NCBI GenBank assembly: GCA_965240325.2
Contig: OZ251235.1
Location: 1,178,001 to 1,242,000 of the forward strand
Direction of reading: 5' to 3'
Origin: Rebecca billardiae RCC1528
Taxonomy: Eukaryota > Protista > Haptophyta
Length of the DNA: 64,000 nucleotides
Numbering within the stretch: the first letter of the stretch is position 1; each line of letters begins with the position of its first letter. Position numbers and translations under genes: made by a program. Positions 1 through 64,000 of this stretch are shown here, piece after piece. The notes beneath the pieces are model-generated. The model searched no databases. It was not told where the DNA came from and saw only the letters and a list, made by a program, of their open reading frames with translations.

Positions 1-2
1 GC

Positions 3-1008
3 CTACGTGCTCTGAGTGACGGAGACACGCTGCACACGCGTTCACGCCGTCTCGTGCTTCGAACAGCCACTAGTCTTGCCCTGGGCGCGCTGTGCAGCCC
101 TAGCTCAGATGTAGCTGCCGCCGCGGAGGGAGGCACACTCGCGTGTGGCGGGTACTGGGACCCGCCGTTGTCGGGTGGAGCTTGCGCCTCTGGCGCTTCG
201 CAGTCACCCGTCGACATCGCGACAAGCAGCGCGGCTGCCGACAGCACGTGCGTTGCCTTGCGCGCCCATTCGCATGCGCGGATGCCTCCGTGCCTCGCCG
301 ACCCAACGCGCGCTGCGTGCGTGCGCGCGTGCGCGCGCGCAGGCCAGCATCCAGGCTGCGCATACACTACCCGCCCAGCGCACCCTTCACGTGGGATGGT
401 CAGAACTGGCAGCTGTGCAACGCCGGCGCAGCGTACGTGAGTGCGCACGGCCGCAGCTATGCGCTGGTCCAATTCCACGCGCACGCGCCCGCGGAGCACA
501 CCCTGGACCGCAGGCGCGCAGCCGCCGAGCTGCACTTCGTGCACCAGGAGCCGTCGAGTGGGGAGCGCCTCGTGCTCGCAGTCTTCTTGTCCGGCGGCGC
601 GTCTGACCCGCAGTCGCCATTCCTCGAGCAGCTCGTGCGCTCAGCGCAGGTACGCGCGCGCGCGCGCCCCGTGCCCGGGGCACTGGCGCGCCCTGCGCCA
701 GCGCGCGCAGGGCGTGCGTAACCCCCGCGCCCCCTGCGCCCACTCAGGGTGACCGCGACACGAAGCACTACATCTCGCTCGCGGCTGGCCCACTGCTTCG
801 CGGGGTGGTCTCGCATGGCTTCTACCAGTACACTGGCAGCCTGACCACCCCACCGTGCAGCGAGGGCCTCCAGTGGTTTGTGAGCAAGTACGTCGAGCCC
901 GCGCCCACGTCCCAGGTCTGCCGCGCTGATGCCGGGCGGCACATCTTCAAGCGCGCACGCCCCACCCTGGAGCTGAACGGGCGCCAGGTGCGACAGACGA
1001 TCGAATGA
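3..1008 (+). CDS. Alpha-class carbonic anhydrase, 5'-truncated by the window; exons <3-247, 343-649, 748-1008; twin-arginine-like signal
   Basis: Motifs QSPVDI, QFHAH (Zn ligands), AEH, AELHFVH, LVLAVF, FYQYTGSLTTPPCSEGLQW and RPTLELNGR. Introns 248-342 (GTGCGT..GCAG) and 650-747 (GTACGC..TCAG) join the three frames exactly. The frame is open from base 3 with no ATG, so the start lies upstream. Confidence 0.9.
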
Positions 1009-1113
1009 TGACACTGCTGCTGAGTGCTCATGCATGAATGCGCAGTCATATGAATACATATATGTCGATATGACGAAGATATAAGCTACTGGCTATACAG
1101 ATATGCTGAGCAG

Positions 1114-1176
1114 TCATGGCGCATGCCCCCCCCGAAAGGTCTGAGCGTGAGCGAAAGCCGGGGGGGGCGGCGCACG
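1114..1176. repeat. 63-bp GC-rich hairpin-forming dispersed repeat, copy 1
   Basis: Reverse complement of 28504-28566 with 1 mismatch. Confidence 0.9.
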
Positions 1177-2620
1177 ATATGCTACTGGCAACTGCGCGAG
1201 CTCACCTGACAATAATGGTCCATCGACTTCGAGCGGCAGCATACAGTAGTCGGTGACAGTAGCTAGGCTACTCAACTGACTGAGTGACTGCATGAGTGTG
1301 TCGTTGACGTCTTGGTCGACAGGAGGCACCCCCGCCTGACCGATGGCTGCAGTAGAGAGTGACGACAGCACTACGGAGAAAGAGTAGTCAGTGAGTCAGC
1401 AGCTGAATATGTGATTTGAACGAGCGACGACGACGGCTCTGCTGCTTACCCGGGTGCTGTGATCAGGCCAGAGTCTGAGTCTCACTCGGGCCCAGAGCGC
1501 AGATCGGTGCCTGAGCTGTGAGCAGAGTGCACACGTGAAGATAGCTGACCATCTAGGGATCGAATTGTGCAACCGGTGACCGACCTGCACAGCCCTACAT
1601 ATCTATCTGCAACGTCATGAGCGCATCCCGGGACCGATTCGATCATGACGACGATGTCAACCGACGACGAATCACGAAGTTTCACGACGGACGAATAGGT
1701 TAATTGTAATTTATTTTGTGGCCCGCGGTGCAGGGCGGAGCGCGCAGCGTGGAGCCCGCACCAGCGGGCCCGAACCACGTTTCAAAAAGATCTTTGATCA
1801 AGAAAAAAGGGACGGGGGGCGATTTTTAGGGCTGGCGGAGACCGAGTTTCGAGTTTTTGAGATCGCATAGAGAGGTCTATTAGGCCGAAAATAACCGCGC
1901 CCAGCTGATTCCCTTAAGTAAAGTGCGATCTGGACGTCAGCTGGACGTGACATTAGTGTAACGGTTCGTTACGAGCGCGATTTTGTGGGTAGACTCTCGT
2001 TCATGTGTGATAGTTTGCCTCCGCCTTGATGAATATGAACTTGGCTTCGCGGCGGTTGGTATCTAGAGTCTAAAACCCGCAAGCCTTATTGAAAATACCC
2101 GCGCAGCTATTCGTTGCCAGCCCATTCCATAGTCACTGACTTACCGAGCTGGCGAGCTCAAAACCTGCCGCCGTCGCAAGCACGTGACGCGCAGGTAGTC
2201 CTTCGGGGTGGCGAGCGAGCCGCGACGACTCTTGGTCCAAGCCTCCAAGGGGGCGCTCGATGGGCAGGTGCGCGTGGCAAGTGCCGAGTGGCGCCTGGAG
2301 CGCGCGTCTGCGGCGGGTCCCGACGGCCGTCGACATCGCGTTCGTGCCCGCTCACTAGTCACTCCGCACGCCCCTGCCGCGCCCTGTCGATGCCTGCGCG
2401 GCCGGCCGGCGCGCGGCCGCGCCGCCGCCGCCGCAGCCGCCGCCCTGTGTTCGGGCTCTCGCAAGCTCGGGGGCAGCGGCGCATGATGCCGGACTGATCG
2501 ATCTCTGAGTCTCCGACTTCACCACACGCCCCCCTTGCCATGCCTCTCCGCCAGGGTCTCCCAGAACTCTTCTTCAGAGCAGGCGCAAGTCGAACTCGGA
2601 ACTGGCCGCGGCCCCGCGCG

Positions 2621-3120
2621 CCGTCGGCTCCCCGTGGCTGTCAGCTCCGCGTGGCCTGGGCGCCTGGCGTGCCCAGAGCTGGCCGTGCCTCTGCGACGCG
2701 TGCCGAGCCTGACCGAGGTGTGTCACCCCGTGCACGCGCGGCGCGCGCAAGCACCGGTGCTGCATGGCTGCTCGCACCGTGCTCCCTGGCTCGCGGTCAG
2801 TCAGCTCGGCCGCGTGGTGCCTGGTGTGCACGTAGAGTCGCGCTCATGCGTCGCTCACGCCTCGCGCCCGCCTGTCGGCCGTCGCGCAGGCGCGCAGGTC
2901 GAACCCTACTGACCTGCAGATCATCTACTCCTGCGCTGCTGGCGTCGCGGCGACGACGGTCAGCGGCAGGCCCGAACGAACGGTCGAATCCGCGCGGTCC
3001 CGCGCCGTCCGGCTCCCTGGCTGTCAGTCAGCTCCGCCGGTGGCCTGGCGTGCAACAGTCGCGCTCGTGCGTCGATCACGCCGAGTCGCATCCGCCTGTC
3101 GGCCGTCGCGCACGCGCAGG
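2621..3120 (+). repeat. Three degenerate direct repeats (about 2621-2672, 2781-2898, 3010-3120)
   Basis: Shared blocks GCTCCC(C/T)..GGCT..GTCAGCTC..GTGG..CCTGG.GTGC. Copies 2 and 3 also share AGTCGCGCTC.TGCGTCG.TCACGCC and CCGCCTGTCGGCCGTCGCGCA..CGCAGG. Confidence 0.7.
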
Positions 3121-3340
3121 GGGTCAGGTAAGGGCCGTCTGTGATGAGGGCAGCTCGGCCGACGACCGACATCCACACTCGGCGCACGCCGGCGGCGGCG
3201 CGGCGCTGGGGCGGCGCGCCGCTGGATGGAGTCTAGTTACACGTGTACGGGACGACTGCGACGGAGGGTGCACCGCCACCGCGGGCCCCGAACTACGTTC
3301 GTTCTACGGAAAAGGACCGCGGAACGCGGTCATACTAATA

Positions 3341-4146
3341 TATTGGGTAAACGCGAGCTCCGAGCGTCTCGAGCCCTGCTAAAAGCTCACCGGCACGTCC
3401 TCGGGCGCGTCGTCGGTGACGCCCACGAAGGCAATCTCGACCCTCGCTCCTCTGACGAGCGAAGCTAACCTCCCGCCGAGCTCTTTTCGGGTCCGGCGGG
3501 GTGACCCGGCGTTTGCTGGCCCGGCTCGGGGAATCTCAATGATTCCGAGCCGCACGCCCCGTGCGTCAACCAATCACAGGTGTTCCCGACGCACCGCCGT
3601 AACTGCTGGTCGCACACGGTTTCTGGATCCGTGTACCCGTTGAATCCGGACGTCCTCGTCCGTGATGAATTTCTGGATGAAACGGTCGTGTTTGCGTTCT
3701 CGAGAACTCCAACACGCTTCCACGATGGCGGCCGGGCCATGCCCGTGCGACGTCACCGTGCCGCGCTGCGCCGGGCCGTACCGCCCGCGCACGCGCCGCG
3801 TCCGTGTCGCTCCGCGTCCGCGCTGCCGCGTCCGCGCTCCGCGTCCACGTCGATCCGCGCCAGCGCTGCTGCGCTCGCGCTCCTGCCGCCGCGCGCGCCG
3901 CGCGCGCGCGCCGNNNNNNNNNNNNNNNNNNNNNNNNNNNNNNNNNNNNNNNNNNNNNNNNNNNNNNNNNNNNNNNNNNNNNNNNNNNNNNNNNNNNNNN
4001 NNNNNNNNNNNNNGCGCGCGCGCCGCCAGAGCCAGCCACTGCTCCGTAGCTGATGCCGCCGGCCCGCCTGGTGCGGCGCCGGCCCTGACGTCCCAGCGGC
4101 GACGCCATCTGCTGAGATGCGCGCCCCAGGCTGCGTCAGCTCAACA
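3341..4146 (-). repeat. 3' LTR (contains a 100-N assembly gap at 3914-4013)
   Basis: Matches 10105-10798 apart from one visible substitution (CACCGGCAC vs CACCTGCAC) and the gap. Reads TGTTG...CAATA on the minus strand. Confidence 0.95.
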
Positions 4147-4155
4147 CCCCCCCTC
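4147..4155 (-). other. Polypurine tract
   Basis: GAGGGGGGG directly abuts TGTTGA of the 3' LTR on the minus strand. Confidence 0.85.
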
Positions 4156-4182
4156 GACAGCCATAGCCGCGAGCTGCGCCGT

Positions 4183-7100
4183 TTACCGCGCGCGCGTCGG
4201 GTGTCGCTCCACCATGATGGCGTCGACGTGCCGCTTGAACGTCGCACCGTCCGTCGCCTTCGTCATGATGTCAGAGTGGTTGAGTGAGGTGTGTACCTTG
4301 ACCACCTTCACCTTGCCACCCTCCTGCGCGTCACGCACATAGTGATGCTTGATCTCGATGTGCTTCGAGCGCTTGTGGTGCACAGGATTCTCTACGAGGT
4401 CGATAGCCCCTTTGTTGTCCTCTCGCACCTCCGTCGCGGCCCGCGGCGGCTGCCGCATGGACTCGAGTATGCTCCGCAAGTAGCTCACCTCGCGGCAGCA
4501 ATCGCTCAGCGCGACGTACTCCGCCTCCGTCGAGCTCAGCGAGACTGTACCTTGCAGCCCGCTGTGCCACGACACCGGCGCCCCATTGTAGAACACAATG
4601 TATCCACCCGTCGACCTGCCCTTGGTCTCCACCGGATTGCTTGCCCAATCGGAGTCAGCGAAAGCAAGTAGGTCGGGGTGCTCGGAATCTGTTGCAAACT
4701 TGAACAAGATTCCCAATCGCGGGCATCCACGTAAGTAGCGCAGCACACGCTTCGCACTTACCAGATCCACCGCCCGCGGACATGACATGCGTCGCGTCAG
4801 CATGTTCACCGCGTGCGCGATGTCCGGCCGCGCCGTGACCATCGCAAACATGAGACATCCCACCATCGCCTGGTAGTTCTCAATCTCCGCGCGCTGCAGC
4901 AACGCCTCGTCGTCGTCGCTCAGCTGCGCCCGCGCCGCCGGCTCCGGCGTGCGCGCCGGCGTGCTCGCGTTCAAACCGAACCGCTGAAGCACGCTCTCGA
5001 CGTACGGCCCCAGATGCATCAGGATGCCGTCGTCATGAACTTCAAACACGGCGCCCAGGAACTTATCGAGCCGCTCACTCAGCTTGATCTCGTAGTGCTC
5101 CTTCAGGTCAGCCGCCAGCTTCTCCACCGCGCGCGCGTCGCGCGTCAGGTTGAGAAACAGCAAGTCGTCGACAAAGCCGCCCGCGATGATGAACTCGCCC
5201 GGCGCCGACTCCTTGACGTAGATGCACGGCGCACTCGGACACTCCGAGAAGCCGCGCGCGAGCAGCTGGGTGCGGTGCGTGCGATGCCACGCGCGCCCAG
5301 ACTGGCGTAGGCCCGGATACGCCTTGAGGCTCCGGCCCACGACTTTGTACCCCGACGGCGCCTGCGTGCTCGGCACGTAGCCCGGCGGGAATGAGAAGAG
5401 AGGCCGCTCATCCGGCTTCAACTCCGAGTTGAGGTACGCGTCCTTGACGTCGCCCTTCGACAGTATGCCCAGCGCCGCAACCGACGCTGCACCCCCAAGT
5501 CAACTCTCGCGCCAGCCTGCTGAGCGGCGATCGCCACGAGTAGTCGCACTTGTTCCGGCCGGATCGTCGGAGCAAAGACCTCCTGAAAGTCGATCCCCGG
5601 CCGCTGTAGGTTCCCCAGTAGCACCGACCGCGCCTTGAAGCGCGTCACCTCGCCCTCCGGGTTCGACTTCACGTCAAAGACCCACTGGCTCGGCAACACC
5701 CGCGTGCCCTCCGGAACCACCACCTCCTCCGAGGTGCCGAGCAACTTGTGACCTTCCAAGTGCTCGAGCATGGCGCCCTGCCACTGGGGCGCCTCCGCCG
5801 ACCGCATCGCCTCGCGATAGTTCGTCGGCACCTTCACGTTGATCTTCTGGAACACCGACGCGGCGCTGACGACGGCAGTAAGCAGCTGCGGCCGTCGGCG
5901 CGACGTCCGATCCCTGCGAAGCGGATCGTGTCCCATATCCAGACCGGGCGGCGGCGCGTCCTCGATCACGCCGTCGTCACCGTCTGCGCCGCGCGGCGGC
6001 CCGCCAGCATCTGCTGCGGTCCCGCGCCGTGATTCCGTCGGCGGTATCTGATCCTGCCGACCCGGCTGCGTCATCGACGCGCCTGCCCCGCCACGCCCGC
6101 CCTGCGGCGTCGGCGTCGACGGCTGTGCGCCCGCGCTGCTGCACCCGCGTTGTCCCGCGTCCACGCTGCTGCGCCCGCGCCCCGACGTTGACGCATCTGC
6201 GTCGTCGTCGTACCCGACGTCGAACTCTGTCGCGTCGTCATTCCCGGCGTCGGCTGGCGTCTCGCCACCGTCGCCGTCCTCGTCCTCACCGTCGGCGTCA
6301 CCGCCGACTGGACGATGTCCGCCGCTTACCGCGGCGCCGTCACCATCACCCACGTACGCGCCACCGTCAGGTGCGCCCAGCGACGAGTGCCCCCCCTCGA
6401 CCAGGTCGGTCTCGTCGATGCGTACATCACGTGAGTGAACGAGACGTCCGTCGTCTAAACGACATACGTACCCAAGCACGTAGCGCCATGTACCGCGCCA
6501 CTGCACGCCGTGCCCACCCCAGAGATAGACACGTCCGGGTAGTGCGCGCTGCTTCAGCTGCCCCAATGCATTGCGCCGTGCGCCCAGCATCAGCACGCGG
6601 CAGCGCGCGCCAAACGCCACGTGATGCTTCCACGTCGGACGTTTGCCAAAGAACAGCTCATCCGGCGTGAGCCACTCAATGTCTCCATCGTCACGAATGA
6701 TACCACGTGACGCCAGTCGATTGCGCGACGCGCATGCGTGCCACGCCGCGTAGTGCCAATCGACCCTCGAGACTCCACGCGCAACGACCGTGGCGCGCAG
6801 TCTCGACTTCAGCGTGCGGATAGCGCGTTCCGCCACGCCATTCGAGCTCGGCGAGTCGGGCGCCGACGTGACCGTCGACGAGAACCCAAGCTTCGCCAGC
6901 TCACCCTCGACGTACGTACTCAGCAACGTCGAGCCACCGTCGGTGTGAATATGGCGTCGCGCCATAGTACACCCCGACGCCAGGACCCAATGCGACATGT
7001 GCATGGCCCCTGTTCCAAGCAACTGCGCGTACCAGCGGAATGCCCGACCAACCTCGGCGTCATCCAAGCTGCGTAGCGCGTACACTTGCCATCGACGTGA

Positions 7101-7469
7101 ATGCCCATCGATGAATATGATCCCATGAGGATACCCTCCACGTGCGCCATCGGCCCCAACTGGTAAGTCGATCCGCGCCATAGAGAAGATGTCGACGTGC
7201 GTCACCTGCCCAGGGTAGTGCGCCGTCGGCATCGCGTCCGCGAACGACCGCCGCGTCATGCCCGCCGCCGACTGCTCGTCAAGCGGCTCACGCCGCGCGT
7301 TCGCCCCCTCCATCCCCTCGGCCACGCGTCGCGTGCGCTCGAGTAGACGTTGGTCATTGGTGCCCGTTCGAACCGACCAAGTGCGTAACCACGCCGGATC
7401 AGCGCCTCGCGCCGCCTCCGTAGTAGTAGTGGTATCAGATACCGTAGTGGTTGTGTTTGTGGCTCGCAC
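4183..7469 (-). CDS. pol: Copia Pol: integrase, reverse transcriptase and RNase H, with a frameshift near 5492-5496
   Basis: INT: HVDIFS, IIFIDGHSR, HTDGG, SSNGVAERAIRTL. RT: WVFDVK, RFKARSV, EVFAP, GDVKDAYLN, YPGLRQSGRAW, FVDDLL, RPDIAHAV. RNase H: AFADSDWA, SSTEAEY, EDNKGA, SKHIEIKHH, SDIMTK. Adding one G to the G5 run restores ...DLGGAASVAALGILSKGDVKDAYLN. Confidence 0.9.
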
Positions 7470-7486
7470 CTGCGCGGGTTCCGGGC

Positions 7487-10105
7487 TTAGGCGTTTGGGG
7501 GCGGCGCAGCGCCAACGCGCCCCCGCCCCGCGCCCACGCGCCGCACTGGCGCCCTGCGCCGTGCGCGCGCCTCCGCCGGCGCATCGCCGACGTCCGGCCC
7601 CACCTGGCGCCGTACGATCTCGGCGCGCAGCGTGGAATCGCGCGGCAGCTGCACGACGCCGCCTCCCAGCGCCGTAAAGTCCGCAGTGTTGCCGCGCTGC
7701 GAGTAGTGGAACTCGATGCCTGCGTCCGCGCAGTGCTCGACCGACAGCAGCGGCGCCGTGACGCGCCGCGACGCCCACGCCTCGATCTCGAGCGTGAGGA
7801 CCTTGTCGCTGTCATCGTCCGCCGCAAGCTTGACCACCAGGGTCCCGCGGTGAGTGACCCGCTCCCGCGCACCGTTCCCCCACTCGATCTGACATGCGCC
7901 GTCCACCGGGGTAAGATTCGTCAAATCCTCGGCCATGGCGATGTTCTTCCGTGCGCCAGTGTCAAACACCAACGCCCGCGTGTTGTCCTCCGGCGGCGCC
8001 ACGCGTGCCTCGGCCGCCCGCGCCGCGACGATCTCGATGTCCTCGTCGCGCTGCGCTCTGCCGCCGATAGCCGCGCCAATAGGCGCCAAGCCGAGTCCGG
8101 CGCCGGCGCCGCCGCCGTCTCCGGCGTCAGCGTCACCGTCGCCACCAACGGCGCCGTCTGGCTCGTCCCCCTGCTCGGGAGCGAACGCGACCTGCGTGCG
8201 GACCGTGCCGCCGCCGTTGCCATTACCGACCACGGCGCGGGTGCTGCCCCCGCCACCGCCGCCGCCACCGCCACCGCCGCTCCGATGTGAGCCACGGCTG
8301 CGATCCGACCGCGTCGACGCCGCGTCATCGCCAGCGTTCGAGTCGCGATCAGCCTGCGTCACCTGCGGGCAGTAACGCTTGATATGCCCCACGGCGCCGC
8401 ACTTGTAGCAGCGCGGCCCGTGCGCGTCGTCGGAGTCGTCCTGGCCTCCGCGGCCGGCGCCGCGGCCAGTGCCGCCGCCGCCACAGCCACGACCTCCGCC
8501 GCCGCCACCACGGCCAGCCGGCGACGTCGTGTCGCCGCCGCCGCCACCCGCCGACGCCGCCGCCGCCTGCGCCAGGCGGAGCCCGTCGATTGGGTGCGCG
8601 CGGGTAGCGCCGCCGCCTCCTGGCGTGCGGCCACCCGCCCCTGGGCGCCCAGGGCCGCCGCGGTCAACCCGCTTGCCCTTGGAGAAGTCCCAGTCCTCGA
8701 ACTTGCCGTTGAGCTCGTGCACGAGCTCCTGCACGTCGAAGTTCGTCACGGTCCTGTAGTCCTTCGACTCGTACCGCGTCCGCATCTCGATGCCCGCGCC
8801 CACCGGCGGAATGAACTCGATGAGCCGCGCAAGCATCTCCGCCGCTGGCGCTGCGTCACTCAGCTCCTGCAGCAGCACGTGGTTGTGCTGTAGCACCTGG
8901 AAGAGCTCGAGTGCGCCGACGCCGTCCTTGCCGCAGTCCGGCAGGACCGTCCGATGCCAGCGTGCCCGCACCGACATGTACTTCCGCATGTCGTCGGGCT
9001 TGCGCATGCGCAGGATCGCCTTCCACAGGTACAGGAACTCGCGCCCCGGCGTAAGTGCGCCCAGGCGCGCGCGCTCCTCCTGCACCTCCGGCTGCGTCTC
9101 CATGAGGCGGTTGATGTGCTGCCACGCAGCCTCCGTCACCCACGACCGCAGCTCGGTGCGTAAGAAAGCCGTCCCTTTCTCGTACTGCGCCCCGGCGTAC
9201 TTGGCGGGGTCCGCCTCGTCGCCGTCCGGCGCTGCCTCCAACACGCTCTGTCGGAGCTTGATGTCCAGCATGGCGTGCTCGCTCGCCTGCCGCTCATACA
9301 TCTGTTCCTCGGTCTCGCGCTCGCGGCGGTAGAGCTCGCGCGCGCGCGGATCGAGCGTCACGGCAGCGCCGCCCGCGGGCGCCGCGCCACCGATCCCGCC
9401 GGCGCCGCCCGTAGGCACCGCGCCGACGCCGGCGCCGCCCACAGGCGTCGCGCCGTCAGTCCCAGCCGGCGCACCTGCCGCGCCGCCTGTGCCCACACCC
9501 GGACCGGGTGTACCGGCCGCCGGACCCGGAAAAATTCCGGATCCGCCGCCCGCCGCCGGACCTGAACCCGGTCCGGTCGCCGTCGGGCCGCCCGGAGTGG
9601 CTAAACCACTCCCCGCGCCCGCCGAGGCAGCCTGCGCGTAGCTTGGCGCCTGCCTCGCCCCCGCCGCCGCCGCCGCGCGTTCCGCCGCGGCCCGGCGCTC
9701 GGCGTGCTCGCGGCGCTCGTGCTCGTGGCGATGATCGAGCAGCCGCTGCTGCAGCGCGTAGTTCTCACGCGCCAGGTCCATCCGCTCGGCACTGACCTTG
9801 ATCATCTTCGCCGCGGATGGGTTGAATGTCTCCCACGTCGAGTTGTACTCCTCGAGCGTGTTGATGCGGTGCTCCGCGTTCGGGCCGTGCGTCACGATGA
9901 TGCCGTTCAGTGCGGACATCGTAGCACCTTGCCCCGCCGGAAGCGCCGCCAGCCTGCTCGCCGATTGCGCGAGCCAGCGCTGCTGATTGCCCTTGTCGTT
10001 GAGCATCCCCACGTCGACCGAGCCGTGCATCCGGCCGCTCGTGCCCATCGGCGCGATCGATGAGAAAGCGCCGCGCGTACGATCCCTCCCGATCGCTGCA
10101 TGCAT
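7487..10105 (-). CDS. gag: Copia Gag-protease (872 aa)
   Basis: Zinc knuckle CYKCGAVGHIKRYC and aspartic protease LVFDTGARKNI...LLSV. Ends at TAA 7489-7487. Confidence 0.9.
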   Translation of the reverse strand: MHAAIGRDRTRGAFSSIAPMGTSGRMHGSVDVGMLNDKGNQQRWLAQSASRLAALPAGQGATMSALNGIIVTHGPNAEHRINTLEEYNSTWETFNPSAAKMIKVSAERMDLARENYALQQRLLDHRHEHERREHAERRAAAERAAAAAGARQAPSYAQAASAGAGSGLATPGGPTATGPGSGPAAGGGSGIFPGPAAGTPGPGVGTGGAAGAPAGTDGATPVGGAGVGAVPTGGAGGIGGAAPAGGAAVTLDPRARELYRRERETEEQMYERQASEHAMLDIKLRQSVLEAAPDGDEADPAKYAGAQYEKGTAFLRTELRSWVTEAAWQHINRLMETQPEVQEERARLGALTPGREFLYLWKAILRMRKPDDMRKYMSVRARWHRTVLPDCGKDGVGALELFQVLQHNHVLLQELSDAAPAAEMLARLIEFIPPVGAGIEMRTRYESKDYRTVTNFDVQELVHELNGKFEDWDFSKGKRVDRGGPGRPGAGGRTPGGGGATRAHPIDGLRLAQAAAASAGGGGGDTTSPAGRGGGGGGRGCGGGGTGRGAGRGGQDDSDDAHGPRCYKCGAVGHIKRYCPQVTQADRDSNAGDDAASTRSDRSRGSHRSGGGGGGGGGGGSTRAVVGNGNGGGTVRTQVAFAPEQGDEPDGAVGGDGDADAGDGGGAGAGLGLAPIGAAIGGRAQRDEDIEIVAARAAEARVAPPEDNTRALVFDTGARKNIAMAEDLTNLTPVDGACQIEWGNGARERVTHRGTLVVKLAADDDSDKVLTLEIEAWASRRVTAPLLSVEHCADAGIEFHYSQRGNTADFTALGGGVVQLPRDSTLRAEIVRRQVGPDVGDAPAEARARRRAPVRRVGAGRGRVGAAPPPNA

Positions 10106-10798
10106 ATTGGGTAAACGCGAGCTCCGAGCGTCTCGAGCCCTGCTAAAAGCTCACCTGCACGTCCTCGGGCGCGTCGTCGGTGACGCCCACGAAGGCAATC
10201 TCGACCCTCGCTCCTCTGACGAGCGAAGCTAACCTCCCGCCGAGCTCTTTTCGGGTCCGGCGGGGTGACCCGGCGTTTGCTGGCCCGGCTCGGGGAATCT
10301 CAATGATTCCGAGCCGCACGCCCCGTGCGTCAACCAATCACAGGTGTTCCCGACGCACCGCCGTAACTGCTGGTCGCACACGGTTTCTGGATCCGTGTAC
10401 CCGTTGAATCCGGACGTCCTCGTCCGTGATGAATTTCTGGATGAAACGGTCGTGTTTGCGTTCTCGAGAACTCCAACACGCTTCCACGATGGCGGCCGGG
10501 CCATGCCCGTGCGACGTCACCGTGCCGCGCTGCGCCGGGCCGTACCGCCCGCGCACGCGCCGCGTCCGTGTCGCTCCGCGTCCGCGCTGCCGCGTCCGCG
10601 CTCCGCGTCCACGTCGATCCGCGCCAGCGCTGCTGCGCTCGCGCTCCTGCCGCCGCGCGCGCCGCGCGCGCGCGCCGCCAGAGCCAGCCACTGCTCCGTA
10701 GCTGATGCCGCCGGCCCGCCTGGTGCGGCGCCGGCCCTGACGTCCCAGCGGCGACGCCATCTGCTGAGATGCGCGCCCCAGGCTGCGTCAGCTCAACA
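10105..10798 (-). repeat. 5' LTR (694 bp)
   Basis: Direct repeat of 3341-4146. Confidence 0.95.
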
Positions 10799-11301
10799 TA
10801 ATAACTCCTATACTACTTCTACTCACTAACTTACTACCGACTACGGAGCCTCAACGATGCTGATATCCCGGTTCTGTGCCGCTGTGACCAATCGTTCGGC
10901 CGCCGTTGGCGTCCGCCGGGCCCGCCGACAAATGAGTAATCACTCTCGACGTAGTAGTAGACTCAATCAACAGCCCGGCGCAGCGCCCTCTGGCCGCACA
11001 GGCTTCGCGATCCTCAACACGGCGGAGGCTGCGCCTGCGAAGCCGCCGCACGCGTCTCACAGCCGGTGACGACTGACGTAGCCATATGCGCGCGCGGTAT
11101 ACCGTACAGTATAGGCTGCCGCCGCCCGCTGGCGCCGGCGGCTCACCGCTCAGGCGCGATTGGCAGGCAGCGTAGTCATGTCGTATATCGATTAATACTC
11201 TGTACTCATCAGCGCCGGCCGCTGACGTCGGCATGTTATAATCATCGCACATATATATATGAAAACGCTTGCCCGTTGCATACTGTGTCACGACCACGTC
11301 G

Positions 11302-11432
<131 letters not shown>

Positions 11433-11706
11433 AGAGAGAGAGATATGTCGAATACGATTAATGTCCCGTGCGCCGCGCAGCTCGGGAATTAATAATCGCA
11501 GGATGGCAGGAAAGTATTACTATTAGCAGCGCGCTACTGTTTATTATTTACTATTTATTAGGCAGTCGTCAGCGAATGTAGTTATTATAGATGAATTACG
11601 AAAAATCAATTAAGGCCCGCCATATCGTCAATAATAAGCCCGAAGCACTTGCCAAGCGGTTCTGAGCAGAGTCCAAGTCGCGACTAAGCGCGCGCCACCG
11701 AGGGCA

Positions 11707-11834
11707 CCGTGGGTGACTGGGTGAGTGTCAGCTGACAACCTCCGCTGAGACTCGTTAATGCAGACTTGGGCCGTGGGTGACTGGGTGAGTGTCAGCTGAC
11801 AACCTCCGCTGAGACTCGTTAATGCAGACTTGGG
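11707..11834. repeat. Perfect 64-bp tandem duplication (2 copies) downstream of the MAIP1-like gene
   Basis: CCGTGGGTGACTGGG...GCAGACTTGGG at 11707-11770 and 11771-11834. Confidence 0.95.
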
Positions 11835-11870
11835 CAACAGCCAGGCAATCGATGGGTGGGCGCGAGCCGC

Positions 11871-12752
11871 TCAATAGATGGACACGAGCTTCCACTGCAG
11901 ATCGGGCGCACCAACGCACCCCTCGAAGCGCCACACGGACGTGACGGTGCGCGGCTGCGCGAAGAGGTCAATCGGGTTGCCGTTGGCCTCGTCGATGAGC
12001 TCGAACGACTCCTCCGCGACGAAACGCACGTCGACGGCGGCCCAGATCTCCTTGCCTTGCTGGAGCTGCGAGAGCAGCGACTCCCGCGGCGCGTCGGCGC
12101 TGCCGCCCTCGCCCTCCTCCGCGTTGGCGGAGGGGAACACGATGCGGTGCAGCACCGCCGTCTGCACGTTGACCGCGTCCTCAAAGCCGCCCTCGGGCGC
12201 TCGAAGCGCGACGGCCTTCGAGCTGTAGTCGTACATGGCCTCCTGCATCGCGGAGAGGCAGTCCGCCGAGACGAGCGGCGTCAGCGCGGCCCATTGCCGC
12301 TCGTACATCAGCCGTGACACCGCCACGTACGCGCCCTTGCTCCCCTGGAGGAACGACTCCACGTCGAGCGGCACCCACAGCAGCGTCGCGCTCAGCTCCA
12401 TCTGGCGGAAGATGTTGAGCTCGCGGTCGCACAGACCGCGCGACCAGAGCTCGCTGACGGAGCTGACGGTGTGCACGGTGGACGGCGGCGGTGGCGGCGA
12501 CGACGACGGCTCGCCACCGCCGCCGCTGCTCGATGAGCCGCCGCCAGAGGCCGATGGTGTGCACATGGCGCGCGCGAGCGTGCGCCACACCGGAACTGAG
12601 CTAGCACTGGCGAGTGGGCCGACTGCAGGGGTTGCACGCGCAAGATGCAGCCAGCGCGACGTGTCGCCACCGCGTGCCGCGAGATGGCGGCGCAATGCTG
12701 GGATCGCATGGCCGGATACACGCGCCCAGGCTGATGTTCGGCGAGCCGACAT
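11871..12752 (-). CDS. Mitochondrial MAIP1/Tim44-like domain protein
   Basis: Arg-rich, acid-poor N-terminal presequence. FLQGSKGAYVAVSRLM...LTPLVS and a C-terminal VWRFE...WKLV segment resemble the Tim44/MAIP1 fold. Confidence 0.6.
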   Translation of the reverse strand: MSARRTSAWARVSGHAIPALRRHLAARGGDTSRWLHLARATPAVGPLASASSVPVWRTLARAMCTPSASGGGSSSSGGGGEPSSSPPPPPSTVHTVSSVSELWSRGLCDRELNIFRQMELSATLLWVPLDVESFLQGSKGAYVAVSRLMYERQWAALTPLVSADCLSAMQEAMYDYSSKAVALRAPEGGFEDAVNVQTAVLHRIVFPSANAEEGEGGSADAPRESLLSQLQQGKEIWAAVDVRFVAEESFELIDEANGNPIDLFAQPRTVTSVWRFEGCVGAPDLQWKLVSIY

Positions 12753-12948
12753 GCTGGCCGGCGACTATTCGCTGACGAAGCATCGAGTTGAGGAATCTGC
12801 AATTACAACCGGAAAGATCCCGTCCAAGTTACCCGGCGAAGCAGCGGACGCGCACCAGGGCTGCAGCGCGTGGCCGTGGGTTTCGGGCGTGCTCGAGACA
12901 CCGATCCGACGATCCGGTCATCACAACCCAGGCGAGTGCACGGCCGTC

Positions 12949-14128
12949 ATGGGGAGCATCCTCAAGCTGGCCGCAGCTCTGCTGCTTGCGTCCGCGGCGT
13001 GTGGCGGGGCGGGGGTCAGGCCGGCGGGCTGGGCCCGCCCCGCGGCGATCAGTCGGTCGGCACAGTGCCCGCGCAGCCGCGTGCTCGCCAGGAACCTGCA
13101 CCCGGCGCAGGAAGAGCGCGAGCGCACGGAGACCCCGGACTGGGGATTCCCGCCGCTCCCGCGCATCGACGCGATGAACGGAGCGCGCGACGAGGGCTCG
13201 GCGTCGAGTCCAAAGCAGAAAGAGTCGGGTGATGGGGGCGGCGCGGTCGCCCTTGGAGCGCTCGCCTCCTCCGCCCTCATCTCGGAGGCCATCCAGGTCG
13301 TCGGCACGGGCGGTCTCGTGTATCTTGCCAAGGAGTTCACGCATGCAGACGACCTCACGACGGCGGTCTCGGTGCTGTCGGACTACTTCCAATCCCTCGG
13401 CTGGGAGGGGTACCTGCTGTACGCCGCGATTCAGATCTTCCTGCAGGTCATCCCCGTCGCCTCCGCCTTCGTGCTCACCGTCTCGGCGGGCGTTGTGTTT
13501 GGCAGCGTCGGCAAGGCGACCGCGCTGGTCGCGGCCGCCTCCACCACGTCCGCGGCGATCGCGTTCGCGATCGCGCGCTTCGCGCTGCGCGACAAGATCC
13601 TCGAGGTGGCGGGCGACAACAAGGCGGTCGCGACGATCGACAAGGCCCTGGACAAGGCCGACCTGGCCACCTCGATGCTCGTGATCATCCTGTTGAGATC
13701 TTCGCCCCTCCTCCCCTTCCCCTGGGCATCGTATCTCTTCGGTGCGCGCCGCGCCGCGCTGAGCGCGCGCGCGTGCAGCGCCGGGCCGCGTCGACGCCCG
13801 GGGCGCCGCTCGGGTTGGGCCCTGCGCGTGCGCTCACGGAGTGCCTCCCCGTGCGCCGCGCACGCGCACGCGCCCCCCTCCCCGCCGGGCCACAGGCCTC
13901 TCGACGGTGCCCTTCTCCGCGTACATCGTGGGCACGCTCGCGGGCACGCTGCCCGCCATCTTTGCGTACGTGAACGCCGGCCAGCTCAGCTCCGAGATTC
14001 TGCTGTCCGGGACGCCGCCGTCGTGGCTGGTGCAGTTCGGGCTGGCGGCGACGCTCGGCGCGGTGGTGCTCATCGGCAACCTCGCGAGCGACGCGCTCAA
14101 GGACCTCGACGTCGATTTGGAGGACTGA
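12949..14128 (+). CDS. TVP38/TMEM64 (DedA/VTT, SNARE-associated) membrane protein, probably plastid-targeted; exons 12949-13741, 13896-14128
   Basis: Signal peptide plus transit-like region, several TM helices, motifs AGVVFG, FAIARF, LLRSSPLLPF and SYLFGLS..F..Y..GT. Intron 13742-13895 restores the frame. Confidence 0.85.
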
Positions 14129-14298
14129 GCGGACATCATGTGTAGTGGTGATGTGCATCACCGGCTAAGTGCACCGTGCTCTCTGAAACTTTGAGTCTGA
14201 AACTGACAACTCATGTATACGCTCATCAAATAATATAATAAGCAGTCTGTATTTGAAGCTATCCGATGCTGCTGCTCGCGTCAGAGACAGCGTCGTGG

Positions 14299-14299
<1 letters not shown>

Positions 14300-14380
<81 letters not shown>

Positions 14381-14517
14381 CTCAGTCTATACATGAGTAT
14401 AGACTATTAGTTTCAGACTGAAACTAATAATATATATACATATATATATATATATATAGCTCAGTCTCGGCAGATGCTTAATGCGCTGAATAATATATAT
14501 ATATATATATATATATA
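14300..14517. repeat. (TA)n microsatellite cluster with two adjacent short hairpins
   Basis: TA runs flank AGTCTATAC-atga-GTATAGACT and TATTAGTTTCAG-a-CTGAAACTAATA (14405-14429). Confidence 0.85.
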
Positions 14518-14712
14518 ATTATTAGCAGCGCGCGTCGTATCATAGTTGCCGCCGCTATTATTCATCTGTTGATGCTGATGACTACGATTTATCAGCATCA
14601 GCAGGCTACCGCCCCTCGCTCGCATTCCGCGCAGCGCCATTCCCATTGGCGTGATCCGCGTCATGGACATGAGTGCATGGTCGATGGTCCGACTCGATGG
14701 CGACCGGGTCGT

Positions 14713-17371
14713 TCACTTGCTCGCCAGCAGCTTGACGGCGCTCGGCGTGAAGAAGTTGTCAGCGACCGTGATCTCGCCCGCCTTGATCTTGTCGTGCAGA
14801 TCGCGCACGCTCTCCTCGACCGTGTTGCGGTACACGAAGCGGTGGACCGTCACCTGCTTGTTCTGCCCGAGCCGGTGGATGCGGCCGGCCGCCTGCACCT
14901 CCGCAGACGGGTCGAGGCACGGCTCCATCAGGTACACGGCGTCCGCGGCGGTGAGCGTGATGCCGACCGCGCCGGACTTGAGCGTGATCACGAAGATCTT
15001 GCACCCGTCGCTGCCGTCGTCGTCGTCCGCCTCCTCCTCGCCCGCGCCCTCGCTCGCCGCCGGCGCGCCCTCGGCGGCGGCGGGCGCGTCCGCCCGGCGC
15101 TCGAGCGCCGACTGGAAGGTGCGGATGGAGGCGGAGCGGTGGCCGGCGTTGGACGAGCCGGTGAAGGCGAGCACGGTGAAGCCGTCGCGCCGCAGCATCG
15201 AGGTGATGAGCGCGTGCGCGACGTTGTGCTGCGTGAAGACGACCGCGTGCATCTTCGGGTCGCGCCGCCGCCGCTCGCGCAGAGCGTCGCGCAGCGCGGC
15301 GAACTTGGTGCACGCCTCCGCGGACCGCGGCTGCGCGCCCGCGTCCGCGCCGAGCGCGCGCGCCACGTGCGCGCACACCTGCAGCCGCGTGCGCAGCGCC
15401 TGCTGCAGCACGAAGCCCTTCGCGCCCGTGCGCTTGAGCTCGGCCAGCCGCCCGTCCTCGCGCGCCGACGCCGCCGCGTACTCTGCGCGCTCGCCGGCCG
15501 ACATGTCGAGCGCATGCGTCTTGAAGCTCTGGTCGGGCAGGGCGAGGGCCGCGCCGCCTGAGATCTGCTGCTCCTTCGTGTGTCGGATCATCAGCCGCTG
15601 CAGCGCGTCGGTGAGCTCGCGGAGGGAGGCGGCGGCCTTGTTGAACTCGAAGCGCGTGCACGCCGACGCGAGCATCAGCCCGCCGCGCCAGTGCCCCACG
15701 AACTCCGCCTGCGCCTCGAGCTCCTTGACGGACGACGTGCACGGCGTGCCAGTCACCGCCCAACGGTAAGTCGAGCGCGTTGCCTGCACGTTCACAAACT
15801 GCTGCGTCTTCACGCCGGGGAGCAGGTGGCTCTGCGAGGGGCGGCGCGGCGCGGAGCGCGCGGCGCGGCGATGAGCGAGCCAGCCGCGCGGCGCACGACC
15901 CGGCGCTCGCCCCCGCCCCCGCGCGAGCGCGCAGCACCTCGTCGTAAATCACGCGGCGGAAGTGTCGCGCGTCCCGGGCAAACGGCTGCCCCGCGCGGCC
16001 GAGCTCGGTCCAGCTCATGGTGCTGCGCGTCGTCAGCACCACGTCGTACTCGCCGGCGGCGAGCGCGGCGATGGCGCGCGGCGTGAACTTGCCCTTGTTG
16101 TCCAGCGTCACCACGCGCAGCTGCGGCGCGTGCTTCGCGAGCTCGTCCGCCCACTGGCCGAGCAGAGAGACAGGCACGAAGATCACAGTCGTGGGCACCT
16201 CGGTCGAGGGCGGCGCGGCGGGCGCGGGCGCGGGCGCGGCGGCGGGCGCGGCGGCGGGCGAGGCGGCGGCGTCCGCGGCGACGAGGCAGGCGCAAACGAG
16301 CGTCTTGCCCATCCCCACCGCGTCGGCCAGCCAGCCGCCAGCACGGAGCGCGTCGACCGGCGCGGCGCCCCCGGCTGCGCCGAGCGGCGCGTGCCTGTAA
16401 CTCGTATGCTGCGGCCGTGGCATGGTGCTGTCTTCGCCCGCCTCCATCGCGCGCATGAACGCGAGCGACTGGCGCTGGTAGTGGCGCAGCGTCGCGGTGA
16501 TGCCCGCGGGCGCGCGCGCCTCCACAGGGTGCACGCGCTGCACCGCCTTGAGCACGGACTCGCACGAGAACTGCGAGAGCCGCTGATCGCGCTGCTCCGC
16601 GGCGCTCGGCGCCGGCGGCGCGGGCGGCTGCGGCGGCGCGGCCGGGCGCGGCGGCTGGTGCGGCGCGCCGTGCGCAACGCCCGGCATGCGGAAGAAGGGC
16701 GGCAGCGGCCTGCCGGACTTGGTGCACTCGCGCAGGACGCGCCAGTTCAGGTCCCGGTGCGTCGCGTTCGAGTGCGGCTGCCAGGACGCGCACGCGGAGG
16801 CCGGCACATCGCAGATGTAGCAGTAGCAGTTGGTGCAGCACACGAGGTTGCGCGCGCTCCCGGACGGGAAGAAGGCGTGCAGCGCGCAGCTGCGGCGCGC
16901 AATGCGGGCGTGAGGTGGCGCGTGGGGCGAGCGTGCTCAGAAAGCGCCGCGCGTGCTCGGCGCCGCGCGCCGCGCCGCCGCCGCGCGTGAGCGCGCGCAC
17001 TTCTCGCGCGCGTGCGGGAAGTCGACGAGTGCGCCGTGCACAGCGACGACCTGGAGCTCATCTGCGCGCGGAGCGTGGACGCGCGATTGTATGACGCGAT
17101 GCACCGTGCGCATCAGCCACAACGCCACGCGCACACGCAAACGTGCGTGAACGCATCGGGCGCGGCGCACGCGCTGAGCACCATCGTTGTTCTCATCGTC
17201 GGGCGTCGGGGCATCCGCGTTCCGATCGCGGAAGGCGTTCGAGGCCGGGGCGTTCGAGGGCGTCGTAGCAGCCAGGACCAGAGCGCTCGAAGTTCCTGCC
17301 GATCCCGCCCCGACGCCCTCCGAGTCCTCCTCGCGCGCCCGCTTGCGTCCCTCCACCTTGACGCGCGACAT
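14713..17371 (-). CDS. SNF2-family (RAD5/RAD16-like) ATPase with an N-terminal RIN13-like Cys/His domain; exons 17371-17182, 17061-17001, 16889-15938, 15831-14713
   Basis: Motifs LRHYQRQSL, GGWLADAVGMGKT, VPVSLLGQW, RVIYDESH (after splicing), RWAVTGTP, VVFTQH, GAVGITLTAA and QAAGRIHRLGQ. The spliced N-terminus reads DFPHARENC...CTNCYCYICD..A..C..W..H. Confidence 0.88.
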
Positions 17372-17576
17372 CTCGGCTCAGTGCTGAGCCCGTTGGTCAG
17401 CTTGCTTTGCGCGCGGCGCGCCGGTCCGGATTGCCCGCAATGGTTCCGGTGCTTGGAATTCGTCGCAAAACTTCAGAGGTCGGTGGGCCGGGCCGTCGTC
17501 GTTCGTCAGGCGGCTCGGAAGAACTCCCCACGACCTCTCCGGGGACTTGTCCATTCGCCCGCAAGGAGCGCCACGA

Positions 17577-20326
17577 ATGCCGTCCCGGCGCAGCGCGCGC
17601 ACCGCGCAGCCACCGCCCGCTGACGAGGAGCCTGAGACGCCCAAGCCTCGCGCCAGCCGCAAGACCAAGGCGTCTGCTTCGCCTAATCCGCCCAACGCCG
17701 CGCCCGAGCCTCCCGCAAAGAAGGCACGGGCGAGCCGCGCTGGCAAGGGTGCTGGTGGCGCACCGACTTCGACCAACTTCATCACCGCGCCTTCGCCAGG
17801 CAGCAAGGCCAGCCTCGCAGGTAACGCACTTCCCAAGGCTACTGCGATTGCCGGCAAGTTGGACGCCGGCGTCGCCACGCTCGATCCGCCGCTCGCCGCG
17901 CGCGCGTCTCTGCACACGGGCGCTGACTCGCTCGTGCGCGACGCACGGCTCGCGCTTGTCGAGCCCGCGAAGAAGAAGGACAAGTATTACGTGCTGCAGT
18001 TGATAGAGGATAACCAGACGTCGAGCAAGCGCTTCCACGTCTTTTGGCGACGGGGCCGCACGGGCACCGCCGGGCAGTGCAAGCTCGACGGCCCGATGAG
18101 CGCTTCCAGCGCGGAGGCGCGTTTCGACAAGCTCTTCACCGCCAAGACGGGCTACCCGTGGGGCACGCCACTGCCGCAGCTCGGCGGGCACTACGCGCAC
18201 CTGCACGCGCCCGCGGCCCCGCCGCCGGCGAGCAGCGCGGCGCAGCCGATGCGCTGGCAGTACTGGCTGACTGCCGACCCGCTCGGCAAGCCGGATGGTT
18301 GGTACGACTACGACGACGCCAACTCGGCCCAGGTGCGGGTGCGCTCTTCCGCCGCATGAGATCGGGCCCTGGCCACTGCGCCGATCTGGCGCAATGCGTA
18401 CCTTTCCCACATCCGCTCCGCGCGCGTAATCGTCTGCACGTGTGCTCACTGCGTGTTATGAACGTGCGCGCGCGCACGCCATTGCCCATGCATGCATGCA
18501 TGCGCGCGCGCTGCGCATGCATGCGCACGCTCGGGTGCGCCGCACGCGCTTTTGGGCAGGTGGAGCAGCTGTGGCTTGTGCTGCAGACCAACCCAAGCGT
18601 GAGCGAGCGCTTCGTCACATCGGACACGTCGGGCTACTCGTATTGCGTCGACCTTGCCGCGCTCACGCAGAGGAACACGACGTCGCACATGACGCGGCAG
18701 ATCCGACGCACCGCGCCTCCGCTGCCGGCGGGCCATGCGCCGACGCCGACGCGGACGCCGGCGTCGAGCGTCGCGCCCACGCCCCCGCGCGCTGCGCCCG
18801 TGGCGAGCCTCGCGCGTCAGGCGGACGTGCTCGGTGACCCGTGCATCCGCGGCGGGCGCGTGGTGGATGAGTGCGACGCTCTTCTCAACCAGACCGACAT
18901 CGCCAACAACAACAACAAGTTCATCCGCGCGCAGGTGGTGCGCACGGCGGCGGGCTGCTTCTTCCATCGGCGTTGGGGCCGGGTGGGCGAGAACGGCCAG
19001 TTCAAGACCGAAGGGCCAATGCTCGACGAGGAAGGCGTGCGCAAGTTCACGTTGTACTTTCGCACCAAGACGGGCTGGGCGTGGGACGAGCGGCAGACCG
19101 CGCCGGCGACGCCGCGCAAGGGCAAGTACAGCCTCGTGGACATGGAGGGCGACGAGGCGGCGGCGCGACGGCAGCTCGCGTCGACCGGCGCGCCAGCGAG
19201 CGCGCCAGGCGCCGCGGCGCCGCGCGCGCCGCGCACGCTGCCGTGCGCCCTCGCGCCGGCCACGCTCGGGCTGATCGAGCTGATCTTCGAGCGCGAGACC
19301 TTTGAGAGCGCGATGAGCGCGCTCGAGATCGACCCGGCGCGGCTGCCGCTCGGCGCGCTGTCGCACGCGCAGCTCGAGAAGGGCGAGCGTGCGCTCGAGG
19401 CCGTGGAGGCGGCGATCGCGCGCCGCGCGCCGGCCGCCGAGCTCGAGGACCTCTCCGCCGCGTTCTACACGTGCGTCCCGCACGCCTTCGGCCGCGCGCG
19501 CCCACCGGCGCTGCGCACGCAACCAGCAGTGGCTGCCAAGTTTGAGCTGCTCAACGTGCTGCGCGACATCGACGAGGGCAACCGGATGGCCGAGGCGGCG
19601 GCGAAGGCGTCCGCCGCCGCGGCCGCCTCCGGCGCGCGCGCCACCGTCGCGCACCCCGCCGACGACAAGTACGCGACCCTGGCGTGCACGCTCGAGCCGC
19701 TCGCCGGCTCGGACCCCGAGCTCGCGCTCATCCGTCAGTACGTCTCGGCGACTGGCCCAAAGGGCCCGGTGCTGCTCTCGGCGTGGCGCGCCGAGCGGCA
19801 CGGCGAGGCGGAGCGCTTCCGTGCGTACGACCAGCTCGCCAATCGCCGGCTGCTCTGGCACGGCACGAACGTCGCCGTCGTCGCCGCCATCCTCAAGTCG
19901 GGCCTGCGCATCATGCCGCACTCGGGCGGCCGAGTCGGCCGCGGCATCTACCTCGCAGACATGCAGGAGAAGTCCGCATCGTACGTGCGCGCGGTGCCCG
20001 CGCGGCAGGGGAGCGGGCAGCGGGCGATCATGTTCCTCGTCGAGGCTGCGCTCGGCGCGCAGCACGAGGTCACGCGCGACGGGCCGCACGCCTCGGGGCT
20101 GAGCGCCGCGCCGAGTGGCTTCGACTCCGTGCTCGCGCGCGGCACGCACGCGCCCGACGCCGCCTTTGACCAGTCGCTCTCGCTCGACGGCCGCGAGGTC
20201 CAGGTGCCGCAGGGCCCTGTGCGCGCGACGGGCGTGGCGTCGAGCTTCCAGCACAACGAGTTCCTCGTCTACAACGAGGGGCAGCATCGCATTCGCTACG
20301 TGCTGCTCTTCGATTGGGGCCACTGA
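17577..20326 (+). CDS. Poly(ADP-ribose) polymerase, PARP2/3-like, with WGR-WWE-WGR-regulatory-catalytic domains; exons 17577-18332, 18560-20326
   Basis: WGR1: KYYVLQL..RRGRTG..FTAKTG. WWE: WQYW..GWYDYD..VE..YCVDL..LTQRN..RQIRR. WGR2: NNNKF..RWGRVGE..FRTKTG. PLGALS and FYTCVPH in the regulatory domain. Catalytic motifs LLWHGT, GRGIYLAD and HNEFLVY. Confidence 0.93.
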
Positions 20327-20595
20327 TGAGCTGCAGCTGCTGGCCAGCTGGGACCACTGTCGGCTGCCAGCTGGTCGTGGGCCTCGCTGCTCGCAGTGGG
20401 CCGGCACAGTGGGGGCAGGCTGCGCCGCGGCGCCGCCGCCATCATTCATCATTGGCAGCAATGCATGATGTTGAAGACTGTTACTTAGCAGAATCTTGAC
20501 GACTTGAGTGAGACACAATTGAGCAGCATCAGTGCGACCAACGCGCGCAGCACGACTGGCGCTGTCTCAGCCATTGATGGCGGTTCGGAACGAAG

Positions 20596-21393
20596 TTACG
20601 AACCGCCACCGAGCTGCATTGCCCTGCGGGCAAAGAGGCATATGGCCCCGTGGGCCCCCTGCGCGAGGCTCACTGCGTCGTCGAGGGCATCGGCGCGAAG
20701 GCCAGCCGTGCCGCTCATGGCGAGCAGCGCTGGGAGCTGCGACTCTGCAGGCGTGGCAGGCGTGTCGCTCGGTCCGTCGGCAGCATTGTGACGCACACAT
20801 GCGATGGTGTGCACCGAGTGCGCGCACGCCTCCTCGTTGGCAGTCGGGTCAAGAAGCAGCTGCGCAGGGCAAGCAGGATCTCCTGTGGGACGGCCGCTCG
20901 ACGGTGGTGTAGCCTCCCCCTTCTTGCTCGTCGCGTCGCCCTCGGCGGGGACGATGGCCACGGTCACGGCGCTGGGCAAGCCGCGCATCGGCACGCCTGC
21001 ATCCATGAGCGCGATCGCGGTGCCGTTCACGAGTGCGGCTGCGAGCGCACCGTCGTCCTGCACGACCTGCGCAACGATGCTGATCGCCGTGCGCGGGTGC
21101 AGCGTCCTGACCACGAGCGGCTCGATCAGCCCCTGCAGCGACGCCTCGAGCTCGCGCTCGCGCACGCCTGGCACGCCAGCGCGCGGGCGCACGATCACTT
21201 CGATGGTTGCACGGTCGAGCTCCTCGCGCCGCTTCTTCACCTCGCACGGGCCGTAGACGGCGACGAGGACGGAGGTGAGGTCTTGCGAGTACCGTGCTGA
21301 GCCATCCGCCCGGCGTAGCACGCCACGCTCGCAGCGCATGGGCCTGAGGCTCGCTGGCTCTCTAGCATCGTGCCGCTTCGGCGCGGCCGCCAT
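20596..21393 (-). CDS. RRP46: Exosome complex component RRP46 (RNase PH-like)
   Basis: LRRADGSA, VLVAVYGP, ATIEVIVRP, PRTAISIVAQVVQDDG and ALMDAGVPM. Confidence 0.88.
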   Translation of the reverse strand: MAAAPKRHDAREPASLRPMRCERGVLRRADGSARYSQDLTSVLVAVYGPCEVKKRREELDRATIEVIVRPRAGVPGVRERELEASLQGLIEPLVVRTLHPRTAISIVAQVVQDDGALAAALVNGTAIALMDAGVPMRGLPSAVTVAIVPAEGDATSKKGEATPPSSGRPTGDPACPAQLLLDPTANEEACAHSVHTIACVRHNAADGPSDTPATPAESQLPALLAMSGTAGLRADALDDAVSLAQGAHGAICLFARRAMQLGGGS

Positions 21394-21667
21394 GCTTACC
21401 GCCGGCCAGAGCAACGTGGCTGTGTCCGGGCGGCAGATTTCTGCTATTGAGAAACTTTTCTCAGGGCCGCTCGGTGGCCGGTGGCCGGTTGGCCGGGACG
21501 GCCCGCCAGTTGTGCCGGAACATCACCAACTACGAACGGGCAAACATCAGTCACAGAGCAAGCTTGATGACGCAAAGGCCGAAACCCCGTGCGGCCGGGG
21601 ATTTCGTTCGGCGGTCCTCCATCGCGGTTCTCGGCCCCGAGATCGGCGCGTCTCGCCGGCCGCCACC

Positions 21668-24600
21668 ATGTGGATGTGGCGTGGCCTGCGGGCGGGGACC
21701 GGGGCCGCGCGCGGCGCTGTGCCGCCGCTCGCGCGCTCCCCGGTGCTCCGCTCGCTGTCCTCCACCGTCGCCCGGACGGTGAAGCTGCCGCAGCAGCTCG
21801 ACACCATCCTCGCGGAGTTCCGCGAGTCGAAGTCGCTCGCCAAGGCGACCAAGTCGCGGCCTGAGCTGATGGTGCGGGCAGAGGCGCGGCGCGGGCGCGC
21901 GTGAGCGGCGTGCGCGCTCTGCTGCAACCCCCCCCACCCCCCTCGTCGGGGAGGCGAGGGCCCCTCGTGCTCGCCGCCCATTGGCTGCGTGGCGCGTGGC
22001 GGCCAGGGGCGGCGCCGTCGATTGCGCGCCTCGGCTCGCACGGCGTGCGGCGCGTTGCTGACGTCCCGCCGCGCGTCGCGCGCACCCCGCCTCGCGCGCC
22101 CCGCCGCGCCGCGCAGAAAGTGCGCGTGCAGCGCGTGCTGCTGCTCTGCTCCGACTACGACTCGTACACGTTCGAGGAGGACGGCATGCTGGGAGAGCTG
22201 ATGCACTCCGAGTACGCGCAGCAGAACCTGCGCAAGCCGCCGGTGATCGAGCGGGTGACGTCGGTGGAGCACGCGATGGAGATGCTCCAGACGCAGGAGT
22301 TCGACCTGCTCATCTCGCTGCTGCGCACGCAGGGCGAGAGCCTCAACCTCGAGTCGTTTGTTGAGGCGGTCAAGAAGCACGACCCGAAGATTCCCATCCT
22401 GCTGCTCGCGCTCAACCCGTCGGAGCTGCTCTCGCTCGACTCGCGGGTGGATGAGTCGCTCCGCTTCAACGTCGACAAGCGGCTCACATGGGAGGCCGGC
22501 GGCGAGTCCGCGACTGCGACCACGGAGGCGAACGCGCTCGCGCAGTCGTGGCTGTGGCCGTTCCTGTGGCAGGGCAATCTCTCGCTCTTCACCGCCATGT
22601 TCAAGGCGGTGGAGGACCGGCTGAACGCGGTGGCGGACGTGAAGGTTGGGGCGCAGGTGATCCTGCTCGTCGAGGACAACGTCAAGTTCTACTCGATGTA
22701 CATGCCCATGGTCTACGCCGAGCTCATCAAGCAGTCGGCCGCGCTCGAGGACGAGAGCATGACACAGGCGGAGCGGCTGAACCGGATGCAGTCGCGCCCC
22801 AAGGTGCTGCTCTGCACCAACTACGAGGAGGCGGTGGACATCTTCGGGCGGTACAAGGACCAGACGATGGCGATCATCTCCGACGTCGCCTTCTTCCGCG
22901 GCGGCCAGTGGGACGCCGACGCCGGCCTCCACTTCATCAAGCACGTGAAGGAGCAGCGCCCAGACGTCGAGGTGCTGATGCAGTCGAGCGAGGAGCTGAT
23001 GCGCGAGCAGGCGGCCGAGCTCGACGTGGCGTTCCTGCACAAGAGCTCGCCCTCGCTGCACCTCGAGCTGCGCAACTTCTTCCGGAGGACGCTGCTCTTC
23101 GGCCCGCTCAGGTTCACCTCCGAGTCCGGCGCGGTGGTTGCCGAGGTGCGCACACGCGCCGCGCCCGCGACGACCTTGCGCGCTCGGCCGCCGCGCCGCG
23201 CACGCCGCCGCCGCCGCCGCCGCCGCGGGAGAAGCGAGGGCGAGGGAGTGAGCGAGGCGGAGGGCGCGCGGCAGCGCACTGGAGCGGCGCGACCCTCGGG
23301 CCGCGAGGCTGCACGCGCCCTCGCGCGGGCGCGGGCGCGCATCTGGGCCCTGCCCGGGCTCGCGCCGTGCTGCGCGCGCGCGCGGCTGCTTGGTGTCGGG
23401 GCCGCGGCCAGCCAGCCGCCTGGCGAGGCGCGCCGCCCGCTCACGCGGCCGCGCGCGCGCGCGCGCACACACGCTGCCGCCGTCGCGCCGCGCCCGCAGG
23501 CGAGCAACATCACGCAGCTGATGAAGGTGTACGCCAACCTGCCCGAGGACGTGATCGACCGCACGGCGCGCACCAACACGCTCTCGAAGTGGTTCCGCGC
23601 GCGCGCCGAGCCCGCGCTCGCCACGCACTTCACCGCGTCGCGCTACCCAGACGACTTTCTGCCTCACTACGCCGGCGCGGGGTTCAAGTCGGAGAAGGAG
23701 ATGCTGCGGCACTGGGTGATCACCTCGATGTTCTCGCTGCGCAACCGGCTCACCGGCGCGGTCTCCGACGCGTCCGAGTCCGACGCGATGACCCCGATCG
23801 TGCGCGTGGGCAAGGGGTCGCTCGGAGGCAAGGGCCGCGGCTTCCGGCTGCTGCACAATTTGATGGACGCCTTCGACATTCAGACGGCGCTGATGCCGCA
23901 GGTGAAGCTGGAGGTGCCGCAGTGCCTGATCCTCGCGACGGACGTGTTCGACCGGTTCATCGAGTCCAACGAGCTCATCGGCACCGTCATGACCTCGCAC
24001 TCCGACGACGAGATCCAGTCGCTCTTCGACGCGGCGACGCTGCCGGTCGACGCGATGGACGCGCTCAAAAAGTATGCGGAGCGCACGGGCACGCCCATCG
24101 CGGTGCGCTCGTCGTCGCTGTTCGAGGACGCGTTCCAGCAGCCGTTCGCCGGGGTGTACGAGTCGTACATGCTGAGCAACACCGAGGGCGGCATCCCCGA
24201 GCGCGTCAACGCGCTTGCATCCGCCGTCAAGCGCGTGTACGCGTCGGTCTTCTCGCTCGAGGCTCGGCGTTACGCAGAGGCGTCTCGGCTCACGGTCGCC
24301 AACGAGAAGATGGCCGTGATCATCCAGGCGATCGCGGGGAAGGAGCACTCGGCGGGCGTGTTCTCGCCGTCGCTGGCGGGCGTGGCCAACGCGATTGACT
24401 TCTACCCGCGGCCGCACACCACCACCGACGACGGCTGCGCCACCATGTCGTACGGCTTCGGCTCGTCGGTCGTCGACGGCAACTCGGCGCTCACCTGGTC
24501 GCTCGGCGACCCGTCGTACACCGTCGGCAGCCCGAGCGATTTCATGGTGCTCAGCCTCGGGGACGGCGTGGGCGTGAACACGGGGGGCGTGGTGGTGAGC

Positions 24601-25993
24601 GACTCCGCGCTCAACAAGGTCGGCGCCTCGCAGCTCGGCGCCTTCGGCCTGATGAAGACCGTCGCGAGCTCGAAGCACGCGCCGATCGTCGAGCTGCAGA
24701 CCAAGGACGCGCACGGCCAGCAAGTCGTGTTTACGCACCGCTCGACGCCGCACGAGCCCGCGCCGCACGCGCCGCCGGCGGAGCTGACCGAGCTGACGCT
24801 GCAGCAGGTGGTGCGCGGCGACGCGTTCCCGCTCTCGCCCGCGCTCTCCTTCTTCCTCCAGCTCGGCACCGCCGCGCTCGCGTGCCCCGTCGAGGTCGAG
24901 TTTGCGATCAACCTGCGCAAGTCGATTCACGAGGTGCACGAGCTGCACATCTTGCAGATCCGGCCGATGCCGCAGCTCATCTCGGACTCCAAGTCGACCA
25001 AGGCGCTGCGCTTCTCGTACCTCCCCTCCACGCAGCACGCCTTCGTCACCTCCAAGCACGCCCTCGGCCACGGCCGCTTCAACAACATCACCGACGTCAT
25101 CTACGTCTCCCCGGACGCCTTCACGCCCGAGAACTCGGACGAGATCGCGCGCGAGATCGGCGAGCTGAACGCGGTGCTGCGCAAGAAGGGGAAGAAGTAC
25201 ATGCTCGTCGGGCCGGGGCGGTGGGGCACGCGGGACAAGGCGCGCGGCATCCCGGTGAACTGGAGCCAGGTGCGCCGCGCCGCACCGCGCATGCGCACGC
25301 CGCGCACGCGCGCGCCGCCCCGCACACCGCGCCGCGTGCGCGCGCCGCCGCGCGCCGCGCACTCGCCTCGCGCGTTGCGCGTCGCGCGCCAACTCTCTCT
25401 CCGCTCACGTCGGCCCCCGCCCCCGCGCGCGGCGCGTCGCCCCGCCGCGCGCGCAGATCGACGCGTCGCAGTTCATCATCGAGACGTCGCTCTCGTCCGC
25501 GTCCGGCGGCACCGCCGTGCCGCCCTCGCAGGGCGCGCACTTCTTCCAGAACATCATGTCGTTCGGGCTCGGGTACATGACGGTGGACCAGCGCGACGCC
25601 TCAAAGGAGGAGGACATCGACTACGCGTGGCTCGACGCACAAGAGAAGGTGGGCCGCCGCCGCGAGCCCCGCGCGCGCCCGGCGGCGCGCGCCTCGCGGC
25701 GCTGCCGCCGCTCCGGACTGACACGCCCGCGCGCGCTTGCGCGCGTGCCGCCGCCGCGCGACCGTTCCTTCTTTGATGTCTTTTTTCTTTTCCGCGCTCA
25801 GGTGTCGCACTCGGCGGAGCTGCCGGCGCTGCGCTACGTGCAGCACGTCACGCTGCCCGAGGAGCTCGAGGTCGTGTGCGACGGCCTCTCGCGCCGCGGC
25901 GTCATCATGAAGCCGGGCAAGCCCTTCGACACGTACGTCGCGCAGGTCGACGCCATGATGGCTATCACTTCGGAGAGCGGCGGGATGAACTGA
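21668..25993 (+). CDS. Mitochondrion-targeted receiver-domain / PEP-pyruvate-binding (PPDK_N ATP-grasp) protein of bacterial type; exons 21668-21871, 22117-23145, 23500-25269, 25457-25648, 25802-25993
   Basis: Presequence MWMWRGLRAG...RSLSS. Receiver-like VILLVEDN and AIISDV. ATP-grasp GSLGGKGRG, IAVRSSSLFED..QPFAGVYES, EKMAVIIQ, VEVEFA, ILQIRP. C-terminal GPGRWG, GIPVNW and PSQGAHFFQN. All four introns are frame-consistent. Confidence 0.88.
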
Positions 25994-26789
25994 ATGAGCC
26001 GCGCGCACGAGCGCGCGGCCGCGCACCGTGCGCAGCCGCGCGCCGCGCCTCGTGCTCGCAGCTGCTCGGCTGGCGCCGAGCACACCCAGTGGCGACAGGT
26101 CGCGCGGCCACCTCCGGCTCCGGGCGTACCCTGGCAACTTGCGGCATGTGGCATCGACGCGCGCGCACCATGGGCGGTGCACGCCCGGCCGCCGTGAGTC
26201 ATCCCTGCTGGAAGCTTATTGCGGCAGCACCTGACACCTGTCGTCGCCCGACGCTCACTACGCTGCCGGGCCTCGCGTGCACGTGTGACTGCCGACGATG
26301 CGTACGCATTATCATGGCGCTCGTCATGCAGCAGGCTTCAACTACGGACGCGCATAACTCGCGTAGTCATATTATAATATATATTATATATATAATATAT
26401 TAGCATACAGCTAGCTACTAGCTAGACTCCTAAGACTTAGCAGAGAATTCAGCAGTCGTCTCAGTAGAGTTAGACAGTAGACAGTAGTAGTATCACGGCT
26501 GTCCGCGACCGCGGGTCCGGCGCGCTATATATGATCGGCTACGCCGATCTTCGGGTAGTGAACAACGAAGTTGAGGGCGCACGGCCCTATGTACAGAATA
26601 TCACAGTTGCATAAACTCACAATCACAGCATGCCTACCAGAATACGTGTAACCGTACTCGCGGTTGTACTTGTAGTCGGCGTCGCGAGTTCACCAATGAC
26701 CGAGCAGGCAGCCAATACACGGCACGATTAGGCCCGCGACCAGCCTCGTGAGCGCGACCGAGCCAGAGGTGGTCGGCGGCATCGAACCC

Positions 26790-27252
26790 CACCGCGCTCG
26801 CTCGTCGAGCTGCGCACGGGTATCGGTGCGCGCGCGCCAACGCGGCGCGCCGTGCTCGCGCCCGGCGGCTGCACTGAGTGCACACCTGCCGTCGCGCGCG
26901 CACGGGCGCGTGATGGACCGAGGAGGTCGCGCGAGCATGCACGATGTGTCTGGATGGAGCGTGTAGTAGGTGTAGGCTGCGCTCCGCACGCGCTCCACCC
27001 CGATGCACCGCGTCTCTCCATACGCGTCGAAACACACCGCGCTCGCTCGTCGAGCTGCGCACGGGTATCGGTGCGCGCGCGCCAACGCGGCGCGCCGTGC
27101 TCGCTCGCGCCCGGCAGCTGCCGAAACCTGCTCGCGCGCGCACGCGCGCGTGATGGACCGAGGAGGTCGCGCGAGCATGCGCGATGTGTCTGGATGGAGC
27201 GTGTAGTAGGTGTAGGCTGCGCTCCGCACGCGCTCCGCCACCGTGCACCGCG
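26790..27252. repeat. About 246-bp tandem duplication (2 diverged copies)
   Basis: CACCGCGCTCGCTCGTCGAGCTG...GGATGGAGCGTGTAGTAGGTGTAGGCTGCGCTCCGCACGCGCTCC starts at 26790 and again at 27036. Confidence 0.92.
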
Positions 27253-28503
27253 CTGCCCCTCGTCCACGCGGTCACCGCCGAGCCCGAATTCTGAACGCGT
27301 GCGTGAGCCCCCCGGAGCGCGCCTCCGAGCAGCAGTCGCAGCCATCGTGTCGAAGGCGTGGCGAGAGGAAGATGGCAAGTAGCGCGATGATGCACCATCT
27401 CGTCGCGCCCACGGGCAGCGCGCGGTGCGCGCCTTCGCGCCTCGAGCAGGCTGCCGAGCCGAGCCGTGCCGGCCTGCCGCGCTCGATGCGCGCGTCGAGT
27501 CGCGCGTCCACCACCGTGATGAGCACGGATGAGCGCGCGCAGCCGTGTCGTAGTTCAGGTGGGGTCCCCCGATCGCACGCACCACCGCGCCGCCACGTCT
27601 GCACCCGCCTTGTGGCACCACGCGGGGGCACGCGCCGGGCCGCGCAGGCAGCACAGCAAGCACGGCTCGACCGGCAAACGGTCAGCGCGCGGCGAGGGTG
27701 GAGTCCGGTGAGGGGCGACCGGGGTGTCCGGCGCGACGGAGGTGGTCCACGCCGTGGTCGCCGACGCGTTCCTCACCACCTCCGAGGCCGTGGTGGCCGC
27801 CCGGGAGAAGGAATGCTCCCCGTCGCACCGCGCCTGTGCAGTGCAGCACCCCGCATTGCCAACCGCAAGAAACGAGCCGTGCCTCTTCGGCCTTGGGCCG
27901 TGCGTGCCTCTTCGACGTCCAAATCACGTTTCAGTTGAAGATCTCTTGATTCTAGTCACCGATAAAATGTTAACCAAGTGTGCACGTTAATAATAGTAAA
28001 CTGTACTTTACTTCGCGGGCCACCCGGCACCCAGTGCGCACCCACTTGGGTATTTTGAGCGCCTTCCGGCTTTAAAAGATATTACCCATGTATGAATCAA
28101 GGGTAATCAAGGGGCTTTTAACAAGGGGCTTAACGAGTTAACGGCCTTAACCTGATGATATCCGCCACTGAGAAGCGACGGTTCATGAATCATGACTTCA
28201 GATGCCGGCATAATGATTCTTTACTTCAAGCGACATAAAATCTGACTCAACCTCTCTTTTCTATGGTTGGCGAGCTGTTTCAGGCTCTTACAATTCAGGC
28301 ATCTTACTATGACGGAATGTTCGAACACACGGCTGGTGTTATGTGCTATTCCACCCGGCATTCCCCTAAGTGTTACTATCGTTAAAATTAAGGGGCAGTA
28401 CAAACGCAATCATTGCGGCAGCGATATCCACTCATACGCGGTGGCCACCTACCGAAAAATCCCCAAAATCCTGCGCGCATCCTCTTTTTGATTTTGCGGA
28501 GCA

Positions 28504-28566
28504 CGTGCGCCGCCCCCCCCGGCTTTCGCTCACGCTCAGACCTTTCGGGGGGGGCGTGCGCCATGA
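28504..28566. repeat. 63-bp hairpin repeat, copy 2 (inverted relative to 1114-1176), ending an AT-rich block (about 27930-28500)
   Basis: Direct sequence comparison. Confidence 0.9.
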
Positions 28567-28931
28567 TGTAGGACTACTCTTCGCTGCTCGATAATCGATT
28601 GATATGTCCGTCGTGACCGCGTAATCCGTATGAGCCGCGCTGAACTGCTGCCGGAGCAACTGGGCACTGGCACTGCCGGTGCCACGACGACGACTGCTCG
28701 ACCGGGCCCGTGGTCGGGCGCCCGGGCCCCGGGCGGGGCCTGCTGCTTGAACGACGCGAAGCGCATCGTCATATGCATCACTGTTGTATGCGCGCGGTCA
28801 TCTGCGTGCTCGGTGGTGCACTGGTCTCTGCTCATCGTCGGCTCTGCTGCCTCTGCATGCTCGACTCGTGACTTGTGACAGGCACGAGATGTGTTTCACT
28901 CGTGACTCGAGCGCTGTCTCACACACATCGC

Positions 28932-31738
28932 TCACGCATCGGCCCCGTCGTGCAGCCTGCGCCGCGCTGCGGGCTGCGACGGGACGGCGATGCGGCGCGG
29001 GGTGATGGACACGTCCACTCCGCACAGCTCGCGGTGCCTGCAGCGAGGGAGGGAGCGCGCGCACACGCGCACGCGCATGGACAGACAGGGGGGGTGACGC
29101 CCGAGCAGCGGTCAGCCACGGGTCAGGCGGACGGCGCGCACAGCGCCGGGCGGCGCGGAGGGCGTCTGGCGCACGCCGCCGCCCCCTGGAAAGCCGCCAG
29201 CGGCCTGGTCGCAGCGCGCCGCACCGCTTCCAGTCGGCACGCTGACACTCGGCGTTGCAGTCTGCGGCGCGCGGGCGGCGCGGCGGGCGGGTCGGGTGTC
29301 GGGGGCCGCGGCTCAGCCGCCAGGCAAGGCGCTGGGCTTGCACGCCGCCCGCTGCGCGCGCCGTGCTCGGAGAGCGTGCAGGCGCGCGCGCGCGCGCGCG
29401 TCGGTCGCGGGCGCGCACAGAAGACGGCCCCGCACTTGGCGCAGCCCTTGAGGCCGACAGCGCGGCGCGCGCACGTCTGGCACGCGAGGATCTCGCGCAC
29501 TTTGGGCGCGGCGCGGCGCGCGCCGCCCTCGGCGCGGCTGCCCAGAGGGGAGGGTGTCGTGGCCTCAGCGGCGTTGGGGCTGGGGGTCTCGGCGTGGTGC
29601 TGGGCGGGTTGCGGGGAGCCGGACGGCGGCGCGCCGCCCGCCCCCTCGCTGGGCGCGCCCGCCGCTCCCTCCGCCGCGCGCGCCAGCGAGATCTCGATCT
29701 CGTCGCGCAGCCGCGCAAAGCGCGGGTCGGCGGGCGCGCGCGCCAGCGCGAGCTGGATGTCTGTGCGCGCGAGCGCCGGGCGTCCGAGCTGCGCGAAGGC
29801 GCGCGCCCGGCGGTACGCGAGCTTGGTGCACAGCGTGAGGTCGGCGTGGGCGGGCGGCTCCTCCTCGTGCAGCACGAAGCCGTCGACCACGGCGAGCGCG
29901 CGCGTGCAGTCGTCGCGCGCGCACTCGAGCCGGCCCAGTCGCAGCGCGCTCTCCGCACGGTTTGCTAGGAGCACCGCCGCGCCGCGGCTGAGCGGGAAGC
30001 GCTCGGCGAGTGCGCGCGTGTACAGCGCGTGCGCGCGCGCGTACTCGGCGCCGCCGAACGCGACGTTGCCCTCGGCGCGCAGCTCGTCGGCGCGCGCCCC
30101 GTCCTCCTCCTCCATCGGCGCGAACTGCTCGCCGTGCCGAAATTCGCGCGACTTGCCCGCGGCGCTCCGGCGCAGCGCGGCGCGGACGGGTCGGACGAAC
30201 TGCCGACTGTTGTCGTCCAAGCCTGCCTCGAGCACGGCGAGGAAGCGGTCGCACAGGCCGGCGCGGACGAGCGCGCGACACACGGCCGGCGGGCCGTGCA
30301 GCGCGAGCTGCAGTGCCGCCTCCAGCGCGCGGCACCGCAGCGATTCGCTCGATGAGAAGCAAGCCGCCGCGACCGCGGGCGGCGCCTCGGCTGCAAACCG
30401 CGCGCTGTCAAACAGGCGCGCGCGCACGTCCGCGCCGCCGTGCTTGAGCGTGTTGGCGAGGGCGGCCATCCAGCTGTCGAGGGGCCACGCGCCGGGCAGC
30501 CACACGTTCTGCGCGAACAGCTCGGCGAGCGGCGGCACGCCCTCCGCGCCGCCGCCGAGCACGAGCGCGCGCACGGCGCCGCCGTGGCCGCACAGCGCCT
30601 CGAGCAGAAGAGCGCCTGAGTGCGCCACGTCGCTGTGCTTGCCGGCGCCGTCGTAGGGCGGCGAGAGCGGGTCGAGCAGCGAGCCCTCGCCGAGCAGCGG
30701 CTCGCCCGGCCGCGGGCGCAGCACGTAGCGCAGCATCGCGCCCTCGGCCACAATCTCCTCCGCCGCGCGCGCCAGGCCGTGTTTGCACATGGCGGTGCCG
30801 ATGGCGATCGAGTTCTCGACCGCAGCCGGCACGCGCGCGTGCGCGCGCTCGCCCATCTCGCGACGGCTGAGCTCGACGGGGTCGACGGTTTGGTAGTGCT
30901 TCTCATTCGTCGGCAGACCGAGCGCGAGCAGCGAGCGGTGGTACGGCGGCACGCCCGCCGCCTGCTCCGCCCGGACTAGTCCGGACCAGTGCTCGTACGA
31001 CGCGGTGGGCAGCACGACTTGGAGCGCGCGCGCGCGCTCGAGCTCGGCGCACACCTCGGCGCTGGCGTCGGCGAGGCGGCGGAGCGCAAGCACGGCCATC
31101 AGCGCCTCGAGGTACGTCTTCTCCCCGCCCAGCACGCGCAGCAGCACGGGCAGCGCGCCCGCGCGGATGACGGCGCGCGCGTTCGTCTCGAGCAACGGAC
31201 CCGTCTTGGCGACCGAGCTCGCGAGCGGCGAGCGGAAGCGCAGCACGGGGCCGACGCGGCCGACGGCGTCGGTGTAGCACGTGCGACCGATGACGGAGAT
31301 GGCGTGGTATGCAACGACGGGCCACATCGCGTCCTCGTTCACGCCGTCGGGTACGCGCGCCTGCACGAGCGCCGTCAGAGCCTCCACAAGCCCGGCAGCC
31401 ATCATCTCGCGCGCGAGCGTGGGCACCGCGAGCCCGCGCGCGTACTTCTCAGCGTGGGTGAAGAAGGTGTTGAGCCCAGAGACGCAGATCACCGCCGCCT
31501 GCTGATCGCCATACCCCTCGTGCGCCAGAGGGAGCAGCTCGAAGAGCTGGCGCCACGCGCGCTCGCGCGCCCGCGCGCCGCCCGGAAGCTCCGCGATCTC
31601 GAGCACCGACAACGGCACAGAGTGGGGCATGTCCGGGGGGAGAAAGCGGTGGGCACCATCCTTTGACGGGTCGCGCACGTGCGCCACGTCCTCGGCGAGC
31701 TGCGCCCGCATACCTCCCATCACGTGCTCGATGTTCAT
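28932..31738 (-). CDS. ARM-like / TPR / MYND zinc-finger protein; exons 31738-29419, 29261-29225, 29037-28932
   Basis: TPR: LRAEGNVAF..YARA..LYTRAL, LLANRA, KLAYRRARAF. Spliced MYND: CQTC....LKGCAKCGAVFYCNAECQRADWKRHRELC. ARM-like IRAGALPVLLRVL. Confidence 0.85.
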
Positions 31739-32221
31739 CGTGCCCTTTGCGCCGTGCTCCCTCGAACGAAGTGACAGTTGGCCAAACTCGGCCGACGACG
31801 CGATCTCGTCTTTCAACTTTCAACTTGGTCGGGGGAACCACGCCAGTCCGGGAGCATTTTGATTTTTTCAGGACCAGCAACGCATCCGTGGCCACCGCAG
31901 CAGCAATTTTCGCAGACGCATATTTCGCGTGACGCGCGTCACGACTCACGGCGGCGCCCAGCCCGCCGCCGCCTGACAGTGACTCATATTTCGCAAGGCG
32001 GGCGTGATGCCCCCGAGCCCCTGCCCAGGGCAGACAGACTCAGGCTGGCGCCGCCGATGGAATCCTCGTGATGAGGCAGCTTTGGAAGTGACGACTCCTC
32101 CGCGGTCCGCCTCGTCGCGACGTCGCGTAACCCGGCGTCGCACCTGTATGCGTATGAATAACGAATAACGATTGGCGATTGCTGGCGTCGATGAGAGCTC
32201 CGCGTGAGTCTACAGTGCCGC

Positions 32222-33297
32222 TCAGGTCGAGGCGTTCGCGTCCGTCGTGATGTTGTACAGCAGCTGCGCCAGCCATCGCTTCGTGGACACGTCGTCTTTC
32301 AAGGCCGCGCTGAACGTCGCATCTCGCAGCGAGTCTGGCAGGCACTGCCGGAGCGCCTCCCGCGCCCTGCGCAGCGGCGTGGCGCGCGCGAGCGGCAGTT
32401 CACGCGTCGCGGAAGCGCACGGTCCGCGTCAGAGCGGCGTTCGGCCGCGCCGCGCGCGCGCCACGGCGCTGCGCTGCCGCGCCGCGCCGCGCCGCGCACC
32501 TCGAGTTCTCCGAGAGCCGCAGGTAGCAGCGGACAATGTGCTTGAGCAGCCGAGCGGACGGCTGCTCTGTGAGCATCTGCATCATGTTGGCGAGCACCGT
32601 CGAGACGGCGTAGAAGCGCTCGGCGATCGCGCAGATGTACGAGAGCCCCATGTCGTCGAGCAGGATCTTCTGCACGATGAAGGTCGCCACGGTCTTGGAG
32701 AGCTCCGAGCCCGTCTCCATGATGCGAAGGCAGAGGGGGATGATCTCGGTCGAGAGCAGGAAGTTGATCACCTCCGAGTCGTCGACCTTGACGAGCGCGC
32801 CGATCACGCCGAGGGAGGTGAGCCGAAGGTACTCGAAGGGCCGCGTCTTCGAGACCGTGTTCAGGAACGGATACAGGAAGAGAGGGATGTGCGCTGCGCG
32901 CGACAGATGGAGGGCAGACGAACGGCGGCCGCGTGAGGTGCGCGCGGCCAAGCGGGACGCGCCACGACGGTGCGGAGGCGACGGCGCACGCACCATTCAG
33001 GAATAGCGTGCGCGTCTCTGGATGCGACGCGACGCACTGCAGGAGCGCGAGTGCGTTACACACGCGGTTGGACGCGTGCGCAGTGAGCGACGGCGGCGAC
33101 AGCAGTGGGTAGATGGACACAATCTCCTGCAGCAGGGCGGCGATCGTCCCAAACGAGTGCCACAGGATGGGCGCGAGGTCTGCGAAGGCCTCACGACGCT
33201 TCGACAGCTCGAGCAGCGCAGACTCGCGCTGCTCGGGGTTCGTGAGGTCCGCGACGAGCGCGAATATCTTGTCGCGGTCGTCCCCCGGCTGCTCCAT
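32222..33297 (-). CDS. CNOT9: CCR4-NOT subunit 9 (Rcd1/Caf40); exons 33297-32994, 32893-32500, 32366-32222
   Basis: Highly conserved [66 protein letters not shown] and [11 protein letters not shown]. Confidence 0.97.
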
Positions 33298-33423
33298 TGT
33301 ACCACGGACGCCGAGTCGGAGCGCCAGGACCCGCAAGGCAAGGAGTGGGTGCGACCGGACTTTCTCGCGAAGCGGGCGGCCGGGCGCCAATGGCTGCCTG
33401 CCTGCCACTGCAAACCCAGCAGC

Positions 33424-34891
33424 ATGCCGGTCCCTGCGAGGATGGACAAGTTTGTGATCGGCGACCGGCGTTCCACCACTGAAAGCCGACACTCCACCAG
33501 CAGCCGATACTCCGATTCAGATCGCCTCCTCAAGGGGCCCGTGGTGTCGAGCTCGATCAAGGTCGATGCTGACCGGGATGCTGCCGAGCGCGTGCTCTTT
33601 GCCAACGACAGGCGCGACCGCGGCACACAGAGGTCGGACGAAATCAGGCGCGCGTACAACAAGGTGTTCGACAAGTGCGTAGAGGTGGGTATCGGCTTCC
33701 AGGTGATCCGCATTCACGCGATCGACGAGGCGGCCGAGCACTTCAGCGTCGACTTTGACATGCACATGCGATGGTCCGACCCGAGCGTCGTGGACGTGAA
33801 GGAGCCCGACTGGACCAAGGCGTGGAGCCCGATGATCATCTTTCGGAACGAGGTGGACTTGCGCGAGATCAGCCGCAGGATCTACGTCTCCGACCCGTCG
33901 CGCGGCGTCGTCTTCTCGTACATGAAGTACAACGCGCAGTTCTACGAGAACCTCGAGCTGCACAAGTTCCCGTTCGACAGGTGCGCGCGCGCTGCCGGCG
34001 TGCACCCTGCCGAGCACGTGCGAGCGCCGGCGGCTCACCGCGGTCTGTCTGCTCCCGCGCCCTCATGTGCGCGGCGGGCGCAGGCAAATCCTACACATCG
34101 ACGTCAGCTCGTTCCGACCGACGAAAGAGCTGCGCTTCGTCCCGTTCACCGAGCGGCCGAACAAGATCTTTGCGATGCCCATCTCCCAGTGGCACGTGCT
34201 CAAGACGCACGGCCCAGACGGGCGGGCGACGGGCGAGCCGGCGGAGATCACGGTGACGCCCGAGGCGCAGCTCATGGCGTCGGCCGACGGGCTCCACTAC
34301 CCACGCGCCTCGTTCGAGATCCGCGTCGAGCGCCAGTGCGAGTTCTACCTGTGGAACATGGTCGTCGTGAACTTTGCGCTCGTCGAGATGGCGTTTGCAG
34401 TGTACGCGATCCCGCCGGCGGACATCGCCGATCGCTTGGCCGTCAACCTCACGCTCGTGCTGACGGTGGTCGCGTTCAAGTTCACGTTCGCGGGTGACAT
34501 GCCCAAGAAGGCGTACTTGACGTGGTGCGATGCGCGCTCGAACCCGACGCCCTCCCGCCGTCGCGCAGTGCCGTGCCGCCTCTGCCGGCGCGGTGCTCGT
34601 GCGCGCTCCCTCGCGACCTCACGCCGCACGCGTATGCCCCCGCACGCGCACAGGATGGACAAGTACATGATCACGGGCTTTGTCGTCCTCGTCCTGCAGG
34701 CTGCCGAGTGCTTCGCCGCTGCCAAGCTGGAGGGCAACCACTTCGTGCTGCACCTCGTCGAGCACATCTTTCAGCTGGCCGTCTTCCTGCCGTGGACCCT
34801 GTACCACCTATACATTGCGTGCTTCAGCCGGCGGATGTACCTGCCGTGGGACACTGTCAGAGGGGAGCAGAAGGTGCAAGTTATTCTCTGA
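33424..34891 (+). CDS. Pentameric ligand-gated ion channel-like protein (Cys-less type); exons 33424-33980, 34084-34524, 34654-34891
   Basis: ID...EHFSVDF....[24 protein letters not shown]...[34 protein letters not shown], and four TM helices. The start could instead be ATG 33442. Confidence 0.88.
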
Positions 34892-35304
34892 GTCCATGTC
34901 GCTGACGCTGGGTGCATCAGCTAGCAGCCTGAGTTTTAGCACCCTGGCACCGCTGCGTGAATTGCACCGGCGCCCGGAGTGTCGGTCACTGTCTGTGTGA
35001 ATTGCACCGGCGCCCCGAGTGTCGGTCAAGAACTGTCTGTGACTCACCGGTGACTCACTGTGAGACCACCCGCCCGGGCCGGTTTCCGCACGCCTGCCGA
35101 GCCTGATGCGACAGCCCGAAGATCTTGTTCGTCGGTGCTCGGCCCCGATGAGCAAGCCTCCTCCCGCGCCCGGGCCGCCGGCGCAGCTGTCAGTCAACCC
35201 TTGACCGCCATCGGGACGTCTGGAAACGAGTCGTCCTCGATCGGCGGCGTCCGTGCGTTCCGGCCTGCCGCGCACGGTCTCCACGGGGCGTCGTGATCGA
35301 AGCG

Positions 35305-36456
35305 ATGGAGCTAGCACCCCCGGCGGATCCACCTCTCGCGGCCGATTTCCTCGATGCCATCACTGAGCTTGTGGACTCGGGTGTCGACCGCGCGTGCACA
35401 TTTGTTTCGATCGACGTGCTGGACAGCACACCAGCAGCGGAGCCAGAGGGCGAGGACGGCGCGGCCAACGGGGCTGGCGCGCGTCACATCATCGCCGTGG
35501 CGCACGACGGGCAGGGCTACCTGGCCGACGACCTCAGCCTCGCGTCGCCAGGCACCGCTTCGCTGCTGCAGACAGTGCAGCGGCTGTCGTCTGGGCTCGG
35601 ACTGTGGGCGTGCGTGCTCTCGCGTGTGGAGGCGGAGGCCCCTCGAGGTGCCGGCCTGTTCGCCGCCAACGCAGCCACAGCCTTTGACTGGGCCGGGGAG
35701 CAGCTGGTCGGCGGGCAGCCGGCTCGCCGACGGCTCGCGGCGTGCGTGAAGGACTCGCCGTTCGCTTCCGAGGCGGAGGTGCTGGCTGTGCTCGAGCGCA
35801 TAGGCGCGCGGGGGACGGTGGCGCTCGTGGGGGATCGGCCGGGGAGGAGCACGCTCGCGCAGCTGGACGTCGTGAGCGACCCGACCGACGTGCGCTTACC
35901 CGCGCCCTCGCGCACCGCACCCTTCCGCGCCGCGTGGGTCACCTCGCTGCGGCAGCGGCTGAGCGCGCAGTACGCCGTCACGCTGCCTCTGAGCATCGTG
36001 CTGCGCAATGCGCCTGTCGTGCTGACGCCGTCGGCCAAGGCTACGGCGCCACCCGACGCGAGTCGCGGGCAGCTCCTCGCCGTGCGCTCGCTCAACGGCG
36101 TCCCGCCCGAAGGGCTGCCGGTGGCTGATGAGCAGCCGAGCGCGCCCGTGAATGGCGCAGAGGGCGGCGGCGAGGAGGAGGAGGAGGAGGAGGACGGCGA
36201 GGACGAGGCAGACAATGATGCCGACGACGCGGACAGAGAGGAGGAGGGGGATGAGGTCCGCGGCACGGTCTCCGGCCAAGCGGCTACGGGCGGGCAGAAC
36301 GGCTTGGCTGAAGACAACGGTGCCGAGCTGCTCCCCGCGGTCCCAGGTGACGCCAACGCCACCGGCCACCGCACACGTGCCTCACACCGGCAATCGCCTG
36401 ACGCGACGGCCGCGGAGATGGTCGATGCGGCCGCAGGCTTCTACGCGGAACCGTGA
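35305..36456 (+). CDS. Degenerate MORC/GHKL-like protein with an acidic tail
   Basis: FLDAITELVDSGVD, IAVAHDGQG, SPFASEAEV, GT, D..DVRL and SLRQRLS resemble MORC landmarks in the correct order, but the catalytic motifs are altered. Confidence 0.5.
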   Translation: MELAPPADPPLAADFLDAITELVDSGVDRACTFVSIDVLDSTPAAEPEGEDGAANGAGARHIIAVAHDGQGYLADDLSLASPGTASLLQTVQRLSSGLGLWACVLSRVEAEAPRGAGLFAANAATAFDWAGEQLVGGQPARRRLAACVKDSPFASEAEVLAVLERIGARGTVALVGDRPGRSTLAQLDVVSDPTDVRLPAPSRTAPFRAAWVTSLRQRLSAQYAVTLPLSIVLRNAPVVLTPSAKATAPPDASRGQLLAVRSLNGVPPEGLPVADEQPSAPVNGAEGGGEEEEEEEDGEDEADNDADDADREEEGDEVRGTVSGQAATGGQNGLAEDNGAELLPAVPGDANATGHRTRASHRQSPDATAAEMVDAAAGFYAEP

Positions 36457-37052
36457 GGTCGCTGTGAGCGGCACGACTCGCACCATGTGCGACGGCCGTC
36501 GGCCCGCTGCGGTGCCGCGGAATGCTTGCATAGACAGGCGGGGCTTCCGCCGGATCTGCTACGGGTTCGGGCGCAGGGCAGATGACGAGCCGTGACGAAA
36601 GCGCTGCCGTGATCGGGGCGTGCTGCAACTGGCCGTCCGAGCCCGACTCCCGGAGTCTGAGTCTCACGCGGCGTCGCCGGGACATCTGGTACCTGCTGTT
36701 GTAGCCCGTGCACTACAACGGTCAATATGCGTGGTCGGAAACGGACTATCGCTAAGCTACGGAGAAGGTGGCCCAACTCAAGGTGGCTTCGTGACCGCGC
36801 AGCAGAGTCACGGACGAGTTGACGACAGCTTGGACCGGTGGCTGTCTGGCTCGGGCTCTGCCCGGACGAGATCCGGACGCTCGAGACCAGGTCGTCCGGA
36901 GTTTTCGGCGCGCGAGATTTTTCGAGACGCGAGCTCTCAAGCGGCGAGATTCGACGACGCGCAAGGAGCCATTTGGGGGCGCCCGGCGGCGGGGGTTGAT
37001 TCCCGCCCGGACGTAATCAAGGGCCGACGCACGCTTCCGCACGCCGACCGAG

Positions 37053-38366
37053 ATGCTGCGCGTCATTTGCCTCAGCCTGGCCGTCGTCTCGGCGCTCGGC
37101 TTCAGCGCACCGGCGACCAAGGTCGCGAGCTCGCGCGTCGCGCGTGGCGCCGATGTGGCCATGATGGCGAAGAAGTCGGTGGGCGACCTCGGCGAGGGCG
37201 ACCTGAAGGGCAAGCGCGTGCTCGTCCGCTGCGACCTCAACGTGCCGCTGGATGGCAAGACGATCACGGACGACACCCGCATCCGCGCCTCGGTCCCGAC
37301 GGTGAAGTACCTGATGGAGAAGGGCGCAAAGGTGCTCCTCTCGTCGCACCTCGGCCGGCCCAAGGACGGCCCGGAGGACAAGTTCAGCCTGGCGCCGTGC
37401 GCCGCGCGCATGAGCGAGCTCCTCGGCAAGCCGGTGACGATGGCGCCGGACTGCATCGGCGACGGCGTGAAGGATTGCGTTGCCAAGATGGCCGACGGCG
37501 ACGTGCTCCTCCTCGAGAACGTGCGCTTCTACAAGGAGGAGACCAAGAACGAGCCGGGCTTCGCCGAGAAGCTCGCGTCCAACGCGGACATGTTCGTGAA
37601 CGATGCGTTCGGCACTGCGCACCGCGCGCACGGCTCGACCGAGGGCGTGACGAAGTACCTCAACCCGTCGGTCGCCGGCTTCCTCCTGCAGAAGGAGCTC
37701 GATTACCTTGAGGGCGCGGTCAAGGAGCCGAAGCGCCCCTTCGCGGCCATCGTCGGCGGCTCGAAGGTCTCGTCGAAGATCGGCGTGATCGAGAGCATGC
37801 TCGAGAAGGTCGACAAGATCGTGATCGGCGGCGGCATGGTGTTCACCTTCCTCAAGGCGCGCGGCCTCGCGACGGGCTCGTCGCTCGTCGAGGAGGACAA
37901 GATCGAGCTGGCGAAGGAGCTCGAGACGAAGGCGGCCGCGAAGGGCGTCAAGTTCATCCTCCCGACCGACGTGATCATCGCGGACAAGTTCGACGCGGAG
38001 GCGAACACGCAGACGGTGTCGGTGGACGCGATCCCGGATGGCTGGATGGGCCTCGACAACGGGCCGGACTCGACCGCGATGATCCAGAAGGAGCTCTCGG
38101 AGTGCAAGACGATCATCTGGAACGGGCCGATGGGTGTGTTCGAGTTCGACAAGTTCGCGAAGGGCACGTACGCGATCGCGGAGACCCTCGCCGAGCTGAC
38201 GGGCAAGGGTGCGATCACCATCATCGGCGGCGGTGACTCCGTCGCGGCGGTCGAGAAGGCCGGCCTTGCGGAGAAGATGTCGCACATCTCGACGGGCGGT
38301 GGCGCGTCGCTCGAGCTGCTCGAGGGCAAGGTGCTCCCGGGCGTGGCCGCGCTCCAGGAGGCCTAA
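37053..38366 (+). CDS. PGK: Phosphoglycerate kinase, plastid-targeted, intronless
   Basis: [59 protein letters not shown] and [16 protein letters not shown]. Signal peptide ending ALG-FSA plus a transit peptide. Confidence 0.98.
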
Positions 38367-38620
38367 GCACCCGGTCGTCACTAAGGCAATCGGAATCTGC
38401 CGTGCACGCATCACCGAATCAGTGGCACTGCCCAGCGTCTTCGGCGGCGACAAGTTTATTGTTTGACACTACACCTGAGTGACGCACACTCGACTTGCCC
38501 GCATACGTGCCTTGCCTGCACCGGTGGTTTCGTGACCCTTATCGCAGCGTGTACACAGCTTGTCCATACATTTCAAGTTATTAATATTGCGTCCCGTTAT
38601 TATTATAATATTAATTTAAG

Positions 38621-40938
38621 TAATAAAATGTCTGCAGAGTCACGCCGTGCATGATGCTGAGACTTTTCACCGTCAAAAACTCAGCCCTGGCGGGCGGGGG
38701 GGTCGGGGTCGGCGGGCCGTGCCAGTGCTGTCGCAATATTTCCCCAGCGGGTTCGCGCCTTTTATTTATAGCGGTTTGACGGGCAGGATGACTACGAATA
38801 ACAATGCGACATCATACCGAGATGATTGTGAGCTACCCGACTCACTGACGAATAATAACGCGACAGATGACTCTGGTGCGAGCTCAGCGACAGTGTGATT
38901 GCGCGTGTATTCCTGCACCCACTGTGATGCTACTCGTCATCGTGCCGAGCCTTGGCGACTGCGCGCACGCACTGCCAACTGATTGGCGTGCGACGGCGGC
39001 GTGCCCGTGTGCGCCTGACGGTGACGGTTTGTCCTTGGAGCTAAACACGAAAACAGTTCAAGTTGTGGCGGCCGGAGTGTGATGTTCAGTGCATCCTACC
39101 GATTTCTGTCTCTCTGTCTCTTGCGCGTCGGCGAGCAGCAGCTGCACGTTCGAAACGAAGCCGATCATGTCGCCTCCGCCCAGGGGCTCGCGGTACTCGA
39201 TGATCTCGCGCCGCAAGTCGACGACCCCCTGCGCCCAGTGGTTGCCGTCCTGGTTGATGATGAAGGAGAGCACGTCGTACTCGTTCAGGTCGAAGAGCGC
39301 AAAGATGTCGGCCACCTTCTCCCACGCGTACACGCCCGCGCCCATGAGCAAGGTCCACACCCACGAGGGAACGTGCAGCACGCGGGGCGGGGCGGGCAGC
39401 CCGTGGCTTCGCGCGAGCTCGCGTACGCGCTGCATGTGCCGCATCTCGACCGCGATGACGTAGTCGAGCGCCTCGCCGCCGACGAATCCGCCAGAGGAGA
39501 TCGTGAGCATCTCCTCGTGTCGCCAGCTGAGATCGTGTGTCGCCAGGATGCCAATGTCCGCTCCGGGCACGATGGGCTCGGCGAAGGTCGCGTCGGCGTC
39601 GTGCACGGCCGCCACGCTGCGCAACAGCGCGTCCAGGTCCAAGCGCTCGTCGGCGCTCGCCGCTCCGCGCGACAGGTCCGGCACTCGCACGTGCGGCGGT
39701 ATCAGGAGCTGTTGGCGGTGTACGCGCGCGCAGTGCGAGAGCGTGTGCCACTCGCGATCGACGGTGGGCACGCGCTGCTCGAGCAGGCACACGAGGCGCA
39801 GCGCATGTGCCACTGGCTTCACGACGTCGGCCTCGTCCCGCAGCGCCCGTGCCATGGGCAAGGATGGTGCGGCGATCTTGCACGCGCGACGTTTCAGCTC
39901 GTCGCGAATGCGCCCCTGGGATCGGTGATAGCGCGCTGTCGCCTCAGTCGCCGACTCGCGAAGACGCGGTTCCTGCCACGGCGGCAGACCCGGCAGGTGC
40001 GTGCGGTGCGCGTCGTACGCCGCTTCGCGCTGCCCCTCCGTCGCATTGGCCACCGTCGACGCCATGCAGGCCGGACGTGGGTCCTCGAGCGCCAAGCGAT
40101 CCTTGGCCGCGAGCTCGCGAGCGTGAAAGATGAAAGATGATCGCTCGCTCTGGAACACCACCGACCGTAGCAAACGGATTTGCATGCGCCCGACCTTGCC
40201 AACCGGGTCACGCGACGACAGTCCGGTGTGTGCATTCCGGTTATGGTGTTCAGAAGGCCGCGCCAAAGCTTGCGTCGCGTGCGATGGCGCTTCCCGCCCG
40301 CGAGACGCCTCGTGATGAATGCGTTTCCGCACCGAGCCCGACGCGCGACGGTGGATCGTGCGAGGTGGTTGTCTTGCGCAGCGCATGATGCTATGGCCCG
40401 TGCGAGCGCTCGACGTGCACGTCGGGCGAGGATCGCCCCAGGTCGCACGATCGTGTCGACGCGCCGAGCGTACCGCTCCAACGCGTCGATTTAGCCCCCG
40501 TTCGACCTGCACGCGAGACGACGAGGGCAGCAATCGCGAATCGGGCGAAAACACCGTTCGGGAATCCCCTCACGATGTCCGCGCTGGCGTTGGATTTGGC
40601 GCGCGCCGCCCACGCGCTCCGCGCCAGGCCGCAGATGGTTTTCGGCCGAGCGTCCCCAGTGGGAGCTGCGAGGGCGCCCGGTAGTGAGCGAAGCGACCTG
40701 GCAGTGAGCGAGGCGATTTTCTTTTCTCTGCGAGGCGATTTTCTTTTTTCTTTTTCTTTTTCTTATCTTTTTCCCGGGCACTACAAGGGGCGGACCTACG
40801 GCCCGCCATTCGTCACGCAGACTTTCAGTAGTCGTTACTTTCGGTTAATAAAATGTCTGCAGAGTCACGCCGTGCATGATGCTGAGACTTTTCACCGTCA
40901 AATTCGTCACGCAGACTTTCAGTAGTCGTTACTTTCGG
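38621..40938. mobile_element. Putative non-autonomous element with A...B-A-B repeats carrying a Ulp1-like peptidase
   Basis: A (57 bp) at 38621-38677 and 40846-40902. B (36 bp) at 40809-40844 and 40903-40938. Stem-loop GGCGGACC-TAC-GGCCCGCC at 40789-40807. No transposase seen. Confidence 0.6.
38950..40065 (-). pseudogene. Ulp1/C48 SUMO-protease-like ORF with an in-frame TGA before the catalytic Cys
   Basis: EALDYVI, LNEYDVLSFIINQDGNHWAQGVVDL..IEY.EPLG. After the TGA at 39060-39058 the same frame continues TVFVF...ARQSVGSAC (QxxxxxC). Confidence 0.6.
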
Positions 40939-41109
40939 CCGAGTTACCGCCTGTATACGACTGATGTATATATGTATATATGATCCGGACCGTAAAACGG
41001 TGCTCGCGTGCCCGAGTGGTATCACTCAGACAGGTATCAGGTATGAAAGTACGCTACCGGCATCACGACCGTCACTCACGAGGCTCAGGCTCATCATAAC
41101 GGCGGATCG

Positions 41110-41229
41110 GATGAGCCTGAGCCTCGTGCCGCGGTACTTTTACCACTCGGGCACGAGCACTTTTACGGTCGACCGTAAAAGTGCTCGTGCCCGAGTGGTA
41201 AAAGTACCGGCACGAGGCTCAGGCTCATC
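41110..41229. repeat. About 120-bp near-perfect, loop-less palindrome centred on GTCGAC (41170/41171)
   Basis: The arms are exact reverse complements except for a 2-nt indel. An insertion-expanded third copy lies at 40988-41096. Confidence 0.95.
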
Positions 41230-44200
41230 ACGGCAACCTGCCACCGTGAGCCTTACGCACGTTAAAACAAATAAACTGTACTCTCACTCTGTAGTGAGCC
41301 TGTAGCTAAGCTACTGCTTAGTGCTTGTACTTCGCGCATGCTCAGACGGCGCCGGGCAGGCGTCATCGGAGTACGTAGTCATTGTCAGTCGTAACTATAT
41401 TCATCATCATCGTTCGCTTTCATCAGCTCATTAGTAGCGGATCGGTCAGCAGGGACAAACACCAGGACCAGCGCTCCTTGCAGTAGTCGCAGTCGTCCGC
41501 CCCCTCGTAGCGTGTCACTGCATAGTTGCCGAGCGGAACCGTGGAAGCCAGACGACAGTGATCGCAGTGAACGACACCGTCGTCTGTACCTGCCTCTGGC
41601 GTCGACGCGTGTGCGCCACCGCGGTGATCGCGGTGCCACGCCGCATCGTCAGCCGTCGTCTCGACGTAGTCGTCGTGTGGCTCGTGTGCAGCGCCCCCAC
41701 ATCGTCAGGCGCGTGCCCCGGGAAGGGACCGGGCGCACGTGAGCCATGCGCGCGCGCGGCGCGGGCGATGAGCATCTTGGCAGCCTGGCCACGCACGCTG
41801 CAGCACAGGGCTGCGCATTCCTAGCTCGCGTCACATGCCGACACTTGACACTCGTACGGCTACCGCGCCGTCATTTTAATTACTGAACGTATAGTGCCTG
41901 GGGTGAAAATCCCATTTTCTGGCCTGTCCGGGTGGAAAATCCGGCTGCTCAGATCTGACCGGACCGGGACCCGGACAGCACAGTATCTAGGGACCAGACA
42001 CTTTTCTGGTGAACACAGCTTTAAACAATTTTAATTCGTGACAAAGCCCTGGGAGACCCAGCTCCGACCCCCTTTAATTGGGTGTCACCTACTGCTGTCC
42101 AAAGTAATACCGGAGTAGGAATACGAAGAATGGGGCCTCAAACGTTTTTTGATTAGGCACGCCTCGGGAATCGAGAACGCATGCCGTTACCTTTTTGAGC
42201 GCGCGCTATAGGGATGTCGTTGCGATTCCCACCTATTTGTTGACGCTTTTCTACGACCATCCGCTCCCCAAGTCGAGGAACCGCGACGCACGAGTGCTTT
42301 CGCCGCCGCGCCGCGTGCGCTCGGCACACACGATTGAGTATGACGGACGAGCGCGCGCTGCTGCAGGAGGCGAATAAGGCCGCGCGCGACACGCAGATAG
42401 CGCTCAGCCGGCGTGGCTCGACGACGCTGCCGGCACTCGCGCTCAGCACACATGCGCGCGACCGGAGGATCTGAGCTCCGCGGGCCTCCGCCTGTACCCA
42501 GCGCCAGATGCCATCGTCGGCGTCGCGAGGAACTGCGCCAATCTGGCGGAGATCCAGCGGCACGTGGTGGCGATCAAGCAGCCGCAACCGCATCAGATGA
42601 CGTGCACGAACGGGCTCATGGAGAAGCTCGTACCACAAGCCTACCATAAGCTGCACCCCGGCTCGCCGCCACTTGCTCGACTACTACTCGCCCTGGCTCG
42701 TCCGTCACCCACGCCGCCCGCGGCTCGCGGCGCCATCGCGGAGGTGCGTGCCGACCGGCGCGAGCTGCACAACACAACATGCACACCGACGCGAGCCGCT
42801 CGTACCACGTCGTGCCCGACGGGCCGTGCTCAGCGACGGCTGCAGGAGTCTACGCTGGCACGGTTGTGCCCTGCCGGCCTGCGCCGCTCGCCCCGCGCCT
42901 GCAGTCGCCCCGCGCCTGCAGACCGGTGGGCCATCCGCGGTGCGTGCCGTTGCCGTGCCGTCGTGCCCGAGCGGCCGTGCGCAGCGACGACTGCATCGAC
43001 GCGCGCCTCGCCGTGCGCCTCGGTGGGCCTTGCAAAACTGCAGAAGTGCCGCGCTGCCGCGCCTCGGGCTTAATCGCAGAGTATCGCACGCGCGACGGGT
43101 GGCGCGCCATCGGATGATATACCGTTCTACAGCGCTGAACTACGGCCAACTCGTCCCATCGTCGTCGGGTCTGCCGGCCATGGGAAGCTTCTCCGTCGCG
43201 TCCTAGACGCGCTGTGTTCGACCAGCCCCACCGGGACAAGGCCGCCAGGCCCCCGCTGTTTTACATCTTCGTTCTCTTCGGATTTGAGCATGGGGCCGCG
43301 GCGCCCCATTTGCACAGTCAAAAGACCGCGGGTGTAAAAGCAACCGTTGTCGAGTTCGATGTAGCGGCTGGGCGAATTAGTGAATAAAAAAACAATTCAC
43401 GAGACACTTGCGCCCACGGCCGCGATGGCGTGCGCCGTCCGCACCCACGACGGAGTCGTGGACGGACATCGCTAGACAGCCTACGCGACAGGCGTTGTCG
43501 TGATCGAGGTGCCCGTGCCCGTTGTCGATAGCCAAACGATTGGCACGACGACCTGGCACCACATCCGCGTCAAGCGCGGCGAGGCCGTGGTCCAGCGCGT
43601 GTGCGCCACTGAGCTGGCCGATGTGCGGACGGCGTCGGGTGGCGCAGGGGCTCCTGCCGATGCTACCTGGCGGCTGCTGCGGGGCCTGCTGCCGTGGTCG
43701 AGCCTGGGGCAGAGGCTGAGTCAACCGCGGAGCAGCTCAACGCTTCCGAGATCGAGCTGCGCGCGGTCGGACCAGATGACGGCCCGCGGCCGTCCAAGCG
43801 CACACGCAAGGACGCCTGAGCACACGCGTTCAGTCCGAGCAAAGCCTGGTCGGCGTACGAGCGCGAGCCAGCTCAGACACGGCACGAGCGCACGCGTGAC
43901 GGCTCGTACGATGAGCTCGTCGGCTTGGTCATCGGGCTGCTGTCGCTCGTCGCCTCGCTTGTCACGTCACACTCAGCTGAGCAGAGACATCACTCCCGCC
44001 GTTCAGCTGATCGACGAGGACGAGGCGGCCAAGGCGGCGGCGGCTCAAACGCCTGGAGGAGGAGCGCAGGAGGAGGAGGAGCTCCCAGCGCTGAGCCTGT
44101 GGGGCCGCGCCGAGGCCAGGCACCGCGGCCAGCGGCTGCAGTCGCGGGTGGCTGCCGGACAGCAGCTCGGCGGCACACGCTCACTCATACGTCGATCCTC

Positions 44201-44792
44201 TTGCTCGAGAGTCGAGGCGGCGGGCAAGGTGCAGGCCGCACGCGAGCTTGCTGAGCGTGCGCAGGCCGAGCCGCAGCTGAGCCCCGAGGGTGCTCGGGAC
44301 GCCGCGTGCGCAAGCAGGCCGCCTCGTAGCAGATGGTGCTTCGCATCGAATAACTACGCTCGGATACTAACCCGAAAAAATTTCTTCGCACTGCGTGCGC
44401 TTTACTCCCATTATTATTTTATTCCTTATTCGCGTATTAAATGCCGCTTTTCCGCCTCCCCAGTGCGAAAGTGCGCCAGAAAATGGGAATTCCACCCCCT
44501 GCCGCACTTTTCCTCTGACACTATGCGGGCAACTATGGGAGCCTTCAGAGTCCAGTCACAGTGTGCGACACTCGCCGACAGGCCTGCGTGACACGGACGC
44601 GGGCACGGCCATCCAGCAAAGCCAGTGCCCCGCTGGTGGCAATCAAGAAACCCTGCTGCGGCGGCTCGGCCGAGTCGCGAGTGCCGACGAGAGCCGGCGC
44701 CGCCAAGATTCACCCTTAGGCAGCCGATGGCGATGACATAATCCGATTGACGGATCGGACTCGCATCTGAATGATCAAGCTTGCAGTAGAGC

Positions 44793-45722
44793 TCAATTCA
44801 CAGCGAGAGTGTTGAGAAGGGCCGTCGCACCCGCGATGTCGTCTTGCAGAATGCGCGCGTTGAGCGAGCCCGGGGCCACGTTCTTTTCGTCCGCAGTCGC
44901 GTCCTGCTGCGCCTGCCGCACGACCCGCTGCAGTCCGGCCGCGTCCATCAAGCCGTGCTGGAAGGCCTTCACCGCTGCCCCCACAAAGGTCCGGAAGTAC
45001 AGCACGGGCGTGCCATGGGCGGTCTGGCGGTCGGAGGGGAGCGTTGGCGGCGCCTCCGTGTCCGACACCGCGTGAACGAATGCGGCAATCAGCGCACCCG
45101 TCCCAGAGATGCCCTCGATCGCCTCCTCGTCGCGCTCCGCCCAGCCGTTGTCCCCGACAAACACGTACCCGCTTGGCTCGGTGCCAGAGGCCCCGTGCTC
45201 CTCGCGCAGCAGGCGGAAGTTCTCGATCTTCCGCCAGCCTTTGCGGCTCTGGCAGATCCACTCGAGCACGCTACCGTACAGCACGTGCCCCACGCACCAC
45301 TCCTTGGCGGCTATCTGCTCGTGCTCAAGGGCGCACTTGCGATAGCGCATGCAGAGGGGCGAGTCGGGCTTGATCTCGAGGAAGATCTTGAACTCGCGCG
45401 CCCTGGCGGTCAGCACGGCAGCCAGCGCGGGGGCCTGGCCGGGGACCAGGCCGTGCATGCTCAGCTCGAGCTGGAATTGGAATACACCTGGATAGTACGC
45501 TCCGCGCGAGAATGACGTGTCCACGCCGCCAAGCGGGATGCCGACAAGCATGAGCCCGCCGCTAGACTTGACCGTGTCGTCAATGTCGGTGACCACGCAG
45601 AGGCCACCGCGTACGCGCGATCTAGACCCTGGCAACGGCCCAGCCGAGGAGCTGCCCGCTTCATGGACGAGCGCGAGCGCTGCGAGGCTGAGCAGCGCCA
45701 GCCTCGTCGGCGACGCCGCCAT
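44793..45722 (-). CDS. HAD-superfamily (APP1 phosphatidate phosphatase-like) protein with a signal peptide
   Basis: VVTDIDDTVK (DxDxT), YYPGV, VLTAR, K.ENF and YVFVGDNG. Hydrophobic N-terminus. Confidence 0.75.
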   Translation of the reverse strand: MAASPTRLALLSLAALALVHEAGSSSAGPLPGSRSRVRGGLCVVTDIDDTVKSSGGLMLVGIPLGGVDTSFSRGAYYPGVFQFQLELSMHGLVPGQAPALAAVLTARAREFKIFLEIKPDSPLCMRYRKCALEHEQIAAKEWCVGHVLYGSVLEWICQSRKGWRKIENFRLLREEHGASGTEPSGYVFVGDNGWAERDEEAIEGISGTGALIAAFVHAVSDTEAPPTLPSDRQTAHGTPVLYFRTFVGAAVKAFQHGLMDAAGLQRVVRQAQQDATADEKNVAPGSLNARILQDDIAGATALLNTLAVN

Positions 45723-45818
45723 GATTTCAGATTGCGCGGCCGGACGATTGTCCGGCGAAATGCCAGCAAAACGGTTCGTTTCGCACTCGCTTCTGTTCTT
45801 CCCCTGAGCAAGAGCGGG

Positions 45819-46724
45819 ATGCTCGCTGGCCGACTGCTCCGTCGGGTGCCGCATCGGCTGTCGACGACACGGATGGCGTGCTGCTCAAAGTCGACGCACG
45901 TCGGGCCGACGTACGCGATCGGCCCGCCAGTCGCGGCCCTAGTGCCTCCAGGGCAGTGCCAGTTCACCGAGGAGTGGACACAATGCGAGCTGCTCTCGAA
46001 GGTGAGCGTCGCGCACGATGTGAGGGTGTTCACATTCGCGACGCCGGACCGCTCCAAGCCCCTGAACTTGCCGACGTGTGCGTGCATCCTGGCGACGGGC
46101 GAGGCCGTGGACTCGGCCGGCAACGCCGTGGTCCGCCCATACACGCCCGTGTCGACCAACGCCACCGTCGGCAAGTTTGAGCTGATGATCAAGGTCTACC
46201 CCGAGGGCAAACTCTCGAAGCATCTGGACATGCTGCAGGTGGGGGCGAAGATGGGCTTCAAGCACATCCCTCCGAACGTGAAGATTCAGTACCCCTTCGG
46301 CAAGGCGAAGGTGGGCATGATCGCCGGCGGCACTGGCATCACGCCCATCATGCAGGCCCTCCACGCCGCGCTCGGCACGGCGGGGGACACGTCGACCTTC
46401 TCTCTGCTGTACGGCAGCCGCACAACCGGCGACATCCTCGCCCGCGACGCGCTCGACGAGTGGCAGAAGGCATACGCGTCTCGTCTCTCGGTGACGCACG
46501 TGCTGAGCGCGGAGCCCGAAGGCTCGGCGTGGCCTGGCGTGCGCGGGAATATCAACCGCGAGCTGATCGAGAAGCACCTGCCAAAGCCGTCGGATGATTG
46601 CGTCATCATGGTGTGTGGCCCGCCGCCGATGTACCATGCGCTGTGCGGGCCGCGGGACCAGAAGGAGCTTTCGGGCGTGCTCGCCGAGATGGGTTTCTCG
46701 GCGGAGCAAGTGTACAAGTTCTAA
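45819..46724 (+). CDS. NADH-cytochrome b5 reductase, probably mitochondrial
   Basis: HDVRVFTF, VRPYTPVS, IKVYPEGKLS, GMIAGGTGITPIMQ, MVCGPPPM, and terminal VYKF. Confidence 0.93.
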   Translation: MLAGRLLRRVPHRLSTTRMACCSKSTHVGPTYAIGPPVAALVPPGQCQFTEEWTQCELLSKVSVAHDVRVFTFATPDRSKPLNLPTCACILATGEAVDSAGNAVVRPYTPVSTNATVGKFELMIKVYPEGKLSKHLDMLQVGAKMGFKHIPPNVKIQYPFGKAKVGMIAGGTGITPIMQALHAALGTAGDTSTFSLLYGSRTTGDILARDALDEWQKAYASRLSVTHVLSAEPEGSAWPGVRGNINRELIEKHLPKPSDDCVIMVCGPPPMYHALCGPRDQKELSGVLAEMGFSAEQVYKF

Positions 46725-46914
46725 TCCACATCACCGCGTCGATCATCGATCGATGCGTGGTCGGATCACGACGAGTTGGGCCGTGGCAGCGGCGGTCCGC
46801 TGCCGCGCAGAGCGGCGCAGACGACCCGTGCCCGTGGTGAGGCACCGTGGTCGAGGTGACGCTGTTGTTATACATTATCGATCGCGTCGTCGACCGATCT
46901 GCTTACAAGTTATA

Positions 46915-47110
46915 AATGGCGGGCCGTATAGGCCCGCGCCCCAAGGTTGTGGCTTGTCACCGTACTCACCGTGTCGTCCGTTCTGAGACACCGTCAGACA
47001 CCCTGCGGCCCGTGGTCAGGCCGCGGTTCAACCGTTATAACAGAATAATATCGAAAATAAAATAAACGAAGCAGAAAAATCGTCGCTTCGCTCAACCACC
47101 GCCCTCACGC
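46915..47110 (+). repeat. Diverged inverted copy of the stem-loop end (about 40670-40810) of the Ulp1 element
   Basis: AATGGCGGGCCGTA..GGCCCG..CCCC..TTGT, then an A-rich tract, then GTCGCTTCGCTCA, in the same order as on the minus strand of 40810-40670. Confidence 0.55.
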
Positions 47111-47180
47111 CCTCACCCTCACTGAGCCGGGCCTCACAGGCGTCACAAGCCCTGCACGGCACACCCCGCACACGGCCTCG

Positions 47181-48353
47181 TCATTGATCTCCGCCGTCGC
47201 CGCTGCTTGTGCTGAACACTGCGGACGATGCTGGCCGGACATCGCTCCATGCGCCGCTGCCAGGTGATCGCCCCGCCCCGACGGCGTGCCGAACCAACCA
47301 GGAGACGACGGTGGACAGCGCGAGGCCGATCAGGATGAGGAGGAGCCGTCGAAGCGCGCGCGCCGCGGGCTGGGCGCGTCCGCCGCGCTCGGCAGCCCAC
47401 AGCTTGGCGAACAGCTGCGCGGCGCGGGCGGGCAGCGTGGCGGGCTCCGGCTGTGGCTCGTCGTTGCCGAGCGCAGTGAACATGCGCTGGTAGCACCGCT
47501 GCTGCCTGCGCTCGAGCTCGCTCATCCGCCCGTGGATGCGCTGCCGCAGCTTCTCGCCCTCGCCGTCTGCGGGGTGCGCAGCGATCAGCAGCGCGCACGT
47601 CGCGTCGGCCTCTTCGAACCGACCGAGGGCGGCGAGCGCCTGCGCCTTTCGGTAGAGGGCCTTGGCGTTGTCGGGCTCGGCGTCGAGCGCGGCCGCGCAG
47701 TGCTTCAGCGCCTCGCGCTCGAGGCCGAGCTTGAGCGCGCTCGCCGCGCAGTTGAGCTCAGACTTGAGCTTAGCGGCGCACACGGCCTGCGCCTGCGCGT
47801 CCGTCAGCTCGAGCATGTACGCCAGGTAGCGCTGGCCCTGCAGGAACTCCTCGTGGGCGTGGTGGGCGTGGCCGGCCTTGAAGAGGTCCACGCCGCGCTC
47901 CCGCCGCCACTCGGCCTGCGCCATCTTCTCCTCGAAGCCCATGTCCCACAGCTCTGCCTCCTCCACCACGTCGAGCAGCTCCACCGTGTACACGAGCGCG
48001 GCGCTCGGCGGGATGTGGAGGGTGGGCACGCCGTGCACGCCGTACGCGGCGTCGGGCTCGAGGCGCACCTCCGCCTTCTCGCCGACGCGCATGTCTTGCA
48101 GCGCCGAGTCCAGCCCGCGCGCAAAGTTGCCGCGGCCGACGCGCAGCTCCACCGGCACGCCGCGCGCGCGCGAGTCCTCGACGACGTGATCGCCCGCACG
48201 GCACTCCAGGTGCAGGCGCACGCGGTTGCCCGGCGCTGGCTGGCGACCGTCGTCGCTCGGCGCCGCGACGAGCACGCGCTTCTCCCAGCCCCCCGAAGGC
48301 GGCTCGACGTCGTCGGGAAAGCCGGCGCCCTCGTCGAGAGATTCATCCGCCAT
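47181..48353 (-). CDS. FKBP-type PPIase domain + TPR + C-terminal TM anchor (FKBP8/TWD1-like)
   Basis: RGLDSALQDMRVGEKA, AYG..G...IPPSAALVYTVELL, TPR LNCAA...NAKALYRKAQA, and a C-terminal hydrophobic helix. Confidence 0.88.
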   Translation of the reverse strand: MADESLDEGAGFPDDVEPPSGGWEKRVLVAAPSDDGRQPAPGNRVRLHLECRAGDHVVEDSRARGVPVELRVGRGNFARGLDSALQDMRVGEKAEVRLEPDAAYGVHGVPTLHIPPSAALVYTVELLDVVEEAELWDMGFEEKMAQAEWRRERGVDLFKAGHAHHAHEEFLQGQRYLAYMLELTDAQAQAVCAAKLKSELNCAASALKLGLEREALKHCAAALDAEPDNAKALYRKAQALAALGRFEEADATCALLIAAHPADGEGEKLRQRIHGRMSELERRQQRCYQRMFTALGNDEPQPEPATLPARAAQLFAKLWAAERGGRAQPAARALRRLLLILIGLALSTVVSWLVRHAVGAGRSPGSGAWSDVRPASSAVFSTSSGDGGDQ

Positions 48354-48497
48354 CCTGGCCGCGCGGAATATGATGGCCCGGTTGGATGAAAACATTCATT
48401 TTCATCCCAATGGTTAAAAAATGCACTCACGCTCCAGCGCTCCAGCGCGCGGCGGTTACAAGGCTGTGCCAGCGCGCCCGGCTGCACGGCGCCAGCC

Positions 48498-51400
48498 ATG
48501 GAGCTCCTACGCAGCTGGTGCAACGACGAGCTCAAGCTCTCGCGGCCCGTCCGCAACATCGAGGCAGACTTCCGCGACGGCTACCTGCTCGGCGAGATCC
48601 TCAGCAAGCATGGGCTGCTCGACGACCTGCAGGAGATGCGTCGCGGCGACGGGCCGCACACGATGCTGAAGAACTACAACAGGCTGCAGCCGGCGCTGCG
48701 CAAGCTCAACATCAACCTCGACACGCGCGTGGCGAACCAGATGATGGTGGAGAAGCCCGGCGTGGCGACGAACATCGTGTACCAGCTCAAGCTCGCCGTG
48801 GACTCTGCGGGCAAGGCGATGGGCACCAACCTGCCGCCGCGCAAGGCGAAGACGGACCTCTCTCAGACGACGCTCTCGACCACGCGCCAGCTGCGCGCGC
48901 CGCACGAGGAGATGCGGCAGCGCACCTTCGACGCGCAGCTCCGGATGCAGATGAACGATCCGCGCGAGCTGCGCATGTCGCAGCACCTCTCCAAGTACAC
49001 CGAGGCGATGTACGAGCAGACGCGCCGTGCGCTCGAGGAGCAGCAGGAGGTGCGGAGCCGCGCGCCCGTGTGCGCGCGCCGCGTGCGCCCGCGTGCGTCC
49101 GCCCGCGCGGCCGCGGACGGACGGGGCGCGCGAGCCGCGCGAGCGCGCGCTGAGCGCATCCGTCCCTCCCATGCGCGCGCGCCCCGCGCCCCGCGCCCTC
49201 GCGCCCGTGCGCGGCGCGCAGGACGAGGCGCGTGAGGCGGAGGCCCAGAAGGCTCGGATGGCGGCGCAGCGCGAGCGGCTGCGAGAGTCTCGCGCGTTCA
49301 TGGACACGTGGACGGCGGACTCGGCGACGCGGCACCGCGCGATCATGCGCACGAAGCGCGAAGCCGAGCGCGAGCAGCTGCGCTGGGAGCTCACCACGCG
49401 CGAGGCGCGCGCGCGCCGCGAGCGGCTCGCCACGCGCACGCACGCTCAAGAGCTTCAGTCTGGTCTCTCCGAGTTCGAGCGCACTTTGCGCAGGCTCGGG
49501 AACGAGGGCGCGGACGACGACGACGACGAGGGCGGCGGCGGGGCGGACGAGGACGAGGACGAGATCGCCGCGGTCAGCGCCGCCTCGCGCGCCACGCCGC
49601 ACGACCACTTCGTCCGGCTCCAGTCGATGCTGCCCGACGGCCGAGCAATGGCTGCCGACGTAGACGGTTATATGTCGAGGCTGCGCGCGCGCAAGCTGGA
49701 GGAGACGGTGTCGCGGCGCGAGCGCGAGGTGCGGCGGCGGCGCGTGCTGCTCGAGCAGCAGCGCGCGCAGGAGGACCTCGACGCGCGGCGGCGCGAGGAG
49801 GCGCTCGTCTCCAAGCTGCAGCGCCAGTCGACCGAAGAGCGGCGGATCGCCGAGCGGCTGTGGCGCACCCGGCAGGAGGCGGAGGTGATGCGCGACAACC
49901 GCCGGCTGCGGCAGCAGGACTACGAGGTGCGCCGCGCGGCGGACATGGCGGACCGCGTGGCGCGGAACAAGCGGATGGCGGCGAACCGGCTGGCCGAGTA
50001 CCAGGCGACGCTCGCCCGCGAGCGGCGCCGCTTCGAGGACGCCGAGGCCGCGCGCGCCGCCGTGCGTCGGGAGCGCCACCGCCACGAGTGCGCGCGCGTC
50101 GTCGAGGAGTTGATTGCTATGACGCTGCGCGCGCGCACGTACGCGCACGACGCGAACGGGCTGCTGCCCGCGCGCGTGTGGCGCGAGTTCTGCACGCTCT
50201 TCGCCGCCGGCGTGCCGCTCGACGCGCTCACCGGCCCGGGCACCACGCGCCTCGTGCCGGACGACGCACCGCCGCACGAGCTCGGCTTGCGAGACGCGGC
50301 GGCCGCGGCGGCCGCGGGCGGCGCCGACCGGCCAGAGGAGCTGCTGAACGAGGTGGACATCTCGCACTATCTCGCGGGCTCGTCGGACTGGGCGGCGTCG
50401 GAGCTCTTCGAGTCGATGCAGCGCGCGCGCGTCGAGCTGCCCGACGGCGCGCCCACCGCCCTCGCCGAGTTTGCGCCGTCGGAGCTCGAGGGTGCGCACG
50501 CGCTGCTTGGGAACGCTCTTTACACGGTCATCGACGCGGCCATGCCGCCGCCGCCGCCGCCGCCCAAGCTGATCGTGCCCGAGGCGAAGATGCGGCTGGC
50601 GATGGTGGGGCGGCCGTTCGCGGGCAAGTCGACGCTCGCGCTCGCGCTCGCCGACGCGTTCAACCTCGAGCTCATCCTGCCGGTCGAGCTTGTGCACGCG
50701 GCCATTGGCGAGTACCGCGCAGCGCAGGCGGCGGCGGCGGGCGGCGCGGACGGCGGCGACGGCGGCGGTTCGTCCGCCGCCGCGGGTGGCGCCGAGCCGG
50801 CGGGCGGCTCGCTCGGGCGGCGCGCGGAGGAGGCGCTCGCGGCGGGCAAGCCCGTGCCCGACGACGTCGTCGCGCAGCTCATCGTGCGCGCGGTCGGCGC
50901 GATCGACGACGAGCGCTCCGGCTTTCTGATTGACGGATATCCGACCTCGCCGCCGCAGCTGCAGGCGCTCGAGAAGGGACTGACGGGGTATGAGCCGGTG
51001 GTGGACGTGAAGAAGAAGCCGCCGCAGTCGCGGCTCGTGCCGCCGCCCGCGGGCGCCGACGCGCCGCCGCCGCCGCGCAAGCCGGGCCTCGACGCCGTCC
51101 TCCGGCTGGACGTACCTGAGGAGCTGTCACGCCGGCGCGCGCTCGGCCGAAGGCTTGACCCACTCACAGGCACGGTCTACCACCTCGAGTTCGAGCCGCC
51201 GGCGGACGACGACGAGGTGCAGGAGCGGCTGGTGCCGCTGCGCGCGGACTCGAACGCCGAGGCGCAGCTGCTGCCGCTGCTGCAGGCGTACAAGGACACC
51301 GAGGGCCCGCTCGAGACGTGGGCGGGCGCGCTCGGCATCCTGCGCACTTTTGACGCGGCCGCACCGCCGCCGGACGTGCAAGCGTCTGTCAGTGTCGTGC

Positions 51401-54400
51401 TCTCCGAAATGGCGAGCTCCAAGGCGGAGGTGGCGGCGGCGGCGGCGGCGGCGGCGCGCGCCGGCGCGCCCGCGGACGCGCCGAGCGAGGAGCAGCCCGC
51501 CGAGCCCGCGGCCGCGCCCGCGAGCGCCGCGCCCGCGGCCGCGCCCGAGGCCGCGCCCGCGCCGCTCGAACTGGTCCCACTCGAGTCTGAAGTGGCTCAC
51601 GCGCTGCTCGGCCGCTGGCGGGACATGGAGACGGACTTCCTGCGCGCGGCGAAGGCGCAGTTCGGCGCGCTGCGCGAGGCGGAGTGGGCGGTGCTGCAGC
51701 ACGTCACGACCAAGGCGCGCGAGTTCCGCGCGCGCCTCTCCGAGCCGGACGAGCGCCAGGCGGCGGTCGCGGACGCGCAGGAGGCGTTCAACGCAATGGA
51801 CGCCGAGCTGCGCGCGGACGATGACGGCAAGGGCGAGCTGCACGCGCAGGTGGACGACCTGCAGGACGCGCTGTGGGGCTTCGTCGACGTGAAGCGCGAG
51901 GGGTGCGAGTGGGAGCTGCACGCGATGGCGCTCGGCGGCTTCGCCCAGCACACCGCGCTCTTCGTTCTCAACTGCCTGCTCGCGCTGATGCAGGCGGAGG
52001 CGGACCGCGCGCACACCACTGCCAACATCATCGCCGCTTACTACGCGGCGCGCACGGTGCGCCGCGCGGCTGCGGCGATGCGCCGGGCGGGTGCGGGCTG
52101 GGGCGCGCGCGCGCGCGCCCGGCGCCGTGAGCAGCGCACACCACGGCGCACCACTACGCACGCCGCGCGAGATCGCGCGAGATCGCTCACCCCGGTACGC
52201 GTGCCGCGCGCGCGCGCGCGCGCACGAATCGCGCCGCGCCGCGCCGTGCGTCGCGCGCAGGCGTCTTGGCGCCCGCCCCCGACGCTGCCGGCCATCGCGG
52301 AGGTGACGCCGGCGGCGTCGGTCGGCGTGGTCGTGGCTGTGCCCAAATACGACGGCCTGCCCGACATCGAGCAGGCACAGGTCGGGCAGCCCCCGGGCAC
52401 CAAGCCCTCCAAGGGCGCCGCGGCATCCAAGCCGCCCGCGCAGCCCGGCGCCGCCAAGGCCGCCGCCGCCGCGACCGCGGGCGGCGCCGCCGCAAAGAAG
52501 GGAGGCGCGGCCGCCGCGGCCGCCGCGAGCCGCGAGCTGCCGGCCCTGCCCCACGCCGAGCCCTTTGAGGTCCAGCTGGTCACGCAGGCGAACGCCGTGC
52601 TCGCGATGGCGGAGGGCATCGACGCGGCCGCGGCGGCGGCGGCCGAGGCGGCGGCCGCGGCCGAGGCCGCCGAAGCTGAGAACTTCGAGTACCCTCCGGC
52701 CAAGGCGGCGTTCAACCGCTTCGCGCGCGAGCACGACGCGGCGCTGCTCGCTGTCTGGCACGCGGAGGCGGCGAAGCTGCGGCGGCGCGTGCGCGCGATC
52801 GAGGCGCACGGCGTGCGCGTCGTCGCCGAGATGTGCGCGCACCTCGAGCGGCTGTACGAACAGCTTGACTCGTTGCTCTCGCGTCGCGTCACCGCAGAGC
52901 TCGAGGTGTGTGCAGCCGCGCGTGCGCGTGCGCACACGCCCTTGCCGCCCGCGCGCTGATGGCCGAGCGCGCACGCGCTCACGCGCCGCCCACCTCCGCG
53001 CGCGCCGCATCCCCGCGCTCCCGTGCCTCCGGTCTGCCCGCCTCCTCTGCCCGCCTCCGGTCTGCCCGCCTCCTCTGCCCGCCTCCGGTCTGCCCGCCTC
53101 CCTTCTCCTCCCTCGCTCTCTCCTGCGCGCGCCAGGCGGTGGGCGCGCTGATCCAGCTGATGCGCTCTGCGATCGAGTCGGAGACGCAGCTGCCGCACGC
53201 GCTCTCGCTCGAGGGCGAGGACCTCTACGTCGACCTCGACACCCTCACGCTCGAGCCGCCCGCGCCGACCCCGCCGCCGCCGCCGCGGCAGCGCTCGGAG
53301 TCGCTCAAGCTTACGCTCGCGCAGGTCGAGCTGCTCGCGGCGCGGTATCGTGCCGAAGCGTCGTCGAGCCTGATGCCGCTCAAGGAGGCGATTGACGTGC
53401 TGCTCCGCGCCGCGGCGGCGGGCGAGCTCCCGCCCGCGTGGCGCGCGTTCGAGCGCACCGTGCTGCAGGACGTGGCGCGTCTCTTCGCGTACGGGCACCA
53501 CCAGCAGGTGTCGTGGGAGGCGTTGGTTCTGGCCCTCATGGATGTGCGGGCGCCCACGGAGGAGGAGCTCGTGGCGGCGGCGGAGGCGCTGGACAAGAAC
53601 GCCATTGGCGGGGAGCTCTCGCGGGAGGCGTGGGACGAGGCCGGGCTCTGGTTCGCGCCGGCCATCGCGCGGCGCGCCGACGCGCCGGAGCCGAGCGGCG
53701 CGGACGCGCCGGCGGGCGCGGACGCGGCTGAGGGCGCGCGCGCGGCCGACGCGCGCCGGGGCACGGCGGCCGCGCCGCCGGCGCAGACGCTGGACGAGGC
53801 GGTGACGGAGTTTGACCTGCCCTCGGTGCGCGCGCGCGTGCGGCGCGCGCTCGAGAGAGTCGAGAGAGAGCGCACGCTGGGCGGCGCGCGCCGCGCGTCG
53901 CTCGGCCGGGAGCAAAGCTGGCCGCCGTCGCGTGCGCGGTGGCTGGCCGTGGGGCCGTCACGTGCTCGCGCGCGCGCCTCGACTCGGCCGCGCCGTCCTC
54001 ACCGCGCGCCTGCCCCCGCACCCCCGCCCCCGCGCGCGCACGATGCGCACAGGCACTCAAAACGGCCGTCTTCGAGGCGCTGGCGCAGGCCAGCGGCGGC
54101 GATGGCGGCGGCTTCCGGCGCGTGCGCGGCCTCAACTGGCGGCGCTTTTTGCTCTACAGCTGCGACACGCTGCCCAAGGCGTTCGCGGTCGAGGGCTTCC
54201 GCACCTCGGCATCGGTCACGGCGGAGCAGCTGCACGCGCTGCTGCACCGGCAGATGGGCGTGCAGGAGGACGGCGCGCTCAGCCTGCCAGACCACGCCGA
54301 CCCGTTCGGCATGGCCGTCGTGCACCGGTGCGCGCGCGCGCCGCGCGCCGGCGAGGCCGCGCGCCGAGCGAGCGCGCGCGGCGCGCGCACGCGGCGCCGA

Positions 54401-54622
54401 GCTGACGCGGCGCCCCCGCCCCTCCCCCGCGCGCGCGGGGGGCGCAGCCTCTTCCACGAGCTCAACTGCGACCCGGAGAAGGACCGCGTGCCGTACCTGC
54501 TCGTGGCCAACCACCCGCTCGGCTCGCGCGTGCTGCAGCAGTGCGAGCTCTACCAGAGTCACAGCGTGTACCAGGTGCTCGAGGAGAAGCTGGACAAGGC
54601 TGGCGCGGCGCTGGAGATCTGA
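48498..54622 (+). CDS. SPEF2: Sperm flagellar protein 2 / CPC1-like central-pair protein; exons 48498-49049, 49222-52056, 52261-52905, 53136-53825, 54053-54327, 54448-54622
   Basis: N-terminal CH domain (LRSWCNDELKLS..DFRDGYLLGEIL), coiled coil, and adenylate-kinase-like domain (GRPFAGKST, GFLIDGYP, RRLDPLTGTVYH). Five frame-consistent introns. Confidence 0.9.
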
Positions 54623-55053
54623 TCCCCGCGATGCCGGGCGCTGACAGTCTAGTCCTACGTTCATGTAGCTAGTCAGGGAGAGGCTACAAGTCCGCCGCGG
54701 CCCGGCGCGCGGGCCGGGGCCGCCCGTCGCCGGCAGCCGGCGGCGGAGGCGCGGAGTCTAAACAACGAACAAGGCCTCGCCCGCTTCAAGGTGAACGGTT
54801 GGTCTGTCGATCTGTAGTCTTACTCTTATAGTCAGTTCGACGACCGTCTAATAAGTCTAACTCCGACAGCGGCTCACGGCCAAAGCCGCCGGCGGGGCCG
54901 CCGCCATCTTTCTCATCAGCAGCCTTTTCTCGTCCCGGCCTTTTCTCGGCAATCAACGAGCGGCGTCCGGTATCGCGCTCCCCGCTTCCCGGCCGTCCCA
55001 CGACCACGACCGCAACACGATTTGCGCGCGCGCGCGCGCTTGCTGCGCGCGAC

Positions 55054-58000
55054 GATGGCAGAGGCGCTCCTCACTCTCGCCCTGCGCTCGCTCGTGGACA
55101 GCCTCGACGCAACCGCCGCCGCCGCGCCCGCGGCCGAGGTGGAGGCGCTGGTGGACTCGATGGTGACGCAGTGGCCATTTCAGGTGCTGGAGCTCGTGGT
55201 GCCCGCGGTCGGCGCGCGGCTCGCGTCCTTCTTCGCGACGGCGGGCCTCCATATGACGCTCTTCGCCGACTATCCAGACGATGAAGGCGACGGGACCGTG
55301 CGTGGCGAGGACGCGCGCACGGCGGCGCGGACAGCGGCGATCTGTGCGCGCGTGCGCGCGCCAGGGCACACCGCGGCGCACGCGCGCGTGCGCGCGCTCG
55401 CGACGCAGCTGGGCATCGTGGACGCCGCCATCCGTCGCGACGAGGACGCGTACCGCGCCGCGCGCGACGCCGGCACCCCGCCGGCCGCGCTGCGCACGCC
55501 GCTGCTCGACGCCTTCGGAGCCGACGCGCCCCACCTCTCGCACGGCTGCGAACTGGAGCTGCCGTTGCCGGCCGGGCATACGCTCTTCCTGCACCGGCGC
55601 ACCGAGCTGTTCCGCGCGCCCCGGGACGAGCCCGCGTGCTGGCTGCGCGCGCTCGAGCCCTCCGCTCACGCGTTCGAGCGCAACTGGGACGCCTTCAGCA
55701 GCGGGCTGCTGCGCGGCCTCGACTGGTCCGGGCTGGTCGCAGCGGGCGGCAGCGTGCTCGCGTGCGCGATGCGCTCGGTGCTGGGCGCGCCGCCGCGCGG
55801 CGCGGCCGAGGACGCCTCGCCCGCCGAGCGCGAGCTCGCCGAGGACCTCGACGAGGCCGACCGCGACGCTCGCGAGTTCTACTTCTCGCCCACCGATGGG
55901 CACCGCAGCGACGCAAGGGAGCGCGGCGGCGCGGCCTGCGGCGGCGCGCGCTCGCCGTTCAGTCGATCTGCAGATATCGACCTCTTCTGCGTCGGGCGCG
56001 ACGGGCAGTCGGCGCCGACGGGCGAGGAGGCGCTGAGCGCGGCTCGGCGCGTGCTGCGCTGCATGCGGCGCAACTGCCGCCTCCCCATCCTCGCCCTCCG
56101 CACGGGCTCCGCCCTCACCCTCACCGCGGGCTACCCCTTCCGGCACGTGCAGGTGAGCAGCACGGCACGGTGCCCTCCTGAGGGCACCGTGCCCTCCTGA
56201 GGGCACGGTGCCCTCCTGAGGGCACGGTGCCCTCCTGAGGGCACGGTGCCCTCAGGGCAGATTAGCACCACTGGTGGCAGAGTGGGTGGCAGTGAGAGCG
56301 CGCGTGCGCGTGTCGGGCCCTCACCGTCCTTGGGCATGCGCTCGGCCTCCGCCCTCACGGCCGGCTGAACCCCTCCTCTCCGCCACCACCACCACACCCC
56401 ATCGCCGTGCGCAGGTGGTGCTCAAGACCTTCGCGTGCGCGGCGGACGTGCTCGCCGCCTTCGACGTGGACTGCTGCGCGTTCGCCTGGGACGGCACTCG
56501 GCTGCTCGCCACGCCGCGCGCGCTGCGCGCCACCGCGTCGCGGTGCAACCTGGTGGACACGCAGCGGCGCTCGCAGACGTACGAGAGCCGGTTGCTCAAG
56601 TACGCGCGCCGAGGCTTCGGGGTCGGCGTCGGCCCGCCGCTGCTCAGGCCGGCGGCAGTGGACGAGGCGGCGCTCGATGTGCACCTCGCGACGCGCCCCG
56701 ACAAGCGCCCGCGCGTCGACGGCCTTCTCAGACTGCTGGTCGCCGACCGCGCCTCGTCACGCGCCGCGCTGCGCGCCGCGGCTGCGGGCGGCTGGCCCAA
56801 CGCTCGGCAGGCCGGCCAGAGCGCGCTGCGCCCCGCCGCGTACCTCGACCACTGCAACGAGAGCGCGCCGTGGCGGTATCCGGCGGCCTCGGAGGTCCCA
56901 CCCGCTGAGCCCGGCGCGCCGCGCGCCCCGCCGCCCCTCGCACACCGCTTCACGATGGAGGACACCGAGGGCGCGGCGGACGAGGCGACCGAGGCGGAGG
57001 TGGCGCTCGGCCGCGTGGCCCTCGGCGAGAATCTCGGCGAGCTCGGGCACGGCCTCGACGGCGCGCTCCCGGATGGCGTGAGGCAGGCGCAGCTACGCGA
57101 GCGCGGCGCGGCGGCGGGCGGCGAGGCGCGCGAGATCTCGCCGCGCGAGATTGAGATCTCGCCGCGCGAGATCAACGACGAGGTGCTCGACTCGATGAGC
57201 GGCGCGCTGCACCGCCCCGTGCTGTACACGGCGGGCGTGGTCCCGTGGCATCCGGGCGCGGACGCAGTGCGCATCCACGACGAGCTGAGTGACGCGCTGC
57301 AAGCCGGCGAGCACCTTGCGGAGTGGTACGACCATGAGGAGGCGGTCCCAGACGGCGCGCAGATCCCGTCGGCGCCGCGGCTGGTGCGCGGGACCGCGCA
57401 ATGGTCGCTCGCGCTGCAGCGCGCCAACTCTGCCGCGCCTTCGGAGAACGTCCTGCGCTTCGGCTGGGCGTTGGAGCACGTGGTCCTTCCGGACGACGTG
57501 AGCGCCGCCGCGCACTGCCTGTCCTTCTTCCCGCGCGCTGCGGAGGGGTTCAGCGCGGGCGTGCACACCGCGGAGGAGGCTGGGCAGCCGGGCGCGCCTG
57601 CGGCCGAGCGCGACGCGCCCGCGCACGGCGGACGAGGCGCGACCGCCGCCGACGCGGACGCCGCGGCGGCTGCGCTGGCTGCTGCCGAGACCGGCGCCGC
57701 TGCACCGGCGGTGTCGGCGGCGGCGCCGCCGCCGCCACGTCGGCTCAGCCTGGCAGTCCAGCTGCGCGCCGCGCGGGGCATGCCTGCCCCGCCCGCGCCG
57801 CGGCCGACGCACGGGCCGGACCGACCGCAGCGGGCGACTGCACCGTGGGCGGCGGGCAAGTGGGTGGTCGGCCTCACGTACTGTTTCCTGCCCAACGCGC
57901 ACGGCGAGCGGATGAGCCCATGGCAGAACTACCGAACTGTGGCGCATGGGACGGTGAGCCACTGGGTGCGGCTGGCCTCGGCGCAGCCGCTGCTCCGGCT

Positions 58001-59226
58001 CGAAGGGCTATATGAGGTGCCCGCGCCCCCCGTGCCAGACCACCCGCGCCGGCTGGGACGGCTCCACCAGCCGCACCAGCGGCGGCGCATCGCCCTCGTA
58101 CAGCCGGTGTACTTCCCAGAGTCGTCACGGTGCGCGGCGCCGAGCCAGCCCGGCGTGCTCGCAGACACAGACGATGGCACCTCGGCCAATCAGGCGGCGG
58201 CGACCGCGCGCGCCGCGCGCGCCATGCTCGGCGGCGCGCACGCGCTCTCGGCGGCGTATGTGCCCAGTCAAGACGAGGTGAGCGCACTGCGCGCATTCGC
58301 CGAGTGGCGCGAGGCGCGCGGCCACGCGTGCGCGGCGGCGGGCCCGTTGCTCGCGCTCGAGCTCAACGCAGACTCGCCGCTCGGCTGGCTCGGCGTGCCG
58401 AACCTGCTGGGCAGCGCACTCGTCGCGCTCTTCGACGATGACCCCGAGAGCGGCGGCACGGCGCGGAGCGCTGAGGTCGGGAGCGCGGGGGCGAGGCTCA
58501 GCCCGCGCGACGCGCTGAGCGAATCGGCGGAGCTTCTGCCGTGCGCGCTCGTGCGCGCGTGCGCGCGCGAGAGAGCGCGCGCGCGCCCTCGTGGCGTGCG
58601 CGCCCGACTGTGCGCACTCACGGAGCCGTCCACGCGCGCCTATCACCGCCGCCTCTCCGGCCTCGCGCGCGCTGCGCCCGCGGCGCCCGCGCCAACGCCC
58701 GCATCGCGCCCGCAGGTTCGAATGCCCACGCGCCAGCAGGCTCGGCCAGTTCGAGAATCGAGCGATCATCGTCGCCTCGGACGTGCCGCCATCGCGCCAG
58801 GCTGCAGTGCACGACGCGGTGGCCACGCTGCGCGCCGACCCCGCTCTCCGCGACCACTATGATCTCGAGGCCTCACCGGCAGACCCGACCGAGCTCACGG
58901 ACCCAGGCCGTGACCGCCAGGCCGACCGCCGCCCGGCCGCGCTGCGCCTGCTCTCCGATGACGTGGAGCGCGCACCGCATGAGCGCGTGATCGAGTCGTG
59001 GCGCGCAGCGCTCAGCCAGCCCTTCCATTACACGGTGCCCCCAGAGGGCAGCAGGCTGACGGTGCGGCTGGGCGCGGAGCAGAGGCTGTGGGGCGCGTTC
59101 GCAGCGGTCCCGGAGCACCCACGCACGCCGCATGGCAAAGGCGTGCGCAGGGCGGCGGCAGTTGTGGACGGCTTGCCGCGCGAGGTGGAGCTCGATGCGT
59201 CGGCATGTGTTGCTCACATTGGCTGA
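55054..59226 (+). CDS. Pol-beta-superfamily nucleotidyltransferase-like protein with probable C-terminal C2-like domain(s); exons 55054-56152, 56415-58540, 58716-59226
   Basis: GLLRGLDWSGLVAAGGSV, ADIDLF, YPFRHVQVVL, FDVDCCAFAWDG and RRSQTYESRLLKYARRGF. C2-like LAVQLRAARGMP...LELNADS..LLGSALV. Confidence 0.75.
56163..56256. repeat. 19-bp palindromic minisatellite (about 5 units) inside an intron
   Basis: GGGCAC(G/C)GTGCCCTCCTGA in tandem, with no spacers. Confidence 0.92.
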
Positions 59227-60152
59227 CAACAGGCAGACCGACGACAGCAGTGACAGGCCGACGACTACGATCTCTCTACTATATATATATATATATGCAG
59301 TTATTCGATCTAAGTCGGCGTCGCTGCGCCGCGGCGTCGCGTAGCACTAGCACGGCAGCAGGCGCTGGCTACCGCTACACTCGCGAAACTACTTAGTCTA
59401 CTATTATATCATCAACGGAAAAGGCTCGGCTCCCGTGAATGTGATGACACTGAGATCGTAGTCCATCCGAGACTCGAGAGACCGAGATGCTGCTTGCCGA
59501 TGTCGATGAGTGTGGCTCTCTGTCTCTCTCTCGATCTCTACCTCTCATAGTCTCGATATATATCGCGTCTCTGGCCGTACTCTCTCTCGCGCGAGTAGTT
59601 CGATCGTCTCTCTCTCTAGTCTCTCTCTCTCACTCTCAGTCTCATCCGTCTAGCTAGTAGCTAGCTAGCTTAGAGCCTAGATCATGACTCTGCGCGCTGT
59701 GTATCGTCGTCGTCGTCTGCTGTCGTACTATATCATATCGTATACTGTATCGTCGGCTCATCGAGCAGACGACTGATGACGTGCCGTGTCACGCCTGACG
59801 TGAGCAGACCAGCGAGAGTGAGCGCAATGAGAATAGTCCGGTAAGTAGACGCGACAGTCGAGTGAGTCGTAGTCCGGCGCGCGTGATGTCGTCTGATGAC
59901 GATCGTCATCATCAGCGCATCAGCATCCGATTGCCATGACGATGATGATGATAATAATAATTAATATTTTAAGTAGTATTACGACTTCACTCGTCAAATT
60001 GTATGAGACGCGTGACACATCATCAGCGCATGCAAATTATTTTACGGCTGTAGTATAAAGATACTACTACTGCTACTGTTATTTCAAAGGCGCTAGGCGA
60101 CAGGCGGACAGTCTTAAGCCGTTATCGTAAGCCGTGGCTGCTACTTTGCCTA

Positions 60153-62065
60153 CTACTGAAACACGCGTACGTGGGCCACCTCGAAGGAGGCTGGGCAGAC
60201 ATCGTCCGCGATGCCGTCCTGGCCGGCCCATTTGCCACCGACCGCGAGGTTCAGGATGAGGTGGAAGCGCTGGTCGAAGGGCCACGTGCGCCACGCGCCA
60301 TCGTCCGTATCGACCTTCCCCGCCCGCTCGCCCGGCGCCGGCTGCGCATCCTCCTCCGCCGGCGGCGCGCTCGCCTGCTCCACCTCGCGAGCAAACTCAA
60401 AATACGGCTCGGCGCCGTCGATGGAGAAGCGCAGGCGGTCGGGCGTCCACTGCACCGTGTACGTGTGGAAGGTCTCGTGCGCGTCCTCCAGCGTCGTCTG
60501 CGCACCGGCCGGCCGCGCGGGTCAGTGGCGCGCGGCGGATGAGAGCGCGCGGCCGACGGCTGCGCGGGCGCGCGCGCCGCGCGGCGGCGTGCCTCTTCCA
60601 GCCGGTGGGTGCCGTTCCGATGGTTGTGCGCATCCGTGTGCACGGAGGCGCGCACGACGCCCGGATCCGCCCCGATCTGCTCCATGATGTCGATCTCGCC
60701 CGATGCGGGCCAGCTGCGCCGCGCGAGCGCGAAAGGGCGCGGGAGGGACGGGCGTGTGCTGAGCCCTGTACGCGGCGTGAGCGCGCGTGCCGCGCACTGG
60801 CACTGCCGCCGAGCTGCGGCGGTGCGCGCGCGCGCGTGCTCGCGCGATCCGCCGACGCCGCCGACGGGGCGAGGCGCGCGCACCGGCCGTACGCGTTGTC
60901 CGTGGGGGCGAGCCAGATGGCGCCCCAGAGGCCACGGCGTGCAGGGGGCAGCTTGGCGCACACGTCCACCCTGCGTGCGCGCGCGCGCGCGCGCGCGCGT
61001 GCCGGGTGCCGGGTGCCCTGGCTGAGCGCTGGCCCTGAGCAGTGGCCGGTGATCGCGTGCGCGCAGGTGGGTAGCAGGTACTGTACAGTACAGTACGCGC
61101 GACGCGCGGGCGTACACCGCGGCGCACCTGCCGCACACCCAGTCGCCCCGCGTGCGAGTGCGCAGCCGAGCGCTGCTGAAGTCGCACCCGTTGCACGGCT
61201 CCCGCAGCGCGGTGATGCGCAGCGCGCCGTCGCGTGCGCACGCGTTCTCCACGCGGCCCTCCGTGTACCACTGTAGCTCTGCGGGGGGTGAGGGGCATGG
61301 CCGGGATGGGCGGGCATGGGGGGCGCGGCGTGCGCGGCCGTTGCGCGGGCGGGGGCGACGCGCTCGCGCGCGCGCCGGCGCGATGCGCGAGCGCGCACCC
61401 CCGTGCGAGGGCTGATGGATCCACTTGTTGCAGTTGGTTTGGAACTCCCAGCGCGCCGGGTCTGGCAGGCCTTCGTACTCGAACTCGTCGCGCCAGACGA
61501 GCTGCTCGCCCGGGGCTGCGGCGGGCTGCCGCGCTGGCGCGACGACGGGGGGCTCCGCGAGGGGGGGCGCTGCTGTGCGAGCGCTCGCGGGGGCCGAGGC
61601 GAAGGCGGCGGGCGGTGTGCGCAGGTCGTGCGGGGCGGCACTCGGCCGCTCATCGACAAGGCCGATCTGGGCGAGGTCGATTGCGCCGTCGTCTGCCGGG
61701 CGCTCGGGTGCCAGCAGAGGCGACGAGGCCACGGCATCCGCGGAGATCGCCGAGGCCCCGACGAAGGCGGACGGCGGCGTGCCAACCACCTCATGCGCGA
61801 TCACGATCGGTCCGGCGCAGGCAACGTCGATCTGGGCGAGGTCGATCGCGCTGTCGTCGGCCGGGCGCTCGGGCGCCAGCAGCACCGACGAGTCCACGGC
61901 GCTCGTGGGCTCTCCATGGAACTGCTGGCCACCCGTGCGCGGAACGTCTCGCGAGGGCCGAGGGCAACCGAACAGACGCGACACGCACGCCACAAGCGCG
62001 CGCAGGAGATCCGAGAGAGCCGCCCGTGCGGTCTGTGGGCATGGCCGGCTTGAGCCGGGCGCCAT
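60153..62065 (-). CDS. GH16 beta-1,3-glucanase (laminarinase-like); exons 62065-61399, 61278-61128, 60970-60884, 60713-60593, 60497-60153
   Basis: LVWRDEF, ELQWY, FSSARL, GLWGAIWL, WPASGEIDIME (catalytic ExDxxE) and WPFDQRFHLILNLAVGG. The last intron is GC-AG. The start codon is uncertain. Confidence 0.92.
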
Positions 62066-63553
62066 GCCTGTCGGCCAAGACGACAGGCACGGCCCGCGCG
62101 GAAGGGGGGAAAGACAGTCCGGAGCCACAACAAGGTGTGCAGGGGAGGCACCGCGGGAGATCCAACGCTGCTCGTATCTTCGCCCTTGGCCAGGCAGTGG
62201 ATGAATTGGAATATGGGCCAGCCTCCGACGACGACCCCAGGTAGCACTAGTAACACACGCAGATGCTGTCTCTAACCGATCTGGCGCTGCGTCCGCTGAG
62301 ACGATCTCTTCAGAAAGCTCCCATCAACAGCTTGTGAGAGTCAATCAGCCGGGCCGCCGGATTCAATCGTGTGCCTCAAGGCTCAAGGAGCTGTCGTCGA
62401 TTGACCTCAGGACGGTCTATACACACGAACGTTCCACGCGGCTGGGCGAGCCGCCTTCTCCACTGCAGGTGGCCACGCCGCCGATGGGATCAGGTCCCTG
62501 ACCTGCGGTGAGATCCCTCCTTGCCACACTACTGTACCTTGCATGGCCACGACGCTTGGATCGGCGGCGGCTCGTCCGAGCGCCGCCTCGCACCCAGGGC
62601 GGCGGCTCGTCACGCGCTGCGCGATGGTGTGCCCGCACGGGGCAAGGTGACATTGACCAGCCGGTATTTGCCTGCGCGGAAGAGGCGCGGCCTCCGAGCC
62701 CGCGCGACGACACGATCTCGTAGAGAAGGAAGGACAAGCTGTATGTATGCGTATGCGCAGTGTGCACACGCTCACACGCACACACGCGCACGCACAATGG
62801 CCAGCAGCACGCATGAGGAGCAGTCCATCACAGGCTCAGGCACGCCCACGCTTTTGTGCGCCTCGTGCGTACCGGTGGATGCCCAACGCTCAGGTTCTTT
62901 GCCACCCTCTACAGCATGTGTTTCATGGTTTAGGTGAACCTGGCTCTGATCCACTGCTGCTCCACGTTGACGCCTCTCCCGAGCAGGACAAGCTGCGTGA
63001 TTTCCACAATCTGGACGAGCTCTTACAAGGGCGCACGGCTCTCGTATCTTACAAAGTCATTCTCCTCGTCGTCGCTCGTGAGTTCACGACTGAATGGCAA
63101 GGAGTGGCCACGCCGAGAAGAGACAAGATGCGTCAGCTCGATCTCGGTGCGGACAGGAGTCCGTGGGCTCGTCGGACCCGAGTGGCCAGCCCGCACCGTT
63201 CGAATCGCAGATCTCGTGCCATCCACGACGGCTTCGACCAGGGGGCGAACCACGGCATTCTACATTTGCGGCTCGGCGCTCGTCAAGGGCAGCAGTCCAT
63301 CTGACACGGGATCTCGCGCCCACAGCTCCCGCCATTTCTCGTCCCGCCGGCCAACGGGCTCGCTTGCCGGTCAGTTTCCGGTGGACCACGCGAAATCCGG
63401 AATTCTGCGGCCTTGCGGGGTAAACTGTAGTGTACAGTACCCTTGATCAGAAGACGGGTATTCCGTTTTACTGGTCGTACGAATGAGATCCGCCAACCGC
63501 CATCCGCCGACGCAGTCCGCGCTCGTGGTTGTGTCGTCGGCGGCGGCCTGGCC

Positions 63554-64000
63554 ATGAACGATCTCGTGAAGCGCCAACGGACGTGTTTGCGCCAAGGCTT
63601 CGATGCCAAGTCTTGGGAGCCCCCGCTCACGCCGCGGGGAACCAATGCTCTCTTTGTGCTGGGCCTGTACCCGCAAGCCAACGCGAGCGTCACGAACGTG
63701 AGCCGCACCGAGATCGAGATGCGCGAGCTGCTTACGCCCGTGCCGCCCATCACCTGGGTGGACCTGTGCACGCTCAGCTCAACCACAACGAATGCTGCGA
63801 TTGACCAGCGCGTGCTCGCGAGCTTTGCGAGCGACGTCGAGCTCGTGTCCGCCTGGCTCACGCGCTTCAACGAGCACCTGGACTCGATGTGCGCGCGCTT
63901 CCCCGCATGCGCGTACGTGGCGGGGCGCACATGCCAGGCGGCATTCGACAAGGCCATCGAGCTGGGTCTCGTGAAGCGCATCGCATTCATCTCCGAGCAG
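63554..64000 (+). CDS. Hypothetical protein, 3'-truncated by the window; possible UDG-like alpha/beta fold
   Basis: Open frame from ATG 63554 to the window end with host-like codon usage. LFVLGLYP, ITWVDL and AYVAG resemble UDG-superfamily strands. Confidence 0.5.
   Translation, partial: MNDLVKRQRTCLRQGFDAKSWEPPLTPRGTNALFVLGLYPQANASVTNVSRTEIEMRELLTPVPPITWVDLCTLSSTTTNAAIDQRVLASFASDVELVSAWLTRFNEHLDSMCARFPACAYVAGRTCQAAFDKAIELGLVKRIAFISEQ

Follow-up and report, generated by a model that had tools for sequence, protein, structure and literature searches.

A Ty1/copia-type retrotransposon of a haptophyte alga with a probable −1 frameshift site between protease and integrase

A copia-type retrotransposon of the haptophyte Rebecca billardiae RCC1528 very probably relies on programmed −1 ribosomal frameshifting, positioned where its protease (PR) region ends, to make integrase (INT), reverse transcriptase (RT) and RNase H in the form of a Gag-PR-Pol fusion. 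Based on sequence comparison and RNA folding we put the probability of this reading at roughly 85%. The element is located on the minus strand of a window of 64,000 nucleotides, i.e., the whole stretch of DNA that was analysed (contig OZ251235.1, positions 1,178,001 to 1,242,000); all coordinates given here are window positions. That ribosomes actually shift at this site we infer from the arrangement of the frames, a slippery heptamer, its conservation and a predicted, covarying RNA stem.

The proposed sequence of events is as follows. The majority of ribosomes would synthesize only Gag-PR and halt at the UAA at 7489-7487. A minority would slip one base back on C CCA AAC (7499-7493), with tRNA-Pro in the P site leaving CCA for CCC and tRNA-Asn in the A site leaving AAC for AAA, and would then read the pol frame as ...PPPN-RLSPEPAQVR... 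into the integrase. The slip would be helped by an RNA stem which begins 6 nt past the heptamer and in which 7486-7463 is paired with 7388-7362. The outcome would be a high ratio of Gag-PR to Pol from a single unspliced RNA which would also serve as the genome.

The element

The whole LTR retrotransposon extends from 3341 to 10798 (minus strand) and is defined by an LTR pair, its boundaries and its domains in the order gag, PR, INT, RT, RNase H. The 5' LTR (10105..10798) is 694 nt long and has TG...TA ends; the 3' LTR (3341..4146) includes an assembly gap of 100 N at 3914-4013 and is adjoined by a polypurine tract at 4155-4147. Both LTRs are flanked by a 5 bp target-site duplication, TATTA, at 10803-10799 and 3340-3336. 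Outside of the N gap the LTRs differ by a single mismatch (10798-10105 against 4146-3341), and the copy in the window is a young one.

Two long reading frames are present on the minus strand. The Gag-PR frame, designated frame 0, occupies 7487..10105, contains a CCHC zinc knuckle and the protease motif DTGA, and ends with TAA at 7489-7487. The INT-RT-RNase H frame (4183..7778) is open from 7778 on and is in the −1 frame with respect to Gag-PR; a break at about 5492-5421 divides it in the window copy. In Pfam searches zf-CCHC was detected in the first frame and RVT_2 in the pol frames. In unbroken copies RVT_2 (PF07727, cut-off 31.6 bits) scored about 119 bits; the window copy has it in two parts, which scored 54.6 and 53.2 bits. 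DTGA of the protease and D,D,E of the integrase are legible in the window translations. The D,D,E core is positioned upstream of RVT_2, where the Pfam models rve_3 and rve matched below threshold only, and an RNase H-like tail follows.

Thus the element has the features which define membership in Ty1/copia (Pseudoviridae), i.e., LTRs with a target-site duplication, INT ahead of RT, and RVT_2. An earlier note on this DNA had called it a copia element, and domain order, LTRs and RVT_2 agree with this assignment. A HHCC zinc finger at the N-terminus of the integrase is typical of Ty1/copia, yet not defining. An alignment of eight clade members shows no conserved His or Cys there. Judged from these sequences, the missing finger marks a divergent clade without excluding it from the superfamily.

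The end of the Gag-PR frame

Direct reading of the minus strand confirmed what the earlier note had reported for this junction, namely the Gag-PR stop at TAA 7489-7487, INT-RT in the −1 frame, and a C CCA AAC at 7499-7493, 3 nt before the stop. The heptamer (7493..7499), which we propose as the −1 shift site, is in the X XXY YYZ register and is separated from the stop by one codon, GCC. The 6-nt spacer GCCUAA (7487..7492) thus includes the stop codon itself. Across the 887 codons of the Gag-PR frame C CCA AAC is the sole in-frame XXXYYYZ. As a heptamer C CCA AAC is rarer than G GGA AAC. The junction peptide suggested earlier, ...PK-RLSPE, needs amendment: simultaneous slippage of both tRNAs carries the Asn along and would yield ...PPPN-RLSPE.

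One may ask whether Pol could be made without any frameshift, by independent initiation, by reinitiation once Gag-PR has terminated, or by slippage during transcription of an A-run. Pol coding does begin close to the stop, and in relatives pol is called as a separate gene. Yet no AUG precedes the conserved N-terminal motif of INT in the pol frame, and therefore independent initiation would truncate the integrase. Further, the A-run comprises 3 nt only, which is too short for the known cases of polymerase stuttering. The strict X XXY YYZ register and a stem at a spacing of 6-7 nt would be left unexplained. We consider such routes to Pol very improbable.

Copies in the genome

The genome holds at least 39 copies of the element, 30 of which were aligned across the junction. 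In 30 out of 30 the stop, the two frames, the GT and AG sites discussed below and the heptamer are identical, and this includes members of two subfamilies. The second subfamily is 93-95% identical over the 801-nt query, counting its 30-nt in-frame deletion. The 30 nt which it lacks (7425..7454, minus strand) encode a Thr-rich linker and correspond to the apical part of the predicted stem-loop. In most of the other copies pol is open over 1258 or 1248 aa. The possibility that the break between PR and INT is an indel private to the window copy is thereby removed; as the earlier note had supposed, it is a built-in feature of the element and not a sign of decay, and the arrangement is family-wide.

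The situation is different for the break in RT. At about 5492 the window copy has 701 nt where the other 38 copies have 699 nt; in the contigs of one sequencing run 2 nt are likewise left out at 5492. This frame break is a private 2-nt surplus of the window copy. This surplus, and not a second intron or recoding site, accounts for the break at about 5500-5420. The only more distant match in the first search of the own genome, L061 on contig C3, turned out to be a deletion derivative which lacks the junction.

Relatives

In a sister copia family of the same genome (family D, L062) INT-RT is likewise in frame −1, with Gag-PR in frame 0. Its heptamer is G GGA AAC, followed by one codon and TAG, i.e., the geometry is the same and the letters are different. 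Nine further lineages originate from other samples; their integrases are 36-64% identical, and in all of them pol is in the −1 frame. The stop follows immediately after G GGA AAG in L063/64 and L067 and immediately after G GGA AAC in L065, L066 and L068. In L072 one codon separates G GGA AAC from the stop. The stop is located 18 nt beyond G GGA AAC in L069/70 and L073, and 45 nt beyond A AAA AAC in L071. Hence an in-frame X XXA AAZ heptamer is found 0-45 nt ahead of the Gag-PR stop in the sister family and in the nine lineages alike. The degenerate L074 and L075 and L076, which is without the junction, were left out of this comparison. Gene callers annotate the pol of these relatives as a gene of its own.

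In 5,114 Gag-PR codons from 11 lineages in-frame XXXYYYZ heptamers (with A or T as Y) occur just 14 times, and 11 of these 14 are terminal; owing to their common descent the lineages do not count as fully independent cases. In the window element and in the ten other lineages the second ORF is in the −1 frame and shares a stretch with the last part of the first. The overlap can be short: the −1 frame opens merely 37 nt before the stop in L063 and 49 nt in L069, and therefore any shift in these two must happen at the heptamer. A −1 slip at C CCA AAC had been the second choice of the earlier note; the comparison across lineages favours it.

These data also bear on the question whether the family is simply defective, i.e., whether the frame break became fixed in a non-autonomous master which depends on a different copia element for its mobilisation in trans. 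In favour of this, a genuine private break does exist in RT of the window copy, and there are further copia families in the genome whose single long ORFs could possibly supply the proteins. Such an origin fails to account for the −1 layout with an in-frame heptamer in the sister family and the nine lineages from other samples. Further, both long frames are open in most copies (pol with 1258 or 1248 aa), and the single-ORF families differ in their RVT_2 score, 150-201 bits against about 119 bits in the element discussed here. A defective master is, in our view, extremely improbable.

The downstream stem

Past the heptamer, folding predicts a stem-loop domain of 125 nt (7362..7486, minus strand) with a variable apical insert, and we propose that it stimulates the −1 shift. 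The 5' arm (7486-7463) starts with GCCCG; the 3' arm (7388-7362) coincides with the codons of the integrase motif T-W-S-V-R-T-G-T. The fold of the window element has −57.5 kcal/mol and a z of −3.1. Seven lineages, folded independently, display the same architecture, each with a closing helix that starts 6-7 nt past the heptamer; in three of the seven folds a few extra pairs form from 3 nt past the heptamer. In this helix GCCCG pairs with CGGGC from the codons of R-T/A-G-T or, in family D, with UGGGC from those of R-L-G-T. Beyond it another 15-20 pairs extend into the W-S codons. Throughout the seven lineages the 3' arm is made up of the codons of the conserved integrase motif W-S-x-R-T-G-T. 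The genome is GC-rich, and stems come cheaply.

The comparative evidence is of several kinds. Two-sided changes between lineages occur at several stem positions, e.g., A-U/U-A/C-G, G-C/A-U and C-G/U-A. Within the family, changes of two nucleotides in the 5' arm maintain pairing (G.U to A-U, A-U to G.U). Pairing between the 5' and 3' arms of each lineage is better than that of shuffled arms (z −2.1 to −4.4; window element −4.4). Cognate arms also beat arms which were swapped between lineages (p about 0.0008; only 4 of 5,040 permutations reach this level). The closing-helix core GCCCG/CGGGC is uninformative on covariation because it is invariant. RNAalifold on the raw MAFFT alignment recovered the closing helix with 2 compensatory pairs only; it is recovered alone because the inserts differ in length.

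The extent of the folded segment matters. Windows of 93 nt past the heptamer gave no structure by folding (z +0.9), and the stem appears only once the integrase motif is inside the segment. Folds of the whole 145 nt have modest z values in several relatives, −1.5 to +0.6. L069 and L073 possess a strong local hairpin a few nt past the heptamer instead of the long stem, and in the region past the heptamer of L072 folding did not find a convincing structure. Taken at the level of prediction, a stable structure starts 6-7 nt past the heptamer in seven lineages, within the 5-9 nt expected of a canonical retroviral-type −1 site, and is backed by comparison.

Splicing as an alternative

The earlier note had preferred a host-type intron, the retention of which would set the ratio of Gag-PR to Pol. 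According to this proposal the spliceosome excises 7603-7470 or 7546-7470 as an intron, by which the stop is lost and PR is joined to INT in frame, and the unspliced RNA yields Gag-PR and the genome. The signals exist where the note had placed them: donors CAG/GTGGGG (G at 7603) and CCA/GTGCGG (7546), and an acceptor CGCAG/G which ends at 7470. The candidate intron (7470..7603, minus strand) would have 134 nt, or 77 nt from the alternative donor. Both lengths are 2 mod 3, both donors are in phase 0, and the frame downstream is that of INT. The phase-compatible GT and AG sites are kept in all aligned copies, and there is a precedent, reported for plant Ty1/Copia elements, for regulation of Gag versus Pol by splicing (PMC5580714).

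These signals are no better than chance. Among 45 GT..AG pairs around the stop 17 restore the frame, and about one third is expected. Five GTR donors are available for the one CAG acceptor, since Val codons of frame 0 supply the GT. Conservation of the splice sites within the family is uninformative because the copies are 93-100% identical. In an alignment of the PR tails the codons of family D opposite the 7603 donor have no GT, in linkers which are too diverged for strict homology. The segment of 134 or 77 nt is missing from none of the at least 39 genomic copies, and neither joints nor segment-less forms were found in the contigs of the only public sequencing run that contains the sequence (X1; type unrecorded), which showed variants between copies and nothing else. 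Further, the heptamer-stop geometry is conserved over 11 lineages, and an intron has no need for it. Lastly, the proposed acceptor is located within the 5' arm of the conserved RNA stem. We therefore judge the intron to be highly unlikely and retain the −1 frameshift. As far as the sequence goes, splicing and frameshifting could both act on the same 134 nt.

Comparison with known systems

Within the copia superfamily the solutions known best are +1 shifts, stop-codon bypass, splicing and single ORFs. The closest counterpart of the window element is found in the alpharetroviruses. In Rous sarcoma virus/ALV the protease ends the gag frame and pol comes next, in frame −1. Directly at the gag-pro stop there is an X XXY YYZ heptamer, slippage is stimulated by an RNA stem located a few nt downstream, and one unspliced RNA yields much more Gag-PR than Gag-PR-Pol. 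Layout, geometry and proposed logic of the window element are the same as those of the RSV/ALV gag-pro/pol site. There are differences. Due to the copia order the integrase, not RT, comes after the shift; the copia clade has C CCA AAC or G GGA AAC instead of A AAU UUA; and conserved integrase codons, at a distance of up to 125 nt, make up the 3' arm of the stem.

In PEG10, a domesticated gene, the heptamer is G GGA AAC. Relatives of the window element use the same heptamer with a structured stimulator after it, whereas the PEG10 site is between gag and PR and its stimulator is a compact pseudoknot. PEG10 is derived from Ty3/gypsy and employs −1 frameshifting with this pseudoknot (PMC5009743). 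The survey of Gao et al. 2003, as summarized in PMC5009743, lists many animal LTR elements with pol in the −1 frame and classical heptamers, and few plant cases, which are +1.

Within the copia superfamily the ratio of Gag to Pol is also adjusted by splicing, and in Drosophila copia splicing regulates Gag versus Pol. The solutions of plant and Drosophila copia are centred on the protease region as well, yet there the frame is continuous and splicing generates a short gag-only RNA, whereas the frames of the window element are discontinuous. For plants, Oberlin et al. 2017 describe alternative splicing of Ty1/Copia elements, EVD and others (PMC5580714). Ty1, Ty2 and Ty4 of the yeast Pseudoviridae use +1 frameshifting; in Ty1 it occurs at CUU AGG C between gag and PR and is driven by a rare tRNA (PMC5009743; PMC7175516). 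Superfamily and purpose, i.e., an excess of structural protein, are shared with the window element, which in contrast to Ty1 would shift by −1, after PR, at a tandem-slippage heptamer assisted by RNA structure. A literature search returned nothing specific on a −1 frameshift between PR and INT in copia elements or on recoding in haptophyte copia, which is not proof of novelty.

Biological meaning

The exotic reading, a copia element regulated by an intron, gives way to an ordinary one, a −1 frameshift with heptamer and stem. The whole clade, comprising algae and environmental samples, would use the retroviral −1 device, positioned after the protease. We suggest tentatively, at less than even odds, that these elements constitute an undescribed deep copia clade of marine or planktonic algae, characterized by an alpharetrovirus-style −1 shift between Gag-PR and Pol, a long-range stimulatory stem with its 3' arm built from INT codons and an integrase devoid of the HHCC finger. 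Such elements are currently split into two genes by gene callers, a point of relevance for annotation.

The comparative set consists of 11 lineages; it covers three types of heptamer and a covarying stem which has its anchor in codons of the integrase. If the frameshift reading is true, the stem of this clade locks RNA and protein constraints together, with the 3' arm being at the same time a stretch of integrase codons. The junction site would then be a natural test case for the evolution of −1 stimulators within coding sequence.

Element structure and the frame break

The element is an LTR retrotransposon of 7.46 kb on the minus strand (10798-3341), recognizable by an LTR pair, a target-site duplication of 5 bp (TATTA) and a polypurine tract. 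The 5' LTR (10105-10798, minus) and the 3' LTR (3341-4146, minus), each about 700 nt long, differ by 1 base outside an assembly gap of 100 N (3914-4013); this gap is located inside the 3' LTR and therefore restricts its comparison with the 5' LTR. The LTR termini are TG...TA, not TG...CA. With its last base the 5' LTR overlaps the first gag-frame ATG, and no tRNA primer-binding site is obvious downstream of this LTR. Just outside the element an 8-nt tandem repeat forms two arrays (11255-11452 and 14240-14433), about 2.9 kb apart.

ORF1 (10105-7487, minus) encodes Gag-PR with a CCHC zinc knuckle (Pfam) and the protease motif DTGA. RVT_2 is divided between two further frames: one has its first part together with a D,D,E integrase core, the other its remainder, with an RNase H-like tail. 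The order gag-PR-INT-RT-RH therefore identifies a Ty1/copia-type element. Direct reading bears out the sites described in the earlier note: Gag-PR ends at a TAA (7489-7487, minus), pol is in the -1 frame relative to it, GT donors are present at 7603 and 7546, the acceptor ends at 7470, and the two candidate introns of 134 and 77 nt are both 2 mod 3. The heptamer C CCA AAC (7499-7493) is positioned one codon ahead of the stop.

Conservation among genomic copies

A search of the R. billardiae genome (72 Mb, 41 contigs) yielded at least 39 copies of the element, 30 of which were aligned across the junction. Stop, frames, splice-like sites and heptamer are the same in all 30, and no indels exist among them at 7660-7455. 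Since all aligned copies share this arrangement the frame break is not a private indel, a possibility which the earlier note had proposed to check in this way. The aligned copies segregate into two subfamilies. The second, with at least 17 copies at 92.6-95.4% identity across an 801-nt query (deletion counted), is marked by a 30-nt in-frame deletion in a Thr-rich linker (7454-7425). The break in the RT frame near 5492 (5421-5502, minus) is private to the window copy; 38 other copies are 2 nt shorter there, and the same 2-nt difference is seen in contigs of sequencing run X1. The open pol frame measures 1258 or 1248 aa in most copies, compared with 797 + 438 aa in the window copy. A locus on contig C3 (4360001-4370000) holds a rearranged, internally deleted relative of the element with repeated pol fragments, a possible non-autonomous derivative or nested insertion.

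A host-type intron removing the stop was the other reading suggested for this junction. Around the stop, 9 upstream GT and 5 downstream AG give 45 pairs, and 17 of these restore the frame; five GTR donors fit a single CAG acceptor, all at phase 0. The reason is that in the Gag-PR frame GT forms part of Val codons. In-frame splice sites are what chance gives. The 134- or 77-nt segment is missing from none of the at least 39 genomic copies, and contigs of run X1, the sole run found to contain the sequence (run type not on record), show no joints; a search for RNA runs with the sequence returned none. The intron is thus not upheld, and -1 slippage at the heptamer, the note's alternative, is favored by conserved frames, signals and predicted structure.

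Relatives with the same layout

Scanning the genome with Pfam RVT_2 recovered at least five copia families, three with single frames of 2,000-2,290 aa. In two, the window element and family D, Gag-PR and Pol are in different frames. In family D the pol frames are about 1,160 aa long; at its junction (L062) Gag-PR is in frame 0, INT-RT in frame -1, and the sequence reads G GGA AAC, one codon, TAG. As judged from the sequence, this geometry is the same as that of the window element, written in other letters within an otherwise unalignable tail.

Searching with the integrase protein identified six relatives (41-64% identity) on contigs from Logan, ENA and JGI samples (L063-L068). In each a separate upstream ORF ends in G GGA AAC or G GGA AAG, immediately followed by TAA/TAG, and pol is -1. 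A metagenome scan added four lineages: in L072 one codon separates G GGA AAC from the stop, in L069/70 and L073 the stop comes 18 nt after G GGA AAC, and in L071 it comes 45 nt after A AAA AAC. Across the gag-PR frames of 11 lineages (5,114 codons) in-frame XXXYYYZ (Y = A/T) occurs just 14 times, and 11 of the 14 are the terminal ones. The -1 frame of L063 and L069 becomes open just 37-49 nt upstream of the stop, therefore a shift would have to occur at the heptamer.

The protease motif resides in the upstream ORF across the clade (alignment A3). In the same alignment the active-site triplet of L062, L065 and L066 is D-S-A or D-T-A, not D-T/S-G.

A predicted downstream stem

The seven lineages that form the closer group each have GCCCG 6-7 nt past the heptamer. 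Each was folded separately, from the heptamer to just beyond the integrase motif W-S/A-x-R-T/A-G-T (R-L-G-T in family D), and the predicted architecture is common to all seven folds. GCCCG would pair with CGGGC (UGGGC in family D) as a closing helix, which is extended by 15-20 more pairs joining the W-S-x-R codons to the linker, itself poorly conserved, and which encloses an insert of variable length. In the window element the predicted domain spans 7486-7362 (minus; -57.5 kcal/mol, z -3.1). The 30 nt missing from the second subfamily belong to the apical insert of this domain.

At several positions pair identities vary among lineages with pairing preserved, and 5'-arm changes within the family likewise preserve it. 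Against 1,000 shuffles, the pairing of each 5' arm with its own 3' arm comes out stronger (z -2.1 to -4.4); cognate arms beat swapped ones, equalled by just 4 of 5,040 permutations. RNAalifold recovers the closing helix from a raw alignment. A caveat to these results is that the sequences are GC-rich and the helix core is invariant. For L069 and L073 a local hairpin is predicted in place of the long stem, and folding L072 gave no clear downstream structure. In this region (L069 2938-3000, L073 368-430) the gag-PR stop, 18 nt past the heptamer, is inside the loop of the local hairpin, which is strong; between the two contigs a few stem positions are changed on both sides.

Expression strategy and standing of the clade

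Ty1-4 use +1 shifts, Tca2 a stop codon strategy and Ty5 a single ORF (PMC5009743, PMC7175516); plant copia elements employ splicing (PMC5580714). The literature searched, to which the survey of Gao et al. 2003 did not belong, contains no description of a -1 site between PR and INT in copia. Alignment A2 of eight clade integrases (window 6222-7421, minus) shows no conserved His or Cys where an N-terminal HHCC zinc finger is usual, and Pfam rve/rve_3 matches are sub-threshold.

The best-supported mechanism, judged from sequence and modeled folds, involves tandem slippage by -1 at the heptamer C CCA AAC. Ribosomes would slip there, stimulated by the downstream RNA stem, with Gag-PR as the main and Gag-PR-INT-RT-RH as the minor product. 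The frames and signals are evident and conserved, the structure is predicted throughout the closer group, whereas the occurrence of a -1 shift, and how efficient it would be, are inferred. In its arrangement the junction corresponds to the gag-pro/pol site of Rous sarcoma virus. The clade which carries it may be distinctive.

Follow-up and report, generated by a model that had tools for sequence, protein, structure and literature searches.

A haptophyte receiver–dikinase protein with bacterial relatives is a candidate regulator of central nitrogen metabolism

A gene of a pavlovophyte haptophyte, located in a 64-kb stretch of DNA (the window, meaning the whole stretch that was analysed), encodes a protein that combines receiver-type domains with a dikinase-type ATP-grasp domain and a C-terminal histidine domain. 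The best overall explanation, in which we place somewhat less than even confidence, is that the product is a bacterial-derived, mitochondrial-type protein in which a relay from ATP to H1023 to D324 would switch glutamate dehydrogenase (GDH). GDH is a junction of carbon and nitrogen metabolism, and to our knowledge its post-translational control is poorly understood in most bacteria and algae. Because bacterial relatives of the gene lie beside GDH genes, the algal protein is a strong candidate for a regulator of central nitrogen metabolism.

Results

Gene structure

The gene consists of five exons and four canonical GT..AG introns (Table 1). The spliced coding sequence of 3387 nt is translated into 1128 residues without an internal stop. 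Four introns had been proposed in a preliminary description of the locus, and the alignment with haptophyte orthologues and bacterial homologues shows no gap at any of the four splice junctions. The orthologues that support the junctions include the intron-free transcript contigs P0001 and P0003, with uninterrupted open reading frames. Intron 2 keeps the reading frame and contains no stop codon, and an ORF finder therefore reads through it; it is missing in the Diacronema orthologue.

The product of Diacronema lutheri KFE25_005164 is 69% identical to the gene product from end to end, and a divergent RNase_PH neighbour is common to this locus and Diacronema. The GC content of the gene is that of the host, and orthologous transcripts are present in five haptophyte orders. 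The locus is best explained as a functional nuclear gene of a pavlovophyte haptophyte.

Table 1 Features of the gene and its product, in positions of the window
Feature	Position	Strand	Description
Gene	21668-25993	+	ATG at 21668, TGA ending 25993, read from sequence
Exon 1	21668..21871	+	aa 1-68: leader (about aa 1-40) and N-terminal helix; ATG and GT donor read directly
Intron 1	21872..22116	+	245 nt, GT..AG; junction aligned gap-free with orthologues
Exon 2	22117..23145	+	aa 69-411: REC1, linker helix, REC2, first part of helical linker
REC1, pseudo-receiver (by sequence)	22132..22440	+	about aa 74-176; from alignment columns; beta-alpha repeat secondary structure
REC2, receiver (by sequence)	22657..23055	+	full phospho-acceptor set: E254/D255, D324 (codon 22882-22884), S358, K377
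Intron 2	23146..23499	+	354 nt, GT..AG; junction gap-free in alignment
Exon 3	23500..25269	+	aa 412-1001: helical linker, ATP-grasp domain, first half of C-terminal His domain
PPDK_N-type ATP-grasp nucleotide-binding domain	23812..24966	+	about aa 516-900; Pfam PF01326, E = 3.9e-33
C-terminal domain	24979..25990	+	about aa 905-1128, split by introns 3 and 4; GPGRWG loop aa 978-983, PSQGAHFFQN
Intron 3	25270..25456	+	187 nt, GT..AG; junction aligned to orthologues
Exon 4	25457..25648	+	aa 1002-1065; carries PSQGAHFFQN, 25505-25534
Intron 4	25649..25801	+	153 nt, GT..AG; T-rich tract 5' of acceptor
Exon 5	25802..25993	+	aa 1066-1128 and TGA stop

Receiver domains

Residues Y82 and D83 of REC1 are invariant. 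REC1 has no acceptor Asp: the corresponding position at the end of beta-3 is L137, and the column holds L, P, R, or S across the family. VILLVEDN (E254/D255) and AIISDV (D324) are both located within REC2. The Asp, Lys, and Glu of REC2 are invariant in 82 aligned sequences. Among 93 further bacterial sequences, the Asp is present in 91 of the 92 that cover it and the Lys in all 93; the Ser/Thr is essentially invariant across both sets, which span bacteria and haptophytes. Judged by these residues, REC2 is a receiver with the full phospho-acceptor set and REC1 is a pseudo-receiver. The receiver-like segments and the candidate Asp that had been noted earlier are thus confirmed, but the first domain is only a pseudo-receiver.

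The Pfam Response_reg model scores 20.4 bits on the window protein, below the cutoff of 30.2, and passes the cutoff in orthologues P0014 and P0048. With an orthologue model as query, Foldseek matches the tandem receivers of PleD (E = 1.8e-5). The helical linker that follows REC2 is DUF5752-like in some bacterial members.

ATP-grasp domain

The full dikinase ATP-grasp domain of the preliminary description is recovered by its Pfam match (Table 1). Its residues comprise the GGKGRG loop (K520, codon 23824), RSSS (611-614), E872/E874, and Q893/R895, of which K520, R611, E872/E874, and Q893/R895 are essentially invariant in the same 82 and 93 sequences from bacteria and haptophytes. The full-length AF2 model, made of an orthologue, has a pLDDT of 85.7 and a pTM of 0.81. 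Foldseek matches rifampin phosphotransferase (RPH; 5hv1) at 1.7e-9, and also PEP synthase (PEPS; 2ols) and PPDK (1kbl). NCBIfam gives weak matches to PEPS, PigC, RedH, and RPH, confined to the ATP-grasp domain. The scores are 35-61 bits against cutoffs of 598-883 for the PEP synthase models, and 28 bits against a cutoff of 999 for NF041857 (rifampin phosphotransferase).

C-terminal histidine domain

The candidate phospho-histidine is H1023 (codon 25520-25522), the His of the PSQGAHFFQN segment pointed out earlier. All 82 aligned sequences have this His, as do 92 of 92 further sequences that cover the position. The invariant His is positioned at a helix start, in a G-[SA]-H motif; its register relative to the dikinase catalytic His is a motif comparison by eye.

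The C-terminal domain has no Pfam or PDB sequence match. PF00391 is detected by Pfam in 0/82 members, and hhalign of the family profile finds no significant similarity to E. coli PpsA or PtsI. The AF2 model of an orthologous C-terminal domain, with a pLDDT of 90.4, was compared by a wide VIA-align search, in line with a suggestion to look for a swivel His domain by AlphaFold. The top match is the His domain of RPH (residues 756-867; Z 6.4). Further matches include the C-terminal domain of pyruvate kinase (Z 6.2), the phosphoryl carrier domain of PPDK (Z 5.7 and 5.4), and Enzyme I (Z 5.6, 5.2, and 4.9). Phospho-His swivel domains account for seven of the nine best rows (Z 4.9-6.4), all Z values being below 8, a fold-level likeness that, per the tool, may mean just a common arrangement. 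The modelled domain best matches the swivelling phospho-histidine-type fold, of which it would be a divergent form.

No PEP/pyruvate TIM barrel is found, as the preliminary description had stated: PF02896 is unmatched, and the chain ends 105 residues past the His.

N-terminal leader

The leader is rich in Arg, Ala, and Ser, and its first 44 residues include six Arg and no Asp or Glu. It has no hydrophobic core, with a maximum Kyte-Doolittle score over 12 residues of 0.76 (0.4-1.5 among 18 leaders). The pattern is the same in 17/17 orthologues checked, in which R-x-L-S-[ST] is positioned just upstream of the conserved mature N-terminus; the form in the gene product is R-x-L-S-S. The AF2 model of orthologue P0002 shows disorder over aa 1-42. 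These features agree with the mitochondrial-type presequence proposed earlier, and from them we infer that the protein is probably located in the mitochondrion.

Bacterial relatives and the haptophyte clade

Residues ~67-1105 are collinear with a ~990-aa bacterial family at 35-37% identity, and the window protein keeps 52/52 checked invariant columns of alignment A1. The bacterial homologues are annotated as 'PEP/pyruvate-binding domain-containing protein', 'histidine kinase', or 'CheY-like', and we found no paper on the receiver-dikinase family in the literature. The family, with its pseudo-receiver, receiver, helical linker, dikinase ATP-grasp, and swivel-type His domain, is large, uncharacterised, and unnamed, much as the preliminary description had stated for an uncharacterised family of ~1000 aa. 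It is found in at least 594 bacterial species. The distribution given there was right in naming Bacteroidota, but 'anaerobes' was too narrow, as the family occurs just as commonly in Ignavibacteriota, Acidobacteriota, Eisenbacteria, Zixibacteria, Gemmatimonadota, Planctomycetota, and Myxococcota.

The identified eukaryotic homologues are all haptophytes, with source labels taken for the best 120 of 7027 matches. In unrooted trees, the haptophyte sequences form one clade with 100% SH-aLRT under both LG+G4 and C20 PMSF. Its two branches are Pavlovales and Prymnesiophyceae, and Phaeocystis, Prymnesium, Chrysotila, and Emiliania are among the members. This single split clade fits one ancient bacterial transfer better than wide vertical inheritance in eukaryotes. 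The data fit bacterial ancestry with one transfer to the haptophyte ancestor, in keeping with the earlier proposal of horizontal acquisition; the introns and the mitochondrial-type presequence would have been gained afterwards.

Genomic link to glutamate dehydrogenase

Of 80 bacterial loci, 50 encode a GDH within 10 kb of the family gene, and in 43 the two genes are immediate neighbours; among the 60 loci with full flanks, the latter number is 36. The adjacency stated in the preliminary description is borne out by these counts. No neighbour other than GDH is conserved outside groups of close relatives (45 loci for GDH, seven for the next cluster), and no histidine kinase cluster is found among the conserved neighbours. 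Some bacterial loci alternate GDH-family-GDH-family, and the cultured bacterium Lutibacter oceani has adjacent pairs of a GDH gene and a family gene. The GDHs at family loci fall into two classes that are mutually 30-35% identical. About 40% of the bacterial loci with full flanks have no adjacent GDH, and in Bacteroidales the family gene occurs as tandem paralogues without GDH. The window contains no GDH gene. A functional tie between the bacterial family and GDH is the best explanation of this gene order.

Discussion

Proposed mechanism

In the mechanism that we propose, the ATP-grasp domain would use ATP to phosphorylate the invariant H1023 on a mobile C-terminal domain, a step modelled on PEP synthase, PPDK, and rifampin phosphotransferase. 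Next, D324, the invariant Asp of the receiver, would take over the phosphoryl group from the His. The receiver would stand in for the acceptor domain, since a separate substrate-binding domain is missing from the family. The phosphorylated or unphosphorylated state would switch GDH activity by direct contact. In the alga, this would take place in the mitochondrial matrix and tune the balance of glutamate versus 2-oxoglutarate and ammonium.

A phospho-switch from ATP to His, and from there to the protein's own Asp or to GDH, is likely to control GDH. We infer both the His-to-Asp transfer and GDH as the target. A phosphodonor within the same protein is favoured because no histidine kinase is linked to the gene, yet the acceptor site is complete in haptophytes. 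The family may form a self-contained relay of a new type, in which a swivelling His is charged by a dikinase ATP-grasp domain instead of a GHKL histidine kinase and passes the phosphoryl group to the receiver Asp of the same polypeptide, the switch directly controls GDH, and the bacterial device has been imported into haptophyte mitochondria; we regard this full statement as possible but doubtful.

Alternative functions

The protein could instead be a protein dikinase under receiver control. Its input, REC2, would receive phosphate from an unlinked histidine kinase or from a small donor molecule (acetyl or carbamoyl phosphate, for example) and would switch on the ATP-grasp/His module. The module would then phosphorylate GDH itself, analogous to AceK acting on isocitrate dehydrogenase, by His-to-protein transfer like that from Enzyme I to HPr. 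A receiver at the N-terminus and an enzyme at the C-terminus are the standard response-regulator layout, as in the PleD fold match; the GDH adjacency and the paired GDH-family modules suggest a specific protein partner; the catalytic residues are all intact; and the swivel His domain of Enzyme I can phosphorylate a protein. However, the conserved neighbours of the gene include no histidine kinase, the acceptor site is invariant in haptophytes although no histidine kinase is known in their mitochondria, and no domain for docking a protein substrate is identified. We consider this reading unlikely, if far from negligible. More improbable is a small-molecule, water dikinase, in which the receiver-like domains and the linker would bind a GDH-related metabolite that accepts phosphate from the His, and clustering with GDH would reflect a common pathway, not regulation. 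Most characterised enzymes of the superfamily that combines an ATP-grasp domain with a swivelling His (PEPS, PPDK, RPH, PigC/RedH, and glucan water dikinases) phosphorylate or activate small molecules or glucans, the weak NCBIfam matches to some of these enzymes cover the ATP-grasp domain only, and the invariant Tyr-Asp pair of REC1 has no assigned role. Against such a function, the protein has no recognisable substrate-binding domain (neither a TIM barrel nor a RIF-binding-type insertion) and keeps a full, invariant phospho-acceptor set needless for a mere ligand pocket, and the one-to-one tandem pairing with GDH paralogues of two classes suggests recognition of a protein partner.

Import into plastids or retention in the cytosol, with the function otherwise as in the relay or the other readings, is also improbable. 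The targeting call rests on leader composition, and targeting signals of haptophytes are poorly characterised, which leaves room for this view. Against it, the leader has no hydrophobic signal-peptide core, which secondary algae require in their bipartite plastid signals; the structure model shows it as disordered, and in all orthologues checked it is Arg-rich and acid-free, with R-x-L-S-[ST] before the conserved mature start. It is scarcely credible that the locus encodes a conventional PEP synthase or PPDK, stems from contaminating bacteria, or is a dead gene. The 'PEP/pyruvate-binding' label common among bacterial homologues and the weak NCBIfam PEP synthase matches would speak for the enzyme, which is nonetheless ruled out by domain content, with neither a TIM barrel nor PF00391, and by NCBIfam scores far under the cutoffs. 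Contamination and a dead gene are excluded by the four spliceosomal introns, the host GC, the conserved eukaryotic neighbour, the intact ORF, and the orthologous transcripts of the five orders.

Comparison with known systems

RPH is the best structural match of both the whole model and the C-terminal domain alone, and shares the PPDK_N-type ATP-grasp and the C-terminal swivelling His domain. It differs in having a rifampin-binding domain between these modules and no receivers. In the haptophyte protein, the ATP-grasp domain comes after two receiver-type domains and a helical linker and is directly followed by the His domain; this His domain is about twice as long as that of RPH and has no detectable sequence similarity to it. 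PEP synthase and PPDK share the PPDK_N ATP-grasp domain with its conserved Lys, Arg, Glu, and Gln, and their His carrier fold is related, but they have a TIM barrel for PEP/pyruvate that is missing here. In PTS Enzyme I, whose N-terminal domains are among the top fold matches, a swivel His domain passes phosphate to a protein acceptor (HPr), but is charged by PEP via a TIM barrel in place of the ATP-grasp domain.

PleD-type response regulators also place a true and an adaptor-like receiver fold in succession before an enzyme module. In the haptophyte protein, by contrast, the degenerate domain comes first and a dikinase replaces the GGDEF output, and no partner histidine kinase is linked to its bacterial relatives. 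Standard response-regulator logic, from N-terminal receiver input to C-terminal enzyme output, suits a GDH kinase at least as naturally as a relay. AceK and the PPDK/PEPS regulatory proteins are functional analogues only: they are dedicated phospho-regulators of a single central enzyme and are encoded next to or with their target, but their folds are unrelated, and regulation of GDH by the receiver-dikinase family is only proposed. The glucan, water dikinases GWD and PWD, organelle-targeted PPDK_N-type enzymes of plants and green algae, likewise combine this domain with a phospho-His and substrate modules other than a TIM barrel. They have carbohydrate-binding modules in place of receivers, another domain order, and no GDH link.

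Implications

The tie between the family and GDH is one of the strongest gene-neighbourhood signals that can be expected. The family spreads over the FCB group, Acidobacteriota, Planctomycetota, and other bacteria and over all major haptophyte lineages, and its members keep essentially all residues for ATP-driven phosphorylation of His and Asp. The haptophyte protein is a candidate for a clean case in which a eukaryotic organelle has become the new destination of a bacterial signalling enzyme. If the proposed mechanism is true, the acceptors of the dikinase superfamily would include a receiver domain, and a self-contained relay would place a working His-Asp relay on central nitrogen metabolism in a eukaryotic organelle. 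If the family regulates GDH, it would be a widespread control point of ammonium assimilation and glutamate catabolism in soil, sediment, and gut bacteria, and would be relevant, through Emiliania, Phaeocystis, and Prymnesium, to ecologically dominant marine phytoplankton.

Structure and genomic setting of the receiver-dikinase gene

Four introns of 245, 354, 187, and 153 nt, all canonical GT..AG, divide the receiver-dikinase gene into five exons. The spliced CDS of 3387 nt encodes a protein of 1128 aa without internal stop, and all four splice junctions give gap-free alignments to haptophyte orthologues and bacterial homologues. Every sequence motif quoted in the preliminary description is present in the protein where it had been reported. 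Two close orthologues, P0001 and P0003, have unbroken ORFs on contigs of about 3.9 kb, and are therefore transcripts. Expression of the gene is supported by such transcript contigs of orthologues only.

The GC content of the window is about 63–78%. Intron 2 contains no stops and keeps the frame; a mechanical ORF list therefore contains a false ORF of 1291 aa. An antisense ORF of 1281 aa also covers the gene. Both ORFs are artefacts that owe their existence to the very high GC content, and gene callers of prokaryote style would be misled by them. About 800 bp past the stop codon lies a tandem duplication with a period of about 240 bp, which appears as two repeat families that are 94–95% identical and spaced 240–245 nt.

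Features of the receiver-dikinase gene and its surroundings (positions in the window)
Feature	Positions	Strand	Remark
RNase_PH gene	20596-21414	-	exosome-type
Antisense ORF	21547-25392	-	1281 aa, artefact
Exon 1	21668-21871	+	ATG of the gene at 21668
False ORF	21901-25776		1291 aa, artefact
Exon 2	22117-23145	+	receiver-dikinase gene
Intron 2	23146-23499		stop-free, in frame
Exon 3	23500-25269	+	receiver-dikinase gene
Exon 4	25457-25648	+	receiver-dikinase gene
Exon 5	25802-25993	+	receiver-dikinase gene
Tandem duplication	26779-27252

The closest named match is KFE25_005164 of Diacronema lutheri (1128 aa), with 69% identity end to end, which places the window in a pavlovophyte haptophyte. In the window, the receiver-dikinase gene and an RNase_PH gene (Pfam E = 6.8e-25) diverge across just 253 bp. 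The same divergent pair is present in D. lutheri (locus L093); the microsynteny is thus conserved, and probably also a bidirectional promoter common to both genes. The D. lutheri orthologue (L093 4001-10069) has about nine introns, compared with four in the window. Intron 2 of the window gene is missing there, and introns 1, 3, and 4 are at or near equivalent positions, indicating intron turnover within the Pavlovales. The nine or so introns and the common neighbour in D. lutheri indicate a long-resident nuclear gene. Contamination and a pseudogene are ruled out by the conserved RNase_PH neighbour and the CDS free of internal stops.

More distant orthologues, with 44–47% identity, are found in Phaeocystis, Prymnesium parvum, Chrysotila carterae, and Emiliania huxleyi, and on many marine transcript-sized contigs. 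A prymnesiophyte-type copy resides on L090, a eukaryotic contig of 259 kb.

N-terminal leader

The first ~40 residues contain six Arg, are rich in Ala, Ser, and Leu, and lack a hydrophobic core; no acidic residue occurs before position 45. This pattern recurs in 17 of the 17 orthologues checked, where R-x-L-S-[ST] closes the leader just ahead of the conserved mature N-terminus. Bacterial homologues start approximately at the onset of the conserved mature part. Judged by its composition, the leader fits a mitochondrial matrix presequence and does not look like the bipartite plastid signal, headed by a signal peptide, that secondary algae use.

Receivers and ATP-grasp

Structures were predicted for the orthologue P0002, which is 69% identical to the window protein, and transferred to the latter via alignment. 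The AlphaFold2 model rests on an 82-sequence alignment and is of good confidence (pLDDT 85.7, pTM 0.81), with residues 1–42 disordered. In Foldseek searches with this model, the N-terminal pair of receiver folds matches PleD, and the ATP-grasp matches rifampin phosphotransferase (RPH; 1.7e-9), PEP synthase, and PPDK. The acceptor position of the first receiver (REC1) lacks an Asp, and REC1 is thus a pseudo-receiver. The second (REC2) holds the full receiver set, with E254/D255, the acceptor D324, S358, and K377.

The ATP-grasp is recognized by Pfam PPDK_N (E = 3.9e-33). NCBIfam models of PEP synthase, PigC, RedH, and RPH match the ATP-grasp alone, and far under their cutoffs. A Pfam scan finds neither a PEP/pyruvate TIM barrel nor a PF00391 domain. 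This predicted domain content excludes ordinary PEP synthase activity and, together with the low scores, rules out identity as PEP synthase, RPH, or PigC/RedH. The Lys, Arg, Glu, and Gln of the ATP-grasp, the Asp, Lys, and Ser/Thr of the receiver, and the candidate phospho-His H1023 show little or no variation across the 82-sequence alignment, a pattern repeated in 93 further bacterial sequences from genomes.

REC2 and the ATP-grasp are joined by a helical linker, which in some bacterial members matches Pfam DUF5752 (P0048 aa 337–407, E = 1.3e-6). No such Pfam match is found in the linker region of haptophyte proteins, and no paper mentioning DUF5752 was found in a literature search.

C-terminal His domain

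By sequence, the final ~220 residues show no relative among Pfam families (82 members, E <= 10) or in a profile search of PDB sequences. Alignment of the domain with E. coli PpsA and PtsI by hhalign does not reach significance. Foldseek against the PDB gives no hit below 1e-3, with weak PPDK and RraA rows only, and a feature search of the ESM Atlas returns just fragments of the family itself. The domain modelled alone has a pLDDT of 90.4.

We compared the predicted fold of the orthologue domain with 48,161 PDB representatives. The top row is the His swivel domain of RPH (Z 6.4), followed by the PEP-utiliser-like C-terminal domain of Bacillus stearothermophilus pyruvate kinase (Z 6.2), the phosphoryl carrier domain of PPDK (Z 5.7 and 5.4), and N-domains of Enzyme I (Z 5.6, 5.2, and 4.9), all modest values in a range (Z < 8) that, as the tool warns, may mean merely a common arrangement. 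A PPDK_N ATP-grasp is not known to occur without a swivel His domain as its partner. The invariant His starts a helix, within the motif PSQG[SA]H-FFQNITSF-GIGY, which resembles by eye a 20-residue segment of E. coli PpsA, a likeness not significant in hhalign. Since the top rows are consistently of the PPDK_N-partner type and the invariant His opens a helix within a PpsA-like motif, it is reasonable to assign the modelled domain to a swivel-like phospho-His fold.

Linkage to GDH in bacteria

The mature protein is collinear with bacterial proteins of about 985–1010 aa, with 35–37% identity. A pattern scan in which each species was represented by one genome finds relatives in at least 594 bacterial species, among them Bacteroidota, Ignavibacteriota, Acidobacteriota, Eisenbacteria, Zixibacteria, Gemmatimonadota, Planctomycetota, Myxococcota, Bdellovibrionota, and others.

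An ELFV-type dehydrogenase adjoins the family gene in two of the four first annotated neighbourhoods. When all fetched loci are queried with glutamate dehydrogenase (GDH), it lies within 10 kb of the family gene in 50 of 80 loci and within 600 bp in 41 of 80, mostly co-directional and immediately upstream. By a slightly wider definition of adjacency, GDH adjoins in 43 of 80 loci, and in 36 of the 60 whose flanks extend for 1.8 kb or more on both sides. Clustering of flanking ORFs places GDH in 45 loci (seven for the next cluster) and identifies it as the sole neighbour conserved past close relatives, bearing out a GDH association that the preliminary description had put forward. The clustered ORFs contain no histidine kinase cluster. 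So specific an association implies that the family and GDH are directly tied in function.

GDH and family genes alternate (GDH-family-GDH-family) in L019, L023, L025, and L084, and GDH flanks the family gene on both sides in other loci, such as that of Lutibacter oceani (L056). Loci of these two kinds also include L080, L081, L053, and L062. Two classes of GDH are present: the NADP-specific GdhA type, over the NCBIfam cutoff, and proteins of 415–438 aa that are 30–36% identical to it. Head-to-tail family paralogues without adjoining GDH occur in L003, L007, L034, L044, L047, L061, and L076, mostly in Bacteroidales; upstream in L003 are genes for a class IV aminotransferase and an Asp/Glu racemase. 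The Geothrix locus has no GDH nearby.

Origin of the haptophyte proteins

Two unrooted maximum-likelihood trees were built, one of 112 sequences (LG+G4) and one of 61 (LG+C20+F+G4 PMSF). In both, the eukaryotic sequences form one clade (SH-aLRT 100%). The haptophyte clade splits into Pavlovales, including the window protein, and Prymnesiophyceae, as in haptophyte phylogeny. The LG+G4 tree places it beside one Phycisphaerae and one Thermoanaerobaculia sequence, with a long-branch warning; the C20 PMSF tree gives no supported sister group. With the support for this placement lost under the mixture model, we name no donor. Considering the huge bacterial spread and the single eukaryotic clade among the source-labelled matches (the best 120 of 7027), the sequences are most economically explained by a single transfer from bacteria to the stem lineage of the haptophytes.

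Possible mechanism

The protein combines an intact dikinase-type ATP-grasp, an invariant His on a swivel-like fold, and a complete receiver phospho-site. It has no separate substrate domain, and in bacteria GDH is tightly linked. Our preferred reading, put forward tentatively, is a switch acting on GDH. ATP would charge the His; the receiver would sit where an acceptor domain would be, and D324 would take the phosphate; the phospho-state of D324 would then control GDH through contact. Our preference for this reading has two grounds: bacterial loci show no linked kinase partner, and a eukaryotic organelle lineage has kept the acceptor site.

The main rival makes the receiver the input, with the dikinase phosphorylating GDH; we consider it rather unlikely. 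A small-molecule dikinase in a pathway related to GDH is more improbable still. GDH of Bacteroides fragilis is reportedly inactivated reversibly in vivo, which we do not count as evidence.

A literature search on the family found no paper, and no curated Pfam or NCBIfam family spans the whole protein. The family is a member of the ATP-grasp and swivel-His dikinase superfamily joined to response-regulator receivers, and such a variant is new. If real, the internal relay from His to Asp would represent two-component logic of a new kind.
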